Shown here: one piece after another, positions 1 to 64,000 of the stretch | Numbering within the stretch: position 1 is the first letter of the stretch | Layout: each line of letters starts with the position of its first letter | Sequence record: NC_055721.1 | Reading direction: 5' to 3' (one strand) | DNA: 64,000 bases | Source of the DNA: Escherichia phage EcS1 | The notes under the pieces: model-generated | Databases searched by the model: none | What the model saw: only the letters and a program-made list of their open reading frames with translations | Told to the model about the DNA's origin: nothing | Made by a program: the position numbers and the translations under genes

Positions 1-183
1 AAATCGTTGACCTTTAAAAGGTCCTGACATGAATCGATACATTTTATAATCTAATACATCAATTGAATGAAGTATCTTAAAGAAGACTTTTTGATCGGTC
101 TGCTTTGAAGCCGTCATAAAATCAATGTATTCGGAAATGGTCATGCCTAGAGCATTCATAGCTTTTAAAAACGAAGTTTTCAT
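1..183 (-). CDS. hypothetical protein, partial (N-terminal 61 aa in window; C-terminus beyond window start)
   Basis: Minus-strand ATG at 183 overlaps the upstream stop (ATGA); frame stays open to position 1 (MKTSFLKAMNALGMTISEYIDF...). Confidence 0.35.
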   Translation of the reverse strand, partial: MKTSFLKAMNALGMTISEYIDFMTASKQTDQKVFFKILHSIDVLDYKMYRFMSGPFKGQRF

Positions 184-701
184 TGTATTCCCATCACGAA
201 GAAAAGAGGTAGAGGAACTTCACCTTGAGAAGTATAATTCACCCGCATAGATTCCCATGCTTCATAGAACTTATACATCTCAGGGATACGAATTGGTTCT
301 TCAATTATAATCAATGTTCTCTGAAGCGAAAGGCCTCGATAACGATCTTTATTATCACTCAAGAAGTTTCTGATTGTATCATCAACTAATACACCTTTGA
401 CTTTATCGATATTTTCTAAAGCCATCCATCGACGCATAATACGGTCTCTGGTTTTTCGAGCATAAGGAGATTTGTTGGCTAGAACAATTACTGATTTACC
501 GTCAGCGAGCCATTCAGCAGCGAATCTAGAGACAGCTTCAGTTTTACCAGATTGACGACCACCGTCAATACGAAGTGTGCAATATTCTTGCAGCAATGAG
601 ATAGGGTGTAACCCTTTATTATTCTTGTCTTCTAAACAATCATCAGCACGGTTATTAAAAGCATGCATCAAGGTTAGATAGATTGGAGTTAAGTATTTCA
701 T
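180..701 (-). CDS. hypothetical P-loop NTPase
   Basis: 173-aa ORF with a Walker-A-like motif GGRQSGKT; no closer family recognised. Confidence 0.5.
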   Translation of the reverse strand: MKYLTPIYLTLMHAFNNRADDCLEDKNNKGLHPISLLQEYCTLRIDGGRQSGKTEAVSRFAAEWLADGKSVIVLANKSPYARKTRDRIMRRWMALENIDKVKGVLVDDTIRNFLSDNKDRYRGLSLQRTLIIIEEPIRIPEMYKFYEAWESMRVNYTSQGEVPLPLFFVMGIQ

Positions 702-951
702 GTTGCCTCAGTTAGGGTATGCTTAAGAGGGGACATCCATGTCAATAAATCCATCAGCCGAATGTAACCTTTAGAGACGCGGTCTCACCTTAATTAAGAT
801 TAAGGTAGGAAGGCCCATTATTAAGAGGGTCGGGGTCCTTTTTTCTCGATTGTAACTGGCTTTACCGCACTTGGGCTAGACCTTTTCACAGGTACCAGAA
901 GCCACTTCACTAGAGGAACGAATGTTCATAGGAGAGGTTCGAGTTAGCTTT

Positions 952-1401
952 TTACATATCTACCAATTTGCCGTTTTTAACTCGCATAACTTTAGCGGCT
1001 AATTTATTAGTTGGATTTTTCTGACGGACAATAGATGCTAAGCTATTAGCTGCTGTTTTAGCTGCGGCATAATCGTCATACCAATCACGACCAGTTTTAA
1101 TACGCTTAGTTCCTTTGTCTACTGTAACAATCCATTGAGATTGATCATTAGGGTCCATTTCTATGCGAATATCACCACCTGATACTAAACCAGATTGGAC
1201 CTTAGTAGGTTTGTTAGGGACAGTACCACCTAATGCTTTCGCCGCCTTTACAGCATCTTCATAACTCAGCCCAGCTTCAATAGTTTCAGCCTTGCGTCCT
1301 TTGCCACGATTAACATTAAAGGTTGTACCCCATCCAGGAACAATTTCAATATCCATTTCATGTTTTGCCGCTTCAGCTATAAATTCTTGATAAGTTTTCA
1401 T
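952..1401 (-). CDS. internal head protein (IPII/IPIII-like) with capsid targeting sequence
   Basis: N-terminus MKTYQEFIAEA matches the T4 internal-protein capsid targeting sequence with a gp21 protease site after the Glu; basic 149-aa protein. Confidence 0.6.
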   Translation of the reverse strand: MKTYQEFIAEAAKHEMDIEIVPGWGTTFNVNRGKGRKAETIEAGLSYEDAVKAAKALGGTVPNKPTKVQSGLVSGGDIRIEMDPNDQSQWIVTVDKGTKRIKTGRDWYDDYAAAKTAANSLASIVRQKNPTNKLAAKVMRVKNGKLVDM

Positions 1402-1415
1402 AATATCCTTTGTAG

Positions 1416-1829
1416 TTAGTTAATAGCCTTACCATAATGTTTATACCACAAAGGCTTTTGAGTAATCTTTTCGTCAAGACGTTCCTGAGATAAACGAAGA
1501 GCACGTTGATTAGGAATATAATCATTACACCACTCGACAGGAATATCTGTTATGGGCTTAACAGTAGTATCAGTAATTTTGAAACCACGTTTTAAGCATT
1601 CATTGATGAGCTTAAACTGACGATTATGTAAGAACTTTAACTTGTTATAGAAGAATGTAACATGACCAGTCCCAAGCAAAAAGGTATCAGAGATTTTGAA
1701 ATCAGAAACCTTTTTACCAGCAGCAATATGCTTACGAACAGCACCAAACACACGAGGGAGCTCGCGATACTCCGCCATTAGATGTTGATCAGTTAATTCA
1801 GAAACAGGTGTTAAGTTAATACGTGTCAT
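1416..1829 (-). CDS. denV: endonuclease V, pyrimidine-dimer DNA glycosylase
   Basis: [34 protein letters not shown]... is near-identical in pattern to T4 DenV; start placed at the MTRINL Met, 4 codons inside the longest ORF. Confidence 0.85.
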
Positions 1830-1884
1830 GATGTCCTCCATTAGTTTAGGAAGACATCATACCACAGTACTATCTTGTTGTAAA

Positions 1885-2187
1885 CTACTTCTTAGAGTAA
1901 TCACTCATTAGTTTAACTATGTCACCAAGTTTCTTGTTGAACAGATAATCTACTTCTTTACCTGCTTTGTTAACAATCTGCCATTGGCCATCGCCTTTGT
2001 TACCGAAAGTGTAGTCGCCAACTTTAAATGAGTAGCCGCCTACTTTTTTAACAGGAGTTACTTCAAAGCCAAGTTTTTTAGCTTGGAAAGTTACACGACG
2101 CAGAGTGTCGTCCATTTCGCTTTCAGTTAGTGGTTGGGTATAAGTTTCAAGGTAAGATTCTAGTAAAGTCATTCGTATGCACCCCAA
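1885..2187 (-). CDS. hypothetical protein
   Basis: 100-aa ORF between denV and e; start uncertain (internal Met at MTLLESY). Confidence 0.4.
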
Positions 2188-2657
2188 GTGCCAGTTTTAA
2201 AAGTAGAGATAACACGCTTAGCGCGATTAGGTGTCTGATTATACCATCGGGATTTAGATAAATTAACTGCTGCTTCATCCCAACGTTTTTCTTTAAGCAT
2301 ACGCATAGAATTCGTAAATCCTGCGACGCCTGCAACACCCATTTGGAAGACCATATTAATCAGTGCAGCACGACGAACACCATCCAGAACATCATATACA
2401 GGCTTCAGAACTGAGTTGCCTAAGATGCCTCGAGTTGCCTTTTCAACATCTTTATTAAAGATGCTTTCAGCTTCGGCTTGACTGAGCTGACCGTTACAGT
2501 CGCGTCCAACAAGTTTATTAAGTTCAGTTTTAGCAATATCAAGAGATGGTTCTTTGGTCAAAAGATGACCGATACCAATTGTGTAATACCCTTCGGTATC
2601 TTTATAAATTTTAGAATCGTATCCTTCATCGATACGAAGCATTCCGAAAATATCCAT
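2169..2657 (-). CDS. e: T4-type lysozyme (endolysin)
   Basis: [35 protein letters not shown]...[15 protein letters not shown] matches T4 lysozyme along its whole length (162 aa). Confidence 0.9.
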
Positions 2658-2695
2658 AGAAACTCCTATACATTAATATAGGAGTATTTATTTAG

Positions 2696-3169
2696 TTACT
2701 TCCAGTTAGCTTCATGGATTTCCTTTCCGTAAAGCTTCTGCATTACATTGTAAAGAGATGGGCCCATTACGTAGTTCCACATACGAGGTTGGATAAAAGC
2801 AAATGCATCTAGTTCCGGGAAACTGACGCCGTCTTCACCAGTGTGTTGAGCTGTACAAACACAACCCTTGAAGTCCTCGACTTCGACAGCAAATGGATAG
2901 ACAAACAAATGAATATCTTTATTGGGCGCGTAGTCGTGTCGTCCTAGGTCCACTAGGGCTCCAGGATTGTACTTCTCGAAACTGGTTTCTTCTGTACATT
3001 CACGGACTGCAGCTTGAAGAACAGTTTCGCCTTCTTCAACATGTCCTTTAGGAATGTCCCAACGATGACCCTTGCCTGCTAGTCCCGAACCCGTAACGCG
3101 TCCCATGAATAAATGGTGTTCTTTTGTGAAGAACAAAATACCTGCTGATAATTCTTTTACTTTAGTCAT
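2696..3169 (-). CDS. nudE: Nudix hydrolase
   Basis: Nudix box GHVEEGETVLQAAVRECTEETS; sits next to e as in T4. Start placed at an internal Met; the longest ORF would begin at 3208. Confidence 0.7.
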   Translation of the reverse strand: MTKVKELSAGILFFTKEHHLFMGRVTGSGLAGKGHRWDIPKGHVEEGETVLQAAVRECTEETSFEKYNPGALVDLGRHDYAPNKDIHLFVYPFAVEVEDFKGCVCTAQHTGEDGVSFPELDAFAFIQPRMWNYVMGPSLYNVMQKLYGKEIHEANWK

Positions 3170-3401
3170 TAAAGTCGTCCCCGAGCCATGATAGGCTATA
3201 GATTTCACGAATCGTTTCTTCTACATCAGATTCTTCATATTCTGAATTTTCACTAACCGCTATAGTCCAATCAGCTATTGGTGAAAAATAGTCTAAATTT
3301 TCAGATAATTTAGAATGGATGGAATCTAATGATTGTGAATCTTCAAAAGAATACAGGTAAGAATCACCAGATTCAGATTTAATATAAACTGCTACAGCCA
3401 T
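3162..3401 (-). CDS. hypothetical acidic protein
   Basis: 79-aa ORF co-oriented and tightly packed with neighbours. Confidence 0.4.
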   Translation of the reverse strand: MAVAVYIKSESGDSYLYSFEDSQSLDSIHSKLSENLDYFSPIADWTIAVSENSEYEESDVEETIREIYSLSWLGDDFND

Positions 3402-3706
3402 TAAAAGGCCTCCACAAAGTTATAGAGATTAAAATCTTTTGCATCATACTTACCATAATGAATGGCTTTCATAGTATCGTACATATCATAATACTTTTCA
3501 CGAGCCAGCGTACCAAAGAGATGAATCTTGAGAATGTCCCAATCTTTGCCTAATTCACCACTACTGAAAGAATAAACCTTTTCTACTATTTTAATAATAC
3601 GAAGAGCAACTTCTTGGTCAGTAGGTGAGACCCAACCCCAGTTATGATAAACTGTTCCAGTCACTACACCATCTTTAAAACTTGCTAATCCGGTTGGACA
3701 ACTCAT
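3401..3706 (-). CDS. hypothetical protein
   Basis: 101-aa ORF; start overlaps the upstream stop. Confidence 0.45.
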   Translation of the reverse strand: MSCPTGLASFKDGVVTGTVYHNWGWVSPTDQEVALRIIKIVEKVYSFSSGELGKDWDILKIHLFGTLAREKYYDMYDTMKAIHYGKYDAKDFNLYNFVEAF

Positions 3707-4056
3707 GAGCGAATACCTTTTATGAAATCAAGTGCTTCATCTTTTTTAGATGGTTTAGTTTCTTTAACTATTTTAGGTTTCACAACATCAAAAGTTCCTC
3801 TTTGGACTTGACCTACAAAGAACACCCAACGAGCTGTGATACTTGAAAATGTAATTATTGCTGCAGCTATAGCTAAAAATAACAGTGGACTTCCAAAGAT
3901 AGGACTAAAGAAGAATAAAGTATAATAAGTCCCGAAGCCAGCTATTGCGGTTGAACCAAAAAGAACCAGAATGAAGAAGAATACCCAGCCTTCTTCATTG
4001 TAAGAAGACTTTCGGTACCCACGATAAATGGTCTTAATCATTTTGAACCTCTGCAT
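3703..4056 (-). CDS. hypothetical membrane protein
   Basis: 117 aa with two long hydrophobic segments (FFFILVLFGSTAIAGFG..., LLFLAIAAAIITF...). Confidence 0.45.
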   Translation of the reverse strand: MQRFKMIKTIYRGYRKSSYNEEGWVFFFILVLFGSTAIAGFGTYYTLFFFSPIFGSPLLFLAIAAAIITFSSITARWVFFVGQVQRGTFDVVKPKIVKETKPSKKDEALDFIKGIRS

Positions 4057-4583
4057 CCTTGAATAAAGTCAGCAATTGATTTCTGTGCTTCATATTTCTT
4101 CTCTTTACGAATAGCAAAAGGAAGTTTAACTAATGACCAAATGAGTCCATCAATCCAAGTTGTTAGAACAGAAAATAAAATCAATGTAATGTTAAGAAGA
4201 ATCCCTACAAAGATTAATTCAATTGTAGAATGAGACTGAGTTATAAAAGTAAAATTAGCTAAAACAATCATTGCAATAGTGATAGGGCCTAAGACACGGT
4301 TGATTCCAGTATCCTTAGGTTTCTTAATTTGAGGCTGATAACCTCTTGCTACGTAAGCCATAGTATTTTCCTCATAATGAAGACCAAGTTCTTCGGCTAC
4401 TTCTATTTCGGCTGATTTACGAATTTGGCGATCATAGTCACCATATTTTTCTTCAAAATTACGTACTCTTCTACAGAGTTTACAATCACAGTCGTCACTA
4501 TACCCTTCGCTAGTAGGCCAAAGGTCATGATGTTGAACAACCATTTTTAATCTCCAAAATTGAGTGACCAGTATATCACTCAA
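4038..4583 (-). CDS. hypothetical protein, Cys-containing N-terminal region and C-terminal transmembrane segments
   Basis: 181 aa; CDCKLCRR motif near the N-terminus, hydrophobic helices at the C-terminus. Confidence 0.5.
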   Translation of the reverse strand: MSDILVTQFWRLKMVVQHHDLWPTSEGYSDDCDCKLCRRVRNFEEKYGDYDRQIRKSAEIEVAEELGLHYEENTMAYVARGYQPQIKKPKDTGINRVLGPITIAMIVLANFTFITQSHSTIELIFVGILLNITLILFSVLTTWIDGLIWSLVKLPFAIRKEKKYEAQKSIADFIQGCRGSK

Positions 4584-4650
4584 TCTATTTGTTGTACACT
4601 ACTTTTTAACGTAGGTGATGAACTCAAGAGCATCAGAGATTTCAGCGCGT

Positions 4651-4989
4651 CTAGCTTCGGCTTTTTTTTTGTTTCTTAGCTTCTTTTGTTTCTTTGAATT
4701 GTTTACCGATCCATCCGTCTTGAGAATGAACTTGACAGCTGCTGTCCATTTTAACCCACCAACACCAACGGTAAATCCAATGAGCCCAAACATAGAATCC
4801 TGATACTATAAAGGACCAAACCAAGATACCTGAGTCTTCAACTTTAAAAATGGTTTCTAATCCAGTATAAACTGTGATTGCTGTCAACGTGCTGAAAATA
4901 ATTGAACATAAAAGGAACAAGAAGAATTTCTCAGTCTTCCAGATTTCACGAGAGTTACGATAATACATGTACAGAGTTTCAATAATCAT
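4651..4989 (-). CDS. hypothetical membrane protein (may extend to 4599 by a -1 shift at an A9 tract)
   Basis: 112-aa ORF with transmembrane helices, ending just after an A9 run; the overlapping 4599..4793 ORF continues in the -1 frame. Confidence 0.45.
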   Translation of the reverse strand: MIIETLYMYYRNSREIWKTEKFFLFLLCSIIFSTLTAITVYTGLETIFKVEDSGILVWSFIVSGFYVWAHWIYRWCWWVKMDSSCQVHSQDGWIGKQFKETKEAKKQKKSRS

Positions 4990-5363
4990 TATTTCACCTT
5001 ACATTCTTTGATGAACATCTCTATTTTAAGACTAGTTTTATTAGCTTCGGCTGCAGCTTCTTCTATTTGATTTTGTAGTTTGAGCTTTTGATTCCGAAGA
5101 CGAGCTGGGATAAAATAAATCCATCCTAATGGTTTATACCCAAATAATGCTAAAAATTCTACAATTACAAGAGAATAACCACCAATTGCGAAAAACAGTT
5201 TACCAAACTCTTGTCCAGAAACACCTATAATTCCTAAAGTCATAATTAATATTAATAAAACAAGACACCAAACTAATAATCCAATAAGAGCAGAAGATAT
5301 TTTATCAGGTTTATCAAATGAAGTGCGTTCAAAAGAATTATAACGAAAATAATGAGCCATCAT
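4989..5363 (-). CDS. hypothetical membrane protein
   Basis: 124 aa with long hydrophobic stretches (LIGLLVWCLVLLILIMTLGIIGV...). Confidence 0.5.
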   Translation of the reverse strand: MMAHYFRYNSFERTSFDKPDKISSALIGLLVWCLVLLILIMTLGIIGVSGQEFGKLFFAIGGYSLVIVEFLALFGYKPLGWIYFIPARLRNQKLKLQNQIEEAAAEANKTSLKIEMFIKECKVK

Positions 5364-6172
5364 TTCACCTCAACATGCTTAGTACGACACATCTTAACAA
5401 ACTCTTCTACAGCAAGAAGATTTACGCCTTTATCATGATCAACAAATGATTTCATTTGTTCTGGTAAATCTTCTAAGAACCATTGGCGATTTTTATCACT
5501 ATAACTTCCACGAGAAGATTCAAAATTATACACACTCATGCATAAAGCAAATCGGAATGTTTTACCTTCAATACGAGCTTCAAACCAGGCACCATATAAA
5601 GATTCAGTAGAATATTTACTTGAATCAGGTTTAATAAAATGATTAGCAGCATCATTATAATGCATCAAAGAATATTCATAAGCTCTGAGACCTAAGAACT
5701 TAATACCTTCAGACATACAAGAAACATCTTTTATAACTTTCAAAAATGTTTTTGAATCTTTAACATATACTGGAGCTGGGATTTTATTACCAATAGCATA
5801 TTGATGCATACGGATTTTATCAGTGCTCTGACGTTCGATATGCTTTACAATGTAATGTAAAAATGTATTAGGTGCTCCAGTATCAATTAGCTGTTGCATC
5901 ATAAGTACTCCGCCTGCGCTTGTTACATTCGACGGAATTTTAAATTTTTCTGGCTCTGCAGTCCAGACACCATCGCCTTCATAAAACATATTATTTCTCT
6001 CACTTAAAGGTAATGAATTTAATGCAATGAGTGCTTTCACTACGTATGAATCAAGTTTGCTCAATTCATAATTATCATGTAACAATGGTGTAATAAAACC
6101 TACACTCAGAGCATGTTCTTGACCTTGTTTGTTCGCATAGAAAACACGAAAGTCGTTAGTGAAAATAAACAT
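5360..6172 (-). CDS. hypothetical protein
   Basis: 270-aa ORF, 4-nt overlap with the downstream gene; no motif recognised. Confidence 0.55.
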   Translation of the reverse strand: MFIFTNDFRVFYANKQGQEHALSVGFITPLLHDNYELSKLDSYVVKALIALNSLPLSERNNMFYEGDGVWTAEPEKFKIPSNVTSAGGVLMMQQLIDTGAPNTFLHYIVKHIERQSTDKIRMHQYAIGNKIPAPVYVKDSKTFLKVIKDVSCMSEGIKFLGLRAYEYSLMHYNDAANHFIKPDSSKYSTESLYGAWFEARIEGKTFRFALCMSVYNFESSRGSYSDKNRQWFLEDLPEQMKSFVDHDKGVNLLAVEEFVKMCRTKHVEVK

Positions 6173-6211
6173 TGTTCCTCCAAAGAGGACCGAAGTCCTC
6201 TTTATTACGAT

Positions 6212-6817
6212 TTATGCTTTCAGAGATTCGAGGTATTCAGCCAAGTCAGCGCTGGTAGACTCGACACCTGTTGCATTGCTGCCGTTGAATGTATCGATAC
6301 GAGAGATAATGGTATCAACATCAACTTTAGCGAGTTCAGCTGTTTCAATGATATCGTCTGCGGTAGAGAGACCCATTGAGTTGGCTGCATTACTTTCACG
6401 GATGAACTCAAGCTTAACAGCCAGGTCAGCACGTTGGTCATCAAGAGCAACTGTAGTACGTTCAATTTCTTCTTGCATTGCTACAAGTTCAGAAGCTTTA
6501 GTACGAAGAGCTGCTGCGGTACGACGATACAGAAGACCCAGTTTAGCGTGAGTGGTCACATCAACTGTAGGCTGAGTTTGCATCAGATGACGGATTTCAC
6601 GTTCTTTAGAAGCTGCATTTTGGTCTTTTTCATCAGCCAGAGCTTTCAAACGTGAGATTTCTTTCTTAGAAGTCGCATAACGTTTACGCAACTGATTGAT
6701 TTTATCGATGATTTTGTTCGCTGCTTCAGCATACTGTTGTTCGATTGTAGTGTGCTTAGTCATGAAGAAAGACAGCTGAGAACGAATGAATTCAACGATT
6801 TTTTTCAGAATAGACAT
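6212..6817 (-). CDS. coiled-coil protein, PspA/IM30-like (tentative)
   Basis: 201 aa; N-terminal amphipathic helix followed by long charged heptad-like stretches (RLKALADEKDQNAASKEREIRHL..., ELVAMQEEIERTTVALDDQRADLAVKLEF...) resembling the PspA/Vipp1 family. Confidence 0.45.
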   Translation of the reverse strand: MSILKKIVEFIRSQLSFFMTKHTTIEQQYAEAANKIIDKINQLRKRYATSKKEISRLKALADEKDQNAASKEREIRHLMQTQPTVDVTTHAKLGLLYRRTAAALRTKASELVAMQEEIERTTVALDDQRADLAVKLEFIRESNAANSMGLSTADDIIETAELAKVDVDTIISRIDTFNGSNATGVESTSADLAEYLESLKA

Positions 6818-6874
6818 AATATTTCCTTTCAGTTTAAAGTAGATGTATTTTAATACTCAATAATATAAGCAAAC

Positions 6875-7099
6875 TTAGATTGTAGAACCAATCACAACTT
6901 TAGCGAAAGACCAATTTTTGTTAACATGCTTAACAATATCAGCCATTTTAACAGCTTCAAACAAATCAGTAACATGATACTCATGAGTTTCGGTATTCAG
7001 TATTGCACGGAAGTTTTCAAAACAGCCAAAGTCATCAGTGATTTCATCGATTGTTACTGTATTGAAAGTAGTCATTTTATTTCTCCAGGTTTCCATCAT
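6875..7099 (-). CDS. hypothetical protein
   Basis: 74-aa ORF. Confidence 0.4.
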   Translation of the reverse strand: MMETWRNKMTTFNTVTIDEITDDFGCFENFRAILNTETHEYHVTDLFEAVKMADIVKHVNKNWSFAKVVIGSTI

Positions 7100-7160
7100 T
7101 TGTTTCGATGGAGCTATAATAACATGCCCTCAGGAGAAGTAAACAGCTTTGTTTAAAGAC

Positions 7161-7196
7161 CCGAAAGGGACCGCTAGGGTCCCTTCTTTTATTTAC
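7161..7196 (-). terminator. intrinsic terminator candidate after internal-protein gene
   Basis: Hairpin GGGACC-CTAGC-GGTCCC followed on the minus strand by TTTCGGGTCTTT, immediately 3' of the 7189..7794 stop. Confidence 0.45.
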
Positions 7197-7794
7197 GTGA
7201 TTTTTCGTAACGAGCAGCGTCAGCAGCCAGAGTACCAGCGTTGCGAAGCTTATTGCTGATTTCTTTATGCAGAGGCTGAGTATAACGCAAACTTTCAATT
7301 GTTAGATACAGATTGTAAAGGTCTGGAGTTTCAAGGTTGTTCATGTGTTGATTATTACGCAGCTTAGCATATTCACGAACCAGAACGTTAGTTTCACTTT
7401 CAATCTCATTAATCAGTGAAGATAATTGCTTATACTTTTTAACTAATGAAGAAGTATCAAAGTTAAACTTAGGTCCTGCAACTGGTTTAGGAGCTGGCTT
7501 TGCGGCCGCAGGCTTAGGAGCCACAACTGGTTTAGCAACAGGAGCAGACTTAGGTGCTGGAGTTGCTTTTGGAGTTGCTTTAGCAGTACCGCCACCAGCT
7601 ACGATATCTTTAAACGCTTTAGATGCTTTATAATAGTCTTTTTGACTATCAGTACTAAAGCCATACATGTCTTTCACTGCTTTAAAGAACTCTGTAGTGG
7701 TTTTAGTTCCTTTAATCGAATCATAAGCAGCTTGCCACTTGTCTTTAGTCATACGCTCAGTAGCTTCTGAGATGAATTCTTTGAATTTTAACAT
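7189..7794 (-). CDS. internal head protein-like, capsid targeting sequence plus Ala/Pro/Lys-rich region
   Basis: N-terminus MLKFKEFISEA resembles the internal-protein targeting sequence; central low-complexity tract KATPKATPAPKSAPVAKPVVAPKPAAAKPAPKPVAGPK. Confidence 0.55.
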   Translation of the reverse strand: MLKFKEFISEATERMTKDKWQAAYDSIKGTKTTTEFFKAVKDMYGFSTDSQKDYYKASKAFKDIVAGGGTAKATPKATPAPKSAPVAKPVVAPKPAAAKPAPKPVAGPKFNFDTSSLVKKYKQLSSLINEIESETNVLVREYAKLRNNQHMNNLETPDLYNLYLTIESLRYTQPLHKEISNKLRNAGTLAADAARYEKSRK

Positions 7795-8119
7795 TTTTGG
7801 TTCCTTTGAATATGAATTAGGTTTATTTTATATTTATCATATTCGTCCAGTGCGCACCGCTTGCTCAGATAGCCCGAAAGGGTCCCACCGAAGTAGAACC
7901 CTTTCAGAAGAATTGACAGCACTACCCACTTGCGGATAGCCTGCAAATGTTCATTTTATTATGCTCGTAGAGGCAAGTCTCACATAATAAAACATAGCGT
8001 CAGGAGGTGTCACTTTGCAGGTGATTAACAACTATGCTCATCCTCGGATAGAACATAGCAACGTAAACGTTCTCTTCTAGACTGACGTCTTATCGTAGGG
8101 TTGCAGCCCTAAACGAAAT

Positions 8120-8196
8120 TGGTGCTGAATGCAGGAATCGAACCCGCGACCTTCTCATTACAAGTGAGCTGCTCTACCTACTGAGCTAATTCAGCA
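8120..8196 (-). tRNA. tRNA-Thr (anticodon TGT)
   Basis: Cloverleaf read by hand; sequence closely resembles T4 tRNA-Thr; CCA encoded. Confidence 0.75.
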
Positions 8197-8199
8197 ATT

Positions 8200-8284
8200 T
8201 GGTGCATCGAGAGGGATTCGAACCCTCAATCCTCGCGGCGTGGCATTTTAAGTGCCATGTGTATACCAGTTCCACCATCGATGC
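8200..8284 (-). tRNA. tRNA-Leu (anticodon TAA)
   Basis: 85-nt class II tRNA with long variable arm; anticodon loop CTTAAAA; CCA encoded. Confidence 0.7.
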
Positions 8285-8288
8285 GAAT

Positions 8289-8363
8289 TGGTCGAGACAG
8301 TAGGGATCGAACCTACGACCTAGGACTTAGAAGGTCCTTGCTCTTCCGTCTGAGCTATGCCCC
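8289..8363 (-). tRNA. tRNA-Arg (anticodon TCT)
   Basis: Anticodon arm GGAC-CTTCTAA-GTCC, T-loop TTCGATC, CCA encoded. Confidence 0.7.
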
Positions 8364-8525
8364 GTCTTTGTATAAACGTTCTAAGTAAACATGCTCCATC
8401 GGTTTAACGATTTCGCCTTGTTTCAATAATTGTGTTTGAATAGGATTCAAATTATAAAATTTGATCACATCTCTGAGATCTTGTTCGCTATAATTAAAAG
8501 TTCCTACTTCTACTCCGATTTGCAT
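8355..8525 (-). CDS. hypothetical small protein (56 aa)
   Basis: Small ORF between tRNA genes, not in the supplied track (below its length cut-off); stop overlaps the tRNA-Arg 5' end. Confidence 0.25.
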   Translation of the reverse strand: MQIGVEVGTFNYSEQDLRDVIKFYNLNPIQTQLLKQGEIVKPMEHVYLERLYKDGA

Positions 8526-8537
8526 AAGTATCCTTTT

Positions 8538-8624
8538 TGGAGCTAGGAGTGAGATTCGAACTCACGAAAGCATAACGCTACTGGATTTGCAATCCAGCGC
8601 CTTTGACCACTCGGCAATCCTAGC
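8538..8624 (-). tRNA. class II-type tRNA with anticodon GCA (Cys) and U73 discriminator
   Basis: 87 nt; acceptor GCTAGGA/TCCTAGC, Ser/Tyr-like D-arm GCCGAGTGGTCAAAGGC, anticodon stem CTGGA/TCCAG with loop TTGCAAA, 15-nt variable arm, T-loop TTCGAAT. Confidence 0.5.
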
Positions 8625-8626
8625 AA

Positions 8627-8754
8627 ATGTTCAGGTGGGAGTCGAACCCACACGATTGAAGCCTCTCATCGGGTTACCTCTTACTCAGCTGGGTGCTTAA
8701 ACCAGCGTTTCAAACAGAGTCCGCCAACATGTCTACCGATTCCATCACTGAACA
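8627..8754 (-). ncRNA. tRNA-like stable RNA candidate (about 128 nt)
   Basis: Perfect 7-bp acceptor-like pairing (TGTTCAG/CTGAACA) next to a canonical T-arm (GTGGG-TTCGACT-CCCAC) and a Leu-like D region (GGAATCGGTAGAC), but too long for a tRNA and without a clean anticodon arm. Confidence 0.35.
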
Positions 8755-8758
8755 ATTT

Positions 8759-8983
8759 TTACATATCTACTTGACAAAACCAGTTCATTTCAAAATATTC
8801 ATCAAAATGTAATGCAGGTTCTACTTGACAATTTTCTTCTAATAAGACCAAATTTCTTCTAACAATAGGGTCTAATGACGTGATGGTCAAAGCACTATCA
8901 TGATAGTAAATCAGAACACGAAGCGAATCTGTATCAACTAAATACCGAACATTCATATCAGGATGTTTGTAGAGGTTAATCAT
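8759..8983 (-). CDS. hypothetical protein
   Basis: 74-aa ORF upstream of the tRNA block. Confidence 0.4.
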   Translation of the reverse strand: MINLYKHPDMNVRYLVDTDSLRVLIYYHDSALTITSLDPIVRRNLVLLEENCQVEPALHFDEYFEMNWFCQVDM

Positions 8984-8989
8984 AACATT

Positions 8990-9436
8990 TTATCCTTGAA
9001 GCATTTCACGAACACGATAAAGATTAGAACAGAATTCTTGTTCAGTTAGAACAGTTTCATTCTTTTTATTCTTACCCATGCTATGAGTTAATGTTGAGTT
9101 ACGCGTAGCTAGGAGTGCTCTCTTGAATCCTTCATTCAAAGCCAGAGAATCATATGCTCGCTGAATTAAAGACGTATAGGCTATACTTTGACGTAAAATA
9201 GGGACACCTTTCCAGTACAACGTTTGGGTGCGCCACCAGTTCTTTTTCTTACCTTTGAACTTAGCTTTCTTACCAACTAATGTACAGACATGCTCTTGCA
9301 TTTCTACTGAAGAAAACTTCAATGATTGCAAGAAACCTTCCATTGATGCACACTGTACTCCATCAATTTCGAAAGCATGAGGAGCAAAGTTACTTAATGC
9401 ACAACTTGGGTACATTGAACCTGAACCAATATCCAT
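8990..9436 (-). CDS. NADAR-domain protein (YbiA/DUF1768-like)
   Basis: LSNFAPHAFEIDGVQCASMEGFLQSLKF and FKRALLATRNSTLTHS match conserved NADAR blocks (compare E. coli YbiA FSNFAAWPIKVDGKTWPTSEHYFQAQKF and LRALLLATAPAKLVEHT). Confidence 0.65.
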   Translation of the reverse strand: MDIGSGSMYPSCALSNFAPHAFEIDGVQCASMEGFLQSLKFSSVEMQEHVCTLVGKKAKFKGKKKNWWRTQTLYWKGVPILRQSIAYTSLIQRAYDSLALNEGFKRALLATRNSTLTHSMGKNKKNETVLTEQEFCSNLYRVREMLQG

Positions 9437-9527
9437 TATCCATTATTCCTTTGATGATAATAACAGCGTTTACATCGATACCAACCGAAATAATCTTTGT
9501 AGATTATTCTATTGCAGTTGGGACATT

Positions 9528-9782
9528 TCATGCTGGTTCTACCTCAGTCATTGTTGTCCGTTTCAGAACCACACAACCTTCTATTTCAGGGTCTTTCTTA
9601 ACCAGAACTCGTCCAGTAGGCGAAATAAGGCCAGTAATATGATTCAGAGCTTTAGCAGCATCATTGAAGCCATCAGCTTGCATAATCGTTCCGAATGAGA
9701 ACCCTTGATAGTGATTACTAAACTCGTAATAAGCGTATTCTTCACGAATAGGGCAATAAATCACATAATCAACATTCAGCAT
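9528..9782 (-). CDS. hypothetical protein
   Basis: 84-aa ORF. Confidence 0.4.
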   Translation of the reverse strand: MLNVDYVIYCPIREEYAYYEFSNHYQGFSFGTIMQADGFNDAAKALNHITGLISPTGRVLVKKDPEIEGCVVLKRTTMTEVEPA

Positions 9783-10114
9783 AAGTCACCTACACATTGG
9801 AGAGCACGATGGTGTGACCATATTTCTAAAGTCTTTTCGTTGGCTTTATTAATTCGACGAAGGTCATTTAAATTACCTTTAACATATAACCCAAGTTCAC
9901 TTAACAAATGATCGATAGTGAAATAAGAAATATCTCGCAGTGGAGCATAACGGAACTTAATGAAGTGCCATTCATCAAACTCGTTTTTGGTAAACGCATA
10001 ATCAGCATGCATCATGAGTTCGCGAATCGTTTCACGCATCAAAAAGACATTACCGTGATAAGAATCATTTATAGCAACAATATGTGGACCTACACCTAGA
10101 TAGATACGAGACAT
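9776..10114 (-). CDS. hypothetical protein
   Basis: 112-aa ORF preceded by RBS GAGGAAA. Confidence 0.45.
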   Translation of the reverse strand: MSRIYLGVGPHIVAINDSYHGNVFLMRETIRELMMHADYAFTKNEFDEWHFIKFRYAPLRDISYFTIDHLLSELGLYVKGNLNDLRRINKANEKTLEIWSHHRALQCVGDLC

Positions 10115-10133
10115 AATATTTTCCTCAGTCAGT

Positions 10134-10304
10134 TTATTCTACATCATATTCAACTACAAGCACTTCTTCATAATCTTCAGGATTAAGAGTTTTAATGTAG
10201 TCTTCTGCTTTTTCTTTACTCGATAGAATCTTTAATGGCTTTGAATATTCATCATATCCATATTCACAGTTAAACTCTGACATAACAACTGCGTATACTA
10301 TCAT
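10134..10304 (-). CDS. hypothetical small acidic protein (56 aa)
   Basis: ORF below the track cut-off; the same RBS (GAGGAAAATATT-ATG) as the downstream gene. Confidence 0.35.
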   Translation of the reverse strand: MIVYAVVMSEFNCEYGYDEYSKPLKILSSKEKAEDYIKTLNPEDYEEVLVVEYDVE

Positions 10305-10324
10305 AATATTTTCCTCATTTGAAT

Positions 10325-10401
10325 TGGTGGCCCTTGTCGGAGTCTAACCGACCTTACACCAGTTATGAGCTGGGCACTTTCACACGAAAGTATAAAGGGC
10401 C
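10325..10401 (-). tRNA. tRNA-Met-like (anticodon CAT), non-canonical D and T loops
   Basis: 77 nt with perfect acceptor stem and CCA, anticodon loop CTCATAA; D-loop lacks GG and T-loop is TTAGACT. Confidence 0.4.
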
Positions 10402-10458
10402 ATTATTAAAATATTTTTACTTTAATAATGGCCCTCTCCGAAGAGAGGACAGAGGGTA

Positions 10459-10743
10459 TTACTTACACATGAACTTAGCAACTTCATCGAAGCTGTTCAA
10501 GATGTAATAAGACTTAGGCGCACTGTATTCAGTAGGTTTAATAGTAATACGTACACGACCATGCAAGTCTTCAACTAATCCAACAACAGCACTTGAACGA
10601 ACAACAGCACGAGCAGTTGTAGGAATCTGACCGGTAGTCAGAGCTTGAAGTTCGGTGTCAATAAGGATTACAATACGTTCAGACATTTTAATTTCCATTT
10701 GTTGTTTCGATGTAGTAATAATAACATGATTATTTTGAAGCAT
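10459..10743 (-). CDS. hypothetical protein
   Basis: 94-aa ORF; start uncertain (internal Met candidates). Confidence 0.4.
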   Translation of the reverse strand: MLQNNHVIITTSKQQMEIKMSERIVILIDTELQALTTGQIPTTARAVVRSSAVVGLVEDLHGRVRITIKPTEYSAPKSYYILNSFDEVAKFMCK

Positions 10744-10801
10744 AACCGTTCAGAGACTAAAAAGCCCAGTACAAGATTTCTCTTGCCCGGGCGTCATTAT
10801 T

Positions 10802-10876
10802 TGGAGCAGCATATCGGACTCGAACCGATGTCGACTGGGTGGAAGCCAGTAATATTAACCACTATACGAATGCTGC
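10802..10876 (-). tRNA. tRNA-Gly (anticodon TCC)
   Basis: Acceptor GCAGCAT/ATGCTGC, anticodon arm ACTGG-CTTCCAC-CCAGT, T-loop TTCGAGT, CCA encoded. Confidence 0.7.
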
Positions 10877-10877
10877 A

Positions 10878-10951
10878 TGGCAGGCCCTGTAGGAATCGAA
10901 CCCACGTCGCTGAGGTTGGAGCTCAGAATGATACCACTATACCAAGGACCC
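10878..10951 (-). tRNA. tRNA-Trp (anticodon CCA)
   Basis: Anticodon arm CTGAG-CTCCAAC-CTCAG, T-loop TTCGATT, CCA encoded. Confidence 0.65.
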
Positions 10952-11102
10952 GTTGATTGTACGGAACGCCTGGATTCGAACCAGGTTACAAAGCAGTTGA
11001 CGCTCCTTTGTATTTTGTAAGGCCATCATCTCGACCATATCCGAACGTTTCGTCAAAAACGCTACTCGGCTTATGGCAAAGACAAATCCTCGAACCGATA
11101 AT

Positions 11103-11177
11103 TGGTGGGAGCTGTTGGTAACGATCCAACCTCTCGAGCTCTTCAGGCAAGCGCTAATCCGTCTCAGCTAAACTCCC
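11103..11177 (-). tRNA. tRNA-Phe-like (anticodon GAA), weakened anticodon stem
   Basis: 75 nt, acceptor GGGAGTT/AGCTCCC plus ACCA; anticodon loop CTGAAGA; two mismatches in the anticodon stem and an atypical T-loop. Confidence 0.4.
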
Positions 11178-11262
11178 AGATCCACAAGAACTTTACAAGC
11201 ATTGCGCTTAACCTTTTCAGGAAGTTAGGGTACTATTTCTAGTCTGTGGTTATCCCTATTTT

Positions 11263-11338
11263 TGGTGGGAATAGCTGGATTTGAACCAGCGACCTATCGC
11301 TTATCGGGCGAGTGCTCTACCAACTGAGCTATATTCCC
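11263..11338 (-). tRNA. tRNA-Ile (anticodon GAT)
   Basis: Acceptor GGGAATA/TATTCCC, D-arm GCTC-AGTTGGTA-GAGC, anticodon loop CCGATAA (C33), T-loop TTCAAAT, CCA encoded. Confidence 0.6.
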
Positions 11339-11344
11339 ATAATT

Positions 11345-11421
11345 TGGTCTCCATATAAGGATTTGAACCTTAGACCTCCTGGCCCCAAACCAGGCGCTCT
11401 ACCAAACTGAGCTACACGGAG
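11345..11421 (-). tRNA. tRNA-Pro (anticodon TGG)
   Basis: Anticodon arm CCTGG-TTTGGGG-CCAGG, T-loop TTCAAAT, CCA encoded. Confidence 0.7.
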
Positions 11422-11422
11422 A

Positions 11423-11668
11423 TTAATTTATATCAAATATGGTGCCATCTTTCCACATCATTGCGAAAAGAGGTGAAACTTTTGTTAAACGGTGTGCAAC
11501 TTTAACTTGACGGCTAAAACCTTCAATTTGAGCACCATAACCATTTATATCTAATACAAGACCAATATGAACTTTGCCAATATCAGACATACCATTTGAA
11601 GGTAATCCAATCATGACATAATCGTTAACTTCGATTTGTTTACCATATTTGTCAAATAATATCTTCAT
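11423..11668 (-). CDS. hypothetical protein
   Basis: 81-aa ORF embedded in the tRNA cluster. Confidence 0.4.
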   Translation of the reverse strand: MKILFDKYGKQIEVNDYVMIGLPSNGMSDIGKVHIGLVLDINGYGAQIEGFSRQVKVAHRLTKVSPLFAMMWKDGTIFDIN

Positions 11669-11693
11669 AATTATTTATTCACCATATTTTAAT

Positions 11694-11787
11694 TGGAGGA
11701 AGCTGTGAGATTTGAACTCACGGAACCTGTCCCCAGGACCTCTAGTTTTCAAGACTAGTGCAATAAACCAGACTCTGCCAAGCTTCC
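11694..11787 (-). tRNA. tRNA-Ser (anticodon TGA)
   Basis: 94-nt class II tRNA; anticodon arm CTAGT-CTTGAAA-ACTAG, long variable arm, T-loop TTCAAAT, CCA encoded. Confidence 0.7.
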
Positions 11788-11791
11788 GAAT

Positions 11792-11867
11792 TGGGGTGAC
11801 CTGTGGAATTCGAATCCACGACTACGAGAATCACAATCTCGAGTTCTACCAACTGAACTAAGGCCAC
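11792..11867 (-). tRNA. tRNA-His (anticodon GTG)
   Basis: Anticodon arm CGAGA-TTGTGAT-TCTCG, T-loop TTCGAAT, CCA encoded. Confidence 0.7.
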
Positions 11868-11967
11868 ATCAATATTCACTCAGCCACTTCGTGCGGACCT
11901 GTCTCGATATTACGTGTAGTGGATTAGCTAGTTCACACCACTATATCGTCTAGAATGAATATTAATT

Positions 11968-12043
11968 TGGCTAGAGCGCTTGGATTCGAACCAAGGAATA
12001 CCAGAATCAAAATCTGGTGTCGTAACCGCTTGACTACGCTCTA
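11968..12043 (-). tRNA. tRNA-Gln (anticodon TTG)
   Basis: Perfect acceptor TAGAGCG/CGCTCTA, anticodon arm CCAGA-TTTTGAT-TCTGG, T-loop TTCGAAT, CCA encoded. Confidence 0.7.
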
Positions 12044-12045
12044 AT

Positions 12046-12121
12046 TGGAGGCGAGTGATGGAATCGAACCATCGCGTAAAGGGATATGAACCCTTTATTC
12101 TACCACTGAAGTTAACTCGCT
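12046..12121 (-). tRNA. tRNA-Met (anticodon CAT), initiator-like features
   Basis: Anticodon loop TTCATAT closed by three consecutive G-C pairs (GGG/CCC); 1-72 position is an A-C mismatch; T-loop TTCGATT; CCA encoded. Confidence 0.55.
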
Positions 12122-12248
12122 ATTGTCCGGGTTCTCGAAGTAAAAACAAGTAGCTTGATGTAGAACACATAAAGTGGGAACAACTCACTTCATCTCCTAG
12201 CATTATTGTATGGAGACTCAAACTCATCTTCAAGAACTGCTTCGTATT

Positions 12249-12325
12249 TGGCGGACGTGCTTGGACTCGAACCAAGGACCTATCGCTTAACAGGCGACCG
12301 CTCTAACCAACTGAGCTACACATCC
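12249..12325 (-). tRNA. tRNA-Asn (anticodon GTT)
   Basis: Anticodon loop CTGTTAA, T-loop TTCGAGT, CCA encoded. Confidence 0.7.
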
Positions 12326-12329
12326 AAAA

Positions 12330-12461
12330 TTTACTTTCAGGGTTACTCGAAGCTCTCAAACCTTCCGGAAAGTCGAATAAGCATCTCATCCTCTCAGAAT
12401 CCCGTGCACAGGAAAAATCTTTATTAGGAGGAGACTAAATCAATATAACCCTGAAAGTAAA
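12330..12461. repeat. perfect 16-bp inverted repeat flanking a 100-nt spacer
   Basis: TTTACTTTCAGGGTTA (12330-12345) and its exact reverse complement TAACCCTGAAAGTAAA (12446-12461); the spacer contains the palindrome TTCCGGAA. Confidence 0.6.
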
Positions 12462-12475
12462 CTTACTTTCGAATT

Positions 12476-12552
12476 TGGTGGGACATCATGGACTCGAACC
12501 ATGGACACCCGGATTAAAAGTCCGGTGCTCTAACCAACTGAGCTAATATCCC
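12476..12552 (-). tRNA. tRNA-Lys (anticodon TTT)
   Basis: Anticodon arm CCGGA-CTTTTAA-TCCGG, T-loop TTCGAGT, CCA encoded. Confidence 0.7.
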
Positions 12553-13060
12553 ATAGATATTTATCTATAAATCTCTTAGCTTGAGTATGACTTATATTTA
12601 AACTTTTACTAAACTTGGTTAATGCACCTCGTTTAGTAAAATCTATTAAATTATAAGCTTCAATTCTAGAAGCAATTTCTTCTTCAGACAAAACCAAAGC
12701 ATGGTTTTCTGAAATCTTTTTACGAGATTCTGTTGTATGTGACATACCAGTAAAACCAAGAGTAGGTTTTAGTCTACCATTAGCTTTAGCGTCTTGTGCA
12801 TTTTGTTTATTTGTCGCACAATAAATGTTTTCTAATGAATAAGGACCTATATCGCCTTTACGACACATGCAATAATCCAAACTTGCTTTACCACGTAAAT
12901 GATATTTACCTGTTGATTTCCACCAAGTAAACCACTCATCAAAAGTTAGATTAAATTCAATACCACGAGCTTTGGCATGAACTTTTTGCATACGGTACTT
13001 TTCATAATCTTCCATACAACTCTCACAAATTGGCAGTGCCGACGGGATTCGAACCCGCAT
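12530..13060 (-). CDS. putative HNH-type homing endonuclease with NUMOD-like and HTH-like C-terminal motifs
   Basis: CxxC plus Cys/His-rich N-terminal region (CESC...DYCMCRKGDIGPYSLENIYCATNKQN), NUMOD3-like GFTGMSHTTESRKKISENH, C-terminal HTH-like segment; both ORF ends overlap tRNA genes, so the true start is probably the internal Met at about 13015. Confidence 0.45.
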   Translation of the reverse strand: MRVRIPSALPICESCMEDYEKYRMQKVHAKARGIEFNLTFDEWFTWWKSTGKYHLRGKASLDYCMCRKGDIGPYSLENIYCATNKQNAQDAKANGRLKPTLGFTGMSHTTESRKKISENHALVLSEEEIASRIEAYNLIDFTKRGALTKFSKSLNISHTQAKRFIDKYLWDISSVG

Positions 13061-13105
13061 GGTCTCCCGTGACAGGGGAGTATATTACCAAGTCTACCAC
13101 GGCAC
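13030..13105 (-). tRNA. tRNA-Asp (anticodon GTC)
   Basis: Perfect acceptor AGTGCCG/CGGCACT, anticodon arm CTCCC-CTGTCAC-GGGAG, T-loop TTCGAAT, CCA encoded. Confidence 0.7.
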
Positions 13106-13111
13106 TATTGT

Positions 13112-13187
13112 TTGGTACTCTGTAGGAGAATTGAACTCCTCTTCCCAGGTTGAAAACCTGGTGTCCTAACCGATAGACGAACAGAGC
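13112..13187 (-). tRNA. tRNA-Glu (anticodon TTC)
   Basis: Anticodon arm CCAGG-TTTTCAA-CCTGG, T-loop TTCAATT, CCA encoded. Confidence 0.65.
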
Positions 13188-13195
13188 TAAGAATT

Positions 13196-13284
13196 TGGTG
13201 CACCGAGAAGGACTCGAACCTACGAAGCTCATTACAAGCAGGAGATTTACAGTCTCCACCCTTTGCCACTCGGGTCATCGATGC
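13196..13284 (-). tRNA. tRNA-Tyr (anticodon GTA)
   Basis: 89-nt class II tRNA; D region CCCGAGTGGCAAAGGG and anticodon arm GGAGA-CTGTAAA-TCTCC resemble E. coli tRNA-Tyr; CCA encoded. Confidence 0.65.
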
Positions 13285-13394
13285 ATTGAAGACGTTATAT
13301 TTTATTTATATCATCGAAATGATATCGTCTTCGGCATGACTTGCTTCATTAGCAAGTCCATGTATTAATAATAACACTTAAAACTTAAAGCATA

Positions 13395-13628
13395 TTACAA
13401 ATCGCCACTTCCAACAACAGTGAATGAAGAATCAACAATTTGGTATTCACCACCACAACTGTAGCCTGATTCATTCTGTTTGGCTTCTACGGTCTTCATA
13501 GCTTCTTCAAGAGAATCGTATTCACCTTCAAGGTCGTTCAGCCCACCACGTGGGTAATAATTGTCCCACAAAAATAATTTATACATCTTCACGTTTCCAA
13601 GACATATGAATAACAAACAGACCAACAA
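13395..13628 (-). CDS. hypothetical protein
   Basis: 77-aa ORF; real start probably the internal Met (MYKLFLWDNYYPRGG...). Confidence 0.3.
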   Translation of the reverse strand: MLVCLLFICLGNVKMYKLFLWDNYYPRGGLNDLEGEYDSLEEAMKTVEAKQNESGYSCGGEYQIVDSSFTVVGSGDL

Positions 13629-13839
13629 GTAAAGCTAACATAAAACTACCAATATTTACTAAAGTAGCACCAGCAGCCATACCCATCATAGCGTAGTCCC
13701 ACTTGCCAAGTTCATCTTTAACTTCGTAGTTCTTTTTGAACCAAGTTTTAGCTTTCAAGAACAGTTCATTAACTTTTTGCATTTGCATTTGCAATTTTAT
13801 CCATAATGAATGATACAATACCAGATGCAAATGATGCAC
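13579..13839 (-). CDS. hypothetical small membrane protein
   Basis: ORF with one C-terminal transmembrane helix (MMGMAAGATLVNIGSFMLALLVGLFVI); start probably an internal Met. Confidence 0.35.
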   Translation of the reverse strand: MHHLHLVLYHSLWIKLQMQMQKVNELFLKAKTWFKKNYEVKDELGKWDYAMMGMAAGATLVNIGSFMLALLVGLFVIHMSWKREDV

Positions 13840-14020
13840 CTAGCACAATGATTGTTTCTTTAGTATCGATAACTCCAAGACTTCCAGCGAAGATTGCAGT
13901 ACCGACAGCTCCTAATGTTACTACACTTGCAATGTTACGAATCAGTTCACAACGTTTCATTTTACATCTCCATTTAGTTTGTAGGAGTACTATACCATGT
14001 TCAAATGGAGATGTAAACAC
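13769..14020 (-). CDS. hypothetical small membrane protein
   Basis: ORF with hydrophobic segments (VVTLGAVGTAIFAGSLGVI...); start probably at MKRCELIRN. Confidence 0.35.
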   Translation of the reverse strand: MFTSPFEHGIVLLQTKWRCKMKRCELIRNIASVVTLGAVGTAIFAGSLGVIDTKETIIVLGASFASGIVSFIMDKIANANAKS

Positions 14021-14021
14021 C

Positions 14022-14933
<912 letters not shown>

Positions 14934-14934
<1 letters not shown>

Positions 14935-15623
14935 TATATTACCTTTTTAATTTGTTCAAATAGTTGTTCTAAAGTACCAGTGTTCATTATAACACTGTCA
15001 CCAGGAGAAATTGGAAGACCTGCTTCAGTTATGTGCTGGTCTGTATTTTGATCGGTTTCAGGACGAACTACATGAATAATCGTAGCACCCATCGCCCTGA
15101 GCGAATCAATTTCGTGCACTTGACGGACATCAGGAATAACATAATAGTTATAACCTGAATAGAAGTTATCAAGATAGTTTTCTGTAAATAATTTAACCCA
15201 ATACATACGGTCGAGTTTATTAACAATCACATCAGTCCCAAGGGTCTGCATGAGACGACGGATTGTCCATTCCTCTACATTATTATTTAATACAGAAGAA
15301 ATCGCATCTTGGACTTTACTATCATATCGAGTGTATCTGAAATTGAAAACTTCATGAAGGACTTCAATACATTCATGCAGAAGAACACACACATCTTCAT
15401 TGTTTATAGGAAGGACCATTTCACGATCTATGCCAGTTCCTTCCCAATCACAATATAGTAACTGATGTAGTTCATTGATACCAGAGCGTTCCCAGGCACA
15501 CCTAAGAGCATACTTAATAGGCATAGCAAGTTGCCATTTCAAAGAACTAAAATTTTCAGTTATGTAATCAGCCGTAGTATCTTTACCACTACGTTTTTTA
15601 CCCACAATCACTAAGAGTTTCAT
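14934..15623 (-). CDS. 1: deoxynucleoside monophosphate kinase
   Basis: P-loop MKLLVIVGKKRSGKDT at the N-terminus; size and position match T4 gp1. Confidence 0.8.
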
Positions 15624-15624
15624 A

Positions 15625-16212
15625 TTACCTCATTGATGGATGCATAGCCATTCTGGCCTCTATATTACTTTGCGCCGCAGAATCAATCTGAGGACGACCT
15701 TGTACTATTTTACCATCAATTTCAACTTCAAAATATTTGTATTGGAATGTTGCTGTAGAAACAATTGCCGGGTCGCCATCTTCAGCATAGTTAAATTCAA
15801 CTTCGGTTAAATCTGATGGCCAAGCACCATAATAATGAATGGACATCACGATACTAGTTTTCTTATTGTCAAGGATATGTAGAGTTACCGCTTCAGGCTG
15901 TCCCTTTGGATGCCAGGCGGTGCTCTCGTGTGTAGAATAGTTATTGAGTGTTAACATCCATTTATAGATGTCGAGCCAACTGACGAGTTCCCTGTCCACT
16001 AGGAAGCGCACGACCAAAGGGTCAAATTCTATAGTTGAACCTGGTAGATTAGCACGGGCTATACCTTGAGTACCTGAAGGCACGTTTGATGGCGGAATAT
16101 GAATCCCAGGAATCAAAGCCATTTGTACATTCATTTTGAATGTTTCAGTTAATCCTGAATCAGCTACTTCAAGAATAAAGTTAGTTGTATTTGTTTGGTT
16201 AGATAATGACAT
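15625..16212 (-). CDS. 3: tail completion and sheath stabilizer protein gp3
   Basis: 195-aa ORF in the conserved 1-3-2-4 order. Confidence 0.75.
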   Translation of the reverse strand: MSLSNQTNTTNFILEVADSGLTETFKMNVQMALIPGIHIPPSNVPSGTQGIARANLPGSTIEFDPLVVRFLVDRELVSWLDIYKWMLTLNNYSTHESTAWHPKGQPEAVTLHILDNKKTSIVMSIHYYGAWPSDLTEVEFNYAEDGDPAIVSTATFQYKYFEVEIDGKIVQGRPQIDSAAQSNIEARMAMHPSMR

Positions 16213-16306
16213 AGTTCCTCCAGGGCCGAAGCCCTGTTTGCTAAATTATAATGACGGTATAATGGTTTTAGGTCTTTAAAACAGGGTGATTCAGTTGGTG
16301 ATAGAA

Positions 16307-17149
16307 TTAAGAAGACCAGACTTTGGTTGCTGAATAACGCTTACCTTGAGACATAAATTGCTGAGTTGGTAACATAACGACATTAGCCCAATCAGAAGGT
16401 TTTATTTCAATCAACTTTCCTTTTATATTGCCTGGAATATAGGCTTTAATCATCTTATCTGCACCAGCAAATCCTTTCACAGAAGACCAATCAATTTTTA
16501 ATTTAGTATTATTAGTTATCGTAGGTGTGCTTGCATATTGCTTCAGCAATTCTTCTAAGAACTGTTGACGAGCCTTAGGTGGAATATAGTGCAAGTTCAA
16601 ACCATACATTAAATGACCAGTAGTACCTGAACCACGTCCTAGATAAATGATAAGTGGATACTTATCCCAGAATGGAAGAGTATCTTTATGCTTTGCATCG
16701 TAGATGTAAGCATATAACTTACCAGCCATTGGTTTGGTTACTTGGTGACCACGCACGTTCTTTTTAATAGTTTCAGCAAACCATTTAGCTGATTTATTAT
16801 TGACTGCAGCACCTTCGTTAGCGAGTTTATCTCGAATCGAAGTACGAAAACTATTAATCATTAAAACTTGACGTTCTTGCTTAGTCATTTTATTAGGAGA
16901 TTTCTTTCCTAAATCATCAACTTGTAAAGCAACCTTGATTCGCGAAGCGTATCGAGACATCGATTTAGTAAATGTAGCATAATTGATACCACGTTCGTCT
17001 GCGAATGCTTTAGCTGTTACACCTTTACGCTTTTCTTTTTGATACTCTACACCAATCTTAACCCATTGTTGTTCTGATTTCGTAGCTGGTCTTAATGGTT
17101 TAGCAACTGATTCGTTTATTAATTGAAAAATAGCCATTATCCTCTCCAA
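16307..17149 (-). CDS. 2: DNA end protector protein gp2
   Basis: 280-aa basic protein in the conserved position (T4 gp2 is 274 aa). Confidence 0.75.
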
Positions 17150-17586
17150 CCTATTTTCTTCAATCCATCCTCAGTTAGAACTCTAAAGATGATACCCATT
17201 TTATCTGCTGTAGCTTGAGCAGCTTTCCATTTATCTTGATTCACACTCCATGTATAAACTTCATTGATATATCGTTTTTTAGCTGCTGTAGTAAGCTTAA
17301 CAGGCGTAGGTGGAGCAGTTGTTTCTTTCTTAGGCTTCACCTCAATGAAGAATTGTTTACCGTCTTGTGTTTTGAACCAAAAGTCCATAAAATAACGGCG
17401 CTTCTTTCCTTCAGCATTACAGAAATAAGGAATCACAACCTCTTCAGAGTTCCATTGAATTACTTCATTGTTATTATCTAACCATTTCATGAAGTAATGC
17501 TCCCAAGAAGAACGGTATGTAATCTTTCTGAAATCGCCTTTATATTTTTCTAATTTAGTTGGCAGAAACTTCCCGCTATAGGCCAT
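17137..17586 (-). CDS. 4: head completion protein gp4
   Basis: 149-aa ORF (T4 gp4 150 aa), divergent from gene 53. Confidence 0.75.
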
Positions 17587-17596
17587 AATGCCTCCT

Positions 17597-17604
17597 TATA
17601 AATA
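17597..17604 (+). promoter_or_regulatory. T4-type late promoter TATAAATA (gene 53)
   Basis: Exact TATAAATA 31 nt upstream of the gene 53 ATG. Confidence 0.55.
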
Positions 17605-17614
17605 TTCATATACT

Positions 17615-17622
17615 TATTTATA
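17615..17622 (-). promoter_or_regulatory. T4-type late promoter TATAAATA (gene 4, minus strand)
   Basis: Exact TATAAATA on the minus strand about 30 nt upstream of the gene 4 ATG. Confidence 0.5.
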
Positions 17623-17634
17623 AATGGAGACTCT

Positions 17635-18210
17635 ATGATCTTTTCATTTTTTGACCCAGTCTCATACCAGGCAAAAACTGTCGATGTGAATGCACCAGTT
17701 GTTAAGCTAACGGATATTTATCGAGACTACCAAACATACTTCAATCGTGTGATCGCTAAATTCAAATTAAAAACATATTACATTAGTGGTGCTCCACGCC
17801 CTGAAGAACTAGCTAACATTCTTTATGGTAATACTCAATTATATTGGGTCCTACTGATGTGTAATGCTAATTTCGATCCGTTCCATGGTTGGATTACATC
17901 TCAAGAAGCAGCATATCAATCAGCAATCCAAAGATATCAAGATGTTGGCGGCGAACAAGTTTTATACCATATTGATGCCCTAGGCGAACTCTGGTATAAC
18001 TTAGTTGAAGACCCAGCGAACCCAGGTAATTGGTATGATAAAGGCGATAAGCTTATGCGATATAGACAATATCAAGGGCCTTTAGCGGCTGTAGATACTT
18101 ATGAAGATGCTATTCGTAAGAATGAACACGCTCGCGAAATTAAAATAATTGACCCTAATGATATTGAGTCGTTCCTTTCCGGATTAATTAGAGAAATGGA
18201 AAAAGCATAA
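17635..18210 (+). CDS. 53: baseplate wedge protein gp53
   Basis: 191-aa ORF beginning the late baseplate block (T4 gp53 196 aa). Confidence 0.85.
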   Translation: MIFSFFDPVSYQAKTVDVNAPVVKLTDIYRDYQTYFNRVIAKFKLKTYYISGAPRPEELANILYGNTQLYWVLLMCNANFDPFHGWITSQEAAYQSAIQRYQDVGGEQVLYHIDALGELWYNLVEDPANPGNWYDKGDKLMRYRQYQGPLAAVDTYEDAIRKNEHAREIKIIDPNDIESFLSGLIREMEKA

Positions 18211-19937
18211 TGTTGAATATGAATACACACGTTGAGTGGTTCGTTGGCGTAGTTGAAGATCGAATGGACCCTCTAGAACAAGGCCGTGTACGCACCCGTG
18301 TATACGGTCTACACCCTTACCAGAAAACTCAAGGTAATATCTCTGGTGTCCCTACAGCAGAATTACCATGGATGTCTATCCTTCAAGGAACAAATTCAGC
18401 AGCTATTTCAGGCGTACAATCTGCAATTACCGGTATGGTTGAAGGGACCCATGTCTTTGGTCTTTGGTTAGATGAATATAAATTGAACGGTTTAATTATT
18501 GGAACATATTCATCTAATTCAAAAACAAAACCGAACTTTAATGAAGGCTTCTCTGACCCAACAGGTCAGTATCCTCGTTATTTAGGTAATGACACAAACC
18601 CATTAAACCGTGGTGGAGAATCGGGTTTTACATCAACACCAAACGTTATTCAAGATGCGAATTTAGACACAGGCATTAATCCAGATGATACAGATTTATC
18701 TGATATTCCTGAAGATGATAACCCAGACTATACAATCCAAGCAATGCTTCGCCGTGATGAAGGACTCAGATTAAAAGTGTATTGGGATAGTGAAGGATAT
18801 CCTACTATTGGTATTGGTCATTTAATAATGACAACCAAAACACGTAATATGGATGAAATCAATAAAGCATTAAGTAATCAAATAAAACGTGAAGTTAGAG
18901 GTAATCCTGGCTCAATCTCTATGGATGAAGCAGTTTCTTTATTCCAACAAGATTTAAAAAAGATGCAGGACGATATCACTAAAAATTCCACTGTTGGTCC
19001 TGTTTATGCTAAAATGAACAAATCCCGTAAAATGGCTCTTGAAAATATGTCATTCCAAATGGGCGTAGGTGGGTTAGCTAAATTTACTAATATGTTAGCT
19101 GCTATGTTTATCGGTGATTGGACTACAGCTTATAATGAAGCAAGAGATTCAACATGGTATAACCAAACTAAAGGCCGTGCATCAAGAGTATCAATGATTA
19201 TTCTTGTAGGCAACATGGAATCATATGGCATTCCTGTTTCAACTTCAACACCTAAATCATTATCGGCAGCAGCGACTGTAAGAACTAGTTCTGACCCTAG
19301 TGACCCATGGACTCCTACTGATTCTCGTATTCTGTTTAAAGAACCTATAAGTTCATATAAAGGACAATATCCTTATGTCCAAAGTATGGAAACTGAAGGT
19401 GGTCATATTCAAGAGTTTGATAATACTCCAGGACAAGAACGTTATCGCTTAAGTCATCCTACAGGAAGTTATGAAGAAGTTGCTCCTGACGGACGCAGAA
19501 CAATTAAAACTGTGGCTGACGGTTATTACATCACTAATGGTGACGGGAATACTTTAATTTCAGGTGACAATAAAGTCAACGTTGGCGGTGATGAAGTTTA
19601 TTACAACATGTCCAGCAGACGTCAACAAATTGACGGAAACCAAGAAATCTTTATAAGAGGAAATGATACTTGTACTGTTGAAGGCGATGGGACTTTAATT
19701 GTAAAGGGTAACATCAAAATTGTCGTAGAAGGTGATGCTGATATAGAAGTTCAAGGTAATGCCAAGTCTCATGTTGTTGGCAATCATGAATATACTGTAG
19801 ATGGGAATCTTGTTTGGAAAGTTGCTGGAACAGTTGATATGCAGGCTGGTGGCGCATGGACACAAACAATGGCTTCGATGTCTTCTAAAGCAGCTGGACA
19901 ATACACAATCGACGGTTCACGTATCGATATAGGCTAA
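18210..19937 (+). CDS. 5: baseplate hub and tail lysozyme gp5
   Basis: 575 aa; internal T4-lysozyme-like domain (LRRDEGLRLKVYWDSEGYPTIGIGHL...WYNQTKGRASRV) and C-terminal beta-helix repeats (VxGNxxxxVxG). Confidence 0.92.
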   Translation: MLNMNTHVEWFVGVVEDRMDPLEQGRVRTRVYGLHPYQKTQGNISGVPTAELPWMSILQGTNSAAISGVQSAITGMVEGTHVFGLWLDEYKLNGLIIGTYSSNSKTKPNFNEGFSDPTGQYPRYLGNDTNPLNRGGESGFTSTPNVIQDANLDTGINPDDTDLSDIPEDDNPDYTIQAMLRRDEGLRLKVYWDSEGYPTIGIGHLIMTTKTRNMDEINKALSNQIKREVRGNPGSISMDEAVSLFQQDLKKMQDDITKNSTVGPVYAKMNKSRKMALENMSFQMGVGGLAKFTNMLAAMFIGDWTTAYNEARDSTWYNQTKGRASRVSMIILVGNMESYGIPVSTSTPKSLSAAATVRTSSDPSDPWTPTDSRILFKEPISSYKGQYPYVQSMETEGGHIQEFDNTPGQERYRLSHPTGSYEEVAPDGRRTIKTVADGYYITNGDGNTLISGDNKVNVGGDEVYYNMSSRRQQIDGNQEIFIRGNDTCTVEGDGTLIVKGNIKIVVEGDADIEVQGNAKSHVVGNHEYTVDGNLVWKVAGTVDMQAGGAWTQTMASMSSKAAGQYTIDGSRIDIG

Positions 19938-20452
19938 TGGCTCAAATACTCCCAGTAAATACTACCCTAGATGAAGATATCGAGGGTAGTTCAATAGACA
20001 TAATGTTTACTCCTGTATTTGATACAGGAGAAAGTCTTGTCTCAATAAATATAACTGACTATCAACCTACTCCTGGTATAAATGTTGATGGAGCTCATTT
20101 ATATGGAACTTATTCAAGCGTATTTTCATTTAGTGGAGATGCATTAAGTTATAGAATAGGTGATGAATTAAAAAGTGCTTCAGCATGGGAGGACCTTCCT
20201 CCTAAAGAAGATGCTGATTTATACTTATGGAGAGCCCCCTCTAAGCTCGAGAGGACATTCACTTATACGGTTGAGTTAATCTATATGTACCAGGCTCCTG
20301 ATGTCCCTGGCGCTACAGGAAGTGACGGATCGGCTGGTACTCCAACTACGCCTCCTCCAGTTCAAAAGACCTTAACTCAAGTTTATTCAAAACGAATAGT
20401 CGGTAATTGGTCTAAATGGGCAATTCAACTTCGTAACTATGTGGTGAGATAA
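19937..20452 (+). CDS. gp5.1-like hypothetical protein
   Basis: 171-aa ORF between gene 5 and the PAAR gene, with ATGA start/stop overlaps. Confidence 0.55.
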
Positions 20453-20745
20453 TGGCAGGTCTTTCATTCAATCAATGCGTAACTGCTGGACATGATGCTT
20501 ATCCTCCTACAGCAGTTAATGCAACGCAATCTAAAGTATTCACTGGTGGAATCCCAGTATTAGTAGATGGTGATAAAATTACACCTCATACTAAAACAGT
20601 TAAGCCTTATGACACACATGATGGCACTGTTCAACCTCGTACGTCTAAAGTGTATGTGACAGGGAAAAAGGCAGTCCAAATGGCCGATCCTATTTCTTGT
20701 GGTGACACTGTGGCTCAATCCTCAAATAAAGTGTTTATAAAATAA
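20452..20745 (+). CDS. 5.4: PAAR-repeat spike tip protein gp5.4
   Basis: 97 aa with PAAR-like motifs (AGHDAYPP...[10 protein letters not shown]...ISCGDTVAQ); position matches T4 5.4. Confidence 0.8.
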
Positions 20746-22700
20746 TGGCAACTACTCAACCAGTAAATTACCAACTGACACGTACAGTTAATGCAATCCC
20801 AGAAGCATTCGTGGGTGGAACGTTCGATGAAATTAAAAAGAACTTAACTGACTGGCTACGTGGTCAAAAAGAATTCTTGGATTATGATTTCACCGGTTCA
20901 AGAATTAACGTCCTTTTAGACCTTTTAGCATATAACACTCTTTATATGCAGCAGTTCGCGAACACGGCAATCTATGAAAGTTTTATCGGAACTGCTAACC
21001 AACGTTCTTCAGTTGTTCAGGCTGCTCAAGACGAAGGATATCTGCCTTCATCTAAATCGGCTGCACAAACAAGTATCCTTTTAACATGTACTCATGCATT
21101 GAATCAGCCTAATATTAAAATTCCACGTGGAACAAGATTCTTGGCTTATGCTCGAGATACAAGCGCCGATCCATATGCATTCGTCGTATTAGAAGACGTA
21201 ATTGCAATTAAAGACAACAAGAGCCAATACAAGCCTATTGTTAATTTAGCTCAAGGTCGTATTATTCGTACTGAATTACTTTATGACCCAACACAACCTA
21301 TTTTGATTCGCGACGAAAAGATTGACCGTAAACAAGTCAACTTATCAGTGAATGGCGTTTCATGGACTGACTGGACCAATAAATCAATGGTTCATGCTGG
21401 CTCTACCTCTACTATTTTCTATATGCGTGAAACCATTGATGGTCATACTGAATTCTTCTTTGGTGAAGGTGTTCAGTCTAAAGCTGTTGCAGGTGGCGTG
21501 TTAGAATCAAATTATATTGGTGGGTTGAAGCCAACTGCCAATTCAAGTATTGTAATCGAATACTTACGTACTGATGGTGAATCAGCTAATGGTGCAACAG
21601 ACTTTAGTTATGCCGATTCATTGCAATATATCACTGTAGAAAAAATCACTGAAAACTACGATGAGAATCCTGATTATGTAGGTGCTGATGGTGGTGGTGA
21701 ACCTGAAAATATTGAACGTATTCGCGAACTAGCCGTAGTGAAACGTGAATCACAGATGCGTTGTGTAACAGCAAGTGACTATGATACATTTGTTTCCGAA
21801 CGTTTTGGTTCTATTGTTCAAGCTGTTCAAACGTTTACTGACTCTGAAAAACCTGGTTATGCATTCATTGCGATTAAACCTAATTCTGGTTTATACTTGA
21901 CTGCAGTACAACGTGAAGATATTCAAGCTTATTTGAATGACTACAACTTGGCTCCAATTACTCCTTCAGTTATTTCACCAAACTATCTTTTCTTGAAGCA
22001 TAATATCAAGGTGTCATATGCCTTAAATAAACTCCAAGAATCAGAACAATGGTTGAGAAGTCAGGTAATTGATCAAATTGATGCTTATTACACTAAAGAA
22101 GTTGAAATCTTTAATGCTGGATTTGCTAAATCTAAGATGTTGACTTATGTCGATAATGCAGACCATAGTATCTTGGGTTCAACTGCAGTAATAACAATGG
22201 TTCGTGAAATATTGAACTTTGCTGCGACTCCTTCAGCTGGTATTAAATACTATAATCAATATACGCCGCGTTCTGTAGTTTCAAGTCCATTTGAATTTAC
22301 CCCAGTAGCTCCACTCGTTCCGTATATGGTTCGAATTGCTTCAACTGATAAAGGCGAAGATGGAATGGGTAAAATGGTAATCGGTCCATTCAGGGATGGA
22401 GATGTTAAAGAAAATGCTAACATCGTTCCTTACACAGGAACTGATTTCAATAAAATGACTGCTCCTGCAGACCAAACAAAATATTACGTCATTGGTGAAT
22501 TAAGCTATTATTCTGATTACATTTATTGGGATATTGCTAAAATTGATTTAACTTCTGCTCAATTTGAAGTCCAATCAATTGAATTATCTGCTGACCCAAT
22601 AGAAGATAATATCTTTACTAAAGACGGTTCACTTATCGTATTTGAAGACGATCTTCGTCCTCAATACACAGTTATCACAATGGAGCCAATTACTCAATGA
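20745..22700 (+). CDS. 6: baseplate wedge protein gp6
   Basis: 651 aa (T4 gp6 660) in the conserved order. Confidence 0.88.
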   Translation: MATTQPVNYQLTRTVNAIPEAFVGGTFDEIKKNLTDWLRGQKEFLDYDFTGSRINVLLDLLAYNTLYMQQFANTAIYESFIGTANQRSSVVQAAQDEGYLPSSKSAAQTSILLTCTHALNQPNIKIPRGTRFLAYARDTSADPYAFVVLEDVIAIKDNKSQYKPIVNLAQGRIIRTELLYDPTQPILIRDEKIDRKQVNLSVNGVSWTDWTNKSMVHAGSTSTIFYMRETIDGHTEFFFGEGVQSKAVAGGVLESNYIGGLKPTANSSIVIEYLRTDGESANGATDFSYADSLQYITVEKITENYDENPDYVGADGGGEPENIERIRELAVVKRESQMRCVTASDYDTFVSERFGSIVQAVQTFTDSEKPGYAFIAIKPNSGLYLTAVQREDIQAYLNDYNLAPITPSVISPNYLFLKHNIKVSYALNKLQESEQWLRSQVIDQIDAYYTKEVEIFNAGFAKSKMLTYVDNADHSILGSTAVITMVREILNFAATPSAGIKYYNQYTPRSVVSSPFEFTPVAPLVPYMVRIASTDKGEDGMGKMVIGPFRDGDVKENANIVPYTGTDFNKMTAPADQTKYYVIGELSYYSDYIYWDIAKIDLTSAQFEVQSIELSADPIEDNIFTKDGSLIVFEDDLRPQYTVITMEPITQ

Positions 22701-25700
22701 CTGTAAAAGCACCTATCGTTACCAGTTTACGAATTGATAAACTGTCTGCGAACCAGGTTCACATTCGTTGGGATGACGTTGGTGCTAATTTCTACTATTT
22801 TGTAGAACTTACTAATACACGAGATGGTCTTGGGGTCGTAATTGACCCCTCTCGTTATCAGTGGAGAGCACTAGGTTATACCGCGGACAATGACTGGTTT
22901 GAAGAAGCATACATCTATCCACTCTCATATTATAAAATGCGCGTAGGCGTAGCTGCTGCAGGCTTCGAACAATCTGAATGGGTTACAACTGAAGAATTCC
23001 AAACATTTGAGACAAATGCGTATACATTTGAGACTATGCGTGAATTAACTTTAGTTAATAAGTTTATTCAAGAAAAATTTACAAAAAACAATCAAGATTA
23101 TATTAATTTCAACAGAGATTCTATTGAAGCTTCTTTAATGAATGAGAGCTTCCAATTTAGTCCTTCTTTTGACGACTTATCTTCAGTTAAAAACTTTATT
23201 TTAAATGAAGATCAATATCATGAGGTCCAAGGTCCAATAGTCCATGTTTGTAATCCGGACACAGACCGAGTAATGTTAGCTGAGATGGATGATGTTCTTT
23301 ATTTGTTTGAGCGCTTCCAACCTATGGTTAAAGTGTCAAATGATAAAGGACAGAACTGGCAATATATCCAATTGTTTAATGACCGTGTAGGCAATCCTGT
23401 TTCACGTATTTGTCATTATCAATCTAAATCGACTACGTATGTTCTTGGATATGACCGTATATTTTATGGACGTCGTTCTAATGATATCAGATGGTCAGCT
23501 GATGATGTTAAATTCAGTTCACAAGATATAACCTTCGCTAAAATCGGTGACCAATTAAAACTTGGATTTGATGTTGAAATCTTTGGGACTTATTCTAGAC
23601 TCCCAGGTGAAGTCTCTCGTATCGCAGAGGCAATCGTATGTAATGATGACTATGTCTATGTGGTTGCTCGTGATAAAGTCCGCTATGCTAAGCTGAAGAA
23701 TGCTCCTATAGATGTTGACCCAGCTTCTCCTACCTTTGGTGAGAAATTATTTGAAACTGAAGTTTTGAATATCACAGGCAATCCTAAAGCTGTATGCTTT
23801 AAAATGGATTCAATTGGCGGTCGTATATTTGCTTTAATCACAGGTGAAGTTAAAGTAGAAAAACAAGACCCAACGAATCCTGAAAATGTCATTGATTCAG
23901 CATCTAAAGGCGTTTATGTTCTTGAAGGTTCTACATGGCGCAGAGTATTCGGTAACACTGATGAAGAACGACGTCGGATTGAGCATCAATATACTTCAAT
24001 GTCTACTGATGGTATCGAATTATTCTTTAGCTCAAGTAACTTCAAATATCTTGAAACTGTTAAAGACACTGCACTGCTTCTTGAATACCCAGAATTATCA
24101 GATGCAATAAAATACGTCCCAGTCGAAGAGTTCTTGCATGATAAGCATTATCATATGATGAGCTTCCGTTCAGGCGAAGATTCTAATTGGGAAACATTTA
24201 AACCAGGACGTATGAAGTATTATGCTGAGCCATTCTTTGCTTGGATGAAACGTTCTGGGAATCGCAATTGGATTACAACTGATGACCACTGTATGGTTGT
24301 TTATGCAGACCGTTTGTATACAACTGTAATTGATGAATATGGTTCAGGTTCTCCAGACCGTATTATGCATGAAACTTGGAACAAAGGTGAATGTATTGTC
24401 AATTCGCCTAACATTGAGTTCAGAGGTTTTAAAAAATATGCCGGTGGTGTTTTGATTCATAAAAACACCGGTGAGCTTATTGGATATTTTGAATTTGACT
24501 ATCGAGTTCGTGATGAAGCTCGTATCATTTGGAAACCAAAAGAAGTAATGCTTAAAGCATATCTTCAGAACCAGGTTCGTGAAGTTCCTTGGACTCCAGA
24601 AGTAAACGATGCAGAACGTGATCCTGATTTACGACCACTAATTAATAAAATGATGCCTGACACTTACTTACTTCAAGATACTAATTTTGAAAAGTTTAGT
24701 GAATACTATTTGCAATATATTTCAGATGGATATGGCACTCATTATAATAAATTGTTGAATCTTATCAAAGAGAAATATCCTAGAGAAGAACATGCTTGGG
24801 AATACCTTTGGTCTGAAGTGTATAAACGCAATATCTATTTGGATAAAGAAAAACGTGATACAGTAACTCGATTCTTTGAGGCTCGTAAAGCTGACTTCTT
24901 TAAAACAAAAGGTATTGAAGAATCATATAAGTTCTTATTCAAAGTTCTTTATAATGAAGATGTTGAAATTGATATTGAATCTAAGAACACAACTGAATAT
25001 GGTGTTATTGTCGAATCTGATAATATCAGTGAAGATTTAGCAGGAAGAACAGTTTATACGCCAACAGGTCGTTGTAATGTGACTTATATCGAACGAGTTT
25101 ATTCTGAAGGTAAGCTGCAATGGCGATTAACTATTCATAACCTTTTAGGACGTTTCTTAGTTGGTCAAACTATTAAATCTGAAAAGACTAATTTCACTGG
25201 GACTATTGTTCAAGGTGTAAGAGGTAAAGAACTTCTTTCTAACAATATCGATTATATTAATCGTAATCGTTCTTATTACGTTATGAAGATTAAGTCTAAC
25301 CTGCCTACATCACGTTATCGTAATGACGTGTTAAGATTCGTTCATCCAGTTGGCTTTGGCTTTATTGGTATAACTCTTTTAACCATGTTCATTAACGTTG
25401 GTCTTACATTAAAGCATTCGGAAACAATCATCAATATGCTCAAAACATATCGTTGGGATGCTGGTTTACCTAATGTCTGGCCTGATAGAATTGCCGTCCT
25501 TGATTCAAATGGTAATATTGAATTTGACTCAGTTACAGGTGAAGCTAAATATGATAACCACCCTAATTCAGGACAACCGTTCCCATTGCCTACAGATTAT
25601 AATTCTGAAAATGACGATAGTATATTTGGTGGACAAACTCCGGATGAACGCCGTAAAGAATTAAGTCCAACTATGGACCAATCTGCAGTGACGTTCTCTA

Positions 25701-25786
25701 AATTCCGTAATTTGGTTGATAAGAGACTTAAAGATAATATTGGACATCCTCGTGACCCAATTAATCCAACACAGGCTAAAGTATAA
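22697..25786 (+). CDS. 7: baseplate wedge protein gp7
   Basis: 1029 aa (T4 gp7 1032) in the conserved order. Confidence 0.88.
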   Translation: MTVKAPIVTSLRIDKLSANQVHIRWDDVGANFYYFVELTNTRDGLGVVIDPSRYQWRALGYTADNDWFEEAYIYPLSYYKMRVGVAAAGFEQSEWVTTEEFQTFETNAYTFETMRELTLVNKFIQEKFTKNNQDYINFNRDSIEASLMNESFQFSPSFDDLSSVKNFILNEDQYHEVQGPIVHVCNPDTDRVMLAEMDDVLYLFERFQPMVKVSNDKGQNWQYIQLFNDRVGNPVSRICHYQSKSTTYVLGYDRIFYGRRSNDIRWSADDVKFSSQDITFAKIGDQLKLGFDVEIFGTYSRLPGEVSRIAEAIVCNDDYVYVVARDKVRYAKLKNAPIDVDPASPTFGEKLFETEVLNITGNPKAVCFKMDSIGGRIFALITGEVKVEKQDPTNPENVIDSASKGVYVLEGSTWRRVFGNTDEERRRIEHQYTSMSTDGIELFFSSSNFKYLETVKDTALLLEYPELSDAIKYVPVEEFLHDKHYHMMSFRSGEDSNWETFKPGRMKYYAEPFFAWMKRSGNRNWITTDDHCMVVYADRLYTTVIDEYGSGSPDRIMHETWNKGECIVNSPNIEFRGFKKYAGGVLIHKNTGELIGYFEFDYRVRDEARIIWKPKEVMLKAYLQNQVREVPWTPEVNDAERDPDLRPLINKMMPDTYLLQDTNFEKFSEYYLQYISDGYGTHYNKLLNLIKEKYPREEHAWEYLWSEVYKRNIYLDKEKRDTVTRFFEARKADFFKTKGIEESYKFLFKVLYNEDVEIDIESKNTTEYGVIVESDNISEDLAGRTVYTPTGRCNVTYIERVYSEGKLQWRLTIHNLLGRFLVGQTIKSEKTNFTGTIVQGVRGKELLSNNIDYINRNRSYYVMKIKSNLPTSRYRNDVLRFVHPVGFGFIGITLLTMFINVGLTLKHSETIINMLKTYRWDAGLPNVWPDRIAVLDSNGNIEFDSVTGEAKYDNHPNSGQPFPLPTDYNSENDDSIFGGQTPDERRKELSPTMDQSAVTFSKFRNLVDKRLKDNIGHPRDPINPTQAKV

Positions 25787-26790
25787 TGTTAAATTCAAGC
25801 GTAATTTATCGTGCAATTGTTACTTCAAAGTTTCGTACTGAGAAATTGCACACGTTTTACCAAAACGTAGGTGATGGTAAAACACAAAATACCTTGTTTA
25901 TTACATTTGGTCGTTCTGAGCCTTGGGCTGCAAACGAAACGGAGGCGGGCTTCGCCCCGCCTTATCCAAATGATAGTGAAGAAGGCGTAGTAGATATGTG
26001 GACTCATATGATGGGTTCAGTTAAAGTAATGCCATCAATGTTAGATGCTGTTACTCCGCGTAAAGACTGGGGTGATATTCGTTTTCCAAACCCAAGAAAC
26101 TTCCAAATTGGTGAAATAATTGTATCTAATACTGCTCCATATAACAAAACAGATGTAGGCGCAGGTTGGATGGTTTATCGTTGTGTCGATATTCCTGAAG
26201 ACGGAACTTGTTCTGTTGCTTCCATTACCAATAAGTCTGAATGTATTAAATTAGGCGGAACTTGGACTGCTAACCATGAATCAGCATTCCCACCTCGTGG
26301 TCGTGGCGATACAGAGGGAATGGTAGATTTAGGTGATGGATATCTATGGGAATATCTTTATGAGATCCCTGCCGACGTCTCTATTAACCGTTGCACTAAC
26401 GAATACATTGTTGTGCCATGGCCAGACGAAGTAGCTGCTGATCCTGAACGTTGGGGCTACAATAACAACTTGACTTGGCAACATAATGATTATGGAATCA
26501 TTTATCGAGTTAAGGCTAATACTATTCGATTCAAAGCTTATTTGGATTCGGTGTATTTCCCAGAAGCTTCTTTACCAGGTAATAAAGGTTTCCGTCAGAT
26601 TTCTTTAATCATAAATCCATTAGAGAAAAAAGTTCATCCAAGTGACCCTAATGTTAAAGCAGTTAAAGACTATTATAATGTAGTCGATATGGAACGTCAT
26701 TCAGGTGAAATGGTGTATATGGAAAACCGTCCTCCAATTGTTCGTTCAATGGACCAAACAGAAGAAATCAATTTGATCTTCGAATTCTAA
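25786..26790 (+). CDS. 8: baseplate wedge protein gp8
   Basis: 334 aa (T4 gp8 334). Confidence 0.88.
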   Translation: MLNSSVIYRAIVTSKFRTEKLHTFYQNVGDGKTQNTLFITFGRSEPWAANETEAGFAPPYPNDSEEGVVDMWTHMMGSVKVMPSMLDAVTPRKDWGDIRFPNPRNFQIGEIIVSNTAPYNKTDVGAGWMVYRCVDIPEDGTCSVASITNKSECIKLGGTWTANHESAFPPRGRGDTEGMVDLGDGYLWEYLYEIPADVSINRCTNEYIVVPWPDEVAADPERWGYNNNLTWQHNDYGIIYRVKANTIRFKAYLDSVYFPEASLPGNKGFRQISLIINPLEKKVHPSDPNVKAVKDYYNVVDMERHSGEMVYMENRPPIVRSMDQTEEINLIFEF

Positions 26791-26792
26791 TA

Positions 26793-26812
26793 AAGGGCCG
26801 AAAGGCCCTTTC
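26793..26812 (+). terminator. stem-loop after gene 8 (terminator or processing site candidate)
   Basis: AAAGGGCC-GAAA-GGCCCTTT hairpin directly after the gp8 stop. Confidence 0.35.
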
Positions 26813-26817
26813 GGGGC

Positions 26818-26825
26818 TATAAATA
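26818..26825 (+). promoter_or_regulatory. T4-type late promoter TATAAATA (gene 9)
   Basis: Exact TATAAATA 28 nt upstream of the gp9 ATG. Confidence 0.55.
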
Positions 26826-26852
26826 TAACTATAACTTATATGAGGCTAAATT

Positions 26853-27722
26853 ATGGTCGTTCAAACTCCAAAACAAATAGTAGACACCGGTGAAATCGGT
26901 AACGCCTCGACTGGCGACATTTTATTTGACGGTGGTAAAAAACTAAACGATAACTTCAATGCTGTGTATAACACCTTTGGAGACCAACGTCTTTTTGCTG
27001 GTAATGAAGGCGAAGCAACACAAGTTCTTCATGCTACTGGCTATTATCAAAAAGCTGTGAGTCCTAGTGAATTCGCAGTAGAATTACCACTTGGCTCTCA
27101 ACACGATATTGATAGCACAACTGGTCCTATAGTTGTTCGACTTAAAAAGGGTAAACTTGGCGAAGGCTATGTATTCATTAACTCTAACGGAACACTTAGT
27201 CAAGATAATCCATTAATCATTCAACCTAATGGTTCATTCGTTAATTTAGGTGGTGATGGTAATCTTCGAGTAACGTCTCCTCATTCTCGAGTACTAGTTT
27301 GGTGTATATCTGATGTAGGTGGCGTATCGCGCTGGGATTATTCTATTGAATCAATGTTTGGCCAGAAATATATTCCACTCGACAGAACTTACTCATTAAA
27401 TAATACTATTAAAGAGATTCGTATTTCATATCGTGACGAATTCCACACAATGAAACTTCTTTTGACTGCTGCAACAACGGATGACTCTAAAGTTAAAACT
27501 TCTGAAGTTATGGTTTCAGCTGATTGGAAGAACAAAAAAGTATATTCTACAGAGTATGCTGTTGTTCGTCGTGGCAATCTTAATGAAGAAGATGAAATAT
27601 ATGATCTTGACTTCAAATATGATAGTGATGGGTATTTGATTGCGGCTGCGCGCTCAGATAATAACAACTTACGCTTTGCTATTAAAGTAATTGCGACTCA
27701 GAAGATTGGGGTATCAGTATAA
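26853..27722 (+). CDS. 9: baseplate wedge tail fiber connector gp9
   Basis: 289 aa (T4 gp9 288). Confidence 0.85.
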   Translation: MVVQTPKQIVDTGEIGNASTGDILFDGGKKLNDNFNAVYNTFGDQRLFAGNEGEATQVLHATGYYQKAVSPSEFAVELPLGSQHDIDSTTGPIVVRLKKGKLGEGYVFINSNGTLSQDNPLIIQPNGSFVNLGGDGNLRVTSPHSRVLVWCISDVGGVSRWDYSIESMFGQKYIPLDRTYSLNNTIKEIRISYRDEFHTMKLLLTAATTDDSKVKTSEVMVSADWKNKKVYSTEYAVVRRGNLNEEDEIYDLDFKYDSDGYLIAAARSDNNNLRFAIKVIATQKIGVSV

Positions 27723-29548
27723 TGAAACAAAATTTAAAAATAGGTAATGTCGTTGATGATGGTACTGGCGACTATCTTCGTGCTGGTGGTTTAAAATTAA
27801 ATTCCAACTTTGACGAACTTTACTATCAATTAGGCGATGGCGATGTACCACATGCTGCTGGTGCCTGGAAAACTCATAAAACCTCAGATGGTGCTGATGT
27901 TGCTGCAGATTTTGGTAAATCCTACACATTAGATACAACTGCCGGTCGTATTAACTTTAAATTGCCTAAAGGCTCAATTACCGATTATAATAAAGTAATT
28001 CGTGTACGTGATGTATTCAATACTTGGCAACGTCAACCGGTTTCTTTGATTCCAGCTACAGGTGATACCATTAAAGGTGCTGCTACACCTAAAGAAATTG
28101 CTCGTAATTTAGCTGACCTTGAATTAGTTTATTGCGCACCAGGCCGTTGGGAATATATCGACAATAAACAAGTCGACAAAATTTCTAATAACGATTTAGC
28201 TACTGTTGTTCGTGAAGACTTTGTTGCTACTGAAGGTCAAACTGACTTCTTAGATGTCTTCTCTGGGTATGATTATAATATCGCAAGTCTTCAAGTTTAT
28301 CATCGTGGTAACTTGCTGTTTTATGCTGAAAAAGGCAAAGACTTCGATAAATCAATTGCTGAATTTGGTTCTCCTGATACTAACCCAGCTGATATCAAAG
28401 CCTTAGATGGAAGAAATATCCGTATTAAAATGGCTTGTAAAGCAGGTGATACTGTTACAGTTGTGTCATTTATGGATGGTATTAGCCAATGGCGTTCATC
28501 TTATAATCGTCGTGAAGTTCGTATTTTAGATAAAAACTTTACTCAAAAAACTACTATTAATGGTTCAATTGTTGTTGCTGATTTAGCTACTAAAACAAGT
28601 ATCACTGTTGCCGAATTAGGTATTGATACTTCATCACCAATAAATCCAAGATCGCTTCAAGTTTATTTGAATAGTACTTTGTTATATGAAGCTGGCACTG
28701 CTGGTTTACCTACATTTATTTGTGAAGGCTATGATCATATAACTGATAGTGCATCGTGTGCAACAGTAAATGGTAATTGGAAAGAATCTTATACTGATTA
28801 TTTGTTTACCACAGATGATGCTACAGGTATTATTGAAGAATTTAAATTCGATAGAAAATTCGAAGATAATGACGTTCTTTCAATTGTTTGGTATAATAAT
28901 GATATTGGAACTACATTAGATATTGATGATATCACTGATGTGACAAATGAAATGTATGTTGCAATTGGTAGCACACTTAGTATCACCGGTGCTGTTAATA
29001 TTACAGATTTTGATCACCCAGGTTGGCCTAACGTAGAACCAGCAGCGGCATCCGAAACAAAACCTTCTTCTGTTGGCTCTATTTTTGAATTAGTTTATCC
29101 AATTGGAACAATTTACGAAAATGCAGTGAACCCAAACAACCCTGCTACATATATGGGATTTGGTCAATGGAAACGTTGGGGTGAAGGTAAGTTTTTAGCT
29201 GGTTGGTCATCTGATTCAAGCAATGCAGCATTTGGCTTAAATAACAATGACATTAATGCTTCTGGTGACCCTTCTCATACAGCAGGTGGTACCCACGGTG
29301 TTGAAAGCATTTATATTAAAGATGTTAACGTTCCTAAGCTTAAAACTGACGACAAAGTTTTAGTATCTGACGCTAATGGAAACATTGTTATTGGTGGGTG
29401 TCAATTTGACCCAGATGACAACGGTCCTGCTTATACTAAATATCGTGAAGATAATGCGACAATTAATAAGCAATTTGACCCAGATGCTCAAGCCGTTGCC
29501 ACTATGCCGCCATATATCACCGTTTATCGCTGGTTAAGGATTTCATAA
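27722..29548 (+). CDS. 10: baseplate wedge and short tail fiber attachment protein gp10
   Basis: 608 aa (T4 gp10 602). Confidence 0.85.
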   Translation: MKQNLKIGNVVDDGTGDYLRAGGLKLNSNFDELYYQLGDGDVPHAAGAWKTHKTSDGADVAADFGKSYTLDTTAGRINFKLPKGSITDYNKVIRVRDVFNTWQRQPVSLIPATGDTIKGAATPKEIARNLADLELVYCAPGRWEYIDNKQVDKISNNDLATVVREDFVATEGQTDFLDVFSGYDYNIASLQVYHRGNLLFYAEKGKDFDKSIAEFGSPDTNPADIKALDGRNIRIKMACKAGDTVTVVSFMDGISQWRSSYNRREVRILDKNFTQKTTINGSIVVADLATKTSITVAELGIDTSSPINPRSLQVYLNSTLLYEAGTAGLPTFICEGYDHITDSASCATVNGNWKESYTDYLFTTDDATGIIEEFKFDRKFEDNDVLSIVWYNNDIGTTLDIDDITDVTNEMYVAIGSTLSITGAVNITDFDHPGWPNVEPAAASETKPSSVGSIFELVYPIGTIYENAVNPNNPATYMGFGQWKRWGEGKFLAGWSSDSSNAAFGLNNNDINASGDPSHTAGGTHGVESIYIKDVNVPKLKTDDKVLVSDANGNIVIGGCQFDPDDNGPAYTKYREDNATINKQFDPDAQAVATMPPYITVYRWLRIS

Positions 29549-30231
29549 TGATTAAAAGTAAAATTATTACCAAAGCGGGAGTTTACTCTCGTGATGCAGA
29601 CCATATTGAATTTAGACAAGACTTAACAAAACCTGCCGTAGTGGCAGGTAACAACAAATTTGGCGATGTGACTGTATCCCAATTGAGTTCTGGATTTGAC
29701 TTCCCAACAGTTCAAAGCGCGATTAATGACCTTCAATATCGTTGTGAAGTCCCAGTTAATGGTGTTGTAATGAATACAAGTGGTGTTATTCCAACATTCT
29801 TACAACAAAATGACCAATGGAAAATTACAGGTGAAATCAAACCAACTGCATCTTCATCTACAACTGGCGATGCTGTAATGATTTATTTCCTTGGGTTCCC
29901 AGTGATGGTATCTGTTGGTGACCAACCTGTAAAAATAGCATCAGAAATTCAAAAAGTATTGAATGAAGCTTCTATTAATTTAAAGGCTATTTCAACTGCT
30001 GCTATTGATGCTACAGATACGACTATCATTAATGTTAAATACTTAGATTACCAACATCATGTATTTGAGCCATTAGAATTACAAGGTGCGTTGGCTACCC
30101 AAACCACAGTCGTTTTACCACAAGCTGGATATGGCACATGGGAACAAATGGGTACTCAATCAGTAACTTTAGCAGGTGGTTCAGCTAATGGTACTCCATT
30201 CACTATGTATTATTTTAAGAGAACAGCATAA
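29548..30231 (+). CDS. 11: baseplate wedge protein gp11
   Basis: 227 aa (T4 gp11 219). Confidence 0.85.
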   Translation: MIKSKIITKAGVYSRDADHIEFRQDLTKPAVVAGNNKFGDVTVSQLSSGFDFPTVQSAINDLQYRCEVPVNGVVMNTSGVIPTFLQQNDQWKITGEIKPTASSSTTGDAVMIYFLGFPVMVSVGDQPVKIASEIQKVLNEASINLKAISTAAIDATDTTIINVKYLDYQHHVFEPLELQGALATQTTVVLPQAGYGTWEQMGTQSVTLAGGSANGTPFTMYYFKRTA

Positions 30232-31775
30232 TGGCTACTAATACTATTGCTCACATCAGTGATGATTCAAGATATAAAACATTTGACCCAGCGGGAACTA
30301 GTTTCCCTGGAAATATCACTAATGTTCAGGCAGCTTTGGCTGCCTTAAAACCTATTGCAGTTGATGGCATTCCTGATGCAACAACAACTGTAAAGGGTAT
30401 TATTCGTATTTCGACTCAACAAGAAGTAACAGATGGCGTTGATACAACATCAGCTGTTACTCCTGCTACTTTAGCTGTTCGACTTCAACACCCACAAGCA
30501 ACTGAAACTGTTTTAGGGATAACTCGTTATTCTACTTTAGCTGAAACAAAAGCCGGAACTATTTCTAATGCTGCTGTTGTTCCTTCAACATTAAAAGGAA
30601 CATTAGATGAAGCTTTCACTGTAAGAACTTCTTCTGAAACTGTTTTAGGTGTTATTAAGCTTTCAACCACTCCGGCTGCTTTAGCTGGTGTTGATGATAC
30701 TACCGCTATGACCCCTCTAAAGACCACTCAGGCTATTAATGCAGCTACTGCTAAGATACCATCACCTGCAGTAGGTAATGAAACAGTGACTGGCTTGCTA
30801 CGTTTAGCGACGGCAGCAGAAACTCGTGCAGGAACATTCCGTGATGGCGTGGCTGTTTCACCATTTGGATTAATGTCCTTACGCTCATCTGCTACAGAAT
30901 TTGGTATTGTTAAAGGAACATCTCAAGCTGAAGTTGCTGCAGGTGCAATTACTAACCAATACGTTTCGCCACAGTCTTTGTTAGGATTAACAGGTAATAC
31001 TGGACGTCTTGGGTTAGTTAAATTAACAACTACCGCTGGTGCCGGTGATGCAAATACCGCTTTAGCCTTTAATGCTGATGTTGTTCATTTACGTGGTGGA
31101 CAAACAATTAACGGTTCATTGGTTGTTGGTGGTAATTTTAATACAAACCGTATTGATATGACTTCAGGTTTTATTAATGGTCAACAAATCATGACTACCA
31201 ATATGATTACGGATGACGTTCCAGTTGGTTGTATTATGATGTGGCCTACAGATAATTTGCCTAATGGTAAGTGGCGCTTCTGTCATGGTGGAACATTGCC
31301 AAGTGCTAGTTTCCCTACTTATTATAATACTGTAGGAACTACGTATGGTGGTGATGGCGGAAATGCTGGTATACCTGATATGCGAGGACTTTTTGTTCGT
31401 GGTACAGGTCGAAGTGCTATGATGGCTGCATTTGACGGTAATGATTCTAAAGGTAAACAAGGTTTAGGTTATGGATGTTCAGGTGCAGGTATTGGACAAG
31501 TCCAGGCACAACAAAACCGTGTTCATAAACATGAATCTGGATGGGGTGAACATTATCAACGTGGTGAAGCTCGTAATGGGTGTTCGGTTTATAGCGGTCA
31601 ATTAGGTTCCAACAAAACTGACTGGGACAACTACAAATATTTTACCAATGATGGACAAGAAGTAGAAGCTGCTAATGTTCGAGACTCATGGGGTACGATG
31701 AATACTGAAAATCTTATGGGTTGGGAAAACCGTCCTTGGAATATATCAATGAACTATATTATCAAAGTAGCATAA
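30231..31775 (+). CDS. 12: short tail fiber protein gp12
   Basis: 514 aa (T4 gp12 527); repetitive Thr/Ala/Val-rich central segments typical of a fiber shaft. Confidence 0.85.
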   Translation: MATNTIAHISDDSRYKTFDPAGTSFPGNITNVQAALAALKPIAVDGIPDATTTVKGIIRISTQQEVTDGVDTTSAVTPATLAVRLQHPQATETVLGITRYSTLAETKAGTISNAAVVPSTLKGTLDEAFTVRTSSETVLGVIKLSTTPAALAGVDDTTAMTPLKTTQAINAATAKIPSPAVGNETVTGLLRLATAAETRAGTFRDGVAVSPFGLMSLRSSATEFGIVKGTSQAEVAAGAITNQYVSPQSLLGLTGNTGRLGLVKLTTTAGAGDANTALAFNADVVHLRGGQTINGSLVVGGNFNTNRIDMTSGFINGQQIMTTNMITDDVPVGCIMMWPTDNLPNGKWRFCHGGTLPSASFPTYYNTVGTTYGGDGGNAGIPDMRGLFVRGTGRSAMMAAFDGNDSKGKQGLGYGCSGAGIGQVQAQQNRVHKHESGWGEHYQRGEARNGCSVYSGQLGSNKTDWDNYKYFTNDGQEVEAANVRDSWGTMNTENLMGWENRPWNISMNYIIKVA

Positions 31776-31784
31776 GGAAAATAA

Positions 31785-33608
31785 ATGATTAACGATCTGG
31801 TACTAAAAGACATTCCTTTTGTTGATGGGCTCCCAGATGATGGTCAGCAGCGTATCCGTTGGATACGCACTGGCGATTGTTTAAGTGCCGCTGAAACAAA
31901 AAATGGCAATGAAGGTTTTCTTAATACAGCAGGAGTAGAGATTCAAAAGAACGTAGTTCTTCTGGATGAGAATGCTGAAACTACTAAAGCCACTGTTAAT
32001 GAACTGATTGCTAACGTTAATAATATTAACGAAGCTCTTGAAATGGGATCAGATACTGAGATCATTAAACAAGTAGGCATTAACAAAGACAATATCGAAA
32101 TTCTTCAAGAGCATATGCAATTTGCAGAAAATGATATTGGTAATCTTATTACTGGACTAACTCAAGTAGCTGATGATGTTGGTCCTTATGACCAAGATGT
32201 TGACCCGTATTACCGTACAGTGCGTGATAACCTTGTATGGGTTAAAAAAGAAATGGGTCAATACCCAGGACAAGATTTTAATGGTCAATCTGTAGTTGGA
32301 AATGTCTCGACAGGTATGAAACGTCGTATCATTGAAAACAGTTCAGAAATAGCTAGTCAAGGTTCTCGTATTACCGAGTTAGAAGACAATTACGAAAACT
32401 CAGATATCGGTGCATTAACAATTGAAGTAAACAAACTTCGTAAAGAAGTAGGTCCTTCAACTGCGGCTAAAGCTGATACTTTGTATAAACGTACTGATAC
32501 ATTAGAAACAAAATCAGCTTCAATGGATCGTAATATCGATGAGATCGAAATAGCAATTGGTTTTGGTGGAACTCCTATTGATACTCGTGTTACTACAAAC
32601 ACTAATAGCATCTCTACACTTACTACTCAAATCACTGCACCTATTACAGGTCTTTCGCCACGTGTTGTTGTAATTGAAAATGCTATTGGAACAACCACAC
32701 AACCTGCTACTATTAACGGTAAAATCTTTGTTTTACGTCGTGATTTAGATGCACTATCTCTTGTAGTCGGAAGCGATACTTCATCTGGTCTTCGCGGTGA
32801 TGTTGCATGGCTGAACCAGCGCGTAGGTATTGTCCCACAAGGACAACAACCTGGTCCTACTACAGCATTTGGTCAGATTGCTACTTTATCTTCATTGGCT
32901 AACTCTAATGCTTCAGCTATTCAGGATATCCAAGCTGAAATTGGTAACAACACAACTGGTCTTAAAGGACAAGTAATTAGCCTGACAAGTATCATTAATG
33001 GTACTAACCCTAATGGTGTTACTGTCGAAGAACGTGGTCTTTTAAGAACTGTTAAGGCTCATGATGTAACAATTAAGACATTAATTCCAGAAGCCCCAAT
33101 TAATGGTAAATCTTATGTGCGTAAAGATGCCGCTTGGAGTGAGTCTAATGCAATTGATACGAGTACTTTAGTTGCTGAAGCTCCTAACGACGGTAAAGAA
33201 TACGTCCGTAAGAGTAAAGCCTGGGAAGAACTTGTTTTAACATCTTATTTGACTGATGCTGCTTCTGATAGCAAATTATATGGAAGACAAGATGGAGCTT
33301 GGACTGAAGTTGTTATTCCAAGTGTAACCGGATTTATCACAGATGCTCCTAAAGAAGTTAAAAACTTCGTACGTAATAATGGCGCTTGGGTTGCTATTAC
33401 TATTCCTACTGTGCCGGATGTTTCAGATTTTATTACTGATGCACCTAACGATACCAAATTATATGGTCGTAAGGCTGAAGCATGGGAAGAAGTTGTTATT
33501 CCTGCAGCTCCAGATATCACTAATTTGATTCCTGAAGCGCCTAAAGATGGTAAGGCTTATGTTCGTAAAGATGGGGCTTGGGTAGATATTACCACATTGA
33601 CTCCATAA
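31785..33608 (+). CDS. wac: fibritin (whisker antigen control) with tandem foldon-like C-terminal repeats
   Basis: 607 aa; long coiled-coil body; the C-terminus carries six copies of an APxDGKxYVRKDGAW-like unit related to the T4 foldon ([27 protein letters not shown]). Confidence 0.85.
   Translation: MINDLVLKDIPFVDGLPDDGQQRIRWIRTGDCLSAAETKNGNEGFLNTAGVEIQKNVVLLDENAETTKATVNELIANVNNINEALEMGSDTEIIKQVGINKDNIEILQEHMQFAENDIGNLITGLTQVADDVGPYDQDVDPYYRTVRDNLVWVKKEMGQYPGQDFNGQSVVGNVSTGMKRRIIENSSEIASQGSRITELEDNYENSDIGALTIEVNKLRKEVGPSTAAKADTLYKRTDTLETKSASMDRNIDEIEIAIGFGGTPIDTRVTTNTNSISTLTTQITAPITGLSPRVVVIENAIGTTTQPATINGKIFVLRRDLDALSLVVGSDTSSGLRGDVAWLNQRVGIVPQGQQPGPTTAFGQIATLSSLANSNASAIQDIQAEIGNNTTGLKGQVISLTSIINGTNPNGVTVEERGLLRTVKAHDVTIKTLIPEAPINGKSYVRKDAAWSESNAIDTSTLVAEAPNDGKEYVRKSKAWEELVLTSYLTDAASDSKLYGRQDGAWTEVVIPSVTGFITDAPKEVKNFVRNNGAWVAITIPTVPDVSDFITDAPNDTKLYGRKAEAWEEVVIPAAPDITNLIPEAPKDGKAYVRKDGAWVDITTLTP
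33078..33605 (+). repeat. six tandem foldon-like repeats within wac
   Basis: IPEAPINGKSYVRKDAAW / VAEAPNDGKEYVRKSKAW / LTDAASDSKLYGRQDGAW / ITDAPKEVKNFVRNNGAW / ITDAPNDTKLYGRKAEAW / IPEAPKDGKAYVRKDGAW. Confidence 0.7.
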
Positions 33609-33613
33609 AAATT

Positions 33614-33640
33614 ATGGGAGACTTCGGTCTCCCTTTCTTG
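33614..33640 (+). terminator. intrinsic terminator after wac
   Basis: GGGAGAC-TTCG-GTCTCCC hairpin followed by TTTCTTG; the identical hairpin recurs after gene 23. Confidence 0.6.
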
Positions 33641-33672
33641 CATAAATACAGTTATTAATACAAGGACATCCT

Positions 33673-34614
33673 ATGGCCGGCTATAACGCATATAACCCAA
33701 AAGAGCTCAAGGACGTAATCCTACGTCGCCTGGGAGCTCCAATAGTAAACGTTGAAGTAACAACAGAACAAGTATATGATTGCATCCAGCGCTCCCTGGA
33801 GCTATTTGGCGAGTATCATTTCGATGGCCTTAATAAAGGCTATCAAGTATTCACAATAGGTGAAGATGACGAAGAACTTTATCGTACAGGTGTATTTGAC
33901 CTTTCAGGTAAAAACATTTATGCAATAACCCAAATTGTTCGTACTAATGTAGGCTCAATTACCTCAATGGATGGTAATGCTACTTATCCATGGTTCACTG
34001 ACTTTATGCTAGGCATGGCTGGTATTAATGGTGGTATGGGTTCAAGCTGTAATAAGTTTTATGGACCTAATGCCTTCGGTGCAGACCTTGGTTATTTCAC
34101 CCAATTGATGCAATACCGCACAATGATGCAAGACATGCTTTCGCCATTACCTGATTATTGGTATAATGATGCTACAGGCCAATTAAAGATTATGGGTAAC
34201 TTCAAAAAGAATGATATCATCATTTGTGAAGTATTCGTTAAATCTTATATAGATGTAGAGAAAGCCGTAGGGAATACTGCTGGCTATGGCTTTGCAAGTA
34301 ATTGTGCTTCTGTAAATCCTTATACCGCTAGCCAAATCTACGATAACCCAGACCGTGCGTTGTCCGGTATGCGTGCAGGTGAGGACCCTGTAATTAAGCA
34401 AGGTTCTTATAATAATCGTTGGGTCAAAGATTATGCGACCACATTAGTTAAAGAACTCAATGGACAAATTCTAGCCAAGCATCAAGGTATGCAATTACCT
34501 GGTGGAATTACAGTTGATGGCACTCGTCTAATTGAAGAAGCTCGTATTGAGAAAGAAGCATTACGACAAGAGCTTGATTTACTTGATCCACCATTTGGTA
34601 TTCTGTTAGGATAA
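33673..34614 (+). CDS. 13: neck protein gp13
   Basis: 313 aa (T4 gp13 309). Confidence 0.85.
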
Positions 34615-34616
34615 TT

Positions 34617-35393
34617 ATGACTACTTACGATTCATCGCTTTTTGCTAAATTAGAGAATCATACTGGGTACGGTAAAACAAATGAAGAAGAGATATTAAAC
34701 CCATTTGTTAATTTCCATAAGTATGAAAACACTCAGAATTTAGCCGATGTATTAGTAGCCGAAAGTATTCAGATGCGTGGGATAGAACTATACTATGTCC
34801 CACGTGAATTTGTTAAACCAGATATGATATTTGGTGAAGACATTCAATCTAAATTTACAAAGGCCTGGAAATTTGCGGCCTATTTAGATTCATTTGATGG
34901 TTATTCAGGCGATAATACATTCTTTAGTAAATTCGGTATGTCAGTTAATGATGAAGTAAACTTTAGTATTAACCCTAGACTCTTCAAACATCAATGTAAT
35001 GGAACAGAACCTATTGCAGGTGATTTGATTTATTTCCCAATGGATAACAGCTTATTTGAAATTAACTGGGTTGAACCTTATGACCCATTCTATCAAGTAG
35101 GGCAAAATGCTATCCGCAAAGTAACAGCTCAGAAATTCGTTTATTCTGGTGAAGAACTTAAGCCTGAACTTCAACGTAATGAAGGTATCAACATTGCTGA
35201 ATTCAGTGAACTTGATTTACGTCCTATCCATAATATTGATGGATTAGCTGATATCAATGACGACCAATATGCTGAATCAAATCAGTTTAATGAAGAAGCT
35301 TCTAAGTATGTAGAACCATACACTGTTATTAATGGTAAAGGTCTTCAAGAACCGCCTAAAGCAGATTCATTTGATGATTCTTTCTTTGATTAA
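34617..35393 (+). CDS. 14: neck protein gp14
   Basis: 258 aa (T4 gp14 256). Confidence 0.85.
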
Positions 35394-35437
35394 TAAATAA
35401 GCATATATCATGGGGCTTCGGCCCCTTAGGAGAAAAA

Positions 35438-36267
35438 ATGTTCGGACACTGGTATAATTCATCACTGCGTCGCTATATTGTTTTAATGGGTGATTTGTTT
35501 TCCCATGTCCAGGTAGCACGTGTCAGAGCGGATGTAGGCACTAAGTTTATTAAAGTTCCTATTACTTATGCTTCAAAAGAAAAATTTATGTCTCAACTTG
35601 GCAAATGGACTGCTATTCAAAGCGCTCAAGATAAAGCCAAGATTGAAACAGTTCTTCCACGTATGAATCTTCATTTAGTGGACTTGCAATATAACGCACA
35701 ATATAAAACAGCTACCCAAAACAGAACTGCGGCTCAATATCAAGACGGTGACCCAAGAAAATCTGTTTCACAATTCAGTCCTACTCCAGTCAAAATGATT
35801 TTTGAGTTAGGCATTTATACTCGTCACCAAGACGATATGTATCAAATCATAGAACAAATTTTGCCTTATTTCCAACCTCATTTTAATACAACAATAACAG
35901 AACTTTATACAAATGAGATTAAATTCGAGCGTGACATCAGGATTGTATTCCAATCAGCTGCAATGGACGAACAAATAGAAGGTGACCCGATGACAAGACG
36001 TCGTTTGGAATGGTCTATTATGTTCGAAGTGAATGGTTGGCTTTATCCACCAGTTGCATCAATTGAAGGCGAAATCAGAACAGTATATATTGACTTCTTT
36101 GCCAATACTAAAGAGCTTACGCCTGAAGGCATATTCGAATCAGTTGATAGTGAAGTAGTTCCTAGATATGTAGAAGAAGCCGATTGGGACGGAAAATCAG
36201 AACAAACTTATTCGCATGATATTCCTATTCCTGTTGAGCCTGCGCCACCTAGCCCGAGGACTAATAA

Positions 36268-36271
<4 letters not shown>
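35438..36271 (+). CDS. 15: tail sheath stabilizer and completion protein gp15
   Basis: 277 aa (T4 gp15 272). Confidence 0.85.
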
Positions 36272-38584
<2,313 letters not shown>

Positions 38585-38619
38585 ATAAAAGTAAAGCAAA
38601 ACAATATTGAGGATTCAAA

Positions 38620-40602
38620 ATGGCTTTATTATCCCCGGGCATTGAGCTCAAAGAAACTAGTGTACAAAGCACCGTCGTTCGTAACGCTACAGGACGTGCT
38701 GCATTGGTAGGGAAGTTCCAGTGGGGTCCTGCGTATCAGGTTACTCAAATCACTAACGAAGTAGAATTGGTTGAACGTTTCGGTGGACCTAATAATGAAA
38801 CGGCTGACTATTTTATGTCGGGTATGAACTTCCTCCAATATGGTAATGATTTACGTGTTGCACGTGTTGTTGACCGTTTGACTGCTAAGAACGCTTCGCC
38901 TATTGCAGGCAATATTAAAACAACTATCACTTCAGCCGGTGCAAACTATGCTGTAGGCGATAAAATCACAATTAAATATCTCCAAACTGTTGTTGAAACT
39001 GAAGGTGAAGTTTCACAAGTTGACGCCGATGGTAAAATTCTGAAAGTATTCATCCCTTCAGAAAAAATCATTGCATATGCTAAATCAGTAAATCAGTATC
39101 CAGCTCTTGGTTCTGCTTGGGTTGCCGAAACGGCATCAAGTTCTTCAGGTACAAACGGAACTATTGCAGTAAATTCAATAGTCACTGATTCAGGTATTTT
39201 ACTGACTGAACCAGAAAGTGCTACAGCTGAAATTACTTCAGTCAAGTATCAAGAACTGTTGGCTGAATATGCTATGCCTGGTATTGTCGCGATTTACCCA
39301 GGTGAAATTGGTTCTCAAATCGAAGTAGAAATTGTTTCTAAAACTTCTTACGATTCGACTACTATCACTGAGCTGCCTATTTACCCAAGTGGTGGTAGTC
39401 GTGCTTCTTCAGGACGTGCTGTATTCAATTACGGACCACAGAATGATAATCAATTTGGACTTATTGTTCGTCGTGATGGTGCTATTGTAGAAACTGTTAT
39501 CCTGTCTATTAAAGAAGGTGATAAAGACGTTTACGGTAATAACATCTTCATGGATGATTATTTCTCTAAAGGAACTTCTAATTACATCTTCGGTACTACT
39601 GTGGGTTGGCCAGTAAACTTCTCAGGTATTATCCAATTGTCTGGTGGTGTTTCTTCTAGCTCAACAATTACTGCCGGTGATTTGATGCAAGGTTGGGATT
39701 TGTTCGCTGACCGTGAAGCGCTTCATATCAACCTGTTAATTGCTGGTGCGTGCGCTGGTGAAGGTGATGAAATTGCAAGTACTGTTCAGAAGCATGTTGT
39801 TTCAATTGCAGATGAACGTCAAGATTGTTTAGCATTCCTTTCTCCACCTAAAGGTACCTTAGTTAATGTTCCATTGACTAATGCGATTGATAACCTTATT
39901 AATTGGCGTACAGGTAATGGGTCATTTGATACTAATAACATGAATATCAGCACGACTTATGCTGCTATTGATGGTAACTACAAATACCAATACGACAAAT
40001 ACAACGACGTAAACCGTTGGGTCCCATTATCTGCTGATATGGCAGGTTTGTGTGCTCGTACTGATGATATCTCTCAACCTTGGATGTCGCCAGCTGGTTA
40101 TAACCGTGGACAAATTCTGAATGTCATTAAATTGGCTGTAGAACCACGTCAAGCGCATCGTGACCGTATGTATCAAGAAGGTATTAACCCAGTTACTGGC
40201 TTCGCAGGTGGTGATGGATTTATTCTTTATGGCGACAAAACCGCTACTAAAGTTCCGACTCCATTTGACCATATTAACGTGCGTCGTTTGTTCAACATGT
40301 TGAAGAAAAATATCGGTGATGCATCTAAATATCGTCTGTTCGAAAATAACGATAACTTCACGCGTTCAAGCTTCCGTATGGAAACTTCACAATACCTGAG
40401 TGGTATTAAAGCCTTAGGTGGTGTATACGAATTCCGTGTAGTTTGCGATACGACTAACAACACCCCAGCTGTTATTGACCGTAATGAATTCGTAGGAAGC
40501 ATTTACGTTAAACCTGCTCGCAGCATTAACTACATCACTCTGAACTTTGTGGCTACAAGCACTGGTGCAGACTTCGATGAGCTGATTGGTCCTGCTCAAT
40601 AA
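38620..40602 (+). CDS. 18: tail sheath protein gp18
   Basis: 660 aa (T4 gp18 659). Confidence 0.92.
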   Translation: MALLSPGIELKETSVQSTVVRNATGRAALVGKFQWGPAYQVTQITNEVELVERFGGPNNETADYFMSGMNFLQYGNDLRVARVVDRLTAKNASPIAGNIKTTITSAGANYAVGDKITIKYLQTVVETEGEVSQVDADGKILKVFIPSEKIIAYAKSVNQYPALGSAWVAETASSSSGTNGTIAVNSIVTDSGILLTEPESATAEITSVKYQELLAEYAMPGIVAIYPGEIGSQIEVEIVSKTSYDSTTITELPIYPSGGSRASSGRAVFNYGPQNDNQFGLIVRRDGAIVETVILSIKEGDKDVYGNNIFMDDYFSKGTSNYIFGTTVGWPVNFSGIIQLSGGVSSSSTITAGDLMQGWDLFADREALHINLLIAGACAGEGDEIASTVQKHVVSIADERQDCLAFLSPPKGTLVNVPLTNAIDNLINWRTGNGSFDTNNMNISTTYAAIDGNYKYQYDKYNDVNRWVPLSADMAGLCARTDDISQPWMSPAGYNRGQILNVIKLAVEPRQAHRDRMYQEGINPVTGFAGGDGFILYGDKTATKVPTPFDHINVRRLFNMLKKNIGDASKYRLFENNDNFTRSSFRMETSQYLSGIKALGGVYEFRVVCDTTNNTPAVIDRNEFVGSIYVKPARSINYITLNFVATSTGADFDELIGPAQ

Positions 40603-40605
40603 TAG

Positions 40606-40650
40606 GATGGCGCCTAGGACATCTAATCTAGGCGCCATATATTCTATTAG
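40606..40650 (+). terminator. terminator candidate after gene 18
   Basis: 11-bp stem ATGGCGCCTAG / CTAGGCGCCAT followed by an AT-rich T-containing tract. Confidence 0.4.
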
Positions 40651-40688
40651 GTTAATAAAAATTCTTTCCCTGACGTCCACTGAGACGT

Positions 40689-40696
40689 TATAAATA
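40689..40696 (+). promoter_or_regulatory. T4-type late promoter TATAAATA (gene 19)
   Basis: Exact TATAAATA 18 nt upstream of the gp19 ATG. Confidence 0.55.
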
Positions 40697-40713
40697 ATAC
40701 ATGAGAGTGCACA

Positions 40714-41205
40714 ATGGAATTAACTGATATCACACGTGCCTTCGAATCCGGTGACTTCGCTCGTCCTAACTTGTTCGAAGTCGAAATCCCATTCCTTGGT
40801 AAAAACTTCAGCTTCAAATGTAAAGCTGCTCCGATGCCTGCAGGCATTGTAGATAAAGTCCCAGTCGGTTATATGAACCGTAAAATTAACGTTGCTGGCG
40901 ACCGTACCTTTGACGATTGGACTATCACCATTTATAATGATGACGCCCATAAAACACGTCAGTCTATTGTTGATTGGCAGAATATCTGTCATGGTATGAC
41001 TAACGAAATTACTGGTGGAGCTCCAGCAGAATATAAGAAAACTGCTATTGTTCGTCAATTCCATCGTGATGGCAAAACAGTAACTAAAGAACACACTATC
41101 ACTGGTCTGTGGCCAACTACTGTTGGTGAAGTACAGATGGACTGGGATTCAAATAACGAAGTAGAAACATTTGAAACTACTTTCGCTATCGATTGGTGGG
41201 AATAA
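40714..41205 (+). CDS. 19: tail tube protein gp19
   Basis: 163 aa (T4 gp19 163). Confidence 0.92.
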   Translation: MELTDITRAFESGDFARPNLFEVEIPFLGKNFSFKCKAAPMPAGIVDKVPVGYMNRKINVAGDRTFDDWTITIYNDDAHKTRQSIVDWQNICHGMTNEITGGAPAEYKKTAIVRQFHRDGKTVTKEHTITGLWPTTVGEVQMDWDSNNEVETFETTFAIDWWE

Positions 41206-41211
41206 ATAAGT

Positions 41212-41240
41212 ATGGAGCTTCGGCTCCATCAATTTTTAAA
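41212..41240 (+). terminator. intrinsic terminator after gene 19
   Basis: ATGGAGC-TTCG-GCTCCAT hairpin followed by CAATTTTTAAAAG. Confidence 0.5.
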
Positions 41241-41273
41241 AGTGTTTTAAGCAAATCACTTTTAAAAGTTCGG

Positions 41274-41281
41274 TATAAATA
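41274..41281 (+). promoter_or_regulatory. T4-type late promoter TATAAATA (gene 20)
   Basis: Exact TATAAATA 41 nt upstream of the portal gene ATG. Confidence 0.5.
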
Positions 41282-41321
41282 TTATCAGAGAGCAACGCTC
41301 TGTTAACTTTGGAGACTCTAA

Positions 41322-42890
41322 ATGGCTTTTGACATTCTAAGTATTTTTGTTCCTTGGGCAAAAGAAGACGAACAAGAATACAAACAAACAATAAATGATG
41401 GATTAGAGTCGATTACGGCACCTAAATTTGATGATGGTGCTCTTGAAATCGAAGCTAACGAGAACGATCGCCCTGGTAATGGCTTCATGCAACAAATGTT
41501 TGGTATTCAAGAACCAGGCATGAAGACTACACGAGATATCATTGATACTTATCGTAGTTTAATGAATAACTATGAAGTTGATAATGCTGTCCAAGAAATT
41601 GTTTCTGATGCTATCGTTTATGAAGATAATCATGACGTGGTTTCATTAGATTTAGATTCAACTGACTTTAGTCAGAATATCAAAGATCGAATTCATGAAG
41701 AATTTAATGACGTATTGACAAGTCTTAATTTCCAGCGTAAAGGAACAGACCATTTCCAGCGTTGGTATGTTGATTCACGTATTTTCTTCCATAAAATTAT
41801 AAATCCTAATAAGATTAAAGATGGTATCCAAGAACTTCGTAGATTAGACCCGCGTAATGTCCAATTCGTTCGTGAAGTAATCACTAAAGATGAAGCTGGA
41901 ACTAAAGTAGTTAAAGGATATCGTGATTTCTTTATTTACGATACAGGCAATGAATCATATCAAGCCGATGGCAGAATATATGCTGCTGGAACTAAAATTA
42001 AAATTCCTCGTGCAGCCATTGTGTATGCTCACTCTGGATTAGTTGATTGTTCAGGTAAAAATATAATTGGCTATTTACATCGTGCTGTAAAGCCTGCGAA
42101 CCAATTAAAACTAATGGAAGATTCATTAGTGATTTACCGTATTACGCGTGCACCTGATCGTCGTGTATTCTACATTGATACAGGTAATATGCCTTCACGT
42201 AAGGCAGCACAACACATGCAACACATCATGAACACGATGAAAAACCGTGTTGTGTATGATGCAAGTACCGGTAAAATTAAAAACCAACAACACAACATGT
42301 CAATGACCGAAGATTATTGGTTACAAAGACGTGATGGTAAAGCTGTTACAGAAGTTGACACAATGCCTGGCGCTACTGGTATGTCGGATATGGATGACGT
42401 CCGTTATTTCCGTACTAACCTTTATCGTGCTCTACGTATCCCTGAATCCCGTATCCCTAATGATCAAGGTGGTGGCGGTGTTCAATTCGAATCGGGTGTA
42501 GCAATTACTCGTGACGAACTTAAATTTTCTAAATTTATCCGTGACCTTCAACACAAATTTGAAGAAATCATGTTGGACCCACTCAAAACTAATTTAATTC
42601 TTCGTAAGGTTATTACAGAAGACGAGTGGAACAAAGAGATAAATAATATTAAAGTTGTGTTCCACCGTGATTCATACTTCACTGAAATGAAGGATGCTGA
42701 AATCATGGAACGTAGAATCAATATGCTGACTATGGCCGAACCGTTCATAGGTAAATATATTTCTCATCAAACTGCAATGAAAGATTTCTTGCAAATGTCT
42801 GAAGAGGAAATTGAACAAGAAGCTAAGCAGATTGAACTTGAGTCTAAAGAGGCTCGTTTCCAAGACCCTGAAAATGAAGAGGATTTCTAA
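41322..42890 (+). CDS. 20: portal vertex protein gp20
   Basis: 522 aa (T4 gp20 524). Confidence 0.92.
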
Positions 42891-43165
42891 TGGAAGATTT
42901 CGTTTCCGCAGTTAAATCCAACGACCTCATCAAAGCTAAGAAAGCGTTCAGCGCTATTATGCTTGAAAGGACCGCTGGTTTAGTCGCTGAGCAGCGTAAG
43001 CTTATTGCTCAGTCTATTGTTATCGAAGGCGAAGAAGCTGAAGATAATGATGACGAAGATAAAAAAGATAAAAAACCTCCTTTCCCACCTAAAAAAGGCG
43101 AAAAGGACGAAGATAAAGACGACAAATCTGATTCTGAAGACGACAAAGACGATAAGGAAGATTAA
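42890..43165 (+). CDS. 67: prohead core protein gp67
   Basis: 91 aa with a highly acidic Asp/Lys-rich C-terminal tail; position between 20 and 68. Confidence 0.7.
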   Translation: MEDFVSAVKSNDLIKAKKAFSAIMLERTAGLVAEQRKLIAQSIVIEGEEAEDNDDEDKKDKKPPFPPKKGEKDEDKDDKSDSEDDKDDKED

Positions 43166-43591
43166 ATGTTAATGCTCCCTGAAGACCACGAATTAGTAAT
43201 CGATAATGTCGAAGCTCTGATTCCTGAAGCACAGGGTCGCCTTGACATCTTGTCGAAAGCACTTGATAAAGCCGATATAAATAAAATTGTAGAGAACATG
43301 CTGAGTGATAATACCGATTTGGCTATTGCACTTGGTTCTCTCAATGAAGATATGCAATTAAATGAATTCATTGTTAAACATGTTTCTAGTCGTGGAGAAA
43401 TTACTCGTACTAAAGACCGTAAAACACGTGAACGTAATGCTTATCAGACAACTGGCTTATCTAAAGCAGCTCGTCGTCAAATTGCTCGCAAGGCGACCAA
43501 AACAAAACGCGCTAATCCGTCTATCACCACGCGTGCCCAACGTAAAAAGAAAAAAGCGATGGCCAAGCGTAAAGCATTTGGACTAAGCTAA
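43166..43591 (+). CDS. 68: prohead core protein gp68
   Basis: 141 aa (T4 gp68 141), basic C-terminus. Confidence 0.7.
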
Positions 43592-44235
43592 TGAATGAAC
43601 CCCAATTACTAATTGAAAATTGGGGTCAACCAGGCGAAGTGATTAATGGTATTCCGATGCTTGAATCTCACGATGGTTCAGATTCTGGTTTAAAACCAGG
43701 TCTTTATATCGAAGGTGTATTCATGCAAGCTGAAGTTGTTAACCGTAATAAACGTCTTTACCCAAAAACAATTTTGGAAAAAGCTGTTTCTAATTACATT
43801 AAAGAACAAGTTCAGACTAAACAAGCTTTAGGAGAATTAAACCATCCACCTCGTGCTAACGTTGACCCTATGCAAGCTGCCATCATCATTGAAGAAATGT
43901 GGTGGAAAGGCAATGATGTATACGGACGTGCACGTATTATCGAAGGTGACCACGGTCCTGGTGATAAATTAGCTGCAAACATCCGTGCAGGCTGGATTCC
44001 TGGTGTGTCCAGTCGCGGCCTAGGAGCTTTGAAAGCTTCAGGTAAAGGTTATAACATCGTTCAGGAAGGTTTTCGCCTGACGGTTGGTGTGGACGCTGTA
44101 TGGGGACCTAGTGCTCCTGATGCGTGGGTCCAGCCGAAACAAATTTCTGAAAGTACAGAAGAAAAGGCGCAAGTCGCCAATACAAGTGCTGATGATGCTT
44201 TTAATGCACTAGCCGAGCGCTTAAAAGCGTTATAA
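43591..44235 (+). CDS. 21: prohead core scaffold and protease gp21
   Basis: 214 aa (T4 gp21 212) in the conserved position. Confidence 0.88.
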   Translation: MNEPQLLIENWGQPGEVINGIPMLESHDGSDSGLKPGLYIEGVFMQAEVVNRNKRLYPKTILEKAVSNYIKEQVQTKQALGELNHPPRANVDPMQAAIIIEEMWWKGNDVYGRARIIEGDHGPGDKLAANIRAGWIPGVSSRGLGALKASGKGYNIVQEGFRLTVGVDAVWGPSAPDAWVQPKQISESTEEKAQVANTSADDAFNALAERLKAL

Positions 44236-44267
44236 ATAATTATGTAACTTAACAACAGGACTTAAAA

Positions 44268-45074
44268 ATGCTGAAAGAACTACTGATTAGCGAAGCTAAA
44301 GAAATCGAAGCTTCCGTAGAACTTGATAGCGTTTTCGAATCAGTTAATCTGTCTGATGAAGCAAAAGCTAATTTCAGCACTGTATTCGAAGCGACCGTCA
44401 AAAAACACGCCGTACAACTGGCAGAATCTCATATTACTAAAATTGCCGAATTGGCCGAATCTCAGGTTCAAGAAGGTATCGAAGCTGCTAAAATCGAAGC
44501 AGAAGCTACTTTGACCGAATCTGCTTCTAAATTCTTCGACCACATCGCTAAAGAATGGCTGGCAGAAAATAAAATTGCAATTGATCGTGGTATTAAAGGC
44601 GACCTGTTCGAATCTATGCTGACCGGCATGAAAGAACTGTTCGTAGAACACAACGTTGTTATTCCTGCTGAATCTGTAGATGTTGTTGCAGAAATGGAAG
44701 AAGAACTTGCTGAAGCTAACGCCGAAACTACTAAATTGTTTGAGTCTAATGTTTCTCTGACTGCTGAAATTGCTTCTATGAAGCGTGATTTTGCAATCAC
44801 TGAAATGACTCGTGATTTAACTGAATCTCAGAAAGAGAGTGTAACATCTCTAACTGAAGGAATGGATTATTCAGATGCTTTTACTGGTAAGTTGACCGCT
44901 ATCGTCGAGATGGTTAAAACATCTAAAGATAAAACCATTACTGAAGGTGTAATAAATACTCCTGAAGATGATGCTGCAAAACTGAACTTTGTATCAGAAG
45001 CAGTCGATGAAAAATCAACTAAAGCACCTTCAGTCATGGATGCATACATCCGCGGTGCGACCCGTCTTTCTTAA
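44268..45074 (+). CDS. 22: prohead core scaffold protein gp22
   Basis: 268 aa (T4 gp22 269); acidic, alanine/glutamate-rich helical protein. Confidence 0.85.
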   Translation: MLKELLISEAKEIEASVELDSVFESVNLSDEAKANFSTVFEATVKKHAVQLAESHITKIAELAESQVQEGIEAAKIEAEATLTESASKFFDHIAKEWLAENKIAIDRGIKGDLFESMLTGMKELFVEHNVVIPAESVDVVAEMEEELAEANAETTKLFESNVSLTAEIASMKRDFAITEMTRDLTESQKESVTSLTEGMDYSDAFTGKLTAIVEMVKTSKDKTITEGVINTPEDDAAKLNFVSEAVDEKSTKAPSVMDAYIRGATRLS

Positions 45075-45095
45075 TTTAACAAGGTTATACAACAC

Positions 45096-46655
45096 ATGAA
45101 AAAGAACGCTCTCTTAGAAAAATGGCAGCCACTGCTGGAAAATGAAGAACTGCCAGAAATTGTTGGTGCTTCAAAACAAGCCATTATCGCTAAAATCCTG
45201 GAAAACCAGGAAAAAGACTTTACTACTTCCCCTGAATACAAAGATGAAAAAATCGCAGAAGCTTTTGGTTCGTTCCTGAGTGAAGCAGAAATTGGTGGTG
45301 ACCATGGTTATGATGCAACCAATATCGCTGCTGGTCAAACCTCTGGTGCTGTAACTCATATCGGTCCTGCTGTAATGGGTATGGTTCGTCGTTCAATCCC
45401 TAATCTGATTGCTTTCGATATCTGTGGTGTTCAGCCGATGAATAACCCTACTGGCCAGGTGTTCGCACTGCGTGCTGTGTATGGCAAAGATCCAATCGCA
45501 GCTGGCGCTAAAGAAGCATTCCACCCAATGTTCGCTCCAGATGCAATGTTCTCTGGTCAAGGTGCTGCTGAAGTATTCCCTAAAGCAACCGCTGGTAAAG
45601 TGTTAGCTGTTGGTGATATTGTAGTTCATGATTTCGAACAAACTGGTCGTGCTCATCTTCAAACTGTAGTTGCTTTCACTATTGATGCTGCTGCTACTGA
45701 TGCTGGTAAACTGGACGTAGAAATCACTAAGCAATTAGAAGCTGGTAAACTGGCTGAAATCGCTGAAGGTATGGCTACCTCTATCGCCGAATTGCAAGAA
45801 GGCTTTAACGGTTCTACTGATAATGCTTGGAACGAAATGGGCTTCCGTATCGATAAACAAGTTATCGAAGCTAAATCTCGTCAGCTTAAAGCTGCTTACT
45901 CTATCGAACTGGCTCAAGACTTACGTGCTGTTCACGGTATGGACGCTGATGCCGAACTGAGTGGTATTCTGGCTACAGAAATTATGCTGGAAATTAACCG
46001 TGAAGTAATCGACTGGATTAACTATTCAGCACAGGTTGGTAAAACCGGTATGACTCAAACTGTTGGTTCTAAAGCCGGTGTGTTTGACTTCCAAGACCCA
46101 ATCGATACGCGTGGTGCTCGTTGGGCTGGTGAAAGCTTTAAAGCTCTTCTGTTCCAAATCGATAAAGAATCAGCTGAAATCGCACGTCAAACCGGTCGTG
46201 GTGCAGGTAACTTCCTGATTGCTTCACGTAACGTTGTTAACGTACTGGCTGCTGTTGATACCAACGTATCTGTAGCTGCTCAAGGTCTGGGTCGTGGTTT
46301 CGAAACTGATACCACTAAAGCCGTATTTGCTGGTGTATTGGGTGGACGCTACCGTGTCTATATCGACCAGTATGCACGTCAAGACTACTTCACCATGGGT
46401 TATAAAGGTTCTAACGAAATGGATGCTGGTATCTACTACGCGCCATACGTTGCACTGACTCCGCTGCGTGGTTCCGATCCTAAGAACTTCCAACCAGTAA
46501 TGGGCTTCAAAACTCGTTATGGTATCGGTATTAACCCATTCGCTGACCCAGAAGCTCAGGCTCCTAAAGGTCGTGTCGTGTCTGGTATGCCTTCATTGGC
46601 TAACAGCATCGGTAAAAACGGTTACTTCCGTCGTGTGTTCGTTAAAGGTATCTAA
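45096..46655 (+). CDS. 23: major capsid protein gp23
   Basis: 519 aa (T4 gp23 521); N-terminal propeptide followed by a conserved capsid fold region. Confidence 0.95.
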   Translation: MKKNALLEKWQPLLENEELPEIVGASKQAIIAKILENQEKDFTTSPEYKDEKIAEAFGSFLSEAEIGGDHGYDATNIAAGQTSGAVTHIGPAVMGMVRRSIPNLIAFDICGVQPMNNPTGQVFALRAVYGKDPIAAGAKEAFHPMFAPDAMFSGQGAAEVFPKATAGKVLAVGDIVVHDFEQTGRAHLQTVVAFTIDAAATDAGKLDVEITKQLEAGKLAEIAEGMATSIAELQEGFNGSTDNAWNEMGFRIDKQVIEAKSRQLKAAYSIELAQDLRAVHGMDADAELSGILATEIMLEINREVIDWINYSAQVGKTGMTQTVGSKAGVFDFQDPIDTRGARWAGESFKALLFQIDKESAEIARQTGRGAGNFLIASRNVVNVLAAVDTNVSVAAQGLGRGFETDTTKAVFAGVLGGRYRVYIDQYARQDYFTMGYKGSNEMDAGIYYAPYVALTPLRGSDPKNFQPVMGFKTRYGIGINPFADPEAQAPKGRVVSGMPSLANSIGKNGYFRRVFVKGI

Positions 46656-46671
46656 TACTTTAAAAAATTAT

Positions 46672-46700
46672 GGGAGACTTCGGTCTCCCATTTTTGTTTC
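46672..46700 (+). terminator. intrinsic terminator after gene 23
   Basis: GGGAGAC-TTCG-GTCTCCC hairpin followed by ATTTTTGTTT; identical to the hairpin after wac. Confidence 0.65.
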
Positions 46701-46708
46701 TGAAGCTT

Positions 46709-46728
46709 TATAAATAAACTTATAAATA
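46709..46728 (+). promoter_or_regulatory. tandem T4-type late promoters (two exact TATAAATA) upstream of gene 24
   Basis: 12-nt unit TTATAAATAAAC repeated twice, then a third degenerate copy TTATAAACAAAA, 30-45 nt upstream of the gp24 ATG. Confidence 0.55.
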
Positions 46729-46755
46729 AACTTATAAACAAAAGAGGAATGTGCA

Positions 46756-48036
46756 ATGAGCAAAATTCATACCCTGTTGCGCGAATCTACAACTACGAGC
46801 AGTTCGTCTCTTGGGCGTCCCGACCTCGTTGCATTGACTCGCGCCACGACTAAATTAATCTATAGCGATATTGTGGCAGAACAACGTACATCTCAACCAG
46901 TTGCGGCATTATATGGTATCAAATATTTGAACCCTAATGATGATATGACCTTTACTTCTGGTGCTACTTATGCTGGCCCATTCGGTACTAAAGAACGCAA
47001 AACGGTAGTTGAAATTACTGATGCAAATAAAGCAACATTTACAACAGGCAAATACTTCAAATATAAAGATATCGTTTATAAAGTATTAGGTGTTTCTGTT
47101 ACCGATGGGACTACTGAAACCGATCTTGATTTTATGATTCAAGAATCAATGGTTCTTTTGAATATTCGAAGTGTGCACGAAGCAGCTGAAACGGCTAAAT
47201 TTGAAGCCTCTGATGTAGAAGTATCTGAAGCATCATTTGAAGTGTCTAAATGGAATGCTCCAGTTAAATCACGTAAATTAAAAACAGCTTTGACTGTTGA
47301 ATTGATGCAAGACCTTGAAGCTAATGGATTCAATTCGCCTAATTTCGTAGAAGATCTTTTGGCTACCGAAATGGCTGATGAAATTAATAAAGACATTATC
47401 CAGTCATTGATTACAGTTTCTAGTCGTTATAAAGTTACTGGTGAAACAGATAAAGGCATTCTTGATTTAACTACTGTTGAAGACCCGTTAGCTGGACGTA
47501 AATTGTATCGTATGGTATGTGAAATCAATTCGCATATTCAAAGAACAACTTCTTATTCAGGAACTTATGTCGTTGCATCAACTCGTGTCGCTGCTGTATT
47601 AGCTTCTTCAGGTTGGTTAAAACATAAGCCAGAAGATGACCAATATCTGTCACCGGCTGCATATGGATTCTTGGCTAATGGTCTGCCACTTTATTGTGAT
47701 GCAAGTTCACCATTAGATTATGTTATTGTTGGTGTTAAAGAGGACTTTGGTGAACTAGAAATGGTTGGCTCATTGTTCTATGCGCCGTATACTGAAGGAT
47801 TGGATTTAGAAGACCCTGAACACGTAGGTGCGTTTAAGGTAATTGTTGACCCGGAATCTTTGCAACCATCTGTTGCATTACTGGTTAGATATGCTCTGTC
47901 AGCGAACCCTTATACAGTAGCTAAAAACGAGGCTGATGCTCGTATTATTGATGCTACTGATATGGATAAAATGGCAGGTCAAAGTGATATGTCTGTATTG
48001 CTTGGTGTTAAGTTACCGAAGTTAATTGCAGGCTAA
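46756..48036 (+). CDS. 24: capsid vertex protein gp24
   Basis: 426 aa (T4 gp24 427), paralogous to gp23. Confidence 0.9.
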   Translation: MSKIHTLLRESTTTSSSSLGRPDLVALTRATTKLIYSDIVAEQRTSQPVAALYGIKYLNPNDDMTFTSGATYAGPFGTKERKTVVEITDANKATFTTGKYFKYKDIVYKVLGVSVTDGTTETDLDFMIQESMVLLNIRSVHEAAETAKFEASDVEVSEASFEVSKWNAPVKSRKLKTALTVELMQDLEANGFNSPNFVEDLLATEMADEINKDIIQSLITVSSRYKVTGETDKGILDLTTVEDPLAGRKLYRMVCEINSHIQRTTSYSGTYVVASTRVAAVLASSGWLKHKPEDDQYLSPAAYGFLANGLPLYCDASSPLDYVIVGVKEDFGELEMVGSLFYAPYTEGLDLEDPEHVGAFKVIVDPESLQPSVALLVRYALSANPYTVAKNEADARIIDATDMDKMAGQSDMSVLLGVKLPKLIAG

Positions 48037-48075
48037 AAAAAAAAGGGAACCATATGGTTCCCTTTTTTTGTTTTT
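48035..48075. terminator. bidirectional intrinsic terminator between gene 24 and rnlB
   Basis: A10 - GGGAACCATATGGTTCCC palindrome - T7GT5; serves both convergent genes. Confidence 0.65.
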
Positions 48076-49078
48076 ATACTACTTCATGCCATTTTTCACG
48101 AATGGTAGCCATTACTATTTGCTGAAGTTCTTTCTTAACTAAGTTCGGTTGGTCAGCATCGATAAGTACGATACCTTCACGTTCTGCTTCGACAAAAATA
48201 TCTTGCATAGTAAGACCCATTACCTTACCGAAGTCTTTAGCTGTCACTTCACCAATATGACTCAAAACGTTGGACACACGGTTCCAGGTACTATATTCAG
48301 CTAATGTAGACAGTGCAACCTTATCTTGGTCGCTTAATACCGCAGCCGGCTTAATAGGCTTATCAGATTTAGCCTTTTCACTGAACTTAGAGTTCTTACA
48401 TTTAATAGCAACACGATTACCGTTAGCTAAAATCACTGGATAACAAGGCTTCAGAACATAGCCTTCTGCGATATTCTTTTCACCATGAGGCAAGAAACCA
48501 AAGTGAGCTATGTTAGCATATTCAATACCGTTGGCCACAGCAAGTTCATTATAATGATTAACTACAGAATCAAAGTCATTAACTAACTGAGATAATTCTT
48601 CGAAAGAGCCACGAGCTATTAGTGGTGCTACTTTAAAACCAAAGGTACAGCACATACGTTCAACCATGAAATCATCAGCATAAGTGCCTTCTTGGTCGTG
48701 TTCTGACTTAATTAAGATATCGAATACGTAGAAGTCTTTCTCACCGTAATCCATACCTTTTTGAATTCCACCACCTGCGAACTCGCCGAAAATTTGATAC
48801 GAAGATGCTGTACCACAGATAGAGTCTTGAAGAAACTTAATAGACTTATCATATTTCTTCATAATAATTTCATGAGCAAAGAAACTTTCACCGGGCAGAA
48901 TAGGTCCTGTCCGCTTACACGGAGTGACTGCGTCACGACTAATAATTAGAGAGAAGTTTGTACCATGAATCTTTTCACGTGCTACCCATACGCCAGTGTC
49001 ATTACCAGAGAAACGAATCTTCTCGATGAACTTACCGTTGTAATGATTCTCTAAAGAGGAGTACTTTTCAAATGTCAT
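48074..49078 (-). CDS. rnlB: RNA ligase 2
   Basis: 334 aa (T4 Rnl2 334); nucleotidyltransferase lysine motif KIHGTNFS. Confidence 0.85.
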
Positions 49079-49176
49079 AAATCACCATATTAAAATAATT
49101 AATCTTCTAGCCCCAGGCTTATAAATAGGCCTCTGAACCATTATATCGAATATATCACATATATTCTTAAAGCATA

Positions 49177-49449
49177 TTAGAACTTAATTTCAACCCATTC
49201 GCCATCACGTTGACAACTACGCCATTTGGCTTCAATACCTTCATCTTCGAGCCATTTAAGGAAAACGTCTTTATATTTCGAGAATTTTGAAACATTCTTC
49301 AAAGGATAATAATGGAATTCTCTGCGTCCTTGTTTAGCAACATCAGTGATACACTTTTCAAAGTCTTTTTTAAGTTCAGTGTATTCTGAACTTGAAATAG
49401 AATCGGCAATAGCACCATAGTAAGTAGCTAATTTAGTAGTACGTGTCAT
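49177..49449 (-). CDS. hypothetical protein (24.2-like position)
   Basis: ORF downstream of the HTH protein gene; start placed at an internal Met to avoid overlap. Confidence 0.4.
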   Translation of the reverse strand: MTRTTKLATYYGAIADSISSSEYTELKKDFEKCITDVAKQGRREFHYYPLKNVSKFSKYKDVFLKWLEDEGIEAKWRSCQRDGEWVEIKF

Positions 49450-49450
49450 T

Positions 49451-49726
49451 TTAGGCCTCGGTTTTGGATAAGGTAGCGTGTGCATTGATATTTTTAACCA
49501 ATTTTTTGTGATGCAAAGTTGATGTAGTCATTCGCTTGCGATAAACAACTTTCTCGCGTGATTTGAATTTGATTTTAAGCTTTTCACCTTCAGCCCAATG
49601 TTTAGCAGCTTCTCGAGCTGAAATACCTAATTTTTCAGCTACATCACCAAATGTCATTTTTAAATCTTCAATCATTGTATAAATTTGAACAGCAATATTC
49701 ATAGTCACCTCATGTTTGTAGGTCAA
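49451..49726 (-). CDS. hypothetical HTH DNA-binding protein (24.3-like position)
   Basis: 91 aa with a helix-turn-helix-like segment FGDVAEKLGISAREAAKHW. Confidence 0.45.
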   Translation of the reverse strand: MTYKHEVTMNIAVQIYTMIEDLKMTFGDVAEKLGISAREAAKHWAEGEKLKIKFKSREKVVYRKRMTTSTLHHKKLVKNINAHATLSKTEA

Positions 49727-49786
49727 TTATACTCAATATTCTTATAGCATAAATACACTATATTTCATAATAAGAGGACACATCTT

Positions 49787-51124
49787 ATGGCTATTCCTTC
49801 AGTAACGATTACCCCAGTTAATGCCTCACCACAACTTGGTCAGACATTAACTATCAATTCAGTAGTTGAATTCGACCCAACAGATGTTTATACATCGTAT
49901 AAATGGGAACTTTCTGGCGCAGATACAGGCGTTACTACTGCAACATACACTAAAGCCAATATCACAAGTGCTGATGCTGGTTCTTACGTATTAAAAGTTA
50001 TGCATGGTGTTGATGCAGGTTCTGCAACTGAAACCGCTTCAAGTCCTGCCGTTATTACTACTTTACCGGCAACAACTGTTTCTATTGTTTCAACCACTAC
50101 TGACATTTATGTCGGTGATACATTAACTATTACTGCTACCCCAACTGGTGTTCCTTCTGGCGCAACAGTAGGCGCATATGAATGGTCTAAAGGTGGTACT
50201 GTAGTTTCGGGCCAAACTACTTCTACATTGACTAAAACAGTTGCGGCTGGCGATGCCGGTTCTTATACTGCTAAAGTATCTTATACTGTAACAGGCCAAG
50301 CACCAATTAAAACTGCTGCATCTAATGCTATCTCTGTTACTGTTGGACCTGCATTAGCATTTGCTACTAACCTTAATGCAACAGCTTCTGTATCAACAGG
50401 CCAAGCTCTTACCCTAACTGTAGCAGCATCCGGTGGTAAATCTCCATATACATATCAATGGAAGAAAGGAAGTGCTAACATAGGAACTAATTTAAATACA
50501 TTTATAGTTCCTTCTGCGGATTCAACAACTGCAGGAACTTATACTGTTGAAGTGACAGATGCTGCAAGTCATAAAATCACATCAGCTTCTTGTGTTGTTA
50601 CAGTGGTGCCTGCTTTATCTTTGAGCACCGATTTGTCTGCGACTAAATCAGTTGTTTCAGGTAAAACTCTTACTCTAACTATTGTTGCAGCTAATGGCAA
50701 AACGCCTTATACATATCAATGGAAAAGAGCTGGCGTTGAAATCCCAAGTGAAACAGCTGCTACATTTACTAAATCTGCGTCACCAGCGGACGCAGGTACG
50801 TATACATGTGAAGTGACAGATGATAATAACGATAAAATCACATCTAATACATGTGTTGTAACTGTTAGTTTATTGCCTGATTTAGAAGTTCTTTGGACTG
50901 TACATCCTATCCCATGGCGAGATACAAGTTTCACTCCGTTAGGTTATTGGGTATTAGATGAAATCTTACTTCAAAAAGCTGATGGCAAAGACTGGAAAAC
51001 TGATTACGCTACTTATCATTACACAGAAGAAGTTCAAACTATTTTAGAAGCATTTAATGCTATGGGTGAAGTTGAAATTCAAGACTCGCGTAATGGGTAT
51101 ATCCACAAAATGAGTTTAATTTAA
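49787..51124 (+). CDS. hoc: highly immunogenic outer capsid protein Hoc
   Basis: 445 aa; repeated Ig-like modules (internal repeats TPYTYQWK...AGTYT...EVTD) followed by a C-terminal capsid-binding-like segment PIPWRDTSF...SRNGYIH. Confidence 0.8.
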   Translation: MAIPSVTITPVNASPQLGQTLTINSVVEFDPTDVYTSYKWELSGADTGVTTATYTKANITSADAGSYVLKVMHGVDAGSATETASSPAVITTLPATTVSIVSTTTDIYVGDTLTITATPTGVPSGATVGAYEWSKGGTVVSGQTTSTLTKTVAAGDAGSYTAKVSYTVTGQAPIKTAASNAISVTVGPALAFATNLNATASVSTGQALTLTVAASGGKSPYTYQWKKGSANIGTNLNTFIVPSADSTTAGTYTVEVTDAASHKITSASCVVTVVPALSLSTDLSATKSVVSGKTLTLTIVAANGKTPYTYQWKRAGVEIPSETAATFTKSASPADAGTYTCEVTDDNNDKITSNTCVVTVSLLPDLEVLWTVHPIPWRDTSFTPLGYWVLDEILLQKADGKDWKTDYATYHYTEEVQTILEAFNAMGEVEIQDSRNGYIHKMSLI

Positions 51125-51133
51125 GAAGGTTTT

Positions 51134-51631
51134 ATGGCTGATAAATGGACAACAGTTAACCCAATCCCGTGGCGAGATACAAGTTTTACGTATCTCCCTT
51201 ACTGGCTTTACGATATTATAGTTAAAGCCTTTAAAGACGGTAATGATTGGCGTGATTATTCTGAAACGAAATACAAATTAGAATTTGATACCTTGATTCA
51301 AGCATTCGAAGACTACGATGACATTTCAGTTATTGAATCACGTAATGGTAATCTACATGATTTATCTAATTTTACACCAGTAACAATCACAGCTAAATCA
51401 CCTGTGCCAGCTTTTAAAGTTGGTGACCCAGATTTAGTTATCAGCGCATTGTTCACAATTGATCCAGTTAAATTAGGGCAGCATGCAGTGTTATCTGTTG
51501 ATGCTTCTGGACATGCTGTATTAAGCAGCAGTGCTGTACCATCCGTTAAGGCTGTTTCGGCTGGGACAACTGTGGTGACATGTACTATTGGTGATGTATC
51601 AGAAACAATTAGTTTAGTTGTAACTGTATAG
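51134..51631 (+). CDS. Hoc-like protein: capsid-binding-like module plus Big_2-type Ig domain
   Basis: N-terminus VNPIPWRDTSFTYLPYW...ESRNGNLH repeats the Hoc C-terminal module; C-terminus resembles a bacterial Ig-like domain (SAGTTVVTCTIGDVSETISLVVTV). Confidence 0.6.
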   Translation: MADKWTTVNPIPWRDTSFTYLPYWLYDIIVKAFKDGNDWRDYSETKYKLEFDTLIQAFEDYDDISVIESRNGNLHDLSNFTPVTITAKSPVPAFKVGDPDLVISALFTIDPVKLGQHAVLSVDASGHAVLSSSAVPSVKAVSAGTTVVTCTIGDVSETISLVVTV

Positions 51632-51632
51632 C

Positions 51633-51668
51633 AAAAAGGGAGAGCTTACGCTCTCCCTTTTTTATTTT
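51633..51668. terminator. bidirectional terminator between the Hoc-like gene and inh
   Basis: A5 - GGGAGAGC-TTAC-GCTCTCCC - T6ATTTT. Confidence 0.6.
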
Positions 51669-52375
51669 ATAACTTGGAAACTTGAATTACGCGTTTCACG
51701 AACGCGAACTAACCCATCACGCTTAATGTAATATAAAAGACTTAATATCGTATCAATACCGTAGTGGTGTGGGAACGAATGCGGATTCACTTTCCATTCT
51801 GGGTTCTTTGTAATCCATTCATAAATCCACCAAGGTAGAGTTACATAAGTTAATCCACGTCCAATTTGAGCTAATGTAGGACTGAAATCTTTTGGAAGCT
51901 CAAATACCTTTTCAGATTCAATAATCTGTTCAATAGCTTTTTCAAGAGCAGGGAGATCTTCTTCAGTCATAGGCTTGGTTGGGATAGTTTCAATGCCTTC
52001 GCTATGAATAACTGTAACAACTTCACCAATTGGAGCTTGAATAGAGTTAATGATTTTAGCTTCAACGGAAGGAGCTCCGATAGAATCGATCAAAAGTGTC
52101 TTGGCTTCATCTTTAGCTTCATCTTTAAAAACAGAAGTGCCAGTGAGTTCATCATCAGCTTGAATCAAATCAGAGATACTCATTCCGCCAATATCTTCAG
52201 GCATTGGTTCAGAAGCAAGTTTTTTCATTTCTTCTGACAAGTCAGCAACCATGTTATCAAATGACTTAGTTTTCTTTAAAGTTATGTTGAAAGTAAGAGC
52301 GTAGTCGGCCAGTTTTTCTTTGGCTTCTTTTTTGTCTAGCTCACGAAGTTCGTCAATATAAATTTTATCAATCAT
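51662..52375 (-). CDS. inh: inhibitor of prohead protease (Inh)-like protein
   Basis: 237 aa (T4 Inh 226) in the conserved position between hoc and uvsW. Confidence 0.5.
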   Translation of the reverse strand: MIDKIYIDELRELDKKEAKEKLADYALTFNITLKKTKSFDNMVADLSEEMKKLASEPMPEDIGGMSISDLIQADDELTGTSVFKDEAKDEAKTLLIDSIGAPSVEAKIINSIQAPIGEVVTVIHSEGIETIPTKPMTEEDLPALEKAIEQIIESEKVFELPKDFSPTLAQIGRGLTYVTLPWWIYEWITKNPEWKVNPHSFPHHYGIDTILSLLYYIKRDGLVRVRETRNSSFQVIK

Positions 52376-52390
52376 AGTATAGCCTCAGTG

Positions 52391-52398
52391 TATAAATA
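52391..52398 (+). promoter_or_regulatory. T4-type late promoter TATAAATA (uvsW)
   Basis: Exact TATAAATA 30 nt upstream of the uvsW ATG. Confidence 0.45.
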
Positions 52399-52427
52399 TA
52401 TCTATATTTATTACTTAGGAATCTCTC

Positions 52428-53927
52428 GTGGATATCAATGTACATTTTGAAGATTATAGTCATGTTCTGATTGAATGCTCAGAGAGCATCTTCTTTGAAC
52501 TAAGAGACTACTTTTCATTTGAAGCTGATGGCTTCAAATTTAACCCACAATACAAATATGGTCATTGGGATGGACGAATTCGCCTTTTAGGTTATGACCG
52601 TCGTTTGCCATTTGGACTAGTTGGATTCATCGATAAATTTGCTTCCAATATGGATTACAAAGTAGCAATTGACCCTAAAATCAATGAGAAAGAAGATATC
52701 GCTCGTGTTGATTTTGATAATTGGTTGAATGCTCTTGAAATTTATTCTGGGTCTACCAAGATTGAGCCACATTGGTACCAGAAGGACGCCGTGTACACTG
52801 GCCTGATGAATCGTAGAAACATTCTTAATTTACCTACTTCCGCAGGTAAGTCATTGATTCAGGCGCTCCTGGCACGTTATTATGTTGAGAACTATGTTGG
52901 TAAGATTTTAATCATTGTTCCAACAACAGCTTTAGTTGATCAAATGATTGACGATTTTGTTGATTATCGTTTGTTCAATCGTAAGAATATGCTAGGCATT
53001 CGTGGTGGTACAGCTCGTGATTCTGACGCAGAGATTTATGTTGCTACTTGGCAAACTGCTGTTAAACAACCTAAAGAATGGTTCAGTCAGTTTGGTATGA
53101 TGATGAACGACGAATGTCATCTTGCTACAGGCAAAAGTATTTCATCTATTATTGCAGGCTTAAATAATTGTGCTTTCAAATATGGTCTTTCTGGTTCTTT
53201 AAAAGATGGTAAAGCCAATTTGATGCAATATGTAGGTATGTTTGGTAATGTTTTTAAGCCTGTGTCAACATCACAGCTTATGGAAGATGGTCAAGTAACT
53301 GATTTGAAAATCAACTCTATTTTCTTACGTTACCCTGATGAATTCTGTGCTCAAATGAAAGGCAAAGATTATCAGACAGAAATTAAGGTTATCCAAAAAG
53401 CTAAGAAACGAAATCTTTGGGTCTCTAAGCTTGCTGTTAAATTAGCTAAAAAAGAAGAGAACGTTTTCTTGATGTTCAAGAATGCCGAACATGGTAAAGA
53501 ACTTTTCCAAATGGTTAAAGACCTTGAGCATAAAGAAGTATTCTTCGTAAATGGTGAAGTTGATACTGATACTCGTAATGCATTGAAAGTAATGGCTGAA
53601 AATGGCAAGGGTATTATTGTTGTCGCTTCATACGGCGTATTCTCTACCGGCATCAGTGTTAAAAACTTACATCATATTATTTTTGCACACCCGGTAAAAT
53701 CAAAGATCATTGTGCTTCAGACTATTGGTCGTGTACTTCGTAAACACGTAAGTAAAACAACGGCTCAAGTCTGGGACATTATAGATGATATGGGTGTTAA
53801 ACCTAAGTCTGCTAATGCTAAAAAGAAATATGTTCATTTGAATTATGCATTAAAACATGCTCTTGAACGTATTCAACGTTATGCAGAAGAAAAATTCAAT
53901 TATGTAATGAAACAGGTAGACTTATGA
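52428..53927 (+). CDS. uvsW: DNA/RNA helicase UvsW
   Basis: 499 aa; Walker A LNLPTSAGKS and DECH box; size matches T4 UvsW. Confidence 0.9.
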   Translation: MDINVHFEDYSHVLIECSESIFFELRDYFSFEADGFKFNPQYKYGHWDGRIRLLGYDRRLPFGLVGFIDKFASNMDYKVAIDPKINEKEDIARVDFDNWLNALEIYSGSTKIEPHWYQKDAVYTGLMNRRNILNLPTSAGKSLIQALLARYYVENYVGKILIIVPTTALVDQMIDDFVDYRLFNRKNMLGIRGGTARDSDAEIYVATWQTAVKQPKEWFSQFGMMMNDECHLATGKSISSIIAGLNNCAFKYGLSGSLKDGKANLMQYVGMFGNVFKPVSTSQLMEDGQVTDLKINSIFLRYPDEFCAQMKGKDYQTEIKVIQKAKKRNLWVSKLAVKLAKKEENVFLMFKNAEHGKELFQMVKDLEHKEVFFVNGEVDTDTRNALKVMAENGKGIIVVASYGVFSTGISVKNLHHIIFAHPVKSKIIVLQTIGRVLRKHVSKTTAQVWDIIDDMGVKPKSANAKKKYVHLNYALKHALERIQRYAEEKFNYVMKQVDL

Positions 53928-54151
53928 TTGACTTCAAACAATTTGTTCATGAAGCAGCAATCGAAACCTTTATGTCTAAAATAGGGTCTTGTATGACCCT
54001 TGATGGACTTAAAGAACTCGAAGGCTATTACAAGAAACGTTCAGGTGAAACTGAATTAGGTGATTCAGACGACATCAGTATTCGTGATGCATTGGCAGGC
54101 AAGCGTACAGAGCTTGAGTCGATGGATGATGAAGAAGATGAAGATTTTTAA
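53924..54151 (+). CDS. uvsW.1: UvsW.1 protein
   Basis: 75-aa acidic ORF overlapping the uvsW stop (ATGA), as in T4. Confidence 0.7.
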   Translation: MIDFKQFVHEAAIETFMSKIGSCMTLDGLKELEGYYKKRSGETELGDSDDISIRDALAGKRTELESMDDEEDEDF

Positions 54152-54212
54152 TACAAAAAAGCCCCGACCATAAGGAAGGGGCAAAACCAACAAAGTGGCT
54201 ATCAACACTAGA

Positions 54213-54377
54213 CTAAATTAAAAGTTGCGTTTCGTTCAATTGCTCTTGTGTGTCTTCAGTGACAGGCAATTCACACGCATAATTATAGCAAGGACCTGGA
54301 TGAACCAGACCTTTGTCTGATTGAACAACCAATGCCGAATCGATTGGTGTTTTACAGACGACACAAATCTCAGACAT
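54213..54377 (-). CDS. UvsY.-2-like small Cys-containing protein (54 aa)
   Basis: ORF below the track cut-off: MSEICVVCKTPIDSALVVQSDKGLVHPGPCYNYACELPV...; located upstream of uvsY.-1 and uvsY. Confidence 0.5.
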   Translation of the reverse strand: MSEICVVCKTPIDSALVVQSDKGLVHPGPCYNYACELPVTEDTQEQLNETQLLI

Positions 54378-54406
54378 AATTGTCTCCTTGGTTGTCGTTA
54401 CATATC

Positions 54407-54414
54407 TATTTATA
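54407..54414 (-). promoter_or_regulatory. T4-type late promoter TATAAATA (minus strand)
   Basis: Exact TATAAATA on the minus strand 30 nt upstream of the 54377 ATG. Confidence 0.4.
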
Positions 54415-54625
54415 TTTGCTTTCTGGCTTTAGCTTTAAAGTCTCGCATATGCATGTCTATGCCCATTTGTGTTTCGTAGAAATACTCATCTATATACCCA
54501 GCAAACTTGCCTTTAATATAAAGAACATCTTCACCACACGGATGATCAGGTACAATACGGATATCTGAATCGGAAATTCCATGCTTTTTCTTTAAGAACT
54601 TTATCTCTTCTTCAAACTCTTCCAT
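54410..54625 (-). CDS. UvsY.-1-like protein
   Basis: 71-aa ORF directly downstream of uvsY (T4 uvsY.-1 is of similar size). Confidence 0.6.
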   Translation of the reverse strand: MEEFEEEIKFLKKKHGISDSDIRIVPDHPCGEDVLYIKGKFAGYIDEYFYETQMGIDMHMRDFKAKARKQI

Positions 54626-55059
54626 TACTTACCACCAGCTTCAAATACTCTGATATCAAGAATATGTTTAATGCTGAAACCACGAGCCTTTACAGCGTCC
54701 ATAGCACTTGAACAGAATTCAAGCAGAATAGCCCAATATTGCAATTGAGTTTCTACTTTCAACACATTGCTGTCTGCCGACAGAACCATTTTCATTTCTG
54801 ACTTCTCATATTGGTCCATACTCACAGCTTCACCTGGCTCACCACGACCGGTATAAAAATCCAATCGCTTCTTAAGCGCAGTCTTTTTCTGCGCTTCAAT
54901 TCTTAATATCTCTTTTCGACAAGTCGAATGCAGACGCAACCACTTCCCGTATAAAACAGGATTATTAGCAGCTTCATACTGTAACTTGGTTGAATCTATC
55001 TTTAAATCCTTATCTAACTCATCTTGAAACGACTCTAATTTAAACTCTAATCCACTCAT
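54625..55059 (-). CDS. uvsY: recombination mediator UvsY
   Basis: KIDSTKLQYEAANNPVLYGKWL...LRIEAQKK...YEKSEMKMVLSADSNVLKVETQLQYWAILLEFCSSAMDAVKARGFSIKHI tracks T4 UvsY. Confidence 0.88.
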   Translation of the reverse strand: MSGLEFKLESFQDELDKDLKIDSTKLQYEAANNPVLYGKWLRLHSTCRKEILRIEAQKKTALKKRLDFYTGRGEPGEAVSMDQYEKSEMKMVLSADSNVLKVETQLQYWAILLEFCSSAMDAVKARGFSIKHILDIRVFEAGGK

Positions 55060-55116
55060 TAATGTTCCTTAGCAATAAACCCGTAACCCATTATACACAC
55101 CTTCAAAAGAAAGCGT

Positions 55117-55515
55117 TTAACGAGCTGAATTACTAAGTTGAAGCTTGATTTGTTCAACGGTATCCGGGTTGTCTATAATACTAAATTGAACTGTCACAAT
55201 AAGCGTATAACTATCATACAACGGTGTAACATCAACTAATAGTTTATCAATACGAGGTTCAAAGTTACGAATAGCAGATATGATATTACGCTGAGTTGTA
55301 TCTGCTGTAAGTGGTGTCATGTTTTCAAAAAGCTGATCAGACAACTCACATCCAAATTCTGGATTAAAGGGTCGAGACCCTTTACGAGTCGTAATAATGC
55401 CTAACAAACTGTTTTTAACTGCACGAGACCCAGTGGCTTTAGAAATATCGCGATCCCAAGCCATATTCATCTCGGGATCGATATCAGAGTATAATTGATT
55501 TATGTTTTTGATCAT
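55117..55515 (-). CDS. 25: baseplate wedge protein gp25
   Basis: 132 aa (T4 gp25 132). Confidence 0.88.
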   Translation of the reverse strand: MIKNINQLYSDIDPEMNMAWDRDISKATGSRAVKNSLLGIITTRKGSRPFNPEFGCELSDQLFENMTPLTADTTQRNIISAIRNFEPRIDKLLVDVTPLYDSYTLIVTVQFSIIDNPDTVEQIKLQLSNSAR

Positions 55516-56144
55516 TATAGTAGCTTAAAGAATTCTTTAAGTCCTTTAATTACATGAACACTGGTTTCGCCACATTCACATGAAATAGGCACTGCTAATA
55601 CTACTTGTGGTTTTAATAGCATAGCGGTAATGTCTTTTAGTGCTTCACTAGAGATAGCAGCATAAAGATCATCTAATTCTAAATCTGAAAGATCATCTAC
55701 TTTAATGACTGAACCATCAACATCAATGAACTCAATACACTTAGCAACCATCATAGCCATATTAGAGTCATCAAAAAGTTTAGGGTATTTGAACTTGACC
55801 TTAAAGTTAGTGAATTCCCACACCAGGGGCTCAGAGGGAGCATCAATTTGTGCATGTGTAAAGTTAAGTGGCACCTCTTGTTCCCGCTTACAGGCACACA
55901 CCCACGTATGCTCATGATTAACTTCACCTAATGAATGAGCCCAAAGTTTAATGACAAGCAATTCAGATTCTTGGCGATTAAGGTTATCAGCATCAGTACA
56001 GTTTTTAATCAGTTCTACGATGGCTAAGTCTAATGTTCCCTTAAGCTTTGCATGCATAAGGTCTTTATATTCTCTAAGAGTAAATGCTCGGCAATTAACC
56101 ACTTTACCTGAGACATGTACTGTAAATTTATATTCAAAGTTCAT
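55515..56144 (-). CDS. 26: baseplate hub protein gp26
   Basis: 209 aa (T4 gp26 208). Confidence 0.8.
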   Translation of the reverse strand: MNFEYKFTVHVSGKVVNCRAFTLREYKDLMHAKLKGTLDLAIVELIKNCTDADNLNRQESELLVIKLWAHSLGEVNHEHTWVCACKREQEVPLNFTHAQIDAPSEPLVWEFTNFKVKFKYPKLFDDSNMAMMVAKCIEFIDVDGSVIKVDDLSDLELDDLYAAISSEALKDITAMLLKPQVVLAVPISCECGETSVHVIKGLKEFFKLL

Positions 56145-56166
56145 AAAATAGTTCCTCTTATATGTG

Positions 56167-56178
56167 TATTTATAAATA
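56167..56178. promoter_or_regulatory. palindromic divergent late promoter pair TATTTATAAATA (gene 26 minus, gene 51 plus)
   Basis: The 12-mer contains TATAAATA on both strands, centred between the divergent gene 26 and gene 51 start codons. Confidence 0.55.
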
Positions 56179-56194
56179 GATGAAAGGAGATACT

Positions 56195-56947
56195 ATGGCT
56201 AATATCGTACGTTGCAATTTGCCTGATGGTACTCATCGTTTCAAGCCGTTCACAGTCGCAGATTATCGAGATTTCTTGTTAGTTCGAAATGACATGAACA
56301 CTAAATCAAAAGAAGAACAAATCGAATTGCTTGACGATCTCTTAGATGATTATTTCGATGAATATCCTAAATCATGGCGCCCTTACATTTTTATTTCAGT
56401 TTTTACTTCATCTATCGGTAAAACAAAAATACCTGTAGCATATGAATGTTCTAAATGTGGTAACACAAAACGATTCATGATTAACCTGGCCCAACCGCCA
56501 TTAACAGCTCCAACCATTGAATGCTCAGGTGTCAAAATCAAATTCAAATACCCAAATGAATTCACTGATGACTTAGTCCAATTAGTCGCTGACAATATCG
56601 ATTCAGTCGAAGACAGTGAAGCTGTTTATAAGTGGGATGAACTTGATAATGAAACTAAAGTTCAAGTGATTGATTCTATTGATTACAAATCATTTGAAGC
56701 TCTTATCAAGAAAATGAAACCACTTTATATAGAAGTTAATTACGGCTGCTGTACAAAACACCAATATGTTTATGATTCATTAGTAGATGTATTTAAATTA
56801 TTATTGAACCCAGATGAAGTCTTTTCTTTTTATCAAGTGAATCATCTTTTAGTTAAAAGTCATTATGACTTAAATTCTGTTATGAGTATGATTCCAATTG
56901 AAAGAAGTATTGCTTTATCATTAGTCGAAAAGGACCTTAAGAAATGA
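56195..56947 (+). CDS. 51: baseplate hub assembly catalyst gp51
   Basis: Start placed at the Met preceded by AGGAG (MANIVRCNLPDG...); 250 aa (T4 gp51 249). Confidence 0.8.
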   Translation: MANIVRCNLPDGTHRFKPFTVADYRDFLLVRNDMNTKSKEEQIELLDDLLDDYFDEYPKSWRPYIFISVFTSSIGKTKIPVAYECSKCGNTKRFMINLAQPPLTAPTIECSGVKIKFKYPNEFTDDLVQLVADNIDSVEDSEAVYKWDELDNETKVQVIDSIDYKSFEALIKKMKPLYIEVNYGCCTKHQYVYDSLVDVFKLLLNPDEVFSFYQVNHLLVKSHYDLNSVMSMIPIERSIALSLVEKDLKK

Positions 56948-58152
56948 CCAAAACAGTCCAGATGGCTGGGTATCCTAATATTAGTATCAAGCTATATGAA
57001 AACTATGATGCTTGGCTTGAAAATAGATTTGTTGAACTTGCTGCTACATTCACTACACTCACAATGAGAGATGGACTTTATGGAAACAATGAAGGCCTTC
57101 TTCAGTTCTATGATAACAAGAATCTCCATACTAAAATGGATGGTGAACAAGTCATTCAGATTTCTGTAGCTAATGCTAACACTCAAAGAACATTATCTCG
57201 TATCTATGGATGTAAACACTTTGCTGTAGGTGTTGACTCTAAAAGTGATAACATCATTACGATTCAATTAGCACCAATTCATATTTTAGAAGACTTGAAA
57301 TTCTCAAGAACATTTTTTGCTAATGCCTCACAAAGTATTAACGAAATGATTAACGTCATCTATCAAGACCGACCGTTAATTGCACCACCCGTTGAATCAC
57401 TTAACATATATGTTCCTAAGGTTCCATGGTGTGGCAATGTTCCTAAATACTATGACTTCGTTCGCGATACTGGGTTAGCTGTTGATTCTGACCAATTCGT
57501 TTTTGTTTGGGAAGATATCCAAGGCATCAGGTTCATGGATTATCAACAAATGACTGCTCAAGAAGCTAAAACATTTGTTGTTGGTGAACCAAGACTAATT
57601 GGACAATATGTTAATCAATTAGAAACACCTATCGCATTTGACTTTGAATGGCTAACTAAAGCTAACCAACACACACGTAAGCCAATGACTAACGTTACGA
57701 TATATGCTCATTCATTTATGGATAAAGAGGTTACTCGTATTGTTGTTGGTGAAGGACAAAATAGTGTATTAGTTTCACGTTCAGGTGCTTATGCTGAACA
57801 GATTTATCGTAACGGTTATGAAGAAGCATTGCGATTAGGAACAATGGCTCAATACGATGGTTATGCTCACGTGAAGGTATACGGTGACTTTGAATTATGC
57901 CCAGGTCAAAAATTAAACTTTGCTGATATTAAGAACCAATTCGTATCTGATTTTTATATTGATGAAGTGATTCATGAAATAAGCAATAATCAATCAATCA
58001 CTAACATCTATGCATTTACAAATGGTAAGCCGATTACACCGGTAGAACCAATTAAGGTGAAAAATGAACTTAAAACTTATAATCCCGATGAAGACATTGA
58101 AACTGAATGGGAAGGACCTCAAGATCCCGAAACTGGGACTGAAACACCATAA
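56944..58152 (+). CDS. 27: baseplate hub protein gp27
   Basis: 402 aa (T4 gp27 391). Confidence 0.88.
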   Translation: MTKTVQMAGYPNISIKLYENYDAWLENRFVELAATFTTLTMRDGLYGNNEGLLQFYDNKNLHTKMDGEQVIQISVANANTQRTLSRIYGCKHFAVGVDSKSDNIITIQLAPIHILEDLKFSRTFFANASQSINEMINVIYQDRPLIAPPVESLNIYVPKVPWCGNVPKYYDFVRDTGLAVDSDQFVFVWEDIQGIRFMDYQQMTAQEAKTFVVGEPRLIGQYVNQLETPIAFDFEWLTKANQHTRKPMTNVTIYAHSFMDKEVTRIVVGEGQNSVLVSRSGAYAEQIYRNGYEEALRLGTMAQYDGYAHVKVYGDFELCPGQKLNFADIKNQFVSDFYIDEVIHEISNNQSITNIYAFTNGKPITPVEPIKVKNELKTYNPDEDIETEWEGPQDPETGTETP

Positions 58153-58606
58153 ACTAGTTCGTGATGTCCGCGGCCCAGATGAGAATCTTAAAATACTAAT
58201 GGATTCTATATGTCCTGGTTTAACGGCTGCTGAAACAGATTTCGTTGCTCTTCATGTATTAGCATTTAATAATCGTTTGAAAGATGAAGTCACAATAGAT
58301 GGCTTCACTTATAAATTGAATGACATTTATATTTGTCAACGATTAGAACAACAATTTGCTGGTCATACATTCTATTTCAGGTCTAATAAGCCATTTGAAC
58401 AGTTCGGACCAGTCGATGATGTATTAGAGAAATGTTTCTTAAAAGTAGATAATTCTACCGAATGCCCTGATTTCATGGGTATGCCTGCATTTGTTTCTAA
58501 ATGGGCTGATGATATTACTTCGACTGTAGCTATTCCTGGTCCTAATGGCCCTATCAAAGGAATAATACCTATTATGGACATTTTAAATGATTCAACCAAA
58601 CAGTGA
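58064..58606 (+). CDS. 28: baseplate hub distal protein gp28
   Basis: 180 aa (T4 gp28 177); start uncertain because the longest ORF overlaps the gp27 3' end by 89 nt. Confidence 0.7.
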   Translation: MNLKLIIPMKTLKLNGKDLKIPKLGLKHHKLVRDVRGPDENLKILMDSICPGLTAAETDFVALHVLAFNNRLKDEVTIDGFTYKLNDIYICQRLEQQFAGHTFYFRSNKPFEQFGPVDDVLEKCFLKVDNSTECPDFMGMPAFVSKWADDITSTVAIPGPNGPIKGIIPIMDILNDSTKQ

Positions 58607-60353
58607 TAAAACTACATTACGTCGTAAGAAAAAAATAGAAGATGGCGAACCTGAGCGTAAAGCTCAGGGGGCAGCATCAGATCAAACTGTTGTCCTTAAT
58701 GATATATCTGCTAAATTAACCGACGTACAAGCAGCAACTGAACTAATTTCAGATACGGTTGAAGCTAAAGGTAATCAAATATTAGGAAGCATTGATGGGC
58801 TTTCTAAAGGTCTAGAAAATGTAGAAGCGGCCTCAGAATTAGCGGCTGAAGCTTCAGAGAAAACAACTGAACAAGTTTCTAAACTCAATGATGTTGCTTC
58901 AGCTATTTCAGATAAATTAGCTAAGCTTTCAGAGATGTTCGAGCATAAGCTTTTTGGTGCATCTGATTTTGTTGGCCCACAACCTTCAGCATCTCCTGAT
59001 TCATCTTTACTTGAAGCAATTAAAGCTGCAATGCCTCTTGAAGTAATTCAGCCATCGTTGAATGAATTACTTGAAAAACTATTACCAGGAGGACAACCGC
59101 CAGAACCGCCAACTCCTCCACCTGAAGACCCTCCTGCAGAAGAGAAACCTTCTAAAGAAAAACCAGGTAAGAGTGAAGATTCTAAATTAGATGATTTGAT
59201 TAAAATCACTAAAGGAGGATTCAAAGCTTCAGTAGGTGTGTCTGACAAAATTGCTGGTATGTTGTTCAAATATACATTGACAGCAGCAGCCGAAGCAGCT
59301 AAATTAGCCGGGATGATGTTTGCACTTATTTTAGGTATTGATCTTATTAGAATTCATTTCAAATATTGGAGCGATTTGTTTAATAAGAGTTTTGAAGAGT
59401 TCTTTGCTAAAGCTGAAGAATGGGGACCTTTAATTCAATCAGTTGTTGAGATGGCTAAAAATATTTCTACAATGTGGGACGAAAAGAATTGGTCTGGTCT
59501 TGCAGGTGCTATTATTAAAGGCATCGGTGATATTACTATTGCATTAGCTGATTTAATGTTCTTAGGCATCACTAAAATTACGGCTGCAATGCTTCGTGCA
59601 ATGGGTATGGATGATAAAGCCTTAACTGTAGAAGGTTATGGTTTAGAACAATTCCAAAAATCAGGTGCAGTTCTTGATGAACAAGACCAAGATACTTTGG
59701 CTCGTTATCAAGATCGTAATATGCAAAAAGATACTAAGAAAAAAACTGAAACAGCTGAAAGGTACAAAAATAGCAAAGCGGCTCGTGAACAAGCAGTTAA
59801 TTATGGGTCTCTGACAAAAGAAGAAGCTGCTCAAATCGAAGCTGGTACTTATGGCAAAGAGAATGAAATTGCTAATCTTCCTGAAGATCAACGTATTAAA
59901 GCTATCAAGGCTCGTAATGAAACTCAAGCTGCATTAAAACGTACTAATGATTTAACAGCGACAACTCGAAGCAGTGATACTTCGCGCATCGAAAATCTCG
60001 ATAAATCTATTGACTCAATTGGTAAGCGTTTAGCTGATCCTGCATTAGCTAAAACACCTAAGCTTCGTAAAGACATGGAAGGCGAATTAGGTAAATTAAC
60101 GGCTGCAGTAGATAAGCTTAAAGCAGATGCTAAGGTAGCTCCAGCTCCGGTTGAAGAACAAGAAGATACTCAAAAATCTAATCGTATTGAACAACAGAAA
60201 CGAGCTAATGAAGCAGCTAAAAATGCTCCAGCATCAAATGCTCAAGTCACTAACAATACTGTTGTAAATAAGACTAGTAAAACCAATGTTACTGTGCCAC
60301 CTACAAGTTCAACTCCTGCTCCAGGCATGGGTGGCTCACGAAGGGTTAATTAA
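58587..60353 (+). CDS. 29: baseplate hub / tail length determinator gp29
   Basis: 588 aa (T4 gp29 590); Pro-rich linker and long helical regions. Confidence 0.85.
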   Translation: MIQPNSDKTTLRRKKKIEDGEPERKAQGAASDQTVVLNDISAKLTDVQAATELISDTVEAKGNQILGSIDGLSKGLENVEAASELAAEASEKTTEQVSKLNDVASAISDKLAKLSEMFEHKLFGASDFVGPQPSASPDSSLLEAIKAAMPLEVIQPSLNELLEKLLPGGQPPEPPTPPPEDPPAEEKPSKEKPGKSEDSKLDDLIKITKGGFKASVGVSDKIAGMLFKYTLTAAAEAAKLAGMMFALILGIDLIRIHFKYWSDLFNKSFEEFFAKAEEWGPLIQSVVEMAKNISTMWDEKNWSGLAGAIIKGIGDITIALADLMFLGITKITAAMLRAMGMDDKALTVEGYGLEQFQKSGAVLDEQDQDTLARYQDRNMQKDTKKKTETAERYKNSKAAREQAVNYGSLTKEEAAQIEAGTYGKENEIANLPEDQRIKAIKARNETQAALKRTNDLTATTRSSDTSRIENLDKSIDSIGKRLADPALAKTPKLRKDMEGELGKLTAAVDKLKADAKVAPAPVEEQEDTQKSNRIEQQKRANEAAKNAPASNAQVTNNTVVNKTSKTNVTVPPTSSTPAPGMGGSRRVN

Positions 60354-60361
60354 GGAATATT

Positions 60362-61420
60362 ATGGACATCAAAATTTTAGATGATTTCAAAGATAAGTTT
60401 GATTCACTTATTGGCGAAAAAACATCTGCCGGACAAAGTAAAGTTCAACCAATGAGAAAAACCATTAGCGCTCAATATCCGGCTGAGCGCGCCTCAGGCA
60501 ATGATGGTATAGACGATTTACGCATTAACGATCTTTATAAAAATGGGCTGTTATTTACAGCCTATGATTATAAATCAAGAACAACTCCTGATTTACGTTC
60601 AATGCGTTCATCTGTTATTGAAAGTGTTCGTAATAGTTTTGACCCTGTGAAAGGCACCACTGTTGGTGCCGGAACTCAATTCGATAAGAATCCTATTGCT
60701 AATATATTGTTACCACGTTCTAAATCTGACACCGATTCTATTTCGCATAAGTTCAATGATGTGGGTGAATCACTTATTACTCGTGGTGCAGGGACGGCCA
60801 CTGGTGTTTTAAGTAATGTCGCTTCTACCACAGTATTTGGTGCCATTGAATCAATTACTCAAGGTTGGATGTCAGACCATGGTGAACAGATTTATAACAC
60901 AGCACGTTCAATGTATGCTGGCCCTGATAATAGAAGCAAAGTATTCACGTGGGACTTAACCCCACGAAATGTTCAAGACTTAATTCAAATCATTAACATC
61001 TATGAGACCTTTAACTATTTCTCATATGGTGAAACAGGCAATAGTAATTTTGCTGCTGATTTGAAAGAACAGATTGACTCATGGTACAAAACCACATTCA
61101 TTAATAATCTGACACCAACAGGAGCTGACACTTCAAATACGATGATGGAACAAGTTACTTCGTTCTTGAGTAATGTCATTGTTGTGAGTAATCCAACAGT
61201 TTGGTTTATTCGTAACTTTGGTAAAACATCATCGTTTGACGGTCGCCCAGATGTGTTTGGGCCTTGTCAAATACAAAGTATAAGATTTGATAAGTCACCA
61301 AATGGTAATTTTAATGGATTGGCTATTGCTCCTAACTTACCAAGTTCATTCGTATTGGAAATCACTTTCCGTGAAATCTTGACATTGAACCGTGGAACTC
61401 TTTATAATGGAGCTCTATAA
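60362..61420 (+). CDS. 48: baseplate tail tube cap gp48
   Basis: 352 aa (T4 gp48 364). Confidence 0.85.
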   Translation: MDIKILDDFKDKFDSLIGEKTSAGQSKVQPMRKTISAQYPAERASGNDGIDDLRINDLYKNGLLFTAYDYKSRTTPDLRSMRSSVIESVRNSFDPVKGTTVGAGTQFDKNPIANILLPRSKSDTDSISHKFNDVGESLITRGAGTATGVLSNVASTTVFGAIESITQGWMSDHGEQIYNTARSMYAGPDNRSKVFTWDLTPRNVQDLIQIINIYETFNYFSYGETGNSNFAADLKEQIDSWYKTTFINNLTPTGADTSNTMMEQVTSFLSNVIVVSNPTVWFIRNFGKTSSFDGRPDVFGPCQIQSIRFDKSPNGNFNGLAIAPNLPSSFVLEITFREILTLNRGTLYNGAL

Positions 61421-62385
61421 TGTTTACATTAGAAGAATTTAAAAACCAAGCTGGGAATATAGATTTTCAGCGTACCAACCTTTTTAGTGTAGTCTTCGCG
61501 ACTACACCATCAAGTAAATCACAACAACTGCTCGATCAATTTGGCGGCATGATATTCAACAACATTGCATTAGATTCTGATTGGTTAGGGTTAAAGCCTG
61601 GAGATATTACTCAGGCAGTAACGTCTATAGCCGTCGCTGGCGGTCAGCAATTGATTCGTAAGTCAGGTATAAGTAAATATCTGATTGGTGCGATGTCCAA
61701 CAGGGTTGTGCAGAGCTTACTAGGTGAGTTCCAAGTAGGAACTTATCTTTTGGACTTCTTCAATATGGCATTCCCTACTTCAGGTTTAATGGTATCAGCA
61801 GTCAAATTGCCTGAGAACCAATTACAACATGAAATGGATTTGAATCATAATGCGCCAAACATTAGAATCACTGGTCGTGATTATACTCCTTTGATTCTTA
61901 CATTCCGTATGGACCCTGAAGCAAGTAACTTTCGTGCAATGCATGATTGGGTGAATGCAGTCCAAGACCCAGTAACAGGTTTACGAGCTTTACCTGAAGA
62001 TGTTGAAGCTGATATTCAAGTTAACTTACACGCACGTAATGGTTTACCACATACCGTAGTAATGATGCAAGGGTGTGTGCCTGTGGGCGTAGGAGCCCCT
62101 GAATTAACTTATGATGGTGATAATCAGATAGCTATTTTCGATGTGACCTTCGCATACAGAGTGATGTCTGTTGGTGCTGTAGGACGTCAAGCCGCATACG
62201 ATTGGTTAGAAGATAAAGCCATAAACGTTATAACTGGTATCAATGGCGATATGAGTATGAATTCATTACTTCCAAGATTAAGTCGCTTAGGCGGAGCAGG
62301 AGGTGGTATAAGTCAGATAGTTACTGGCGCAGGACGAGCTACAGGAGCATGGAATACTCAGTCGAGGATTTTAGGCGGGATATAA
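61420..62385 (+). CDS. 54: baseplate tail tube initiator gp54
   Basis: 321 aa (T4 gp54 320). Confidence 0.85.
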   Translation: MFTLEEFKNQAGNIDFQRTNLFSVVFATTPSSKSQQLLDQFGGMIFNNIALDSDWLGLKPGDITQAVTSIAVAGGQQLIRKSGISKYLIGAMSNRVVQSLLGEFQVGTYLLDFFNMAFPTSGLMVSAVKLPENQLQHEMDLNHNAPNIRITGRDYTPLILTFRMDPEASNFRAMHDWVNAVQDPVTGLRALPEDVEADIQVNLHARNGLPHTVVMMQGCVPVGVGAPELTYDGDNQIAIFDVTFAYRVMSVGAVGRQAAYDWLEDKAINVITGINGDMSMNSLLPRLSRLGGAGGGISQIVTGAGRATGAWNTQSRILGGI

Positions 62386-62409
62386 AAAAAGGGAGAGCTA
62401 AGCTCTCCC
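62384..62409 (-). terminator. intrinsic terminator (minus-strand orientation) between gene 54 and the alt-side operon
   Basis: Palindrome GGGAGAGCT-A-AGCTCTCCC preceded on the plus strand by A7 (a T7 run on the minus strand). Confidence 0.5.
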
Positions 62410-62417
62410 TTCAGGGT

Positions 62418-62729
62418 TTAGTTACGGAAACCAATGAAAGCTGGAATTTCAAGGAACAAACTTGTGAATTGCTCTTTACCTTCAAGAGATTTATGGAAGA
62501 ACTTCACTGATACTGGGAATTCACCTTCAATTTTGCCATGAAGGATACCGTCAACAATTGTTTCAGATTGTTCTTCTTTACCAAAGATTTCTTGAGGAAT
62601 CATTAGAACATCATATTGCTCAGGTGATTTAAAAATCTGAGATGAGGCTTTTAATGCAAACTCATCAGAAATAGGAGTAACATTTTCAACAACGATTTCA
62701 GTTTGGTTAATACGTAAGATAGATTTCAT
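62418..62729 (-). CDS. hypothetical protein (alt-proximal ORF)
   Basis: 103-aa ORF downstream of alt on the minus strand. Confidence 0.45.
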   Translation of the reverse strand: MKSILRINQTEIVVENVTPISDEFALKASSQIFKSPEQYDVLMIPQEIFGKEEQSETIVDGILHGKIEGEFPVSVKFFHKSLEGKEQFTSLFLEIPAFIGFRN

Positions 62730-62786
62730 AATAAGTTCCTCATGTGATTGAGGTTCTATAGTACCACATCCTTGTGGTGTTGTAAA

Positions 62787-64000
62787 CTACCCTTGAATAA
62801 AACGTTCTGGGATTTCTTGGATGTCTATTAAAGAAGCTAAAAGAGCTAGTCCTTCTTTGTTAGGATTAGGCTTTGAAGCCTTCACAAATGAGGTAAAGTT
62901 CAATGGTTCAGAAGTGTCCATAGCAACAAGTTCACCATTCTCAAACAATGCATCACCATCATACACTATAGTAGATTCTTCAATTTGTTCTGAAGTCATG
63001 ATTTCAGCTTGAATGAACTTTTGGTTACTATATTGAATACCGTCATTATAAGAAGCATCAGTTATAGAATTAATGGATACCATTGTTCCACGAGGTAAAA
63101 TGATTTCCATTTCAGAAGGCATATTACTCAAATCACCAGGGAAGATGACGTTAATTTTATGACCACCATCAATAGCCCAACCAACTGTAACTCTGATATC
63201 ATTTTCAAATTGGCCTGGCATATCTTTTGCTTCTTCGGAACCTGCATCAATGTTAAGTTCACTACGAACTTCTTCAGGAGCTAAACCAATAGCCGAATTT
63301 CCTTTCCAACCACCAAAGATGATAGGAGCTAATGAAGTAGAAACATAATTACGGAAATAGAATACACGGTTTTTAATCAATGATTCCCAAATAGGCTTAC
63401 GTATAGTTTGAGAACGCCATAACGTAATATTTTCTGGGATGCGGTCACCACGTTCAAAAGCAGCATCAATTCCATCAATAGCTTCTAAGACTTCATAGCG
63501 ATTCATTATATTGCTACTTTGCTCAGACCAACGGCCAAGCAAATAATCATTAATATCATGATAACCAGAACCAACATATTCTCTGATACCACGTTGCTCT
63601 TTTACTGGATATTGTAAAGGAGTACGAGAGCCAGCTATACCATTAATATTATCTGATACGTTTTTGGCATAGTTTTGAAGTGATTCTTTGATGAACTTAG
63701 TTCTTAACATAGTCCATTCAGCTTGAGCACGTTCTTTTGACATGCCATAATTATCATCCAATTGTTTATCTATAAAATCTTCTTTAAAATCTTCAGTCAT
63801 ATCCATGCATAATTTAGCATATTCTTGCATACTTTTAACAGAAGTTAAAGGAGCTTGACCTATATTTTTAATTAAAACTTCAGTCATTCGATCTGACATT
63901 CTAGCAATAGTATCTTCATCAATAAATCTTAAATTTTTTAATCTATAACCAATACCGTTGACGGCTCTTTCTGCTGATCTTGTTCTAGCAGCCTTAGAAG
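62787..64000 (-). CDS. alt: ADP-ribosyltransferase Alt, 5'-truncated by the window edge
   Basis: The frame is open from 62787 to the window end. Carries ART hallmarks: R-region YVGSGYHDINDYLLGR, STS motif (NYVSTSL) and E-x-E (SEMEIILPRG). Confidence 0.75.
   Translation of the reverse strand, partial: SKAARTRSAERAVNGIGYRLKNLRFIDEDTIARMSDRMTEVLIKNIGQAPLTSVKSMQEYAKLCMDMTEDFKEDFIDKQLDDNYGMSKERAQAEWTMLRTKFIKESLQNYAKNVSDNINGIAGSRTPLQYPVKEQRGIREYVGSGYHDINDYLLGRWSEQSSNIMNRYEVLEAIDGIDAAFERGDRIPENITLWRSQTIRKPIWESLIKNRVFYFRNYVSTSLAPIIFGGWKGNSAIGLAPEEVRSELNIDAGSEEAKDMPGQFENDIRVTVGWAIDGGHKINVIFPGDLSNMPSEMEIILPRGTMVSINSITDASYNDGIQYSNQKFIQAEIMTSEQIEESTIVYDGDALFENGELVAMDTSEPLNFTSFVKASKPNPNKEGLALLASLIDIQEIPERFIQG

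What the first reader, a model, noticed from the sequence alone, without database searches (positions are those of the whole stretch)
8120..13284. Expanded tRNA cluster (about 20 genes) plus RNA ligase: tRNA supply/repair module
T4 encodes 8 tRNAs; here hand-folding gives at least 19 tRNA genes on the minus strand (Thr, Leu, Arg, Met x2, Gly, Trp, Ile, Pro, Ser, His, Gln, Asn, Lys, Asp, Glu, Tyr, plus aberrant ones), interleaved with small ORFs and an endonuclease gene. The set includes isoacceptors known to be targeted by host anticodon nucleases (Lys-TTT by PrrC-type enzymes; Tyr, Thr and others by other systems). Together with rnlB at 48074..49078 this fits a strategy of replacing or repairing cleaved host tRNAs, beyond simple codon-usage compensation.
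Basis: partly seen in the sequence, partly recalled or inferred. Interest (0 to 1): 0.6.

Follow-up and report, generated by a model that had tools for sequence, protein, structure and literature searches.

The report
Ordinary T4-type phage tRNA gene cluster
A T4-like phage carries 19 transfer-RNA genes at the spot where T4 has eight; this is already described for its closest relatives and mostly fits the phage's own codon needs, and the proposed link to an RNA ligase gene 35 kb away does not hold.

Summary
On the minus strand of 8120-13284, ARAGORN finds 17 tRNAs, Rfam adds an 18th (Phe-GAA), and relaxed ARAGORN adds a 19th (an aberrant CAU tRNA). All 19 have intact acceptor stems and an encoded CCA. 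The cluster also holds a homolog of T4 rnaC and a conserved 128-nt tRNA-like RNA.

The window is a T4-like phage about 87% identical to Winklervirus. Its closest relative, LC53, has a published 18-tRNA cluster. The locus is syntenic with the T4 tRNA locus.

rnlB is real, but it sits after gene 24 exactly as in T4, and no Pnkp or Rnl1 lies in the window. The anticodon set largely follows phage-versus-host codon demand (p=2e-4, E. coli as proxy host). Anticodon loops of Lys, Tyr, Asn, Asp, His, Arg and Thr are identical to E. coli's. Replacement of nuclease-cleaved tRNAs is a published idea; these data neither exclude nor demonstrate it.

Two side observations are more interesting. The initiator-type tRNA has a phage-restricted UUCAUAU loop that changes the VapC cleavage site. 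The tRNA(GCA) has a long variable arm and U73.

The parts
13196..13284 (-). tRNA-Tyr(GUA), class II, 89 nt, A73, CCA encoded; first gene of the cluster in the direction of transcription
   Evidence: ARAGORN; Rfam 42.5 bits; 98% identical to LC53
13113..13187 (-). tRNA-Glu(UUC); anticodon loop UU[UUC]AA versus E. coli CU[UUC]AC; A73
13031..13106 (-). tRNA-Asp(GUC); anticodon loop identical to E. coli
12530..13015 (-). Trna.1-like ORF and likely homing-endonuclease relative (probable start at Met16 of the 176-aa ORF). Its stop codon lies inside tRNA-Lys. It is the positional analogue of T4 segB.
   Evidence: phrog_16521 E=9e-57 and weak HNH phrog_3118 E=1e-5; no Pfam or PDB hit; tblastn gives 87% to an unannotated LC53 ORF, 48% to T2L trna.1, and a C-terminal half matching SegB/SegD-like proteins
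12476..12552 (-). tRNA-Lys(UUU); anticodon loop identical to E. coli; positions 36-41 read UAAUCC versus E. coli UAAUCA
   Evidence: AriB site from PMC12409363
12326..12475 (-). 150-nt structured spacer between tRNA-Lys and tRNA-Asn, closed by a stem of about 20 bp
   Evidence: MFE -48.4 kcal/mol, z = -4.4 against shuffles; falls within an LC53 match of about 84% identity (12045-12464, which stops just short of the spacer's 5' end)
12249..12325 (-). tRNA-Asn(GUU); anticodon loop identical to E. coli; positions 36-41 read UAAGCG versus UAAUCC
12046..12121 (-). Initiator-type tRNA(CAU): A1xC72 mismatch, G2C3G4, G29-31:C39-41, U73, anticodon loop UU[CAU]AU
   Evidence: class analysis
11968..12043 (-). 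tRNA-Gln(UUG), U1:A72, G73
11792..11867 (-). tRNA-His(GUG), C73; the base at -1 in the gene is T, not G
11694..11787 (-). tRNA-Ser(UGA), 94 nt, U73
11423..11668 (-). Small ORF (81 aa) of unknown function, conserved in phages
   Evidence: phrog_3358 E=3e-19; LC53 has a CDS at the same place
11345..11421 (-). tRNA-Pro(UGG), C1:G72, A73; 91% identical to T4 tRNA-Pro
11263..11338 (-). tRNA-Ile(GAU) with C33 (loop CC[GAU]AA)
11103..11177 (-). tRNA-Phe(GAA) with T-loop AUCGUUA (A54/U58 in place of U54/A58) and G37
   Evidence: Rfam 36 bits; relaxed ARAGORN; 100% identical to LC53, where it is annotated tRNA-Phe-GAA; PG7 homolog has a canonical T-loop
10960..11098 (-). Homolog of T4 rnaC (species 1 stable RNA), tRNA-like
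   Evidence: blastn 85% over 139/140 nt, E=3e-39 against the T4 rnaC feature; 91% to LC53 and 83% to PG7
10878..10951 (-). tRNA-Trp(CCA)
10802..10876 (-). tRNA-Gly(UCC), U73
10325..10401 (-). Aberrant tRNA(CAU), probably the AUA reader (Ile2 type). Its acceptor GGCCCUU/AAGGGCC plus A73 resembles E. coli ileX. It has an extended D stem without GG and a T-loop UUAGACU.
   Evidence: Found only with relaxed ARAGORN and below the Rfam threshold; sequence comparison with ileX, T4 and LC53; three compensatory pair changes against the Pet-CM3-4 homolog
8759..10743 (-). Block of seven small ORFs inside the cluster: 10459-10743, 10134-10304 (DUF7336), 9776-10114, 9528-9782, 9436-9531, 8990-9436 (gp30.3 family) and 8759-8983
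   Evidence: ORF list; Pfam PF08010 E=1.5e-57 and PF24024; PHROG hits
8627..8754 (-). Conserved 128-nt tRNA-like RNA with a 7-bp acceptor-like stem, a Leu-like D arm, a T arm, and a long multi-helix domain in place of the anticodon arm; unannotated in relatives
   Evidence: Relaxed ARAGORN; homologs in Winkler-, Roskilde- and Jiaodavirus; RNAalifold gives 32 pairs, 12 with compensatory changes
8538..8624 (-). tRNA(GCA), 87 nt, 7/5 cloverleaf with a 15-nt variable arm, U73, CCA encoded; called Cys from the anticodon
   Evidence: (59 bits); relatives
8355..8525 (-). Small ORF (56 aa) with no family match; overlaps the 5' end of tRNA-Arg by 10 nt
8289..8364 (-). tRNA-Arg(UCU)
8200..8284 (-). tRNA-Leu(UAA), class II
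8120..8195 (-). tRNA-Thr(UGU), last gene of the cluster; positions 36-41 read UAAUGA versus E. coli UAAUCA
48074..49078 (-). rnlB (RNA ligase 2), listed only because the finding invokes it; not part of the cluster
   Evidence: Pfam RNA_ligase + T4_Rnl2_C; flanked by gp24 and hoc/uvsW, as in T4

Best explanation
This is the conserved T4-type tRNA locus in the expanded form typical of Winklervirus and Karamvirus phages. It is a co-oriented array of 19 tRNA genes, an rnaC homolog and a second tRNA-like RNA, interrupted by small ORFs and a Seg/Trna.1-type endonuclease-like gene.

Inferred by analogy with T4, not shown here: the array is transcribed as long precursors and cut to size by host tRNA-processing enzymes.

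Its main effect is to re-tune the infected cell's tRNA pool to the demand of a 38% G+C genome. It also adds a copy of every family that has a single isoacceptor. Eighteen of twenty amino acids are therefore covered, with Ala and Val missing.

Buffering against tRNA-cleaving defences is a plausible second benefit for some members. rnlB is not part of the module.
For: Cluster reality.

Synteny with the T4 tRNA locus: denV, e and nudE lie on one side; 57B, 57A and genes 1 and 3 on the other; an rnaC homolog lies inside.

Relatives: LC53 has the same genes in the same order. Its 18-tRNA cluster is published with a codon-compensation analysis (PMC10132071).

Demand test: 18,349 phage codons were compared with 14,976 E. 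coli codons. The nine top-ranked tRNA species by phage/host usage ratio include all eight A-ending readers the phage encodes. Encoded versus non-encoded medians are 1.54 and 0.78 (Mann-Whitney p=2.4e-4). Within families with several isoacceptors the medians are 2.36 and 0.78 (p=6e-5). Tyr, Lys, Asn, Phe and Asp match amino acids enriched 1.3-1.7-fold in the phage.

Functional look of the genes: acceptor stems, CCA ends and discriminator bases, and compensatory changes in the aberrant members.
Against: The host is unknown, and E. coli (39 genes from one region) is only a proxy. The E. coli tRNA-species table used comes from my own knowledge.

His (0.68), Cys (0.82), Met (0.90) and Glu (0.98) are encoded although the phage uses their codons less than the proxy host.

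The most highly expressed genes (gp23, 18, 19, 22) avoid AGA, AUA, ACA, UUA and GGA. The phage tRNAs therefore do not serve the bulk of capsid and tail synthesis.

Published experiments show that phage tRNAs can be decisive against PARIS, retron-Eco7 and PrrC. Demand and defence are confounded for Lys, Asn, Thr and Tyr.

Expression, processing and charging were not tested.
Confidence: 0.6

Rival explanations
1. Counter-defence is the main selected function. The phage tRNAs replace host tRNAs destroyed by anticodon or anticodon-stem nucleases (PrrC, PARIS AriB, retron-Eco7 PtuAB, VapC, colicin-like enzymes), either by sheer supply or because their sequences escape cleavage.
For: All published targets are represented: Lys-UUU, Thr-UGU, Asn-GUU, Tyr-GUA and the initiator tRNA.

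tRNA-Lys carries C41, one of the two T5 substitutions that impair AriB cleavage.

The initiator-type tRNA has U38 at the enteric VapC cleavage bond A38|C39. Its loop variant is found in 102 viral contigs but only 13 contigs of 100,044 species genomes.

His, Cys, Met and Glu are not explained by demand.

A bona fide anti-defence gene, Acb1, lies 950 bp upstream of the cluster.
Against: 11 of 19 anticodon loops are identical to E. coli's, including every PrrC, colicin E5, colicin D and PtuAB target.

Differences at AriB positions 39-41 equal the background. U39, whose change abolishes cleavage, is retained in Lys and Thr.

The anticodon choice in multi-isoacceptor families is exactly what demand predicts.

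Nothing can be tested functionally here.
Confidence: 0.3
2. Translational autonomy. The near-complete set (18 amino acids, all ten single-isoacceptor families) keeps translation going as the host tRNA pool decays after host shut-off and genome degradation, independent of any dedicated defence system (the idea of Yang et al. 2021, as cited in PMC10264068).
For: Coverage pattern: 10 of 10 single-isoacceptor families, including those with a usage ratio below 1. An initiator-type tRNA is included. All genes encode CCA.
Against: Ala and Val are absent, as are the CUN, CGN and AGY readers, so the set cannot translate on its own. No data exist on tRNA turnover in this system.
Confidence: 0.25
3. The tRNA cluster and rnlB form one supply-and-repair system for cleaved tRNAs.
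For: Both are present in the window. One paper loosely lists rnl1 and rnl2 as tRNA-Lys ligases.
Against: rnlB is 35 kb away, in the same place as in T4 between gene 24 and hoc. T4 has it with only 8 tRNAs. The demonstrated repair enzymes are Pnk and Rnl1, and neither is in the window. An in vivo tRNA-repair role for Rnl2 is not established (own knowledge).
Confidence: 0.05
4. Largely neutral accretion. The locus is a hot spot where homing endonucleases and recombination shuffle tRNA genes between T4-like phages, and many members persist without strong selection.
For: A Trna.1/Seg-like ORF lies inside the cluster. The content is mosaic: tRNA(GCA) and the aberrant CAU tRNA match Karamvirus phages, while the flanks match Winklervirus, and X20 has a Leu gene at the Cys position. 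Only 65% of the region aligns to the best relative.
Against: Structure-preserving compensatory changes occur in the odd members. Acceptor stems are intact and identity bases conserved in all 19. The anticodon choice is non-random.
Confidence: 0.1

Closest known systems
Phage T4 tRNA gene cluster (8 tRNAs, rnaC, rnaD, segB)
   Same: Same genomic position and strand relative to e/nudE and 57B/57A/gene 1. All eight T4 anticodons are present (for Ile-CAU, counting the aberrant CAU tRNA as its counterpart). The rnaC homolog is 85% identical. An endonuclease-type ORF lies inside the cluster.
   Different: There are 19 tRNAs rather than 8. No rnaD homolog is detectable; a different 128-nt tRNA-like RNA is present instead. 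The ORF is Trna.1-like (as in T2L), not GIY-YIG SegB. All genes encode CCA.
Serratia phage LC53 / Winklervirus 18-tRNA cluster (PMC10132071)
   Same: Same gene order. Lys, Asp, Glu and Phe are 100% identical, and Tyr and Asn 97-98%. The initiator-type tRNA, the C33 Ile tRNA, rnaC and the tRNA-like RNA are shared.
   Different: The window adds the long-arm tRNA(GCA) and an extra ORF next to tRNA-Arg. Its Ile2-type tRNA is the aberrant Karamvirus-like form rather than LC53's canonical one (64% identity). Gln, Gly and His are only 62-78% identical. Overall identity is about 87%, so this is a different species.
Phage T5 tRNA-rich region acting against PARIS, retron-Eco7 and PrrC (PMC11464382, PMC12409363, PMC11555353)
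   Same: Encodes Lys-UUU, Thr-UGU, Asn-GUU and Tyr-GUA. tRNA-Lys shares the A41C change.
   Different: It lacks the decisive U39A change. No experimental evidence exists for this phage. It belongs to an unrelated phage family.
T4 Pnkp-Rnl1 tRNA repair pathway against PrrC
   Same: Same phage lineage. The tRNA-Lys loop is identical to the host's, so repair or supply would be needed against PrrC.
   Different: Neither gene is in the window. Only Rnl2 is present, at its usual T4 position.
selC* tRNACys and allo-tRNAs (Mukai et al. 2016, PMC5389517)
   Same: The window's tRNA(GCA) shares with selC* tRNACys a long variable arm, U73 and a GCA anticodon.
   Different: It has an ordinary 7/5 acceptor/T arrangement and D arm, not 8/4 or 9/3. 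It is phage-borne, and its scaffold resembles tRNA-Tyr.

Membership tests
T4-type (Tevenvirinae) tRNA locus | Array of co-oriented tRNA genes that score as genuine tRNAs | tested here: met
   17 by default ARAGORN, 18 at or above the Rfam gathering score, 19 with relaxed ARAGORN; acceptor stems, CCA ends and discriminators intact
T4-type (Tevenvirinae) tRNA locus | Position between the e/nudE early region and 57B-57A-gene 1-gene 3 | tested here: met
   Pfam hits: Pyr_excise, lysozyme and NUDIX at 1416-3208; Acb1 (=57B) at 14231-14686; dNMP kinase at 14934-15623, compared with the T4 annotation
T4-type (Tevenvirinae) tRNA locus | Stable RNAs rnaC and rnaD encoded in the cluster | tested here: inconclusive
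   rnaC homolog found (85% identity, E=3e-39). rnaD has no blastn match. A different conserved tRNA-like RNA is present.
T4-type (Tevenvirinae) tRNA locus | Homing-endonuclease-type ORF within the cluster (segB in T4, trna.1 in T2L) | tested here: met
   tblastn: 48% to T2L trna.1, C-terminal half matches SegB/SegD-like proteins. The catalytic domain is not identified.
Codon/amino-acid compensation tRNA set (Bailly-Bechet type) | Encoded tRNAs read codons used more by the phage than by the host | tested here: met
   Median usage ratio 1.54 vs 0.78, p=2.4e-4; multi-isoacceptor families p=6e-5. Caveat: E. coli is a proxy host. The same conclusion is published for LC53 with its real host.
Anti-defence phage tRNAs (T5 type) | Encodes the isoacceptors that the nuclease destroys | tested here: met
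   Lys-UUU, Thr-UGU, Asn-GUU, Tyr-GUA and an initiator-type tRNA are present (targets)
Anti-defence phage tRNAs (T5 type) | Sequence changes at the nuclease recognition or cleavage site relative to host tRNA | tested here: inconclusive
   Loops of the PrrC, PtuAB and colicin targets are identical to E. coli's. At the AriB site, Lys has C41 but keeps U39, Thr has G40, and Asn has G39/G41. This is no more change than the background (1.21 per tRNA). Only the initiator-type tRNA shows a class-wide change (U38) at a known cleavage bond.
Anti-defence phage tRNAs (T5 type) | Rescue of infection in cells carrying the defence system | not testable with these tools
   Needs plating assays
T4 tRNA repair system (Pnkp + Rnl1) | Polynucleotide kinase-phosphatase and RNA ligase 1 genes | tested here: not met
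   In the window, the only RNA-ligase-family hit among the ORFs scanned is Rnl2. The untested ORFs lie in the structural-gene block. The rest of the 175-kb genome was not examined.
Bacterial initiator tRNA (applied to 12046-12121) | 1:72 mismatch, three G:C pairs at 29-31:39-41, CAU anticodon (features recalled from the literature) | tested here: met
   A1xC72, GGG/CCC and CAU. LC53 has U1xC72. Across the class, 50 of 63 have a mismatch and 51 of 63 have G2C3G4. Deviations: U73, U32, U38.
tRNA-Cys (applied to 8538-8624) | U73 and GCA anticodon (major CysRS identity elements per PMC5389517); class I architecture with a short variable loop | tested here: inconclusive
   U73 and GCA are met. The architecture is not: it has a 15-nt variable arm. 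Whether it is charged with Cys or Ser cannot be decided in silico.

The most novel reading that the evidence does not exclude
Some members of the cluster are not mere extra copies. They may be structurally remodelled, phage-specific tRNA types built to work when host counterparts are attacked or unavailable.

The first is an initiator tRNA class with the loop UUCAUAU, found in 102 viral contigs against 13 contigs in 100,044 species genomes. It replaces A38 at the VapC cleavage bond.

The second is a long-variable-arm U73 tRNA(GCA), with 24 distinct versions in viral contigs. It appears to be a class II scaffold recruited to read Cys codons.

Neither was found described in the searchable literature.
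Probability: 0.3. Interest if true: 0.65.

Novelty: new member of a known kind. Interest (0 to 1): 0.3.

Why it matters
The cluster itself adds little. Large tRNA arrays in T4-like phages, and both the codon-compensation and anti-nuclease explanations, are already in the literature.

The value of this check is negative and clarifying. The anticodon choice is what demand predicts. rnlB is unrelated. The main nuclease targets show no escape signature.

If the side observations hold, they would matter more. A phage-restricted initiator tRNA altered at the VapC site would be a clean, testable case of tRNA-level counter-defence. A class II tRNA reading Cys codons would raise a question about its aminoacylation identity. 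These two are the leads I would follow up.

Tried and rejected
(1) I looked for T4 rnaD and for the T4 e.8-rnaC spacer in the window by blastn. There was no match. rnaC did match.

(2) I considered 57B, next to the cluster, as a 2H-type RNA repair enzyme. Pfam identifies it as the anti-CBASS nuclease Acb1, so it was rejected as tRNA repair.

(3) I tested whether the window's tRNA(GCA) is homologous to the tRNA-Leu(UAA) at the same position in phage X20. The alignment shows only generic similarity.

(4) I tried to assign a catalytic family to the ORF at 12530-13015. Pfam and PDB sequence searches were empty, and only a weak HNH PHROG match appeared.

(5) Promoter and terminator consensus scans gave no more sites than shuffles, so they say nothing about transcription units.

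(6) Early-versus-late codon comparison gave only small differences.

(7) Literature searches for a long-arm phage tRNA-Cys and for a phage-specific initiator loop found no description. Absence from this library does not prove novelty.

(8) The weak 'tRNA-Phe(AAA)' call at 10959-11053 from relaxed ARAGORN is part of rnaC, not a tRNA.

Full report
**What is there**

ARAGORN finds 17 tRNA genes in the window. All lie on the minus strand between 8120 and 13284. Rfam's tRNA model scores the same 17 at 42-73 bits, against a gathering score of 29. It adds an 18th at 11106-11177 with 36 bits. This gene has a GAA anticodon and an unusual T-loop.

With relaxed thresholds ARAGORN also reports a second CAU tRNA at 10325-10400. 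All 19 have fully paired acceptor stems, apart from a 1:72 mismatch in one CAU tRNA. All encode CCA. [quoted passage not shown]

The two genes that fail default thresholds are not decayed copies. The CAU gene differs from its homolog in Cronobacter phage Pet-CM3-4 by three double, pair-preserving changes, while keeping its odd D arm and its UUAGACU T-loop. The Phe gene is 100% identical in phage LC53. Its A54/U58 T-loop is the mirror of the canonical U54/A58 seen in the PG7 homolog.

**Other parts of the cluster**

A segment at 10960-11098 is 85% identical over 139 nt to T4 rnaC, the 'species 1' stable RNA.

A 128-nt element at 8627-8754 has a 7-bp acceptor-like stem, a Leu-like D arm and a T arm. 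It is conserved in seven phages of three or four genera. Its consensus fold has 32 pairs, and 12 of them carry compensatory changes.

There are about ten small ORFs. One of them, at 12530-13015, ends inside tRNA-Lys. It is 87% identical to an unannotated ORF in LC53 and 48% to T2L trna.1. Its C-terminal half matches SegB/SegD-like proteins.

**Where the window comes from**

The window is 100% identical to IMG/VR contig UViG_2974737508_000001, which is 175,437 bp long. It is about 87% identical to Winklervirus phages (LC53, CHI14, X20, Virsaitis27, Kc304), both in the head genes and in the cluster.

Gene content follows the T4 map. The order is denV, e and nudE; then the tRNA cluster; then 57B (Acb1), 57A and genes 1 and 3; then genes 23 and 24, rnlB, hoc, uvsW and uvsY; then the baseplate genes and alt (compared).

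LC53's 18-tRNA cluster is published, and its authors interpret it as GC/codon compensation (PMC10132071). The window keeps the LC53 order. It adds a tRNA(GCA) of the kind found in Karamvirus phages. It also carries a Karamvirus-like version of the aberrant CAU tRNA.

**Identity of the two CAU tRNAs**

The gene at 12046-12121 has an A1xC72 mismatch, G2C3G4, and three G:C pairs next to the anticodon loop. I recall these as the hallmarks of bacterial initiator tRNA. The LC53 homolog keeps the mismatch with different bases (U1xC72).

The gene at 10325-10401 has the acceptor stem GGCCCUU/AAGGGCC and A73. This is close to E. coli ileX (GGCCCCU) and to the T4 and LC53 AUA readers. I therefore read it as an Ile2-type tRNA. 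This is an inference, and tRNAscan isotype models were not available.

**Testing the interpretation: rnlB**

The ORF at 48074-49078 is a genuine Rnl2 (Pfam RNA_ligase + T4_Rnl2_C). It lies 35 kb from the cluster, directly after gene 24 and before hoc and uvsW. That is exactly its place in T4, which has only eight tRNAs.

The documented answer to PrrC is Pnk plus Rnl1 (text quoted). Neither is among the window's ORFs. The 'supply plus repair module' is therefore not supported.

**Testing the interpretation: codon demand**

I compared 66 phage ORFs (18,349 codons) with 39 E. coli K-12 genes (14,976 codons). E. coli serves as a proxy because the host is unknown. I grouped codons by E. coli tRNA species, using a table from my own knowledge.

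- The encoded species have a median phage/host usage ratio of 1.54. The non-encoded species have 0.78 (Mann-Whitney p=2.4e-4).
- In families with several isoacceptors, the phage carries the one with the largest shift. These are Arg-UCU 5.6, Thr-UGU 4.2, Ser-UGA 3.8, Ile2 3.3, Leu-UAA 2.4, Pro-UGG 2.1, Gly-UCC 1.9 and Gln-UUG 1.9 (p=6e-5).
- Tyr, Lys, Asn, Phe and Asp match amino acids enriched 1.3-1.7-fold in the phage.
- The phage encodes all ten single-isoacceptor families and nothing for Ala or Val.
- His (0.68), Cys (0.82), Met (0.90) and Glu (0.98) are not explained by demand.
- The most highly expressed structural genes avoid the rare A-ending codons.

**Testing the interpretation: escape from nucleases**

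Published work shows three relevant things. PARIS AriB cuts E. coli tRNA-Lys(UUU), Thr(UGU) and Asn(GUU) between positions 40 and 41, and T5 tRNA-Lys escapes through U39A and A41C (PMC12409363). Retron-Eco7 PtuAB degrades tRNA-Tyr and is overcome by T5 tRNA-Tyr supply. A PrrC homolog is overcome by phage tRNA-Lys (PMC11555353).

In the window, 11 of 19 anticodon loops equal E. coli's. These include Lys, Tyr, Asn, Asp, His, Arg and Thr. At positions 36-41 the window's Lys reads UAAUCC, so it has C41 but retains U39. Thr reads UAAUGA and Asn reads UAAGCG. The number of changes at positions 39-41 in these three (1, 1, 2) equals the background over all 19 tRNAs (mean 1.21).

There is thus no target-specific signature. 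Supply alone could still work, as in the T5 and PrrC170 experiments. The counter-defence reading is therefore neither shown nor excluded.

**Two side observations that do point towards remodelled phage tRNAs**

*The initiator-type tRNA.* It has the loop UU[CAU]AU, where E. coli tRNA-fMet has CU[CAU]AA.

- The pattern GGGTTCATATCCC...GGTTCGA occurs in 102 IMG/VR contigs, giving 70 distinct sequences.
- Of 63 sequences that could be parsed, 50 have a 1:72 mismatch and 51 have G2C3G4.
- The same pattern occurs in only 13 contigs of 100,044 species genomes. Twelve of those are MAG contigs, and five carry 9-32 tRNAs, which looks like phage.
- Enteric VapC cuts tRNA-fMet between A38 and C39 (PMC4105405), and the phage class has U38.
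- The baseline for the canonical loop in genomes could not be scanned.

*The tRNA(GCA).* It is 87 nt long, with a normal 7/5 acceptor/T arrangement, a 15-nt variable arm and U73. Its D arm and variable arm resemble tRNA-Tyr.

- A pattern scan found 24 distinct long-arm tRNA(GCA) genes in viral contigs. In every parsed case the discriminator is U73, and the variable-arm stems differ in sequence.
- Mukai et al. note that a long arm with G73 or U73 suits SerRS, and that U73 with GCA suits CysRS. The amino acid it carries therefore cannot be decided here.

**Verdict**

It is the ordinary, expanded T4-type tRNA locus of a new Winklervirus-like species, and so a new member of a known kind.

The most likely working principle is adjustment of the tRNA pool to the phage's AT-rich demand. 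Protection against tRNA-targeting defences is a plausible secondary benefit.

The rnlB link should be dropped.

Noticed in passing
window 12046-12121 (-); loci L176-L277 and L397-L409: The 'Met' tRNA is initiator-type (1:72 mismatch, G2C3G4, GGG/CCC). It belongs to a class with the loop UUCAUAU, found in 102 viral contigs but only 13 contigs of 100,044 species genomes. Position 38, next to the enteric VapC cleavage bond, is U instead of A.
   Followed up: partly
window 8538-8624 (-); loci L017-L049: The tRNA(GCA) has a 15-nt variable arm and U73 on a Tyr-like class II scaffold. 24 distinct long-arm tRNA(GCA)/U73 genes occur in viral contigs. Charging with Cys or Ser is undecided.
   Followed up: partly
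window 8627-8754 (-): An unannotated 128-nt tRNA-like RNA with an acceptor-like stem, a Leu-like D arm, a T arm and a long multi-helix middle. It is conserved in Winkler-, Roskilde- and Jiaodavirus, with 12 of 32 pairs showing compensatory changes.
   Followed up: partly
window 10960-11098 (-): Homolog of T4 rnaC (species 1 RNA, function unknown), 85% identical to T4. It sits between tRNA-Phe and tRNA-Trp rather than at the end of the cluster. No rnaD homolog was found.
   Followed up: yes
window 10325-10401 (-): An Ile2-type tRNA(CAU) with an extended D stem lacking GG and a T-loop UUAGACU (A56). Both features are conserved with compensatory stem changes in Cronobacter phage Pet-CM3-4.
   Followed up: partly
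window 11103-11177 (-): tRNA-Phe(GAA) has T-loop AUCGUUA, an A54/U58 swap of the usual U54/A58 pair, and G37. The same loop appears in an unrelated viral contig (L047), while PG7 has the canonical loop.
   Followed up: partly
window 11263-11338 (-): tRNA-Ile(GAU) has C33 instead of the near-universal U33. The same is true in LC53.
   Followed up: no
window 11792-11868 (-): The tRNA-His gene has T at position -1, so no G-1 is encoded, although C73 is kept. This is conserved in PG7 and LC53. G-1 is the main HisRS identity element in E. coli (own knowledge).
   Followed up: no
window 14231-14686 (-): The gp57B homolog is an Acb1 anti-CBASS nuclease (Pfam PF23474, E=3.5e-58). It is a proven counter-defence gene lying 950 bp upstream of the tRNA cluster, as in T4.
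   Followed up: yes
window 12326-12475 (-) and 7795-8119 (-): Two non-coding stretches fold far better than shuffles (z = -4.4 and -4.2). The first is the Lys-Asn spacer, closed by a stem of about 20 bp. The second is the 325 nt downstream of tRNA-Thr, which contains a 16-bp hairpin.
   Followed up: partly
window 12530-13060 (-): The Trna.1/Seg-like ORF overlaps both neighbours. Its longest reading starts inside tRNA-Asp, and its stop codon lies in the D arm of tRNA-Lys. The homologous ORF in LC53 is not annotated.
   Followed up: partly
window 8990-9436 (-): A gp30.3-family protein (PF08010, E=1.5e-57) is encoded inside the tRNA cluster. In T4, gene 30.3 lies elsewhere in the genome.
   Followed up: no
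window 62787-63899 (-): An Alt-like ADP-ribosyltransferase (PF03496, E=1e-25) lies at the right edge of the window.
   Followed up: no
window 13196-13284 and 8200-8284 (-): tRNA-Tyr and tRNA-Leu share the same 5' acceptor strand, GCAUCGA.
   Followed up: no

What the first reader, a model, noticed from the sequence alone, without database searches (positions are those of the whole stretch)
8538..8624. Class II (long variable arm) tRNA carrying a Cys anticodon GCA and U73
The 87-nt gene folds with a perfect 7-bp acceptor stem, a Ser/Tyr-type D-arm, a perfect 5-bp anticodon stem with loop TTGCAAA (anticodon GCA) and a 15-nt variable arm, ending in U73-CCA. Bacterial tRNA-Cys is normally class I; U73 plus GCA are the main CysRS identity elements, while the body looks like Tyr/Ser. 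This could be a chimeric tRNA decoding UGY as Cys with altered recognition, a recoding tRNA, or a decoy for a tRNA-targeting enzyme.
Basis: seen in the sequence. Interest (0 to 1): 0.6.

Follow-up and report, generated by a model that had tools for sequence, protein, structure and literature searches.

The report
Phage cysteine tRNA with long extra arm
This is a real, conserved phage gene for a cysteine tRNA that carries a long extra arm, a shape normally reserved for leucine, serine and tyrosine tRNAs. It belongs to a widespread, apparently undescribed phage family and most likely still just inserts cysteine.

Summary
An 87-nt tRNA lies on the minus strand at 8624..8538, with anticodon GCA, U73-CCA, a 7/5 cloverleaf and a 15-nt variable arm. 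The window is a T4-like enterobacterial phage with 18 tRNAs, one per amino acid.

The gene is not a one-off:
- Near-identical genes sit in about 30 Karamvirus genomes, annotated tRNA-Cys without comment, and in Caulobacter/Brevundimonas phages.
- One pattern scan found 108 viral contigs with such tRNAs and none with a non-U discriminator.
- Only 13 turned up in 100,044 bacterial and archaeal species genomes, 11 of them inside tRNA clusters.

Covariation supports every helix. In tRNA-rich phage loci it is usually the only Cys tRNA, often beside a separate Tyr tRNA. UGY codons in the window align with Cys in T4 homologues, so there is no recoding.

It has both major CysRS determinants (U73, GCA). 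It lacks those of TyrRS and LeuRS (A73, U35) and of SerRS (long arm stem, G2:C71, A3:U70).

Its stems tie it to short-arm phage tRNA-Cys genes, not to this phage's tRNA-Tyr. The arm therefore looks like a gain-or-loss insertion within a phage tRNA-Cys lineage. Its loops and arm geometry mimic bacterial tRNA-Tyr.

Charging, expression and any advantage of the arm are untested.

The parts
8538..8624 (-). Whole tRNA-Cys(GCA) gene, 87 nt, class II form, with encoded CCA
   Evidence: ARAGORN 117.6; Rfam tRNA 59.1 bits; the MFE fold is the cloverleaf
8618..8624 (-). Acceptor stem 5' strand GCUAGGA (nt 1-7)
   Evidence: Pairs perfectly with 8542..8548. All 7 pairs covary in the family
8598..8617 (-). 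U8 U9, D arm (G10-C12 / G23-C25, G13.A22, 11-nt loop GAGUGGUCAAA) and G26
   Evidence: Segmentation. D stem is 98% paired across 55 relatives. Loop matches E. coli tRNA-Tyr at 9/11 positions
8581..8597 (-). Anticodon arm CUGGA-UUGCAAA-UCCAG
   Evidence: Loop is identical to that of E. coli cysT. A36-A37-A38 present
8588..8590 (-). Anticodon GCA (reads UGC/UGU)
   Evidence: Plus strand reads tgc at 8588-8590; ARAGORN anticodon position 35
8566..8580 (-). Variable arm, 15 nt: U, 3-bp stem AGC/GCU, loop GUUAU, 3' tail UUC
   Evidence: All 3 stem pairs covary within the subfamily: AGC/GCU, GGG/CCC, GAU/GUC. Same layout as bacterial tRNA-Tyr
8549..8565 (-). T arm GUGAG-UUCGAAU-CUCAC
   Evidence: 100% paired across 55 relatives
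8542..8548 (-). Acceptor stem 3' strand UCCUAGC (nt 66-72)
8541..8541 (-). Discriminator U73
   Evidence: Plus strand has 'a' at 8541. The U73 pattern gave 108 viral contigs; the non-U pattern gave 0 real tRNAs
8538..8540 (-). Genome-encoded 3' CCA
   Evidence: Plus strand reads tgg at 8538-8540

Best explanation
It is a functional phage-encoded tRNA-Cys whose variable region has grown into a short hairpin arm.

Inferred steps:
- It is transcribed with the phage tRNA cluster and trimmed by host enzymes; the CCA end is already encoded.
- The host cysteinyl-tRNA synthetase charges it with cysteine. [quoted passage not shown] As a class I enzyme it approaches the tRNA from the side opposite the variable region (my own knowledge), so the extra arm should not interfere.
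- It then reads UGU and UGC as cysteine. This adds to the supply from the host's tRNA-Cys (a single gene, cysT, in E. coli K-12, from my own knowledge) during infection by an AT-rich, UGU-preferring phage.

Shown:
- The gene, its fold, its conservation and covariation.
- U73 is coupled to GCA.
- Determinants for tyrosine, leucine and serine charging are absent.
- It acts as the single Cys tRNA in one-per-amino-acid phage tRNA sets.
- UGY codons are used normally as Cys.

Not shown: transcription, cysteinylation and any benefit.

Evolution: the arm is a labile insertion or deletion within a phage tRNA-Cys lineage. Variable regions of 5, 6 and 12-22 nt occur among close relatives. The gene is not a mutated tRNA-Tyr.
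For: Real tRNA:
-.
- Covariation in all helices over 55 diverse sequences: 92% paired, 403 double changes, 0/500 shuffles; slid controls give 28-43% paired.
- The variable-arm stem covaries at 3 of 3 pairs.

Conserved family:
- 30 phage records cover at least 80% of the query at 84-87% identity, mostly Karamvirus and mostly annotated tRNA-Cys. Caulobacter/Brevundimonas phages also carry it.
- 108 viral contigs match the pattern, giving 81 unique sequences, all with U73.
- The same pattern with a non-U discriminator gives 3 hits, none of them a GCA tRNA.

Identity logic:
- U73 and GCA are the major Cys determinants, and U73 alone confers Cys identity on minihelices (PMC9976931).
- A73 and U35 are critical for Tyr, and A73 and A15-U48 for Leu. 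The long arm plus G1-C72/G2-C71 define Ser (PMC9976931).
- In the same phage loci, Tyr and Leu tRNAs have A73 in every unique sequence tabulated. Ser tRNAs have 5-7-bp arm stems, G2:C71 in all 66 and A3:U70 in 63 of 66 unique sequences tabulated.
- The window tRNA has U73, C35, a 3-bp arm stem, C2:G71 and U3:A70.

Precedent: selC* tRNA-Cys, with a long arm, U73 and GCA/UCA anticodons; in E. coli its UCA form decoded the opal codon of a selD reporter when co-expressed with an engineered CysRS variant (PMC5389517).

Slot-filling:
- The window has 18 tRNAs for 18 amino acids, one each, including a separate Tyr.
- Of 130 loci with the long-arm Cys, only 5 also have a short-arm Cys.
- In 45 of 49 tRNA-rich loci it is the sole Cys tRNA, and 27 of 49 also have a Tyr tRNA.

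Normal code: 97 of 163 window UGY codons align to Cys in T4 homologues, at 58% overall identity.

Demand: UGU 128 vs UGC 53 in conserved ORFs; the window is 38% G+C.

Lineage:
- Stems match a 78-nt short-arm phage tRNA-Cys at 25/34 and the Colossus long-arm form at 25/34, against 14/34 for E. coli tyrT and 8/34 for E. coli cysT.
- 63 of 81 family members are nearest to short-arm phage tRNA-Cys.
- Clusters mix long-arm and short-arm forms.
Against: - No experiment here shows transcription, processing or charging.
- The tRNA lacks the G15:G48 Levitt pair and A13.A22 that E. coli cysT has. The review calls the G15-G48 pair a strong determinant for E. coli CysRS. The window tRNA has G15:C48 and G13.A22, so an enterobacterial CysRS might charge it poorly.
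- This phage's own tRNA-Ser has U73, as do 10 of 35 unique phage Ser(UGA) tRNAs. U73 therefore does not by itself exclude SerRS.
- Close relatives of this phage (Serratia X20, Erwinia Gravdalen) lack the gene at this spot, so it is dispensable.
- U73, the loop 3' half and the T loop were fixed by my search pattern. Their invariance in the 81 sequences is partly circular; only the non-U control addresses U73.
- No reason for the long arm is demonstrated.
Confidence: 0.72

Rival explanations
1. Mistranslating or dual-identity tRNA. Host SerRS recognises the long arm and charges it with serine, alone or alongside cysteine, so some UGY codons are read as Ser in phage or host proteins.
For: - SerRS ignores the anticodon and relies on the variable arm (PMC9976931).
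- A long arm plus G73 or U73 was taken as a sign of Ser identity for allo-tRNAs (PMC5389517).
- This phage's own tRNA-Ser has U73.
- C11:G24 is conserved in 53 of 55 members.
- At sequence level the body is about as close to phage Ser tRNAs as to any other class II tRNA.
Against: - The arm stem is only 3 bp within a 15-nt region. In the same phage loci Ser tRNAs have 5-7-bp stems in 15-21-nt regions, on average about 5 nt longer than the Cys arm on the same contig.
- G2:C71 (all 66) and A3:U70 (63 of 66) are conserved in the phage Ser tRNAs tabulated. They are replaced by C2:G71 and U3:A70 here and vary freely in the family.
- U73 is tied to GCA (108 contigs vs 0). That is what selection for CysRS predicts; it is not needed for SerRS.
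- Close short-arm relatives exist.
- UGY codons sit at conserved Cys positions.
Confidence: 0.08
2. Nuclease-evading or decoy tRNA. It is kept because its altered body resists, or soaks up, a tRNA-Cys-directed ribonuclease from a host defence system or from the phage's own host shut-off. It would then keep Cys decoding alive when the host tRNA-Cys is destroyed.
For: - Phage tRNAs are known to rescue infection from tRNA-cleaving defences: Lys/PARIS, Tyr/retron-Eco7 and Thr/P2-OLD (PMC12445682; titles).
- The body is very different from host tRNA-Cys: stems match E. coli cysT at 8/34, and there is no blastn match in 5,426 E. coli genomes.
- The family is strongly enriched in phages and tRNA arrays.
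Against: - No tRNA-Cys-targeting defence nuclease turned up in the papers searched.
- The anticodon loop UUGCAAA is identical to the host's, and in Karamvirus 16 of 17 bases of the anticodon stem-loop are. The documented evasion route through loop or anticodon-stem changes is therefore not seen.
- Short-arm siblings are at least as common in phages.
- This reading is compatible with the main explanation rather than exclusive of it.
Confidence: 0.1
3. Recent identity switch from tRNA-Tyr. On this view a duplicate of a tRNA-Tyr gene acquired U35C and A73U. This removed both major TyrRS determinants and created both major CysRS determinants in two steps.
For: - The unpaired and tertiary-core positions match E. 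coli tRNA-Tyr at 24/29 (window), 27/29 (PG7) and 28/29 (L075). These include the rare U9, the D loop, the arm's 3' tail UUC and the T loop.
- The alignment with tyrT is gap-free outside the arm loop.
- Arm length distribution equals that of Tyr (mean difference 0.03 nt on shared contigs).
Against: - Stems are only 14/34 identical to E. coli tyrT, against 25/34 to short-arm and long-arm phage tRNA-Cys genes.
- The phage's own tRNA-Tyr is 65% identical, with different D-region layout and arm length.
- Only 2 of 81 family members are nearest to a Tyr tRNA, against 63 nearest to short-arm Cys.
- CbK-type phages carry the long-arm Cys but no tRNA-Tyr (PMC3556154).
- The loop similarity may reflect structural convergence on a Tyr-type short arm.
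Confidence: 0.07
4. Inactive relic: a decaying tRNA-like sequence with no function.
For: It is absent from some close relatives, and no expression data exist.
Against: - All stems are perfect and the CCA is encoded.
- Compensatory changes occur between subfamilies. At pair 7:66, G.U, A:U and G:C all occur among Karamvirus genomes.
- It is conserved across phage families with hosts in different proteobacterial classes.
Confidence: 0.03

Closest known systems
Canonical bacterial tRNA-Cys (e.g. E. coli cysT)
   Same: GCA anticodon, loop UUGCAAA, U73, G1:C72, a 3-bp D stem with a purine-purine 13.22 pair, and 7/5 acceptor/T stems.
   Different: The variable region is 15 nt with a 3-bp hairpin instead of 4 nt. 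The D region is 18 nt instead of 16. It has G15:C48 and G13.A22 instead of G15:G48 and A13.A22. Stems are only 8/34 identical.
selC* tRNA-Cys (Mukai et al., Nucleic Acids Res 2017, PMC5389517)
   Same: A tRNA-Cys with a long variable arm, U73 and a GCA (or UCA) anticodon. It functions in translation when cysteinylated, which shows that a long arm is compatible with CysRS.
   Different: selC* is tRNA-Sec-like, with an 8/4 acceptor/T arrangement and longer acceptor and anticodon stems. It occurs in anaerobic bacteria, sometimes with a dedicated CysRS and SelB copy. The window tRNA is 7/5 with a Tyr/Ser-type D arm, is phage-borne, and has no linked synthetase in the region examined.
Bacterial tRNA-Tyr (class II, e.g. 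E. coli tyrT)
   Same: Overall architecture matches: U8-U9, an 18-nt D region with loop GAGYGGYCAAA, and a variable arm with one 5' base, a 3-bp stem and a 3' UUC tail. The T loop is UUCGAAU. 24-28 of 29 unpaired positions are identical.
   Different: Anticodon GCA not GUA, and U73 not A73, so both major TyrRS determinants are missing. Stems are 14/34 identical.
Short-arm phage tRNA-Cys with a class II-type D arm (78-nt form, e.g. L229)
   Same: Same lineage by stem similarity (25/34), with a related acceptor stem (GCUACGA vs GCUAGGA), an 18-nt D region, U73-CCA and the same anticodon loop.
   Different: The variable region is 6 nt without a hairpin.
allo-tRNAs (Mukai et al. 2017)
   Same: Long-arm tRNAs carrying anticodons outside Leu/Ser/Tyr, often with U73 or G73, found in metagenomes and phages.
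   Different: allo-tRNAs have 8/4 or 9/3 acceptor/T stems and tRNA-Sec-like D arms, and are predicted Ser acceptors. The window tRNA is 7/5 with a short arm and lacks the Ser acceptor-stem signature.

Membership tests
tRNA (general) | Cloverleaf with 7-bp acceptor stem, D, anticodon and T arms, and the conserved T loop UUCGAAU | tested here: met
   Rfam RF00005 at 59.1 bits against a gathering score of 29, full model length; ARAGORN 117.6; covariation
tRNA-Cys (CysRS substrate) | Anticodon G34-C35-A36 | tested here: met
tRNA-Cys (CysRS substrate) | Discriminator U73 | tested here: met
   Family-wide: 108 contigs with U73 against 0 real tRNAs with non-U
tRNA-Cys (CysRS substrate) | Short (4-5 nt) variable loop, i.e. 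class I shape | tested here: not met
   15-nt variable region with a 3-bp hairpin
tRNA-Cys (CysRS substrate) | G15:G48 Levitt pair with A13.A22 (the E. coli / H. influenzae-type core determinant) | tested here: not met
   The window has G15:C48 and G13.A22, while E. coli cysT has G15:G48 and A13.A22. The review says this pair is conserved only in a few bacterial species
tRNA-Cys (CysRS substrate) | Aminoacylation with cysteine by CysRS | not testable with these tools
   Needs an in vitro charging assay or tRNA sequencing of charged species
Bacterial tRNA-Tyr | Class II shape with a short arm (one 5' base, 3-4-bp stem, 3 unpaired 3' bases) | tested here: met
   Window layout is (1, 3, 5, 3); the modal phage Tyr layout is (1, 3, 4, 3). 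The alignment with tyrT is gap-free outside the arm loop
Bacterial tRNA-Tyr | A73 and U35 (GUA anticodon) | tested here: not met
   The window has U73 and C35. All 30 phage Tyr tRNAs have A73
Bacterial tRNA-Ser | Long variable arm with a stem of 5 bp or more | tested here: not met
   3-bp stem here, against 5-7 bp in the 66 unique phage Ser tRNAs tabulated
Bacterial tRNA-Ser | G1:C72, G2:C71 (and A3:U70) in the acceptor stem | tested here: not met
   G1:C72 is present, but positions 2:71 and 3:70 are C2:G71 and U3:A70. The phage Ser tRNAs tabulated have G2:C71 (66/66) and A3:U70 (63/66)
Bacterial tRNA-Ser | Discriminator G73 | tested here: inconclusive
   U73 here, but this phage's own tRNA-Ser and 10 of 35 unique phage Ser(UGA) tRNAs also have U73
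Bacterial tRNA-Leu | A73 and the A15:U48 tertiary pair | tested here: not met
   U73 and G15:C48 here. All 49 unique phage Leu tRNAs tabulated have A73, and 48 of 49 have U48
selC* tRNA-Cys | 8/4 acceptor/T arrangement with longer, tRNA-Sec-like acceptor and anticodon stems | tested here: not met
   7-bp acceptor stem, 5-bp T stem, 3-bp D stem with an 11-nt loop; definition from PMC5389517
selC* tRNA-Cys | Long variable arm with U73 and a GCA/UCA anticodon | tested here: met
allo-tRNA | 12-bp acceptor branch split 8/4 or 9/3 | tested here: not met
   7/5 split
Phage long-arm tRNA-Cys family (delimited here) | 7/5 cloverleaf, variable region of 12-22 nt, GCA anticodon, U73-CCA, located in phage genomes or tRNA arrays | tested here: met
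   An identical sequence occurs in L071, 84-87% identical genes in Karamvirus, and 81 unique members were found

The most novel reading that the evidence does not exclude
The long arm is adaptive rather than an accident. It gives phages a cysteine tRNA that host CysRS still charges but that a host or phage tRNA-directed nuclease, or another tRNA-Cys-specific factor, no longer recognises.

More broadly, phage tRNA arrays would be using the long-arm chassis as a portable body for several anticodon-read identities. Long-arm forms of Trp, Asn, Lys, Met, Gly and Ile were seen in the same contigs, and their discriminators mostly follow the anticodon's usual rule.
Probability: 0.15. Interest if true: 0.8.

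Novelty: new variant of a known kind. Interest (0 to 1): 0.55.

Why it matters
The usual statement, repeated in one paper read here (PMC4810241), is that tRNA-Cys is a class I tRNA. By the textbook rule as I recall it, only Leu, Ser, bacterial Tyr and Sec tRNAs carry a long variable arm.

Here one isoacceptor lineage crosses that boundary repeatedly. Variable regions of 5, 6 and 12-22 nt occur among close relatives, in more than 100 phage contigs and in cultured phages of Enterobacter, Cronobacter, Klebsiella, Caulobacter and Brevundimonas.

If charging by CysRS is confirmed:
- It would be natural evidence that cysteine identity is independent of the variable region.
- It would give a set of natural long-arm scaffolds for tRNA engineering.
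- It would warn annotation pipelines, whose isotype models may flag these genes as inconsistent.

For this window the practical message is simpler: the gene is most likely an ordinary Cys decoder in an unusual body.

Tried and rejected
- **E. coli search.** blastn of the tRNA against 5,426 complete E. coli genomes gave no match even at E=10. There is no host or prophage counterpart there.
- **Cultured counterparts of the metagenomic subfamilies.** blastn of the two largest subfamilies against cultured phages gave no match.
- **First nearest-neighbour tests.** The tests on fixed positions and on core positions were ambiguous between Ser and Tyr. They were confounded by group size and by positions fixed by my pattern. 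I replaced them with the pattern-free, size-equalised test.
- **Isotype covariance models.** I started an emulation of isotype models with a Tyr alignment (A2). I dropped it because the phage Tyr set is structurally too heterogeneous for a fair model. tRNAscan-SE itself is not available.
- **Promoter and terminator scan** of the tRNA region found fewer sites than shuffles, so it is uninformative.
- **T4 stable RNAs.** Comparing the neighbouring tRNA-like element with T4 rnaC/rnaD showed no sequence similarity.
- **Literature.** Searches for any paper linking phage tRNA-Cys to a variable arm found none. One search was badly phrased and useless. The supplements of Mukai et al. and the Himeno 1990 paper are not held.
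- **Recoding of UGY:** rejected.
- **Degenerate pseudogene:** rejected.

Full report
**1. What is there**

The 87-nt tRNA lies on the minus strand, 8624 to 8538. Its sequence is:

GCUAGGAUUGCCGAGUGGUCAAAGGCGCUGGAUUGCAAAUCCAGUAGCGUUAUGCUUUCGUGAGUUCGAAUCUCACUCCUAGCUCCA

- ARAGORN calls it tRNA-Cys(gca) with score 117.6.
- The general Rfam tRNA model matches end to end at 59.1 bits. It puts UUGCAAA in the anticodon loop and 13 extra bases in the variable region.
- The minimum-energy fold is the cloverleaf with an extra hairpin.

**2. Context**

The window is a T4-like phage (Straboviridae). The flanks match Erwinia, Serratia and Enterobacter phages, and 75 window ORFs have T4 homologues at 58% identity. 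The tRNA is identical to one in a 175,437-bp IMG/VR genome (L071).

The tRNA region, 8.1-13.3 kb on the minus strand, holds 18 tRNAs for 18 amino acids, one each. Ala and Val are missing. A separate tRNA-Tyr and tRNA-Ser are present. The GCA tRNA is the only Cys decoder.

**3. It is a family, not a curiosity**

blastn finds 30 phage records that cover at least 80% of the query at 84-87% identity. They are mostly Karamvirus (PG7, myPSH1140, Pet-CM3-4 and others), mostly annotated tRNA-Cys with no remark. Long-arm Cys tRNAs of 85-87 nt also occur in Caulobacter and Brevundimonas phages.

| Search | Collection | Result |
|---|---|---|
| Loop 3' half, long spacer, T loop, N11, UCCA | IMG/VR viral contigs | 108 contigs, almost all ARAGORN long-arm tRNA-Cys of 82-93 nt |
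| Same, but non-U discriminator | IMG/VR viral contigs | 3 hits, none a GCA tRNA |
| Same as row 1 | 100,044 species genomes (298 Gb) | 18 hits, 13 real; 11 of the 13 sit among 5-19 tRNA genes in the fetched stretch |

The long-arm and short-arm sequences together gave 81 unique long-arm forms. Long-arm forms are therefore a sizeable minority of phage tRNA-Cys genes.

**4. The structure is under selection**

On 55 diverse members, 92% of pair cells are standard pairs and 20 of 23 pairs show double changes in 403 cells. No shuffle out of 500 reaches this, and slid controls give 28-43% pairing.

Within the window's own subfamily, all three arm-stem pairs covary: AGC/GCU, GGG/CCC and GAU/GUC. Pair 7:66 runs through G.U, A:U and G:C.

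**5. Which synthetase**

According to the identity review (PMC9976931):
- U73 and GCA are the major Cys determinants.
- A73 and U35 are critical for Tyr.
- A73 and A15-U48 are critical for Leu.
- The variable arm with G1-C72/G2-C71 defines Ser.

In the phage loci collected here:
- Tyr and Leu tRNAs have A73 in every unique sequence tabulated.
- Ser tRNAs have 5-7-bp arm stems in 15-21-nt regions, G2:C71 in all 66 and A3:U70 in 63 of 66 unique sequences tabulated.
- The long-arm Cys family has U73, 12-16-nt regions with about 3-bp stems, and free variation at 2:71 and 3:70. The window has C2:G71 and U3:A70.

CysRS is a class I enzyme that binds away from the variable region (my own knowledge). 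Precedent exists: in E. coli the long-arm selC* tRNA-Cys (UCA form) decoded the opal codon of a selD reporter when co-expressed with an engineered CysRS variant (PMC5389517).

Caveats:
- The tRNA lacks the G15:G48 and A13.A22 core of E. coli cysT, which matters for E. coli CysRS.
- U73 also occurs in this phage's own tRNA-Ser.

Cysteine charging is therefore the best-supported inference, not a demonstrated fact.

**6. Function in the set**

- Of 130 loci with a long-arm Cys tRNA, only 5 also have a short-arm one.
- In 45 of 49 tRNA-rich loci it is the sole Cys tRNA, and 27 of 49 also carry a Tyr tRNA.
- UGY codons in window ORFs align with Cys in T4 homologues 97 of 163 times. The reverse comparison gives the same picture (97/185), and Ser is the commonest substitute in both directions. 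The code is standard.
- The phage prefers UGU (128) over UGC (53) at 38% G+C. This fits, but does not prove, a supply role.

**7. Origin**

That gene is only 65% identical, with a differently laid-out D region and a 17-nt variable region against 15 nt.

The unpaired core does match E. coli tRNA-Tyr closely: 24/29 in the window, 27/29 in PG7 and 28/29 in L075. This includes U9 and the UUC tail.

The stems point elsewhere:

| Compared with | Stem positions identical |
|---|---|
| 78-nt phage tRNA-Cys with a 6-nt variable loop (L229) | 25/34 |
| Colossus long-arm tRNA-Cys | 25/34 |
| E. coli tyrT | 14/34 |
| E. coli cysT | 8/34 |

On 44 positions not fixed by my search pattern, with equalised group sizes, 63 of 81 family members are nearest to a short-arm phage tRNA-Cys. 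Long-arm and short-arm forms share clusters at 80-85% identity. Many short-arm phage Cys tRNAs already have the 18-nt class II-type D region (40 of 88).

I conclude that the arm is a labile insertion or deletion within a phage tRNA-Cys lineage. The Tyr-like loops are best read as the structural solution for a short extra arm. The direction, gain or loss, is unresolved.

**8. Comparison with what is known**

The closest described objects are selC* tRNA-Cys and the allo-tRNAs. Both have 8/4 or 9/3 acceptor/T arrangements and tRNA-Sec-like features, which this 7/5 tRNA lacks.

One paper states that tRNA-Cys is class I (PMC4810241). No paper in the searchable library connects phage tRNA-Cys with a variable arm. 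The phiCbK genome paper lists its tRNAs without comment.

I therefore rate it a new variant of a known kind, with two cautions: the library is incomplete, and the genes themselves are already annotated as tRNA-Cys.

**9. Verdict**

This is a genuine, conserved, most likely cysteine-accepting phage tRNA in an unusual body. It is moderately interesting for tRNA biology and ordinary in its probable role.

Noticed in passing
window 8627..8754, minus strand (2 nt upstream of the tRNA-Cys): A ~128-nt tRNA-like RNA. It has a 7-bp acceptor stem (UGUUCAG/CUGAACA), a Leu-type D arm (GGAAUCGGUAGAC), a T arm (GUGGG-UUCGACU-CCCAC) and a ~70-nt expanded middle. It is conserved and unannotated in Karamvirus genomes, with compensatory changes in the acceptor stem, T stem and an internal hairpin. 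It has no sequence similarity to T4 rnaC/rnaD but lies in the same neighbourhood and has the same general design. MFE z-score is about 0.
   Followed up: partly
window 11103..11177, minus strand: An 18th tRNA, Phe(gaa). Default ARAGORN misses it; Rfam finds it at 11106..11177 (36 bits), and ARAGORN at lowered threshold scores it 97.4.
   Followed up: partly
window 11694..11787, minus strand: This phage's tRNA-Ser(UGA) has discriminator U73 instead of the usual G73. So do 10 of 35 unique phage Ser(UGA) tRNAs in the collected loci.
   Followed up: partly
L084 5434-5522; L104 10416-10504; L029 6295-6378; L002 2809-2895; L003 2670-2756; L018 2464-2551; L017 1170-1263 and others: Phage tRNA arrays that carry the long-arm Cys also hold tRNAs of 80 nt or more for other amino acids. 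These are Trp(cca) with G73, Asn(gtt) with G73, Lys(ttt) with A73, Lys(ctt) with U73, Met(cat) with U73, Gly(tcc) with U73, and Ile(tat) with A73. The Ile form has a 20-24-nt variable region that, in the sequences printed, contains a recurring motif close to CCAGATTAG. Discriminators mostly follow the usual rule for the anticodon.
   Followed up: partly
L014, L029, L059 and similar loci (14 of 81 unique family members): A metagenomic subfamily of long-arm tRNA-Cys has G8-G9 instead of the near-universal U8, with a D loop GGAUGGUAA. It has no counterpart among cultured phages.
   Followed up: no
window 8355..8525, minus strand: A 56-aa ORF with a plausible ribosome-binding site fills the gap between tRNA-Cys and tRNA-Arg and runs 10 nt into the tRNA-Arg gene. 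In Karamvirus the same tRNAs are adjacent, and their order differs between genomes: Arg-Cys-Leu-Thr or Cys-Arg-Leu-Thr.
   Followed up: no
L143-L262 (short-arm phage tRNA-Cys loci): About a third of short-arm phage tRNA-Cys genes (28 of 88 unique) are a 78-nt form. It has an 18-nt class II-type D region and a 6-nt variable loop, an apparent intermediate between class I and class II shapes.
   Followed up: partly

What the first reader, a model, noticed from the sequence alone, without database searches (positions are those of the whole stretch)
8627..8754. 128-nt tRNA-like element: possible homolog of the T4 stable RNAs C/D
Immediately upstream of the class II tRNA lies a segment with a perfect 7-bp acceptor-like pairing (TGTTCAG/CTGAACA), a canonical T-arm and a Leu-like D region, but with about 40 extra nucleotides and no clean anticodon arm. 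T4 encodes two stable RNAs of unknown function that are co-processed with the tRNA cluster; this element may be their counterpart or a tRNA-derived regulatory RNA.
Basis: partly seen in the sequence, partly recalled or inferred. Interest (0 to 1): 0.5.

Follow-up and report, generated by a model that had tools for sequence, protein, structure and literature searches.

The report
Phage tRNA-Leu-derived RNA, long kinked arm
This is a real, conserved but undescribed small RNA of T4-like phages: a leucine-tRNA body whose anticodon arm is replaced by a long kinked three-helix arm. It is not the counterpart of the T4 RNAs C and D, whose true relative lies elsewhere in the same window.

Summary
The 128-nt segment (minus strand, 8754 to 8627) is as described. 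It has a perfect 7-bp acceptor stem, a Leu-type D arm, a canonical T arm and a 17-nt class II variable region.

About 59 nt sit where a tRNA has a 17-nt anticodon arm. They are not disordered: they form three stacked helices (A, B, C) with a GA-type internal loop (K-turn or loop-E-like).

Copies occur in roughly 200 GenBank T4-like phages of Serratia, Erwinia, Klebsiella, Enterobacter and relatives. Of 28 base pairs, 23 show compensatory changes.

A covariance model of the element scores phage tRNA-Leu next best (39-42 bits). It scores T4 rnaC at 12 bits and does not find rnaD.

The true rnaC ortholog lies at 10960-11098 (85% identity to T4). Both RNAs co-occur in this window and in Enterobacter phage myPSH1140. 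The element is therefore a separate tRNA-Leu-derived RNA family, not an rnaC/rnaD homolog.

It cannot decode: the arm is too long and neither an anticodon nor the discriminator is conserved. The intron and pseudogene readings fail comparative tests.

Most likely RNase P and 3' trimming release it as a stable RNA in which a tRNA body displays the arm. The arm is a divergence hot spot between near-identical phages, which hints at a variable partner. The function is unknown.

The parts
8627..8754 (-). Whole tRNA-like RNA (128 nt; RNA position i = window coordinate 8755 - i)
   Evidence: Sequence. The covariance model R1 spans 8625-8755. Homologs are found in many T4-like phages.
8748..8754 (-). 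Acceptor stem, 5' strand UGUUCAG
   Evidence: Pairs with 8628-8634. All 7 pairs show compensatory changes across homologs, and 95.9% of cells are paired.
8729..8745 (-). D arm: 3-bp stem AUG/CAU with the 11-nt loop GAAUCGGUAGA (Leu type, G18 G19 present)
   Evidence: The stem covaries (AUG/CAU, GUG/CAC, GCG/CGC). GGUAGAC is invariant. R1 aligns this region to the tRNA-Leu D arm.
8724..8727 (-). Stem A, 5' strand UUGG, at the position of the tRNA anticodon stem
   Evidence: Pairs with CCGA at 8669-8672. Variants are CCGG/CCGG, GUGA/UCGC and CGCGG/CCGUG. 95-100% of cells are paired. R1 aligns it to the anticodon stem of T4 tRNA-Leu.
8720..8723 (-). Internal loop 1, 5' side CGGA (last A invariant)
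   Evidence: Faces GUAAC at 8673-8677, where G..AA is invariant. The third 5' nucleotide and second 3' nucleotide stay pairable (G.U, A-U, U.G; reading).
8716..8719 (-). Stem B, 5' strand CUCU
   Evidence: Pairs with AGAG at 8678-8681. All 4 pairs are compensatory (CUCU/AGAG, GCUU/AGGC, CACC/GGUG, CCUC/GAGG), and 100% of cells are paired.
8707..8715 (-). GA-type internal loop, 5' (bulged) strand GUUUGAAAC; UUGA is invariant in the family
   Evidence: Faces UGAGUA at 8682-8687. In the type 3 homologs the same position reads as a canonical K-turn: C-stem, UUU, G.A, A.G, then G-C. Here the loop has the AGUA/GAA loop-E consensus, or a K-turn with A.U at the second pair.
8688..8706 (-). Hairpin C: GCUGG, loop UUUAAGCAC, CCAGC
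   Evidence: All 5 stem pairs are compensatory. The loop YUUAAGCAM is kept in the Winklervirus/Roskildevirus lineage even where the stem differs. Its first six bases resemble the tRNA-Leu(UAA) anticodon loop CUUAAA of the same window.
8682..8687 (-). GA-type internal loop, 3' strand UGAGUA
   Evidence: AGUA is invariant in types 1 and 2. The A next to stem B is present in all types.
8678..8681 (-). Stem B, 3' strand AGAG
8673..8677 (-). Internal loop 1, 3' side GUAAC
8669..8672 (-). Stem A, 3' strand CCGA
8652..8668 (-). 17-nt variable region (class II length) UGAGAGGCUUCAAUCGU
   Evidence: R1 aligns it to the long variable arm of T4 tRNA-Leu. A short 2-3 bp stem is possible in every subtype (my reading; not formally tested).
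8635..8651 (-). T arm GUGGG-UUCGACU-CCCAC
   Evidence: 100% of cells are paired, and 3 of 5 pairs are compensatory. The T loop GGUUCRA..C is invariant.
8628..8634 (-). Acceptor stem, 3' strand CUGAACA
8625..8627 (-). Discriminator U plus a UU spacer; no encoded CCA. The next tRNA starts at 8624.
   Evidence: The discriminator varies among homologs (U, C or A).
8538..8624 (-). Downstream partner in the presumed dimeric precursor: a class II tRNA with anticodon GCA, U73 and an encoded CCA
   Evidence: ARAGORN and Rfam. Karamvirus has the same arrangement.

Best explanation
The element is a member of an undescribed family of tRNA-like RNAs in T4-like (Tevenvirinae) phages. It derives from a class II tRNA-Leu.

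What it is:
- It keeps everything that makes the tRNA 'top half' and elbow: a 7-bp acceptor stem, U8, the Leu-type D arm with G18 G19, the T arm and a long variable region.
- The 17-nt anticodon stem-loop is replaced by a roughly 59-nt arm. The order is stem A, an asymmetric internal loop, stem B, a GA-type kink motif (K-turn or loop-E-like), then hairpin C.

How it most likely works:
- It is transcribed with the upstream genes and the downstream tRNAs.
- RNase P cuts at its 5' end, 4 nt after the stop codon of the upstream ORF.
- RNase P also cuts at the 5' end of the next tRNA, 3 nt after the element's acceptor stem. Exonucleases then trim the 3' end, with or without CCA addition.
- The product is a stable RNA of about 128 nt.
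- It cannot act in decoding. The tRNA body serves as a processing and stability scaffold, and the kinked arm is the working part, probably a binding surface for a protein or RNA partner that differs between hosts.

Shown: the sequence features, the secondary structure, the descent from tRNA-Leu, the distinctness from rnaC/rnaD, and the distribution.

Inferred: expression, processing, stability, and trans-acting function through the arm.
For: Structure:
- RNAalifold on a MAFFT alignment recovers the acceptor, D, A, B, C and T helices.
- 96.7% of cells are paired, against 34-48% in slid controls. 18 of 28 pairs and 23 of 28 pairs on 21 distinct sequences show compensatory changes.
- The arm folded on its own gives stems A, B and C as its minimum-energy structure.

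Descent from tRNA-Leu:
- The model's next-best hits are tRNA-Leu in T4 (41.9 bits), in the window (39.3 bits) and in other phages (35-43 bits). Stem A aligns to the anticodon stem and the 17-nt region to the variable arm.
- ARAGORN in intron mode calls the element tRNA-Leu.

Placement in a tRNA operon:
- There are 2-3 nt between the element and the next tRNA, which is Cys-like here and in Karamvirus, Leu in X20 and Arg in most others.
- It starts 4 nt after an ORF stop codon, and no terminator lies nearby.

Not a decoder:
- The apical loop differs between subtypes: UUUAAGCAC, UUGGUAC, UUGAAUCA.
- The discriminator varies and no CCA is encoded.

The arm as the working part:
- Invariant nucleotides cluster in the two internal loops (UUGA, the A next to stem B, and G..AA), while the helices covary.
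- Within Karamvirus the flanks are 94-95% identical but the element is 59% identical, and its arm plus variable region 51%.
- Within Jiaodavirus the flanks are 82-92% identical against 69% for the element and 56% for the arm plus variable region.
Against: - There is no expression, end-mapping or stability data for any member. None was found in the literature searches.
- The single-sequence minimum-energy fold differs from the consensus: -34.6 against -26.1 kcal/mol, z = -0.11.
- The K-turn assignment rests on sequence pattern only. In the window's subtype the second tandem pair would be A.U rather than A.G, and the same nucleotides fit a loop-E motif.
- No partner has been identified. The neighbouring ORFs are uninformative, and the complement of the apical loop is not enriched in the window.
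- The position at the mRNA/tRNA boundary also fits a purely cis-acting processing role.
- The local divergence could reflect recombination between lineages rather than selection.
Confidence: 0.6

Rival explanations
1. A cis-acting processing ('punctuation') element. The tRNA-like fold exists only to recruit RNase P and so separate the upstream mRNA from the tRNA subcluster, or to help mature the abutting tRNA. The released RNA has no function of its own.
For: In most genomes it sits exactly at the boundary between ORFs and a tRNA subcluster. It lies 4-12 nt after an ORF stop codon and 2-3 nt before a tRNA. T4 tRNAs are known to mature from multimeric precursors (established knowledge).
Against: Any ordinary tRNA would do this job. 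The rival does not explain a conserved, covarying 59-nt arm with invariant internal-loop nucleotides. In Roskildevirus (Cronus, IT22, FBB1) the element stands alone, with ORFs rather than a tRNA downstream.
Confidence: 0.2
2. An intron-containing tRNA-Leu gene. The insertion is removed to give a functional decoding tRNA.
For: ARAGORN in intron mode reports tRNA-Leu(AAG) with a 39-nt intron at position 32/33. A few GenBank records annotate homologs as 124-128-nt tRNAs. T4-like phages encode RNA repair enzymes (established knowledge).
Against: - The 'spliced' anticodon stem proposed by ARAGORN is paired in only 45.7% of cells, with no compensatory change. The nested stems A, B and C are paired in 95-100% of cells.
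- No consistent 7-nt anticodon loop or anticodon can be assembled across subtypes.
- Pipelines assign contradictory identities: Thr, Ser, Phe pseudogene, OTHER.
- At about 40-50 nt the insert is far too small for a group I intron, and it is not a bulge-helix-bulge motif. Both are the known classes of tRNA intron.
- The discriminator is not the A73 that LeuRS needs, and it is not conserved.
Confidence: 0.04
3. A homolog or counterpart of the T4 stable RNAs C or D.
For: It is tRNA-like, of similar size (128 nt against 139 and 119), and lies in the tRNA cluster. T4 rnaC also has an acceptor-like stem and a canonical T arm.
Against: - The true rnaC ortholog lies at 10960-11098.
- The two RNAs co-occur in one genome, in the window and in myPSH1140.
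- The model scores rnaC at 12.2 bits, below ordinary tRNAs, and does not find rnaD.
- rnaC/rnaD and the element show mostly non-overlapping phage distributions in BLAST.
- The gene order differs. T4 has Arg, rnaD, rnaC; here the element precedes Arg.
Confidence: 0.03
4. A decaying tRNA-Leu pseudogene that suffered an insertion and has no function.
For: Standard tRNA finders and Rfam do not call it. One GenBank record labels a homolog a pseudogene. The single-sequence folding energy is not better than that of shuffled sequence.
Against: The inserted part keeps its helices through many compensatory changes across at least five genera. All pairs of stems B and C are compensatory. The internal-loop nucleotides and all elbow nucleotides are invariant. 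The length stays within 124-132 nt.
Confidence: 0.03

Closest known systems
Class II tRNA-Leu (phage T4 tRNA-Leu and the window's own tRNA-Leu(UAA) at 8200-8284)
   Same: A 7-bp acceptor stem, U8, a 3-bp D stem with the Leu-type loop (GAAAUYGGUAGAC), a long variable region and a canonical T arm. It is the next-best hit of the element's covariance model (39-42 bits).
   Different: The anticodon stem-loop is replaced by a roughly 59-nt three-helix arm. There is no conserved anticodon, the discriminator is variable and mostly not A73, and no CCA is encoded. Rfam tRNA and default ARAGORN do not call it.
T4 species 1 RNA (rnaC) and species 2 RNA (rnaD), stable RNAs of unknown function in the T4 tRNA cluster
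   Same: A small RNA encoded among phage tRNA genes. rnaC also has an acceptor-like stem and a T arm. Their function is still unknown (PMC3014915, PMC9697503, PMC12685909).
   Different: There is no specific sequence or structure similarity. rnaC lacks the Leu-type D arm. The window carries its own rnaC ortholog at 10960-11098. The phage distributions and gene order differ.
tRNA-like domains joined to another module through the anticodon-arm position: tmRNA and bacterial YrlA (Y RNA-like)
   Same: The design principle is the same: an acceptor/T-arm/elbow mimic whose anticodon arm is replaced by a long helix carrying a different functional module (established knowledge of these families).
   Different: There is no tag reading frame and there are no pseudoknots; only a 17-nt Rfam match to the tmRNA T arm was found. 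In YrlA the RNA ends lie in the long helix and the acceptor is closed by a loop, which is the reverse topology. Rfam YrlA does not match the element.
Engineered 'tRNA scaffold' RNAs (anticodon arm replaced by an RNA of interest to obtain stable, correctly processed RNA in E. coli)
   Same: The same architecture and the same presumed logic: the tRNA body gives processing and nuclease resistance, and the inserted arm carries the function. The method is mentioned in PMC3401473, listed; the rest is my own knowledge.
   Different: Those are artificial constructs. This one is natural, conserved and covarying.
Kink-turn (K-turn) and loop E / sarcin-ricin GA motifs
   Same: Type 3 homologs read as a canonical K-turn: a 4-bp C-stem, a UUU bulge, tandem G.A/A.G, then G-C. 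The window's type has the AGUA/GAA loop-E consensus at the same place. G.A next to stem B is kept in all types.
   Different: This rests on sequence pattern only. In the window the second tandem pair would be A.U, and in FBB1 and L154 it would be A.A. No three-dimensional or protein-binding evidence exists.

Membership tests
T4 rnaC (species 1 RNA) | Detectable sequence homology to T4 rnaC | tested here: not met
   blastn of T4 rnaC against the window hits 10960-11098 (85% over 140 nt, E 3e-39) and not the element. The three-way alignment shows only T-arm identity.
T4 rnaC (species 1 RNA) | Shared secondary-structure architecture, scored with the element's covariance model | tested here: not met
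   rnaC scores 12.2 bits over a partial stretch, below seven ordinary T4 tRNAs. The rnaC fold has one long 5' hairpin in place of the D and anticodon arms.
T4 rnaC (species 1 RNA) | Orthology: one copy per genome at the equivalent place | tested here: not met
   The element and an rnaC ortholog co-occur in the window and in myPSH1140.
T4 rnaD (species 2 RNA) | Sequence or structure similarity to T4 rnaD | tested here: not met
   rnaD has no blastn hit in the window above noise. The model finds no hit on rnaD.
Canonical decoding tRNA (Rfam RF00005) | Acceptor stem, D arm, T arm and elbow nucleotides | tested here: met
Canonical decoding tRNA (Rfam RF00005) | A 5-bp anticodon stem with a 7-nt loop at the standard distance, and a conserved anticodon | tested here: not met
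   It is replaced by a roughly 59-nt arm. The apical loops are 7-10 nt long and differ between subtypes.
Canonical decoding tRNA (Rfam RF00005) | Reaches the Rfam gathering score or is called by default ARAGORN | tested here: not met
   No RF00005 hit, even at E up to 10, and no default ARAGORN call.
Canonical decoding tRNA (Rfam RF00005) | Aminoacylation and a 3' CCA end | not testable with these tools
   CCA is not encoded and the discriminator varies between U, C and A. Biochemistry is needed.
Intron-containing tRNA | After removal of the insert, a conserved anticodon stem and loop | tested here: not met
   The ARAGORN exon-exon stem is paired in 45.7% of cells with no compensatory pair. 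No common anticodon exists.
Intron-containing tRNA | The insert belongs to a known intron class (group I, or bulge-helix-bulge) | tested here: not met
   Rfam finds no intron family on the element. The insert is about 40-50 nt and has two-sided internal loops rather than bulge-helix-bulge.
K-turn motif | A Watson-Crick C-stem, a 3-nt bulge, tandem G.A and A.G pairs, then an NC-stem | tested here: inconclusive
   The pattern is met at sequence level in the type 3 homologs, with C-G to U-A covariation in the NC-stem. In the window, G.A is kept but the second pair would be A.U, and the loop-E consensus AGUA/GAA fits equally well.
K-turn motif | A kinked three-dimensional geometry, or binding by an L7Ae-type protein | not testable with these tools
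   No RNA 3D or binding assay is available.
tmRNA | A tag reading frame and pseudoknots joined to the tRNA-like domain | tested here: not met
   ARAGORN in tmRNA mode finds none. Rfam matches only 17 nt of the T arm.
YrlA / Y RNA-like | A match to Rfam RF02553 | tested here: not met
   The weak YrlA hits in the region lie on pairs of ordinary tRNAs, not on the element.

The most novel reading that the evidence does not exclude
A natural 'tRNA scaffold'. T4-like phages use a tRNA-Leu body to produce and stabilise a kinked RNA arm that acts in trans as a decoy or inhibitor of a host factor. The target could be, for example, a tRNA-targeting or RNA-sensing defence nuclease, or a tRNA-binding enzyme. 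The arm would be exchanged or diversified between closely related phages as part of an arms race.
Probability: 0.15. Interest if true: 0.8.

Novelty: new variant of a known kind. Interest (0 to 1): 0.55.

Why it matters
T4-like phages are the classic system for phage tRNA biology. Even so, the only non-tRNA products known from their tRNA clusters, RNAs C and D, have had no function for 50 years.

This element is a third, distinct RNA family. It occurs in roughly 200 sequenced phages of Klebsiella, Enterobacter, Serratia, Erwinia and relatives, many of them phage-therapy candidates. In GenBank it is either unannotated, covered by spurious ORFs, or labelled with contradictory tRNA identities.

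Its structure is unusually well supported by covariation, and it is small and easy to manipulate. Its arm varies sharply between near-identical phages. Together these make it a tractable candidate for a phage non-coding RNA that acts on a host factor.

At the least, a covariance model of the family would correct genome annotation and tRNA counts in these phages.

Tried and rejected
- Rfam at gathering threshold and at E up to 10: nothing on the element except a 17-nt tmRNA T-arm fragment.
- Single-sequence folding: uninformative (z = -0.11), and the minimum-energy fold disrupts the T arm.
- Direct alignment with T4 rnaC and rnaD: only T-arm identity.
- ARAGORN intron model (tRNA-Leu(AAG) with a 39-nt intron): rejected by covariation counts.
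- A short ORF reading (SD-like AAGAGGU followed by AUG in the window and X20): rejected because most homologs have ACG in place of AUG.
- Alternative pairing of stem B's 5' strand with the second AGAGG in the variable region: possible in some subtypes but absent in ValerieMcCarty03, so not conserved (my reading).
- Loop-to-variable-region pseudoknot: one suggestive GGU/ACC to AGU/ACU change in type 2, but nothing consistent in types 1 and 3 (my reading).
- Antisense targets of the apical loop within the window: no enrichment.
- Neighbouring ORFs as functional clues: a gp30.3 family protein and PHROGs of unknown function only.
- Promoter and terminator scan: counts at chance level, nothing specific to the element.
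- Cellular homologs: a pattern scan of 100,044 species genomes gave 89 stretches, of which 80 were screened with the model. None was the element.
- Metagenome scan: only 6 further copies among 100 stretches screened, all of known subtypes or FBB1-like.
- Literature searches for a description of this RNA or of a function for rnaC/rnaD: none found.
- Resemblance of hairpin C to CRISPR repeats (an RNA anti-CRISPR idea): considered from memory and dropped, because the stem sequence is not conserved between phages.
Full report
**Observation**

The tRNA cluster of this window lies on the minus strand. ARAGORN finds 17 tRNAs and Rfam finds 18.

- Acceptor stem UGUUCAG/CUGAACA, 7 perfect pairs.
- U8 G9, then a 3-bp D stem AUG/CAU with the loop GAAUCGGUAGA.
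- T arm GUGGG-UUCGACU-CCCAC.
- One unpaired U, then UU, then a class II tRNA at 8624-8538.

Default ARAGORN and Rfam do not call it. This holds even at E up to 10, where only a 17-nt tmRNA T-arm fragment matches. Its single-sequence folding energy is ordinary (z = -0.11).

**Where the window comes from, and conservation**

The region matches T4-like phages (Straboviridae, Tevenvirinae) close to Winklervirus, such as Serratia phages X20 and CHI14 and Erwinia phage Gravdalen. No record covers the 1.6-kb query fully.

The 128-nt element alone has homologs at 71-98% identity in 19 records. Divergent copies used as queries find 64 and 144 records. The genera include:

- Winklervirus
- Roskildevirus
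- Jiaodavirus
- Karamvirus
- Marfavirus
- Edwardsiella phages PEi20 and PEi26

The hosts are Serratia, Erwinia, Kosakonia, Klebsiella, Raoultella, Enterobacter, Cronobacter and Edwardsiella.

Pattern scans added 10 copies from IMG/VR and 6 from metagenomes. All came from contigs of the same phage type or from short contigs. None turned up among 80 screened pattern matches in bacterial and archaeal genomes.

In most GenBank records the element is unannotated or overlapped by a doubtful ORF. A few pipelines label it a 124-128-nt tRNA with contradictory identities: tRNA-Thr, tRNA-OTHER, tRNA-Phe pseudogene and tRNA-Ser.

**Structure**

RNAalifold on a MAFFT alignment of 14 copies returns six helices:

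- the acceptor stem
- the D stem
- stem A (UUGG/CCGA), where a tRNA has its anticodon stem
- stem B (CUCU/AGAG)
- hairpin C (GCUGG, 9-nt loop, CCAGC)
- the T stem

On that alignment 96.7% of cells are standard pairs, against 34-48% when partners are slid by 1-3 columns. Eighteen of 28 pairs have compensatory changes. On 21 distinct sequences aligned to the model the figures are 96.9% and 23 of 28. All pairs of stems B and C are compensatory. That alignment is fitted to the structure, so the independent MAFFT result carries the weight.

The arm folded on its own gives stems A, B and C as its minimum-energy structure.

About 59 nt therefore replace the 17-nt anticodon stem-loop. The 17 nt that follow correspond to a class II variable region.

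**Subtypes and motifs**

Three main subtypes, plus an FBB1-like form, share this design but differ strongly in helix sequence.

The invariant nucleotides of the arm sit in its two internal loops:

- UUGA on the 5' strand between stems B and C.
- An A next to stem B on the opposite strand.
- An A facing G..AA in the loop between stems A and B.

In type 3 the B/C loop reads as a canonical K-turn. This type includes ValerieMcCarty03, KPV15-like Jiaodavirus and myPSH1140-like Karamvirus. The pattern is a 4-bp C-stem, a UUU bulge, tandem G.A and A.G pairs, then G-C. The next pair covaries between C-G and U-A.

In the window's type 1 and in type 2 the same place has the loop E / sarcin-ricin consensus (AGUA facing GAA). 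It can also be read as a K-turn whose second pair is A.U. In FBB1 and L154 that pair would be A.A.

I therefore call it a GA-type kink motif, and the exact geometry is untested.

The apical loop is conserved within lineages and differs between them:

- YUUAAGCAM in Winklervirus and Roskildevirus. Its first six bases resemble the Leu(UAA) anticodon loop.
- UUGGUAC or UUAGUAC in type 2.
- UUGNAUCA in type 3.

**What it derives from, and what it is not**

A covariance model of the element (R1) gives tRNA-Leu as the best non-self hit everywhere:

- 41.9 bits in T4, 39.3 bits in the window, and 35-43 bits in other phages.
- Stem A aligns to the anticodon stem and the 17-nt region to the long variable arm.
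- T4 rnaC scores 12.2 bits over part of its length, below seven ordinary T4 tRNAs. rnaD is not found.

Decisively, blastn of T4 rnaC against the window finds a full-length ortholog at 10960-11098 on the minus strand. It is 85% identical to T4 (E 3e-39) and 93% identical to the myPSH1140 copy. It lies between tRNA-Phe and tRNA-Trp. No rnaD homolog is detectable.

Enterobacter phage myPSH1140 likewise carries both rnaC and the element. The element is therefore a separate family derived from class II tRNA-Leu. It is not the counterpart of T4 RNAs C or D, whose function is still unknown according to papers up to 2025.

The intron reading was tested and fails:

- Its exon-exon anticodon stem is paired in only 45.7% of cells, with no compensatory change.
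- No common anticodon loop can be assembled across subtypes.

The pseudogene reading is excluded by the covariation in the inserted part.

**Context**

- The element begins 4 nt after the stop codon of a 74-aa ORF (8759-8983, PHROG of unknown function). That ORF follows a gp30.3-family gene.
- Three nucleotides after the element's acceptor stem, the next tRNA starts.
- In most relatives the next gene is tRNA-Arg. In X20 it is tRNA-Leu. In Karamvirus and here it is the class II tRNA with anticodon GCA.
- In Roskildevirus the element stands without an adjacent tRNA.
- Promoter-like and terminator-like sites are at chance level.

**Most likely mechanism**

Shown:

- A tRNA-Leu-derived fold with an intact acceptor/T-arm stack and elbow.
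- An arm far too long for decoding.
- No conserved anticodon, a variable discriminator (U, C or A) and no encoded CCA.

Inferred:

- The RNA is transcribed with its neighbours.
- RNase P cuts at its own 5' end and at the 5' end of the abutting tRNA, and the 3' end is trimmed. This is as known for T4 tRNA precursors that lack encoded CCA.
- It accumulates as a stable RNA of about 128 nt. The tRNA body acts as a processing and stability scaffold, and the kinked arm is the functional surface.

One further observation bears on function. Between phages of one genus the element is a local divergence hot spot:

| Genus | Flank identity | Element identity | Arm plus variable region identity |
|---|---|---|---|
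| Karamvirus | 94-95% | 59% | 51% |
| Jiaodavirus | 82-92% | 69% | 56% |

The secondary structure and loop motifs are kept throughout. This pattern fits a module that is exchanged or diversified because it meets a variable partner. It does not prove that, and recombination alone could give the same picture.

I put about 0.9 on the structure and descent, about 0.7 on excision as a discrete RNA, and about 0.3 on a trans-acting binding or decoy role. The overall figure for the statement as worded is 0.6.

The main rival is a purely cis-acting processing signal at the mRNA/tRNA boundary (0.2). It does not explain the conserved arm.

**Comparison with known systems**

The element works most like tRNA-like domains that carry another module at the anticodon-arm position. 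These are tmRNA and YrlA, and the engineered tRNA scaffolds. It fails the membership tests of tmRNA and YrlA, and it is not a canonical tRNA, an intron-containing tRNA, rnaC or rnaD.

I found no paper describing it in the searchable library. I rate it a new variant of a known kind: phage tRNA-cluster-encoded tRNA-like RNA.

**Limits**

- There are no expression data.
- Motif assignments are by sequence pattern only.
- The pattern used for the large scans requires GGTAGAC, TTTGA and GGTTCRAG, so more divergent members would be missed.
- Nine of the 89 genome stretches and 20 of the 120 listed metagenome stretches were not screened.

Noticed in passing
window 10960-11098, minus strand: A full-length ortholog of T4 rnaC (species 1 RNA). 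It is 85% identical to T4 over 140 nt (E 3e-39) and 93% identical to the Enterobacter phage myPSH1140 copy. It lies between tRNA-Phe (11103-11177) and tRNA-Trp (10878-10951). No rnaD homolog was detectable in the window.
   Followed up: partly
window 8538-8624, minus strand (also L015 1005-1089 and L016 1503-1587): The tRNA next to the element is a class II tRNA with a Ser/Leu-like body, a 3-bp D stem and a 15-nt variable arm. It nevertheless has a Cys anticodon (GCA), discriminator U73 and an encoded CCA. It is conserved in Karamvirus. A long-variable-arm tRNA-Cys is unusual, and which synthetase charges it is unclear.
   Followed up: no
window 11103-11177, minus strand: A tRNA found by Rfam (36 bits) but missed by default ARAGORN. 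At a lower threshold ARAGORN calls it tRNA-Phe(GAA), with a weak anticodon stem and an atypical T loop (AUCGUUA).
   Followed up: partly
window 8355-8525, minus strand: A 56-aa ORF fills the 173-nt gap between the Cys-like tRNA and tRNA-Arg and overlaps the first bases of tRNA-Arg. It has no Pfam or PHROG match. In Karamvirus the two tRNAs are only 4 nt apart, so this looks like a local insertion.
   Followed up: partly
window 8767-8777 and 8822-8832, plus strand: A direct repeat, CTACTTGACAA, occurs twice inside the 74-aa ORF and antisense to it. The first copy forms the best sigma-70-like match of the region (TTGACA, 17 nt, AATATT; 10 of 12) and points away from the element. Its significance is unknown, and the promoter-like count overall is at chance.
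   Followed up: no
GenBank homologs: L007 601-732, L012 559-663, L016 1616-1720, L038 390-517, L039 397-524, L040 366-489: Public records annotate the element inconsistently. Some carry short hypothetical ORFs over it on either strand. Others call it tRNA-Thr, tRNA-OTHER, tRNA-Phe (pseudogene) or tRNA-Ser, so tRNA counts reported for these phages are affected.
   Followed up: partly
L015/L016 (Karamvirus) and L011/L014 (Jiaodavirus): Two different subtypes of the element occupy the same locus in phages of one genus whose flanks are 82-95% identical. It behaves like an exchangeable cassette.
   Followed up: partly
window 11423-11668 and 12530-13060, minus strand: The two largest gaps in the tRNA cluster hold ORFs of 81 and 176 aa with no Pfam match. 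The 176-aa ORF overlaps the ends of tRNA-Lys and tRNA-Asp, where T4 carries the homing endonuclease segB in its own cluster. This was not examined further.
   Followed up: partly

Follow-up and report, generated by a model that had tools for sequence, protein, structure and literature searches.

Escherichia phage EcS1 (genus Kagamiyamavirus, Tevenvirinae) very probably carries an AdfN-type phage NADAR, a guanine-ADP-ribose DNA glycohydrolase that counters the DarTG1 defence system. We analysed the gene within a window of EcS1 DNA, by which we mean the whole stretch of 64,000 nucleotides. Its product is a stand-alone member of the gp30.3 branch of NADARs with the NADAR fold, the conserved residues of its family and an intact C terminus. 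By homology to T4 AdfN, with which it shares 41% identity, it would also have the enzymatic activity, the guanine specificity and the anti-DarTG1 role of that enzyme.

The adfN-like open reading frame begins with ATG and comprises 148 codons plus a stop, and the encoded protein is 100% identical to KNT65_gp293, a 'hypothetical protein' of EcS1. The start is secure, because an in-frame stop lies two codons 5' of the ATG and MDIGSG is the N terminus of every ortholog aligned with the EcS1 product. Both conserved blocks on which the first-pass annotation had based its description of a 148-residue product are present in the minus-strand frame, namely LSNFAPHAFEIDGVQCASMEGFLQSLKF (residues 14–41) and FKRALLATRNSTLTHS (residues 104–119). 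The features of the gene used below are the following.

8990..9436, minus strand: adfN-like gene, a phage NADAR of the T4 30.3 family (ORF listing, PF08010, AF2 model)
9386..9397, minus strand: LSNF codons (L14-S15-N16-F17), the N-terminal NADAR motif, FSNF in YbiA (alignment, hhalign)
9338..9340, minus strand: E33 codon, catalytic glutamate, equivalent to T4 AdfN E36 and YbiA E48 (pairwise alignment, hhalign)
9317..9319, minus strand: K40 codon, phosphate-coordinating lysine, equivalent to T4 AdfN K43 and YbiA K55 (alignments, hhalign)
9083..9085, minus strand: H118 codon, the histidine that defines phage NADARs (family alignment, AF2 model)
8996..9043, minus strand: C-terminal α-helix, residues 132–147, intact (AF2 model, T4 alignment)

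The product matches the Pfam model PF08010 (Phage_30_3, so called after T4 gene 30.3) far beyond chance, with E=1.5e-57 and 193.7 bits against a cutoff of 36 bits, over profile positions 2–138 of 138. It also matches phrog_652, listed in PHROGs as of 'unknown function' (E=1.2e-52), and its homologs are found at 1,509 places in 1,508 phage records, nearly always as a single copy. A weak PADLOC match to the candidate-system protein PDC-M42C (E=9e-5) was uninformative. The NADAR model proper, PF08719, gave no match at E<=1. This search had been put forward as the one that could refute the NADAR assignment, and taken at face value its negative outcome would wrongly reject the idea: the match is missing because Pfam splits the gp30.3 branch into a model of its own, PF08010, and not because homology is absent. 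The original assignment thus stands for the superfamily, on the strength of profile and fold comparisons, and fails for the PF08719 match at that threshold.

Support for the superfamily comes from comparisons more sensitive to distance. A single-sequence search of PDB sequences with the EcS1 product found nothing; when the family profile was used, Escherichia coli YbiA was the best PDB sequence match, at a marginal E=0.0097. We therefore compared alignments directly: hhalign joined 60 diverse relatives of the EcS1 protein, drawn from an exhaustive search that yielded 1,115 representative clusters, with 35 YbiA/NADAR sequences at 97.5% probability (E=8e-12, 142 columns), pairing LSNF with F29-S30-N31-F32 of YbiA, E33 with E48 and K40 with K55. 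In the opposite direction, an HMM of YbiA homologs picked out the adfN-like frame alone among the 1,226 six-frame ORFs of the window (E=1.5e-4). Bridging sequences also exist, as PF08719 is matched by 5 of 40 multidomain relatives and several single-domain YbiA-like proteins carry PF08010 and PF08719 matches together. Because the profile–profile, HMM and bridging-sequence evidence agree, we place the gp30.3 branch in the NADAR superfamily; the relationship is real but remote. The fold comparison reveals it too, as does a weak match to the YbiA-type model TIGR02464 (E=1.4e-3). In practice, screens that use PF08719 alone miss the entire gp30.3 branch.

Relatives from outside the window show this domain in other company. 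In proteins of a second alignment (P0125–P0265), a gp30.3-type NADAR is fused to a Tpt1/KptA RNA 2'-phosphotransferase, and further partners are ASCH, histidine phosphatase, GDSL lipase, LRR and D-Ala-D-Ala-ligase domains; one protein of 480 residues (P0126) contains several NADAR repeats. Judged from these domain arrangements, the fusions suggest wider NAD/ADP-ribose and RNA-linked roles outside phages. The gp30.3 type is also found in phages that are not T4-like, such as Brevundimonas phage Gurke and Tenacibaculum phage pT24.

An AF2 model of the EcS1 protein (pLDDT 98, pTM 0.92) adopts the YbiA/NADAR fold, restricted to the core domain. Across the 60-sequence family alignment E33, K40, H118 and the LSNF motif are conserved in at least 90% of sequences, and E33, K40, H118, S15, N16 and F17 are invariant among phage orthologs of six genera, with T4 included for H118. 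The active-site residues that the first-pass annotation had suggested checking in an alignment are thus all in place. E33 and K40 align pairwise with E36 and K43 of T4 AdfN, of which the E36A mutant loses activity and the K43A mutant is impaired (PMC11825919); in the NADAR of E. coli C7, K95 is essential (PMC11543638). The subfamilies differ in the third active-site residue, which is Glu in the YbiA type, Asp in NADARs associated with DarT1 and His in those of phages (PMC11543638). H118 is mapped to this last-strand position at the level of sequence: hhalign offsets it by one column from YbiA E125, and in the model it adjoins residue 117, an isolated β-bridge.

The C terminus matters in this family, as a frameshift in the RB69 adfN allele costs the protein its last 15 residues, which form a terminal helix, and renders it inactive (PMC11825919). 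In EcS1 this helix is present (residues 132–147 of the model), and the alignment with T4 AdfN extends to the C terminus. The gene is also under strong purifying selection, with dN/dS at 0.045 in the comparison with Erwinia phage Virsaitis27 and at 0.10 in that with Edwardsiella phage PEi20. Every sequence and structure feature of the AdfN family that we examined is kept.

The characterized reference is T4 gp30.3, which aligns with the EcS1 protein end to end (41% identity, E=3e-33). Like it, T4 AdfN is a PF08010 protein of similar length (152 versus 148 residues) and a stand-alone core NADAR in a Tevenvirinae phage, and both have the catalytic Glu and Lys as well as the subfamily His and the C-terminal helix. 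Within the family, the EcS1 protein belongs to a sub-clade that is 75–97% identical to copies from Winklervirus, Kanagawavirus, Biquartavirus and Slopekvirus and about 40% identical to those from Tequatrovirus.

NADARs hydrolyse the ADP-ribose that DarT1 attaches to guanine N2 (Schuller et al. 2023, PMC11543638), and the phage members have been termed 'gp30.3 proteins' in a 2024 Toxins paper, in which T4 gp30.3 removed G-ADPr and not T-ADPr in vitro (PMC11125620). Johannesman et al. 2025 renamed T4 30.3 adfN, for anti-DarT factor NADAR, and described the family as spread across T4-like phages; T4 AdfN strips ADP-ribose from DarT1-modified DNA in vitro, and T4 adfN lets RB69 plaque again on DarTG1 (PMC11825919). 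Independent transposon evidence points the same way, as T4 30.3 insertions drop out on DarTG1 hosts (HIDEN-SEQ preprint). Neither T4 AdfN nor two other phage NADARs, which counter the guanine-directed DarTG1, rescue phages from the thymine-directed DarTG2 (PMC11825919), and according to a 2026 paper the T4 NADAR leaves C-ADPr and T-ADPr uncleaved (PMC12945103). Full function of T4 AdfN is seen only during T-even infection, and the protein depends on some further T-even factor (PMC11825919); in uninfected cells, neither T4 AdfN nor YbiA rescues DarT1 toxicity (PMC11125620, PMC11825919).

Transferred to EcS1, this chemistry gives a simple scheme. In an infected DarTG1 host, DarT1 would attach ADP-ribose to guanine N2 of the phage DNA and so block phage replication; the AdfN-like enzyme would hydrolyse the guanine–ADP-ribose bond using E33, K40 and H118, and the restored, unmodified DNA would allow the phage to replicate. 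The protein would in effect be an orphan, phage-borne copy of the DarG1 antitoxin activity that has no toxin partner. The counter-defence role first proposed from the sequence, that of a guanine ADP-ribose eraser, agrees with the T4 AdfN experiments, and the EcS1 protein keeps the features linked to them. For DarTG2 hosts and ADP-ribosylated thymine we would expect no effect, because T4 AdfN and the two other phage NADARs gave no DarTG2 rescue.

Comparison with the other known systems sharpens this assignment. DarG1 (E. coli C7; Geobacter/Trichlorobacter lovleyi, PDB 8bat) has a catalytic Asp where the EcS1 protein has His, and an N-terminal extension in a 219-residue chain, whereas the EcS1 protein is a 148-residue core without it. 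No DarT1 toxin gene lies beside the adfN-like gene, and neither an ART nor any other Pfam domain is found in the neighbouring ORFs. AdfN-Bas32 and AdfN-Bas60, from Markadamsvirinae and Vequintavirinae, are likewise orphan phage NADARs with the same anti-DarTG1 chemistry (PMC11825919). They belong, however, to other branches of the superfamily (archaeal-like and bacterial non-YbiA-like), whereas the EcS1 protein is clearly of the gp30.3 type; they are reached from T4 AdfN only by DELTA-BLAST and are active without T-even infection (PMC11825919).

The genomic setting of the EcS1 gene differs from that of T4, in which adfN lies between 30.2 and 30.4 beside DNA ligase. The window contains 17 tRNA genes, all on the minus strand between 8120 and 13284 and broken up by small ORFs of unknown function, and the adfN-like gene, third in a tightly packed string of small ORFs, lies inside this block, with 13 tRNA genes on its 5' side and 4 on its 3' side, rather than upstream of it as had been annotated at first. 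The window is about 80% identical in nucleotide sequence to Winklervirus phages over structural genes, and the tRNA-block arrangement of adfN recurs in Winklervirus, Kanagawavirus and Biquartavirus. The ortholog in KP15 (Slopekvirus), 75% identical, sits at the 30.3-30.2-ligase locus; a single AdfN sub-clade (75–97% identity) is thus found at two Straboviridae loci, the ligase locus and the tRNA block. Neither the T4 30.1–31.2 neighbours, 30.2 and 30.4 included, nor a second NADAR copy occur in the 64-kb window, and across five related loci we found no co-conserved neighbour that could be a conserved partner gene or a candidate for the T-even factor. Since adfN is the only gene common to the related loci and no T4 30.x neighbour accompanies it, it behaves as a stand-alone, relocatable module. 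Scans of positions 8000–11000 returned 8 promoter-like sites, where 8.2 were expected, and no terminator; because they offer no usable transcription signal, co-transcription of adfN with the tRNAs is something we infer rather than observe.

Immediately upstream of adfN lies one further small frame.

9436..9531, minus strand: mini-ORF of 31 residues with a CxxC-x14-CxxC pattern, MKCPNCNRIIYKDYFGWYRCKRCYYHQRNNG (ORF listing)

Its TAA overlaps the adfN ATG (TAATG), an arrangement that suggests translational coupling. A tblastn search for the mini-ORF beside adfN in five related phages gave no match; because it is not conserved there, it is probably no functional partner, and it may be lineage-specific or spurious.

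Several other genes in this part of the window deserve mention. The tRNA-Cys gene next to adfN (8538..8624) has no counterpart in the Virsaitis27 locus. Between tRNA-Lys and tRNA-Asp, and overlapping the predicted ends of both, a 176-residue ORF (12530..13060, minus strand) matches phrog_16521, of unknown function (E=9e-57), and at its N terminus weakly resembles HNH endonucleases (E=1.4e-5); it possibly encodes a homing endonuclease, perhaps relevant to gene shuffling in the tRNA block. A homolog of the anti-CBASS nuclease Acb1 (T4 57B; PF23474, E=3.5e-58), labelled 'RNA ligase' in PHROGs, is encoded at 14231..14686 (minus strand), about 5 kb from adfN across the tRNA block, such that two anti-defence genes flank the tRNA cluster. 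Among the ORFs scanned near the start of the window, which are denV-like, lysozyme and Nudix genes plus unknowns, no macrodomain (AdfM/tk.4-like) gene was found. The Nudix hydrolase gene (2696..3208, minus strand; phrog_1185, E=1.6e-65; PF00293) adjoins those for lysozyme (e) and a denV-like pyrimidine-dimer glycosylase (ORFs at 2169..2657 and 1416..1841). T4 NudE (e.1) hydrolyses ADP-ribose, and by analogy the Nudix product could break down the ADP-ribose that AdfN sets free.

Other substrates and modes of action have to be weighed against the AdfN role. One is a housekeeping role like that of YbiA, in which the protein, as an N-glycosidase, would rid the infected cell of reactive intermediates of the riboflavin pathway or of other nucleotide metabolites. 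YbiA being the best PDB match (E=0.0097) speaks for it, as does a weak match to TIGR02464, the NCBIfam model of YbiA-type, riboflavin-intermediate N-glycosidases (E=1.4e-3), but at 18.9 bits the latter falls far under the 73.7-bit cutoff. The residues of E-H-T and YWGDGG, invariant in 35 YbiA homologs, are replaced by T-H-S-M-G-K-N in the EcS1 protein, such that the last-strand Glu and the loop of YbiA (PDB 2b3w; PF08719/TIGR02464) are both absent; identity to YbiA is 18–19% in structural alignments and 26% over aligned columns in MAFFT, and by the published subfamily definition gp30.3 proteins fall outside the YbiA family (PMC11543638, PMC11125620). We consider this function very improbable. 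Still less credible is a non-enzymatic mode in which the protein mimics an antitoxin and blocks DarT1 by binding it directly, as AdfA(R164H) is described to do and, according to the AdfN paper, another phage NADAR, which is reported to need no catalysis (PMC11825919). Against it, the catalytic residues of the EcS1 protein are conserved under strong purifying selection; T4 AdfN, moreover, is impaired by catalytic mutations and does not interact with DarT1 in a two-hybrid assay (PMC11825919).

The far end of the window raises a different possibility. The Alt-like ADP-ribosyltransferase already recognized in the first-pass annotation is confirmed at 62787..64000 (minus strand), where matches to PF03496 (E=1e-25) and to positions 318–674 of 674 of phrog_802 (E=3e-112) mark its C-terminal catalytic part; the gene continues past the window end. 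Alt is a protein-arginine ADP-ribosyltransferase. Its presence had led to the suggestion that the phage encodes both a writer and a putative eraser, and the EcS1 NADAR might accordingly tune or reverse the phage's own ADP-ribosylation by Alt, ModA or ModB; T4 has both genes as well, alt and 30.3 lying within about 5 kb of each other. A functional link between the two finds no support, however. Alt targets proteins according to the T4 record annotation, whereas guanine-ADPr is the substrate of the T4 NADAR, with T-ADPr and C-ADPr left intact (PMC11825919, PMC11125620, PMC12945103). In the window the two genes are 53 kb apart, and gp30.3-type NADARs also occur in the non-T4-like Gurke and pT24. 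Self-erasure is accordingly a highly unlikely function.

The sole rival with any positive hint is that the main substrate is RNA, with the enzyme, expressed together with the tRNAs, removing guanine-linked ADP-ribose from tRNA or other RNA hit by an RNA-targeting ART, be it a defence or a toxin. The gene lies within the block of 17 same-strand tRNA genes with no terminator-like site in 8000–11000, the same placement is seen in Winklervirus, Kanagawavirus and Biquartavirus, one family relative is fused to a Tpt1/KptA domain, and all NADAR families, that of phage T4 included, are reported to remove G-ADPr from RNA in vitro (PMC12945103). Yet the tRNA-block site is not conserved, given that both the 75%-identical KP15 ortholog and the T4 gene occupy the 30.3-30.2-ligase locus; the T4 knockout phenotype is explained by the DNA-targeting DarT1 (PMC11825919, HIDEN-SEQ preprint); and the cited NADAR literature describes no enterobacterial ART defence directed at guanine in RNA. 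On balance we regard RNA as a distinctly unlikely main substrate. A related proposal, also unlikely though not negligible, is that the tRNA-block sub-clade (EcS1, Winklervirus, Kanagawavirus and Biquartavirus) differs functionally from T4 AdfN, either by acting on RNA or tRNA as well as DNA or by working free of the T-even factor. In the former case, the gene could be co-transcribed with the phage tRNAs and its product could act on G-ADPr in RNA or tRNA in addition to DNA. If the sub-clades do differ, comparing the two might reveal the basis of the T-even context dependence of T4 AdfN.

The assignment of EcS1 AdfN as a guanine-directed anti-DarTG1 enzyme has some counterweights of its own. Identity to the characterized enzyme is only 41% and the direct PF08719 test was negative, which, at the level of sequence, would count against it. 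To judge from T4 AdfN, activity in vitro need not guarantee protection in vivo. Furthermore, the window lacks the T4 neighbours 30.2 and 30.4, and the gene has no co-conserved neighbour.

The mechanism is known from papers of 2023 to 2025 on the T4 ortholog, and our reading of the EcS1 gene is not new in that respect; the new points are minor, an upgrade of the EcS1 annotation and a note on gene relocation, and imply no new biology. EcS1 and most of the roughly 1,500 phage records with this gene list its product as a 'hypothetical protein', which can be renamed an AdfN-type anti-DarTG1 ADP-ribosylglycohydrolase. Such an annotation helps to predict the host range of T4-like therapeutic phages on DarTG1-positive strains. 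That adfN has moved between ligase locus and tRNA block is a further small data point for the mobility of anti-defence genes among the hyperplastic regions of Straboviridae genomes.
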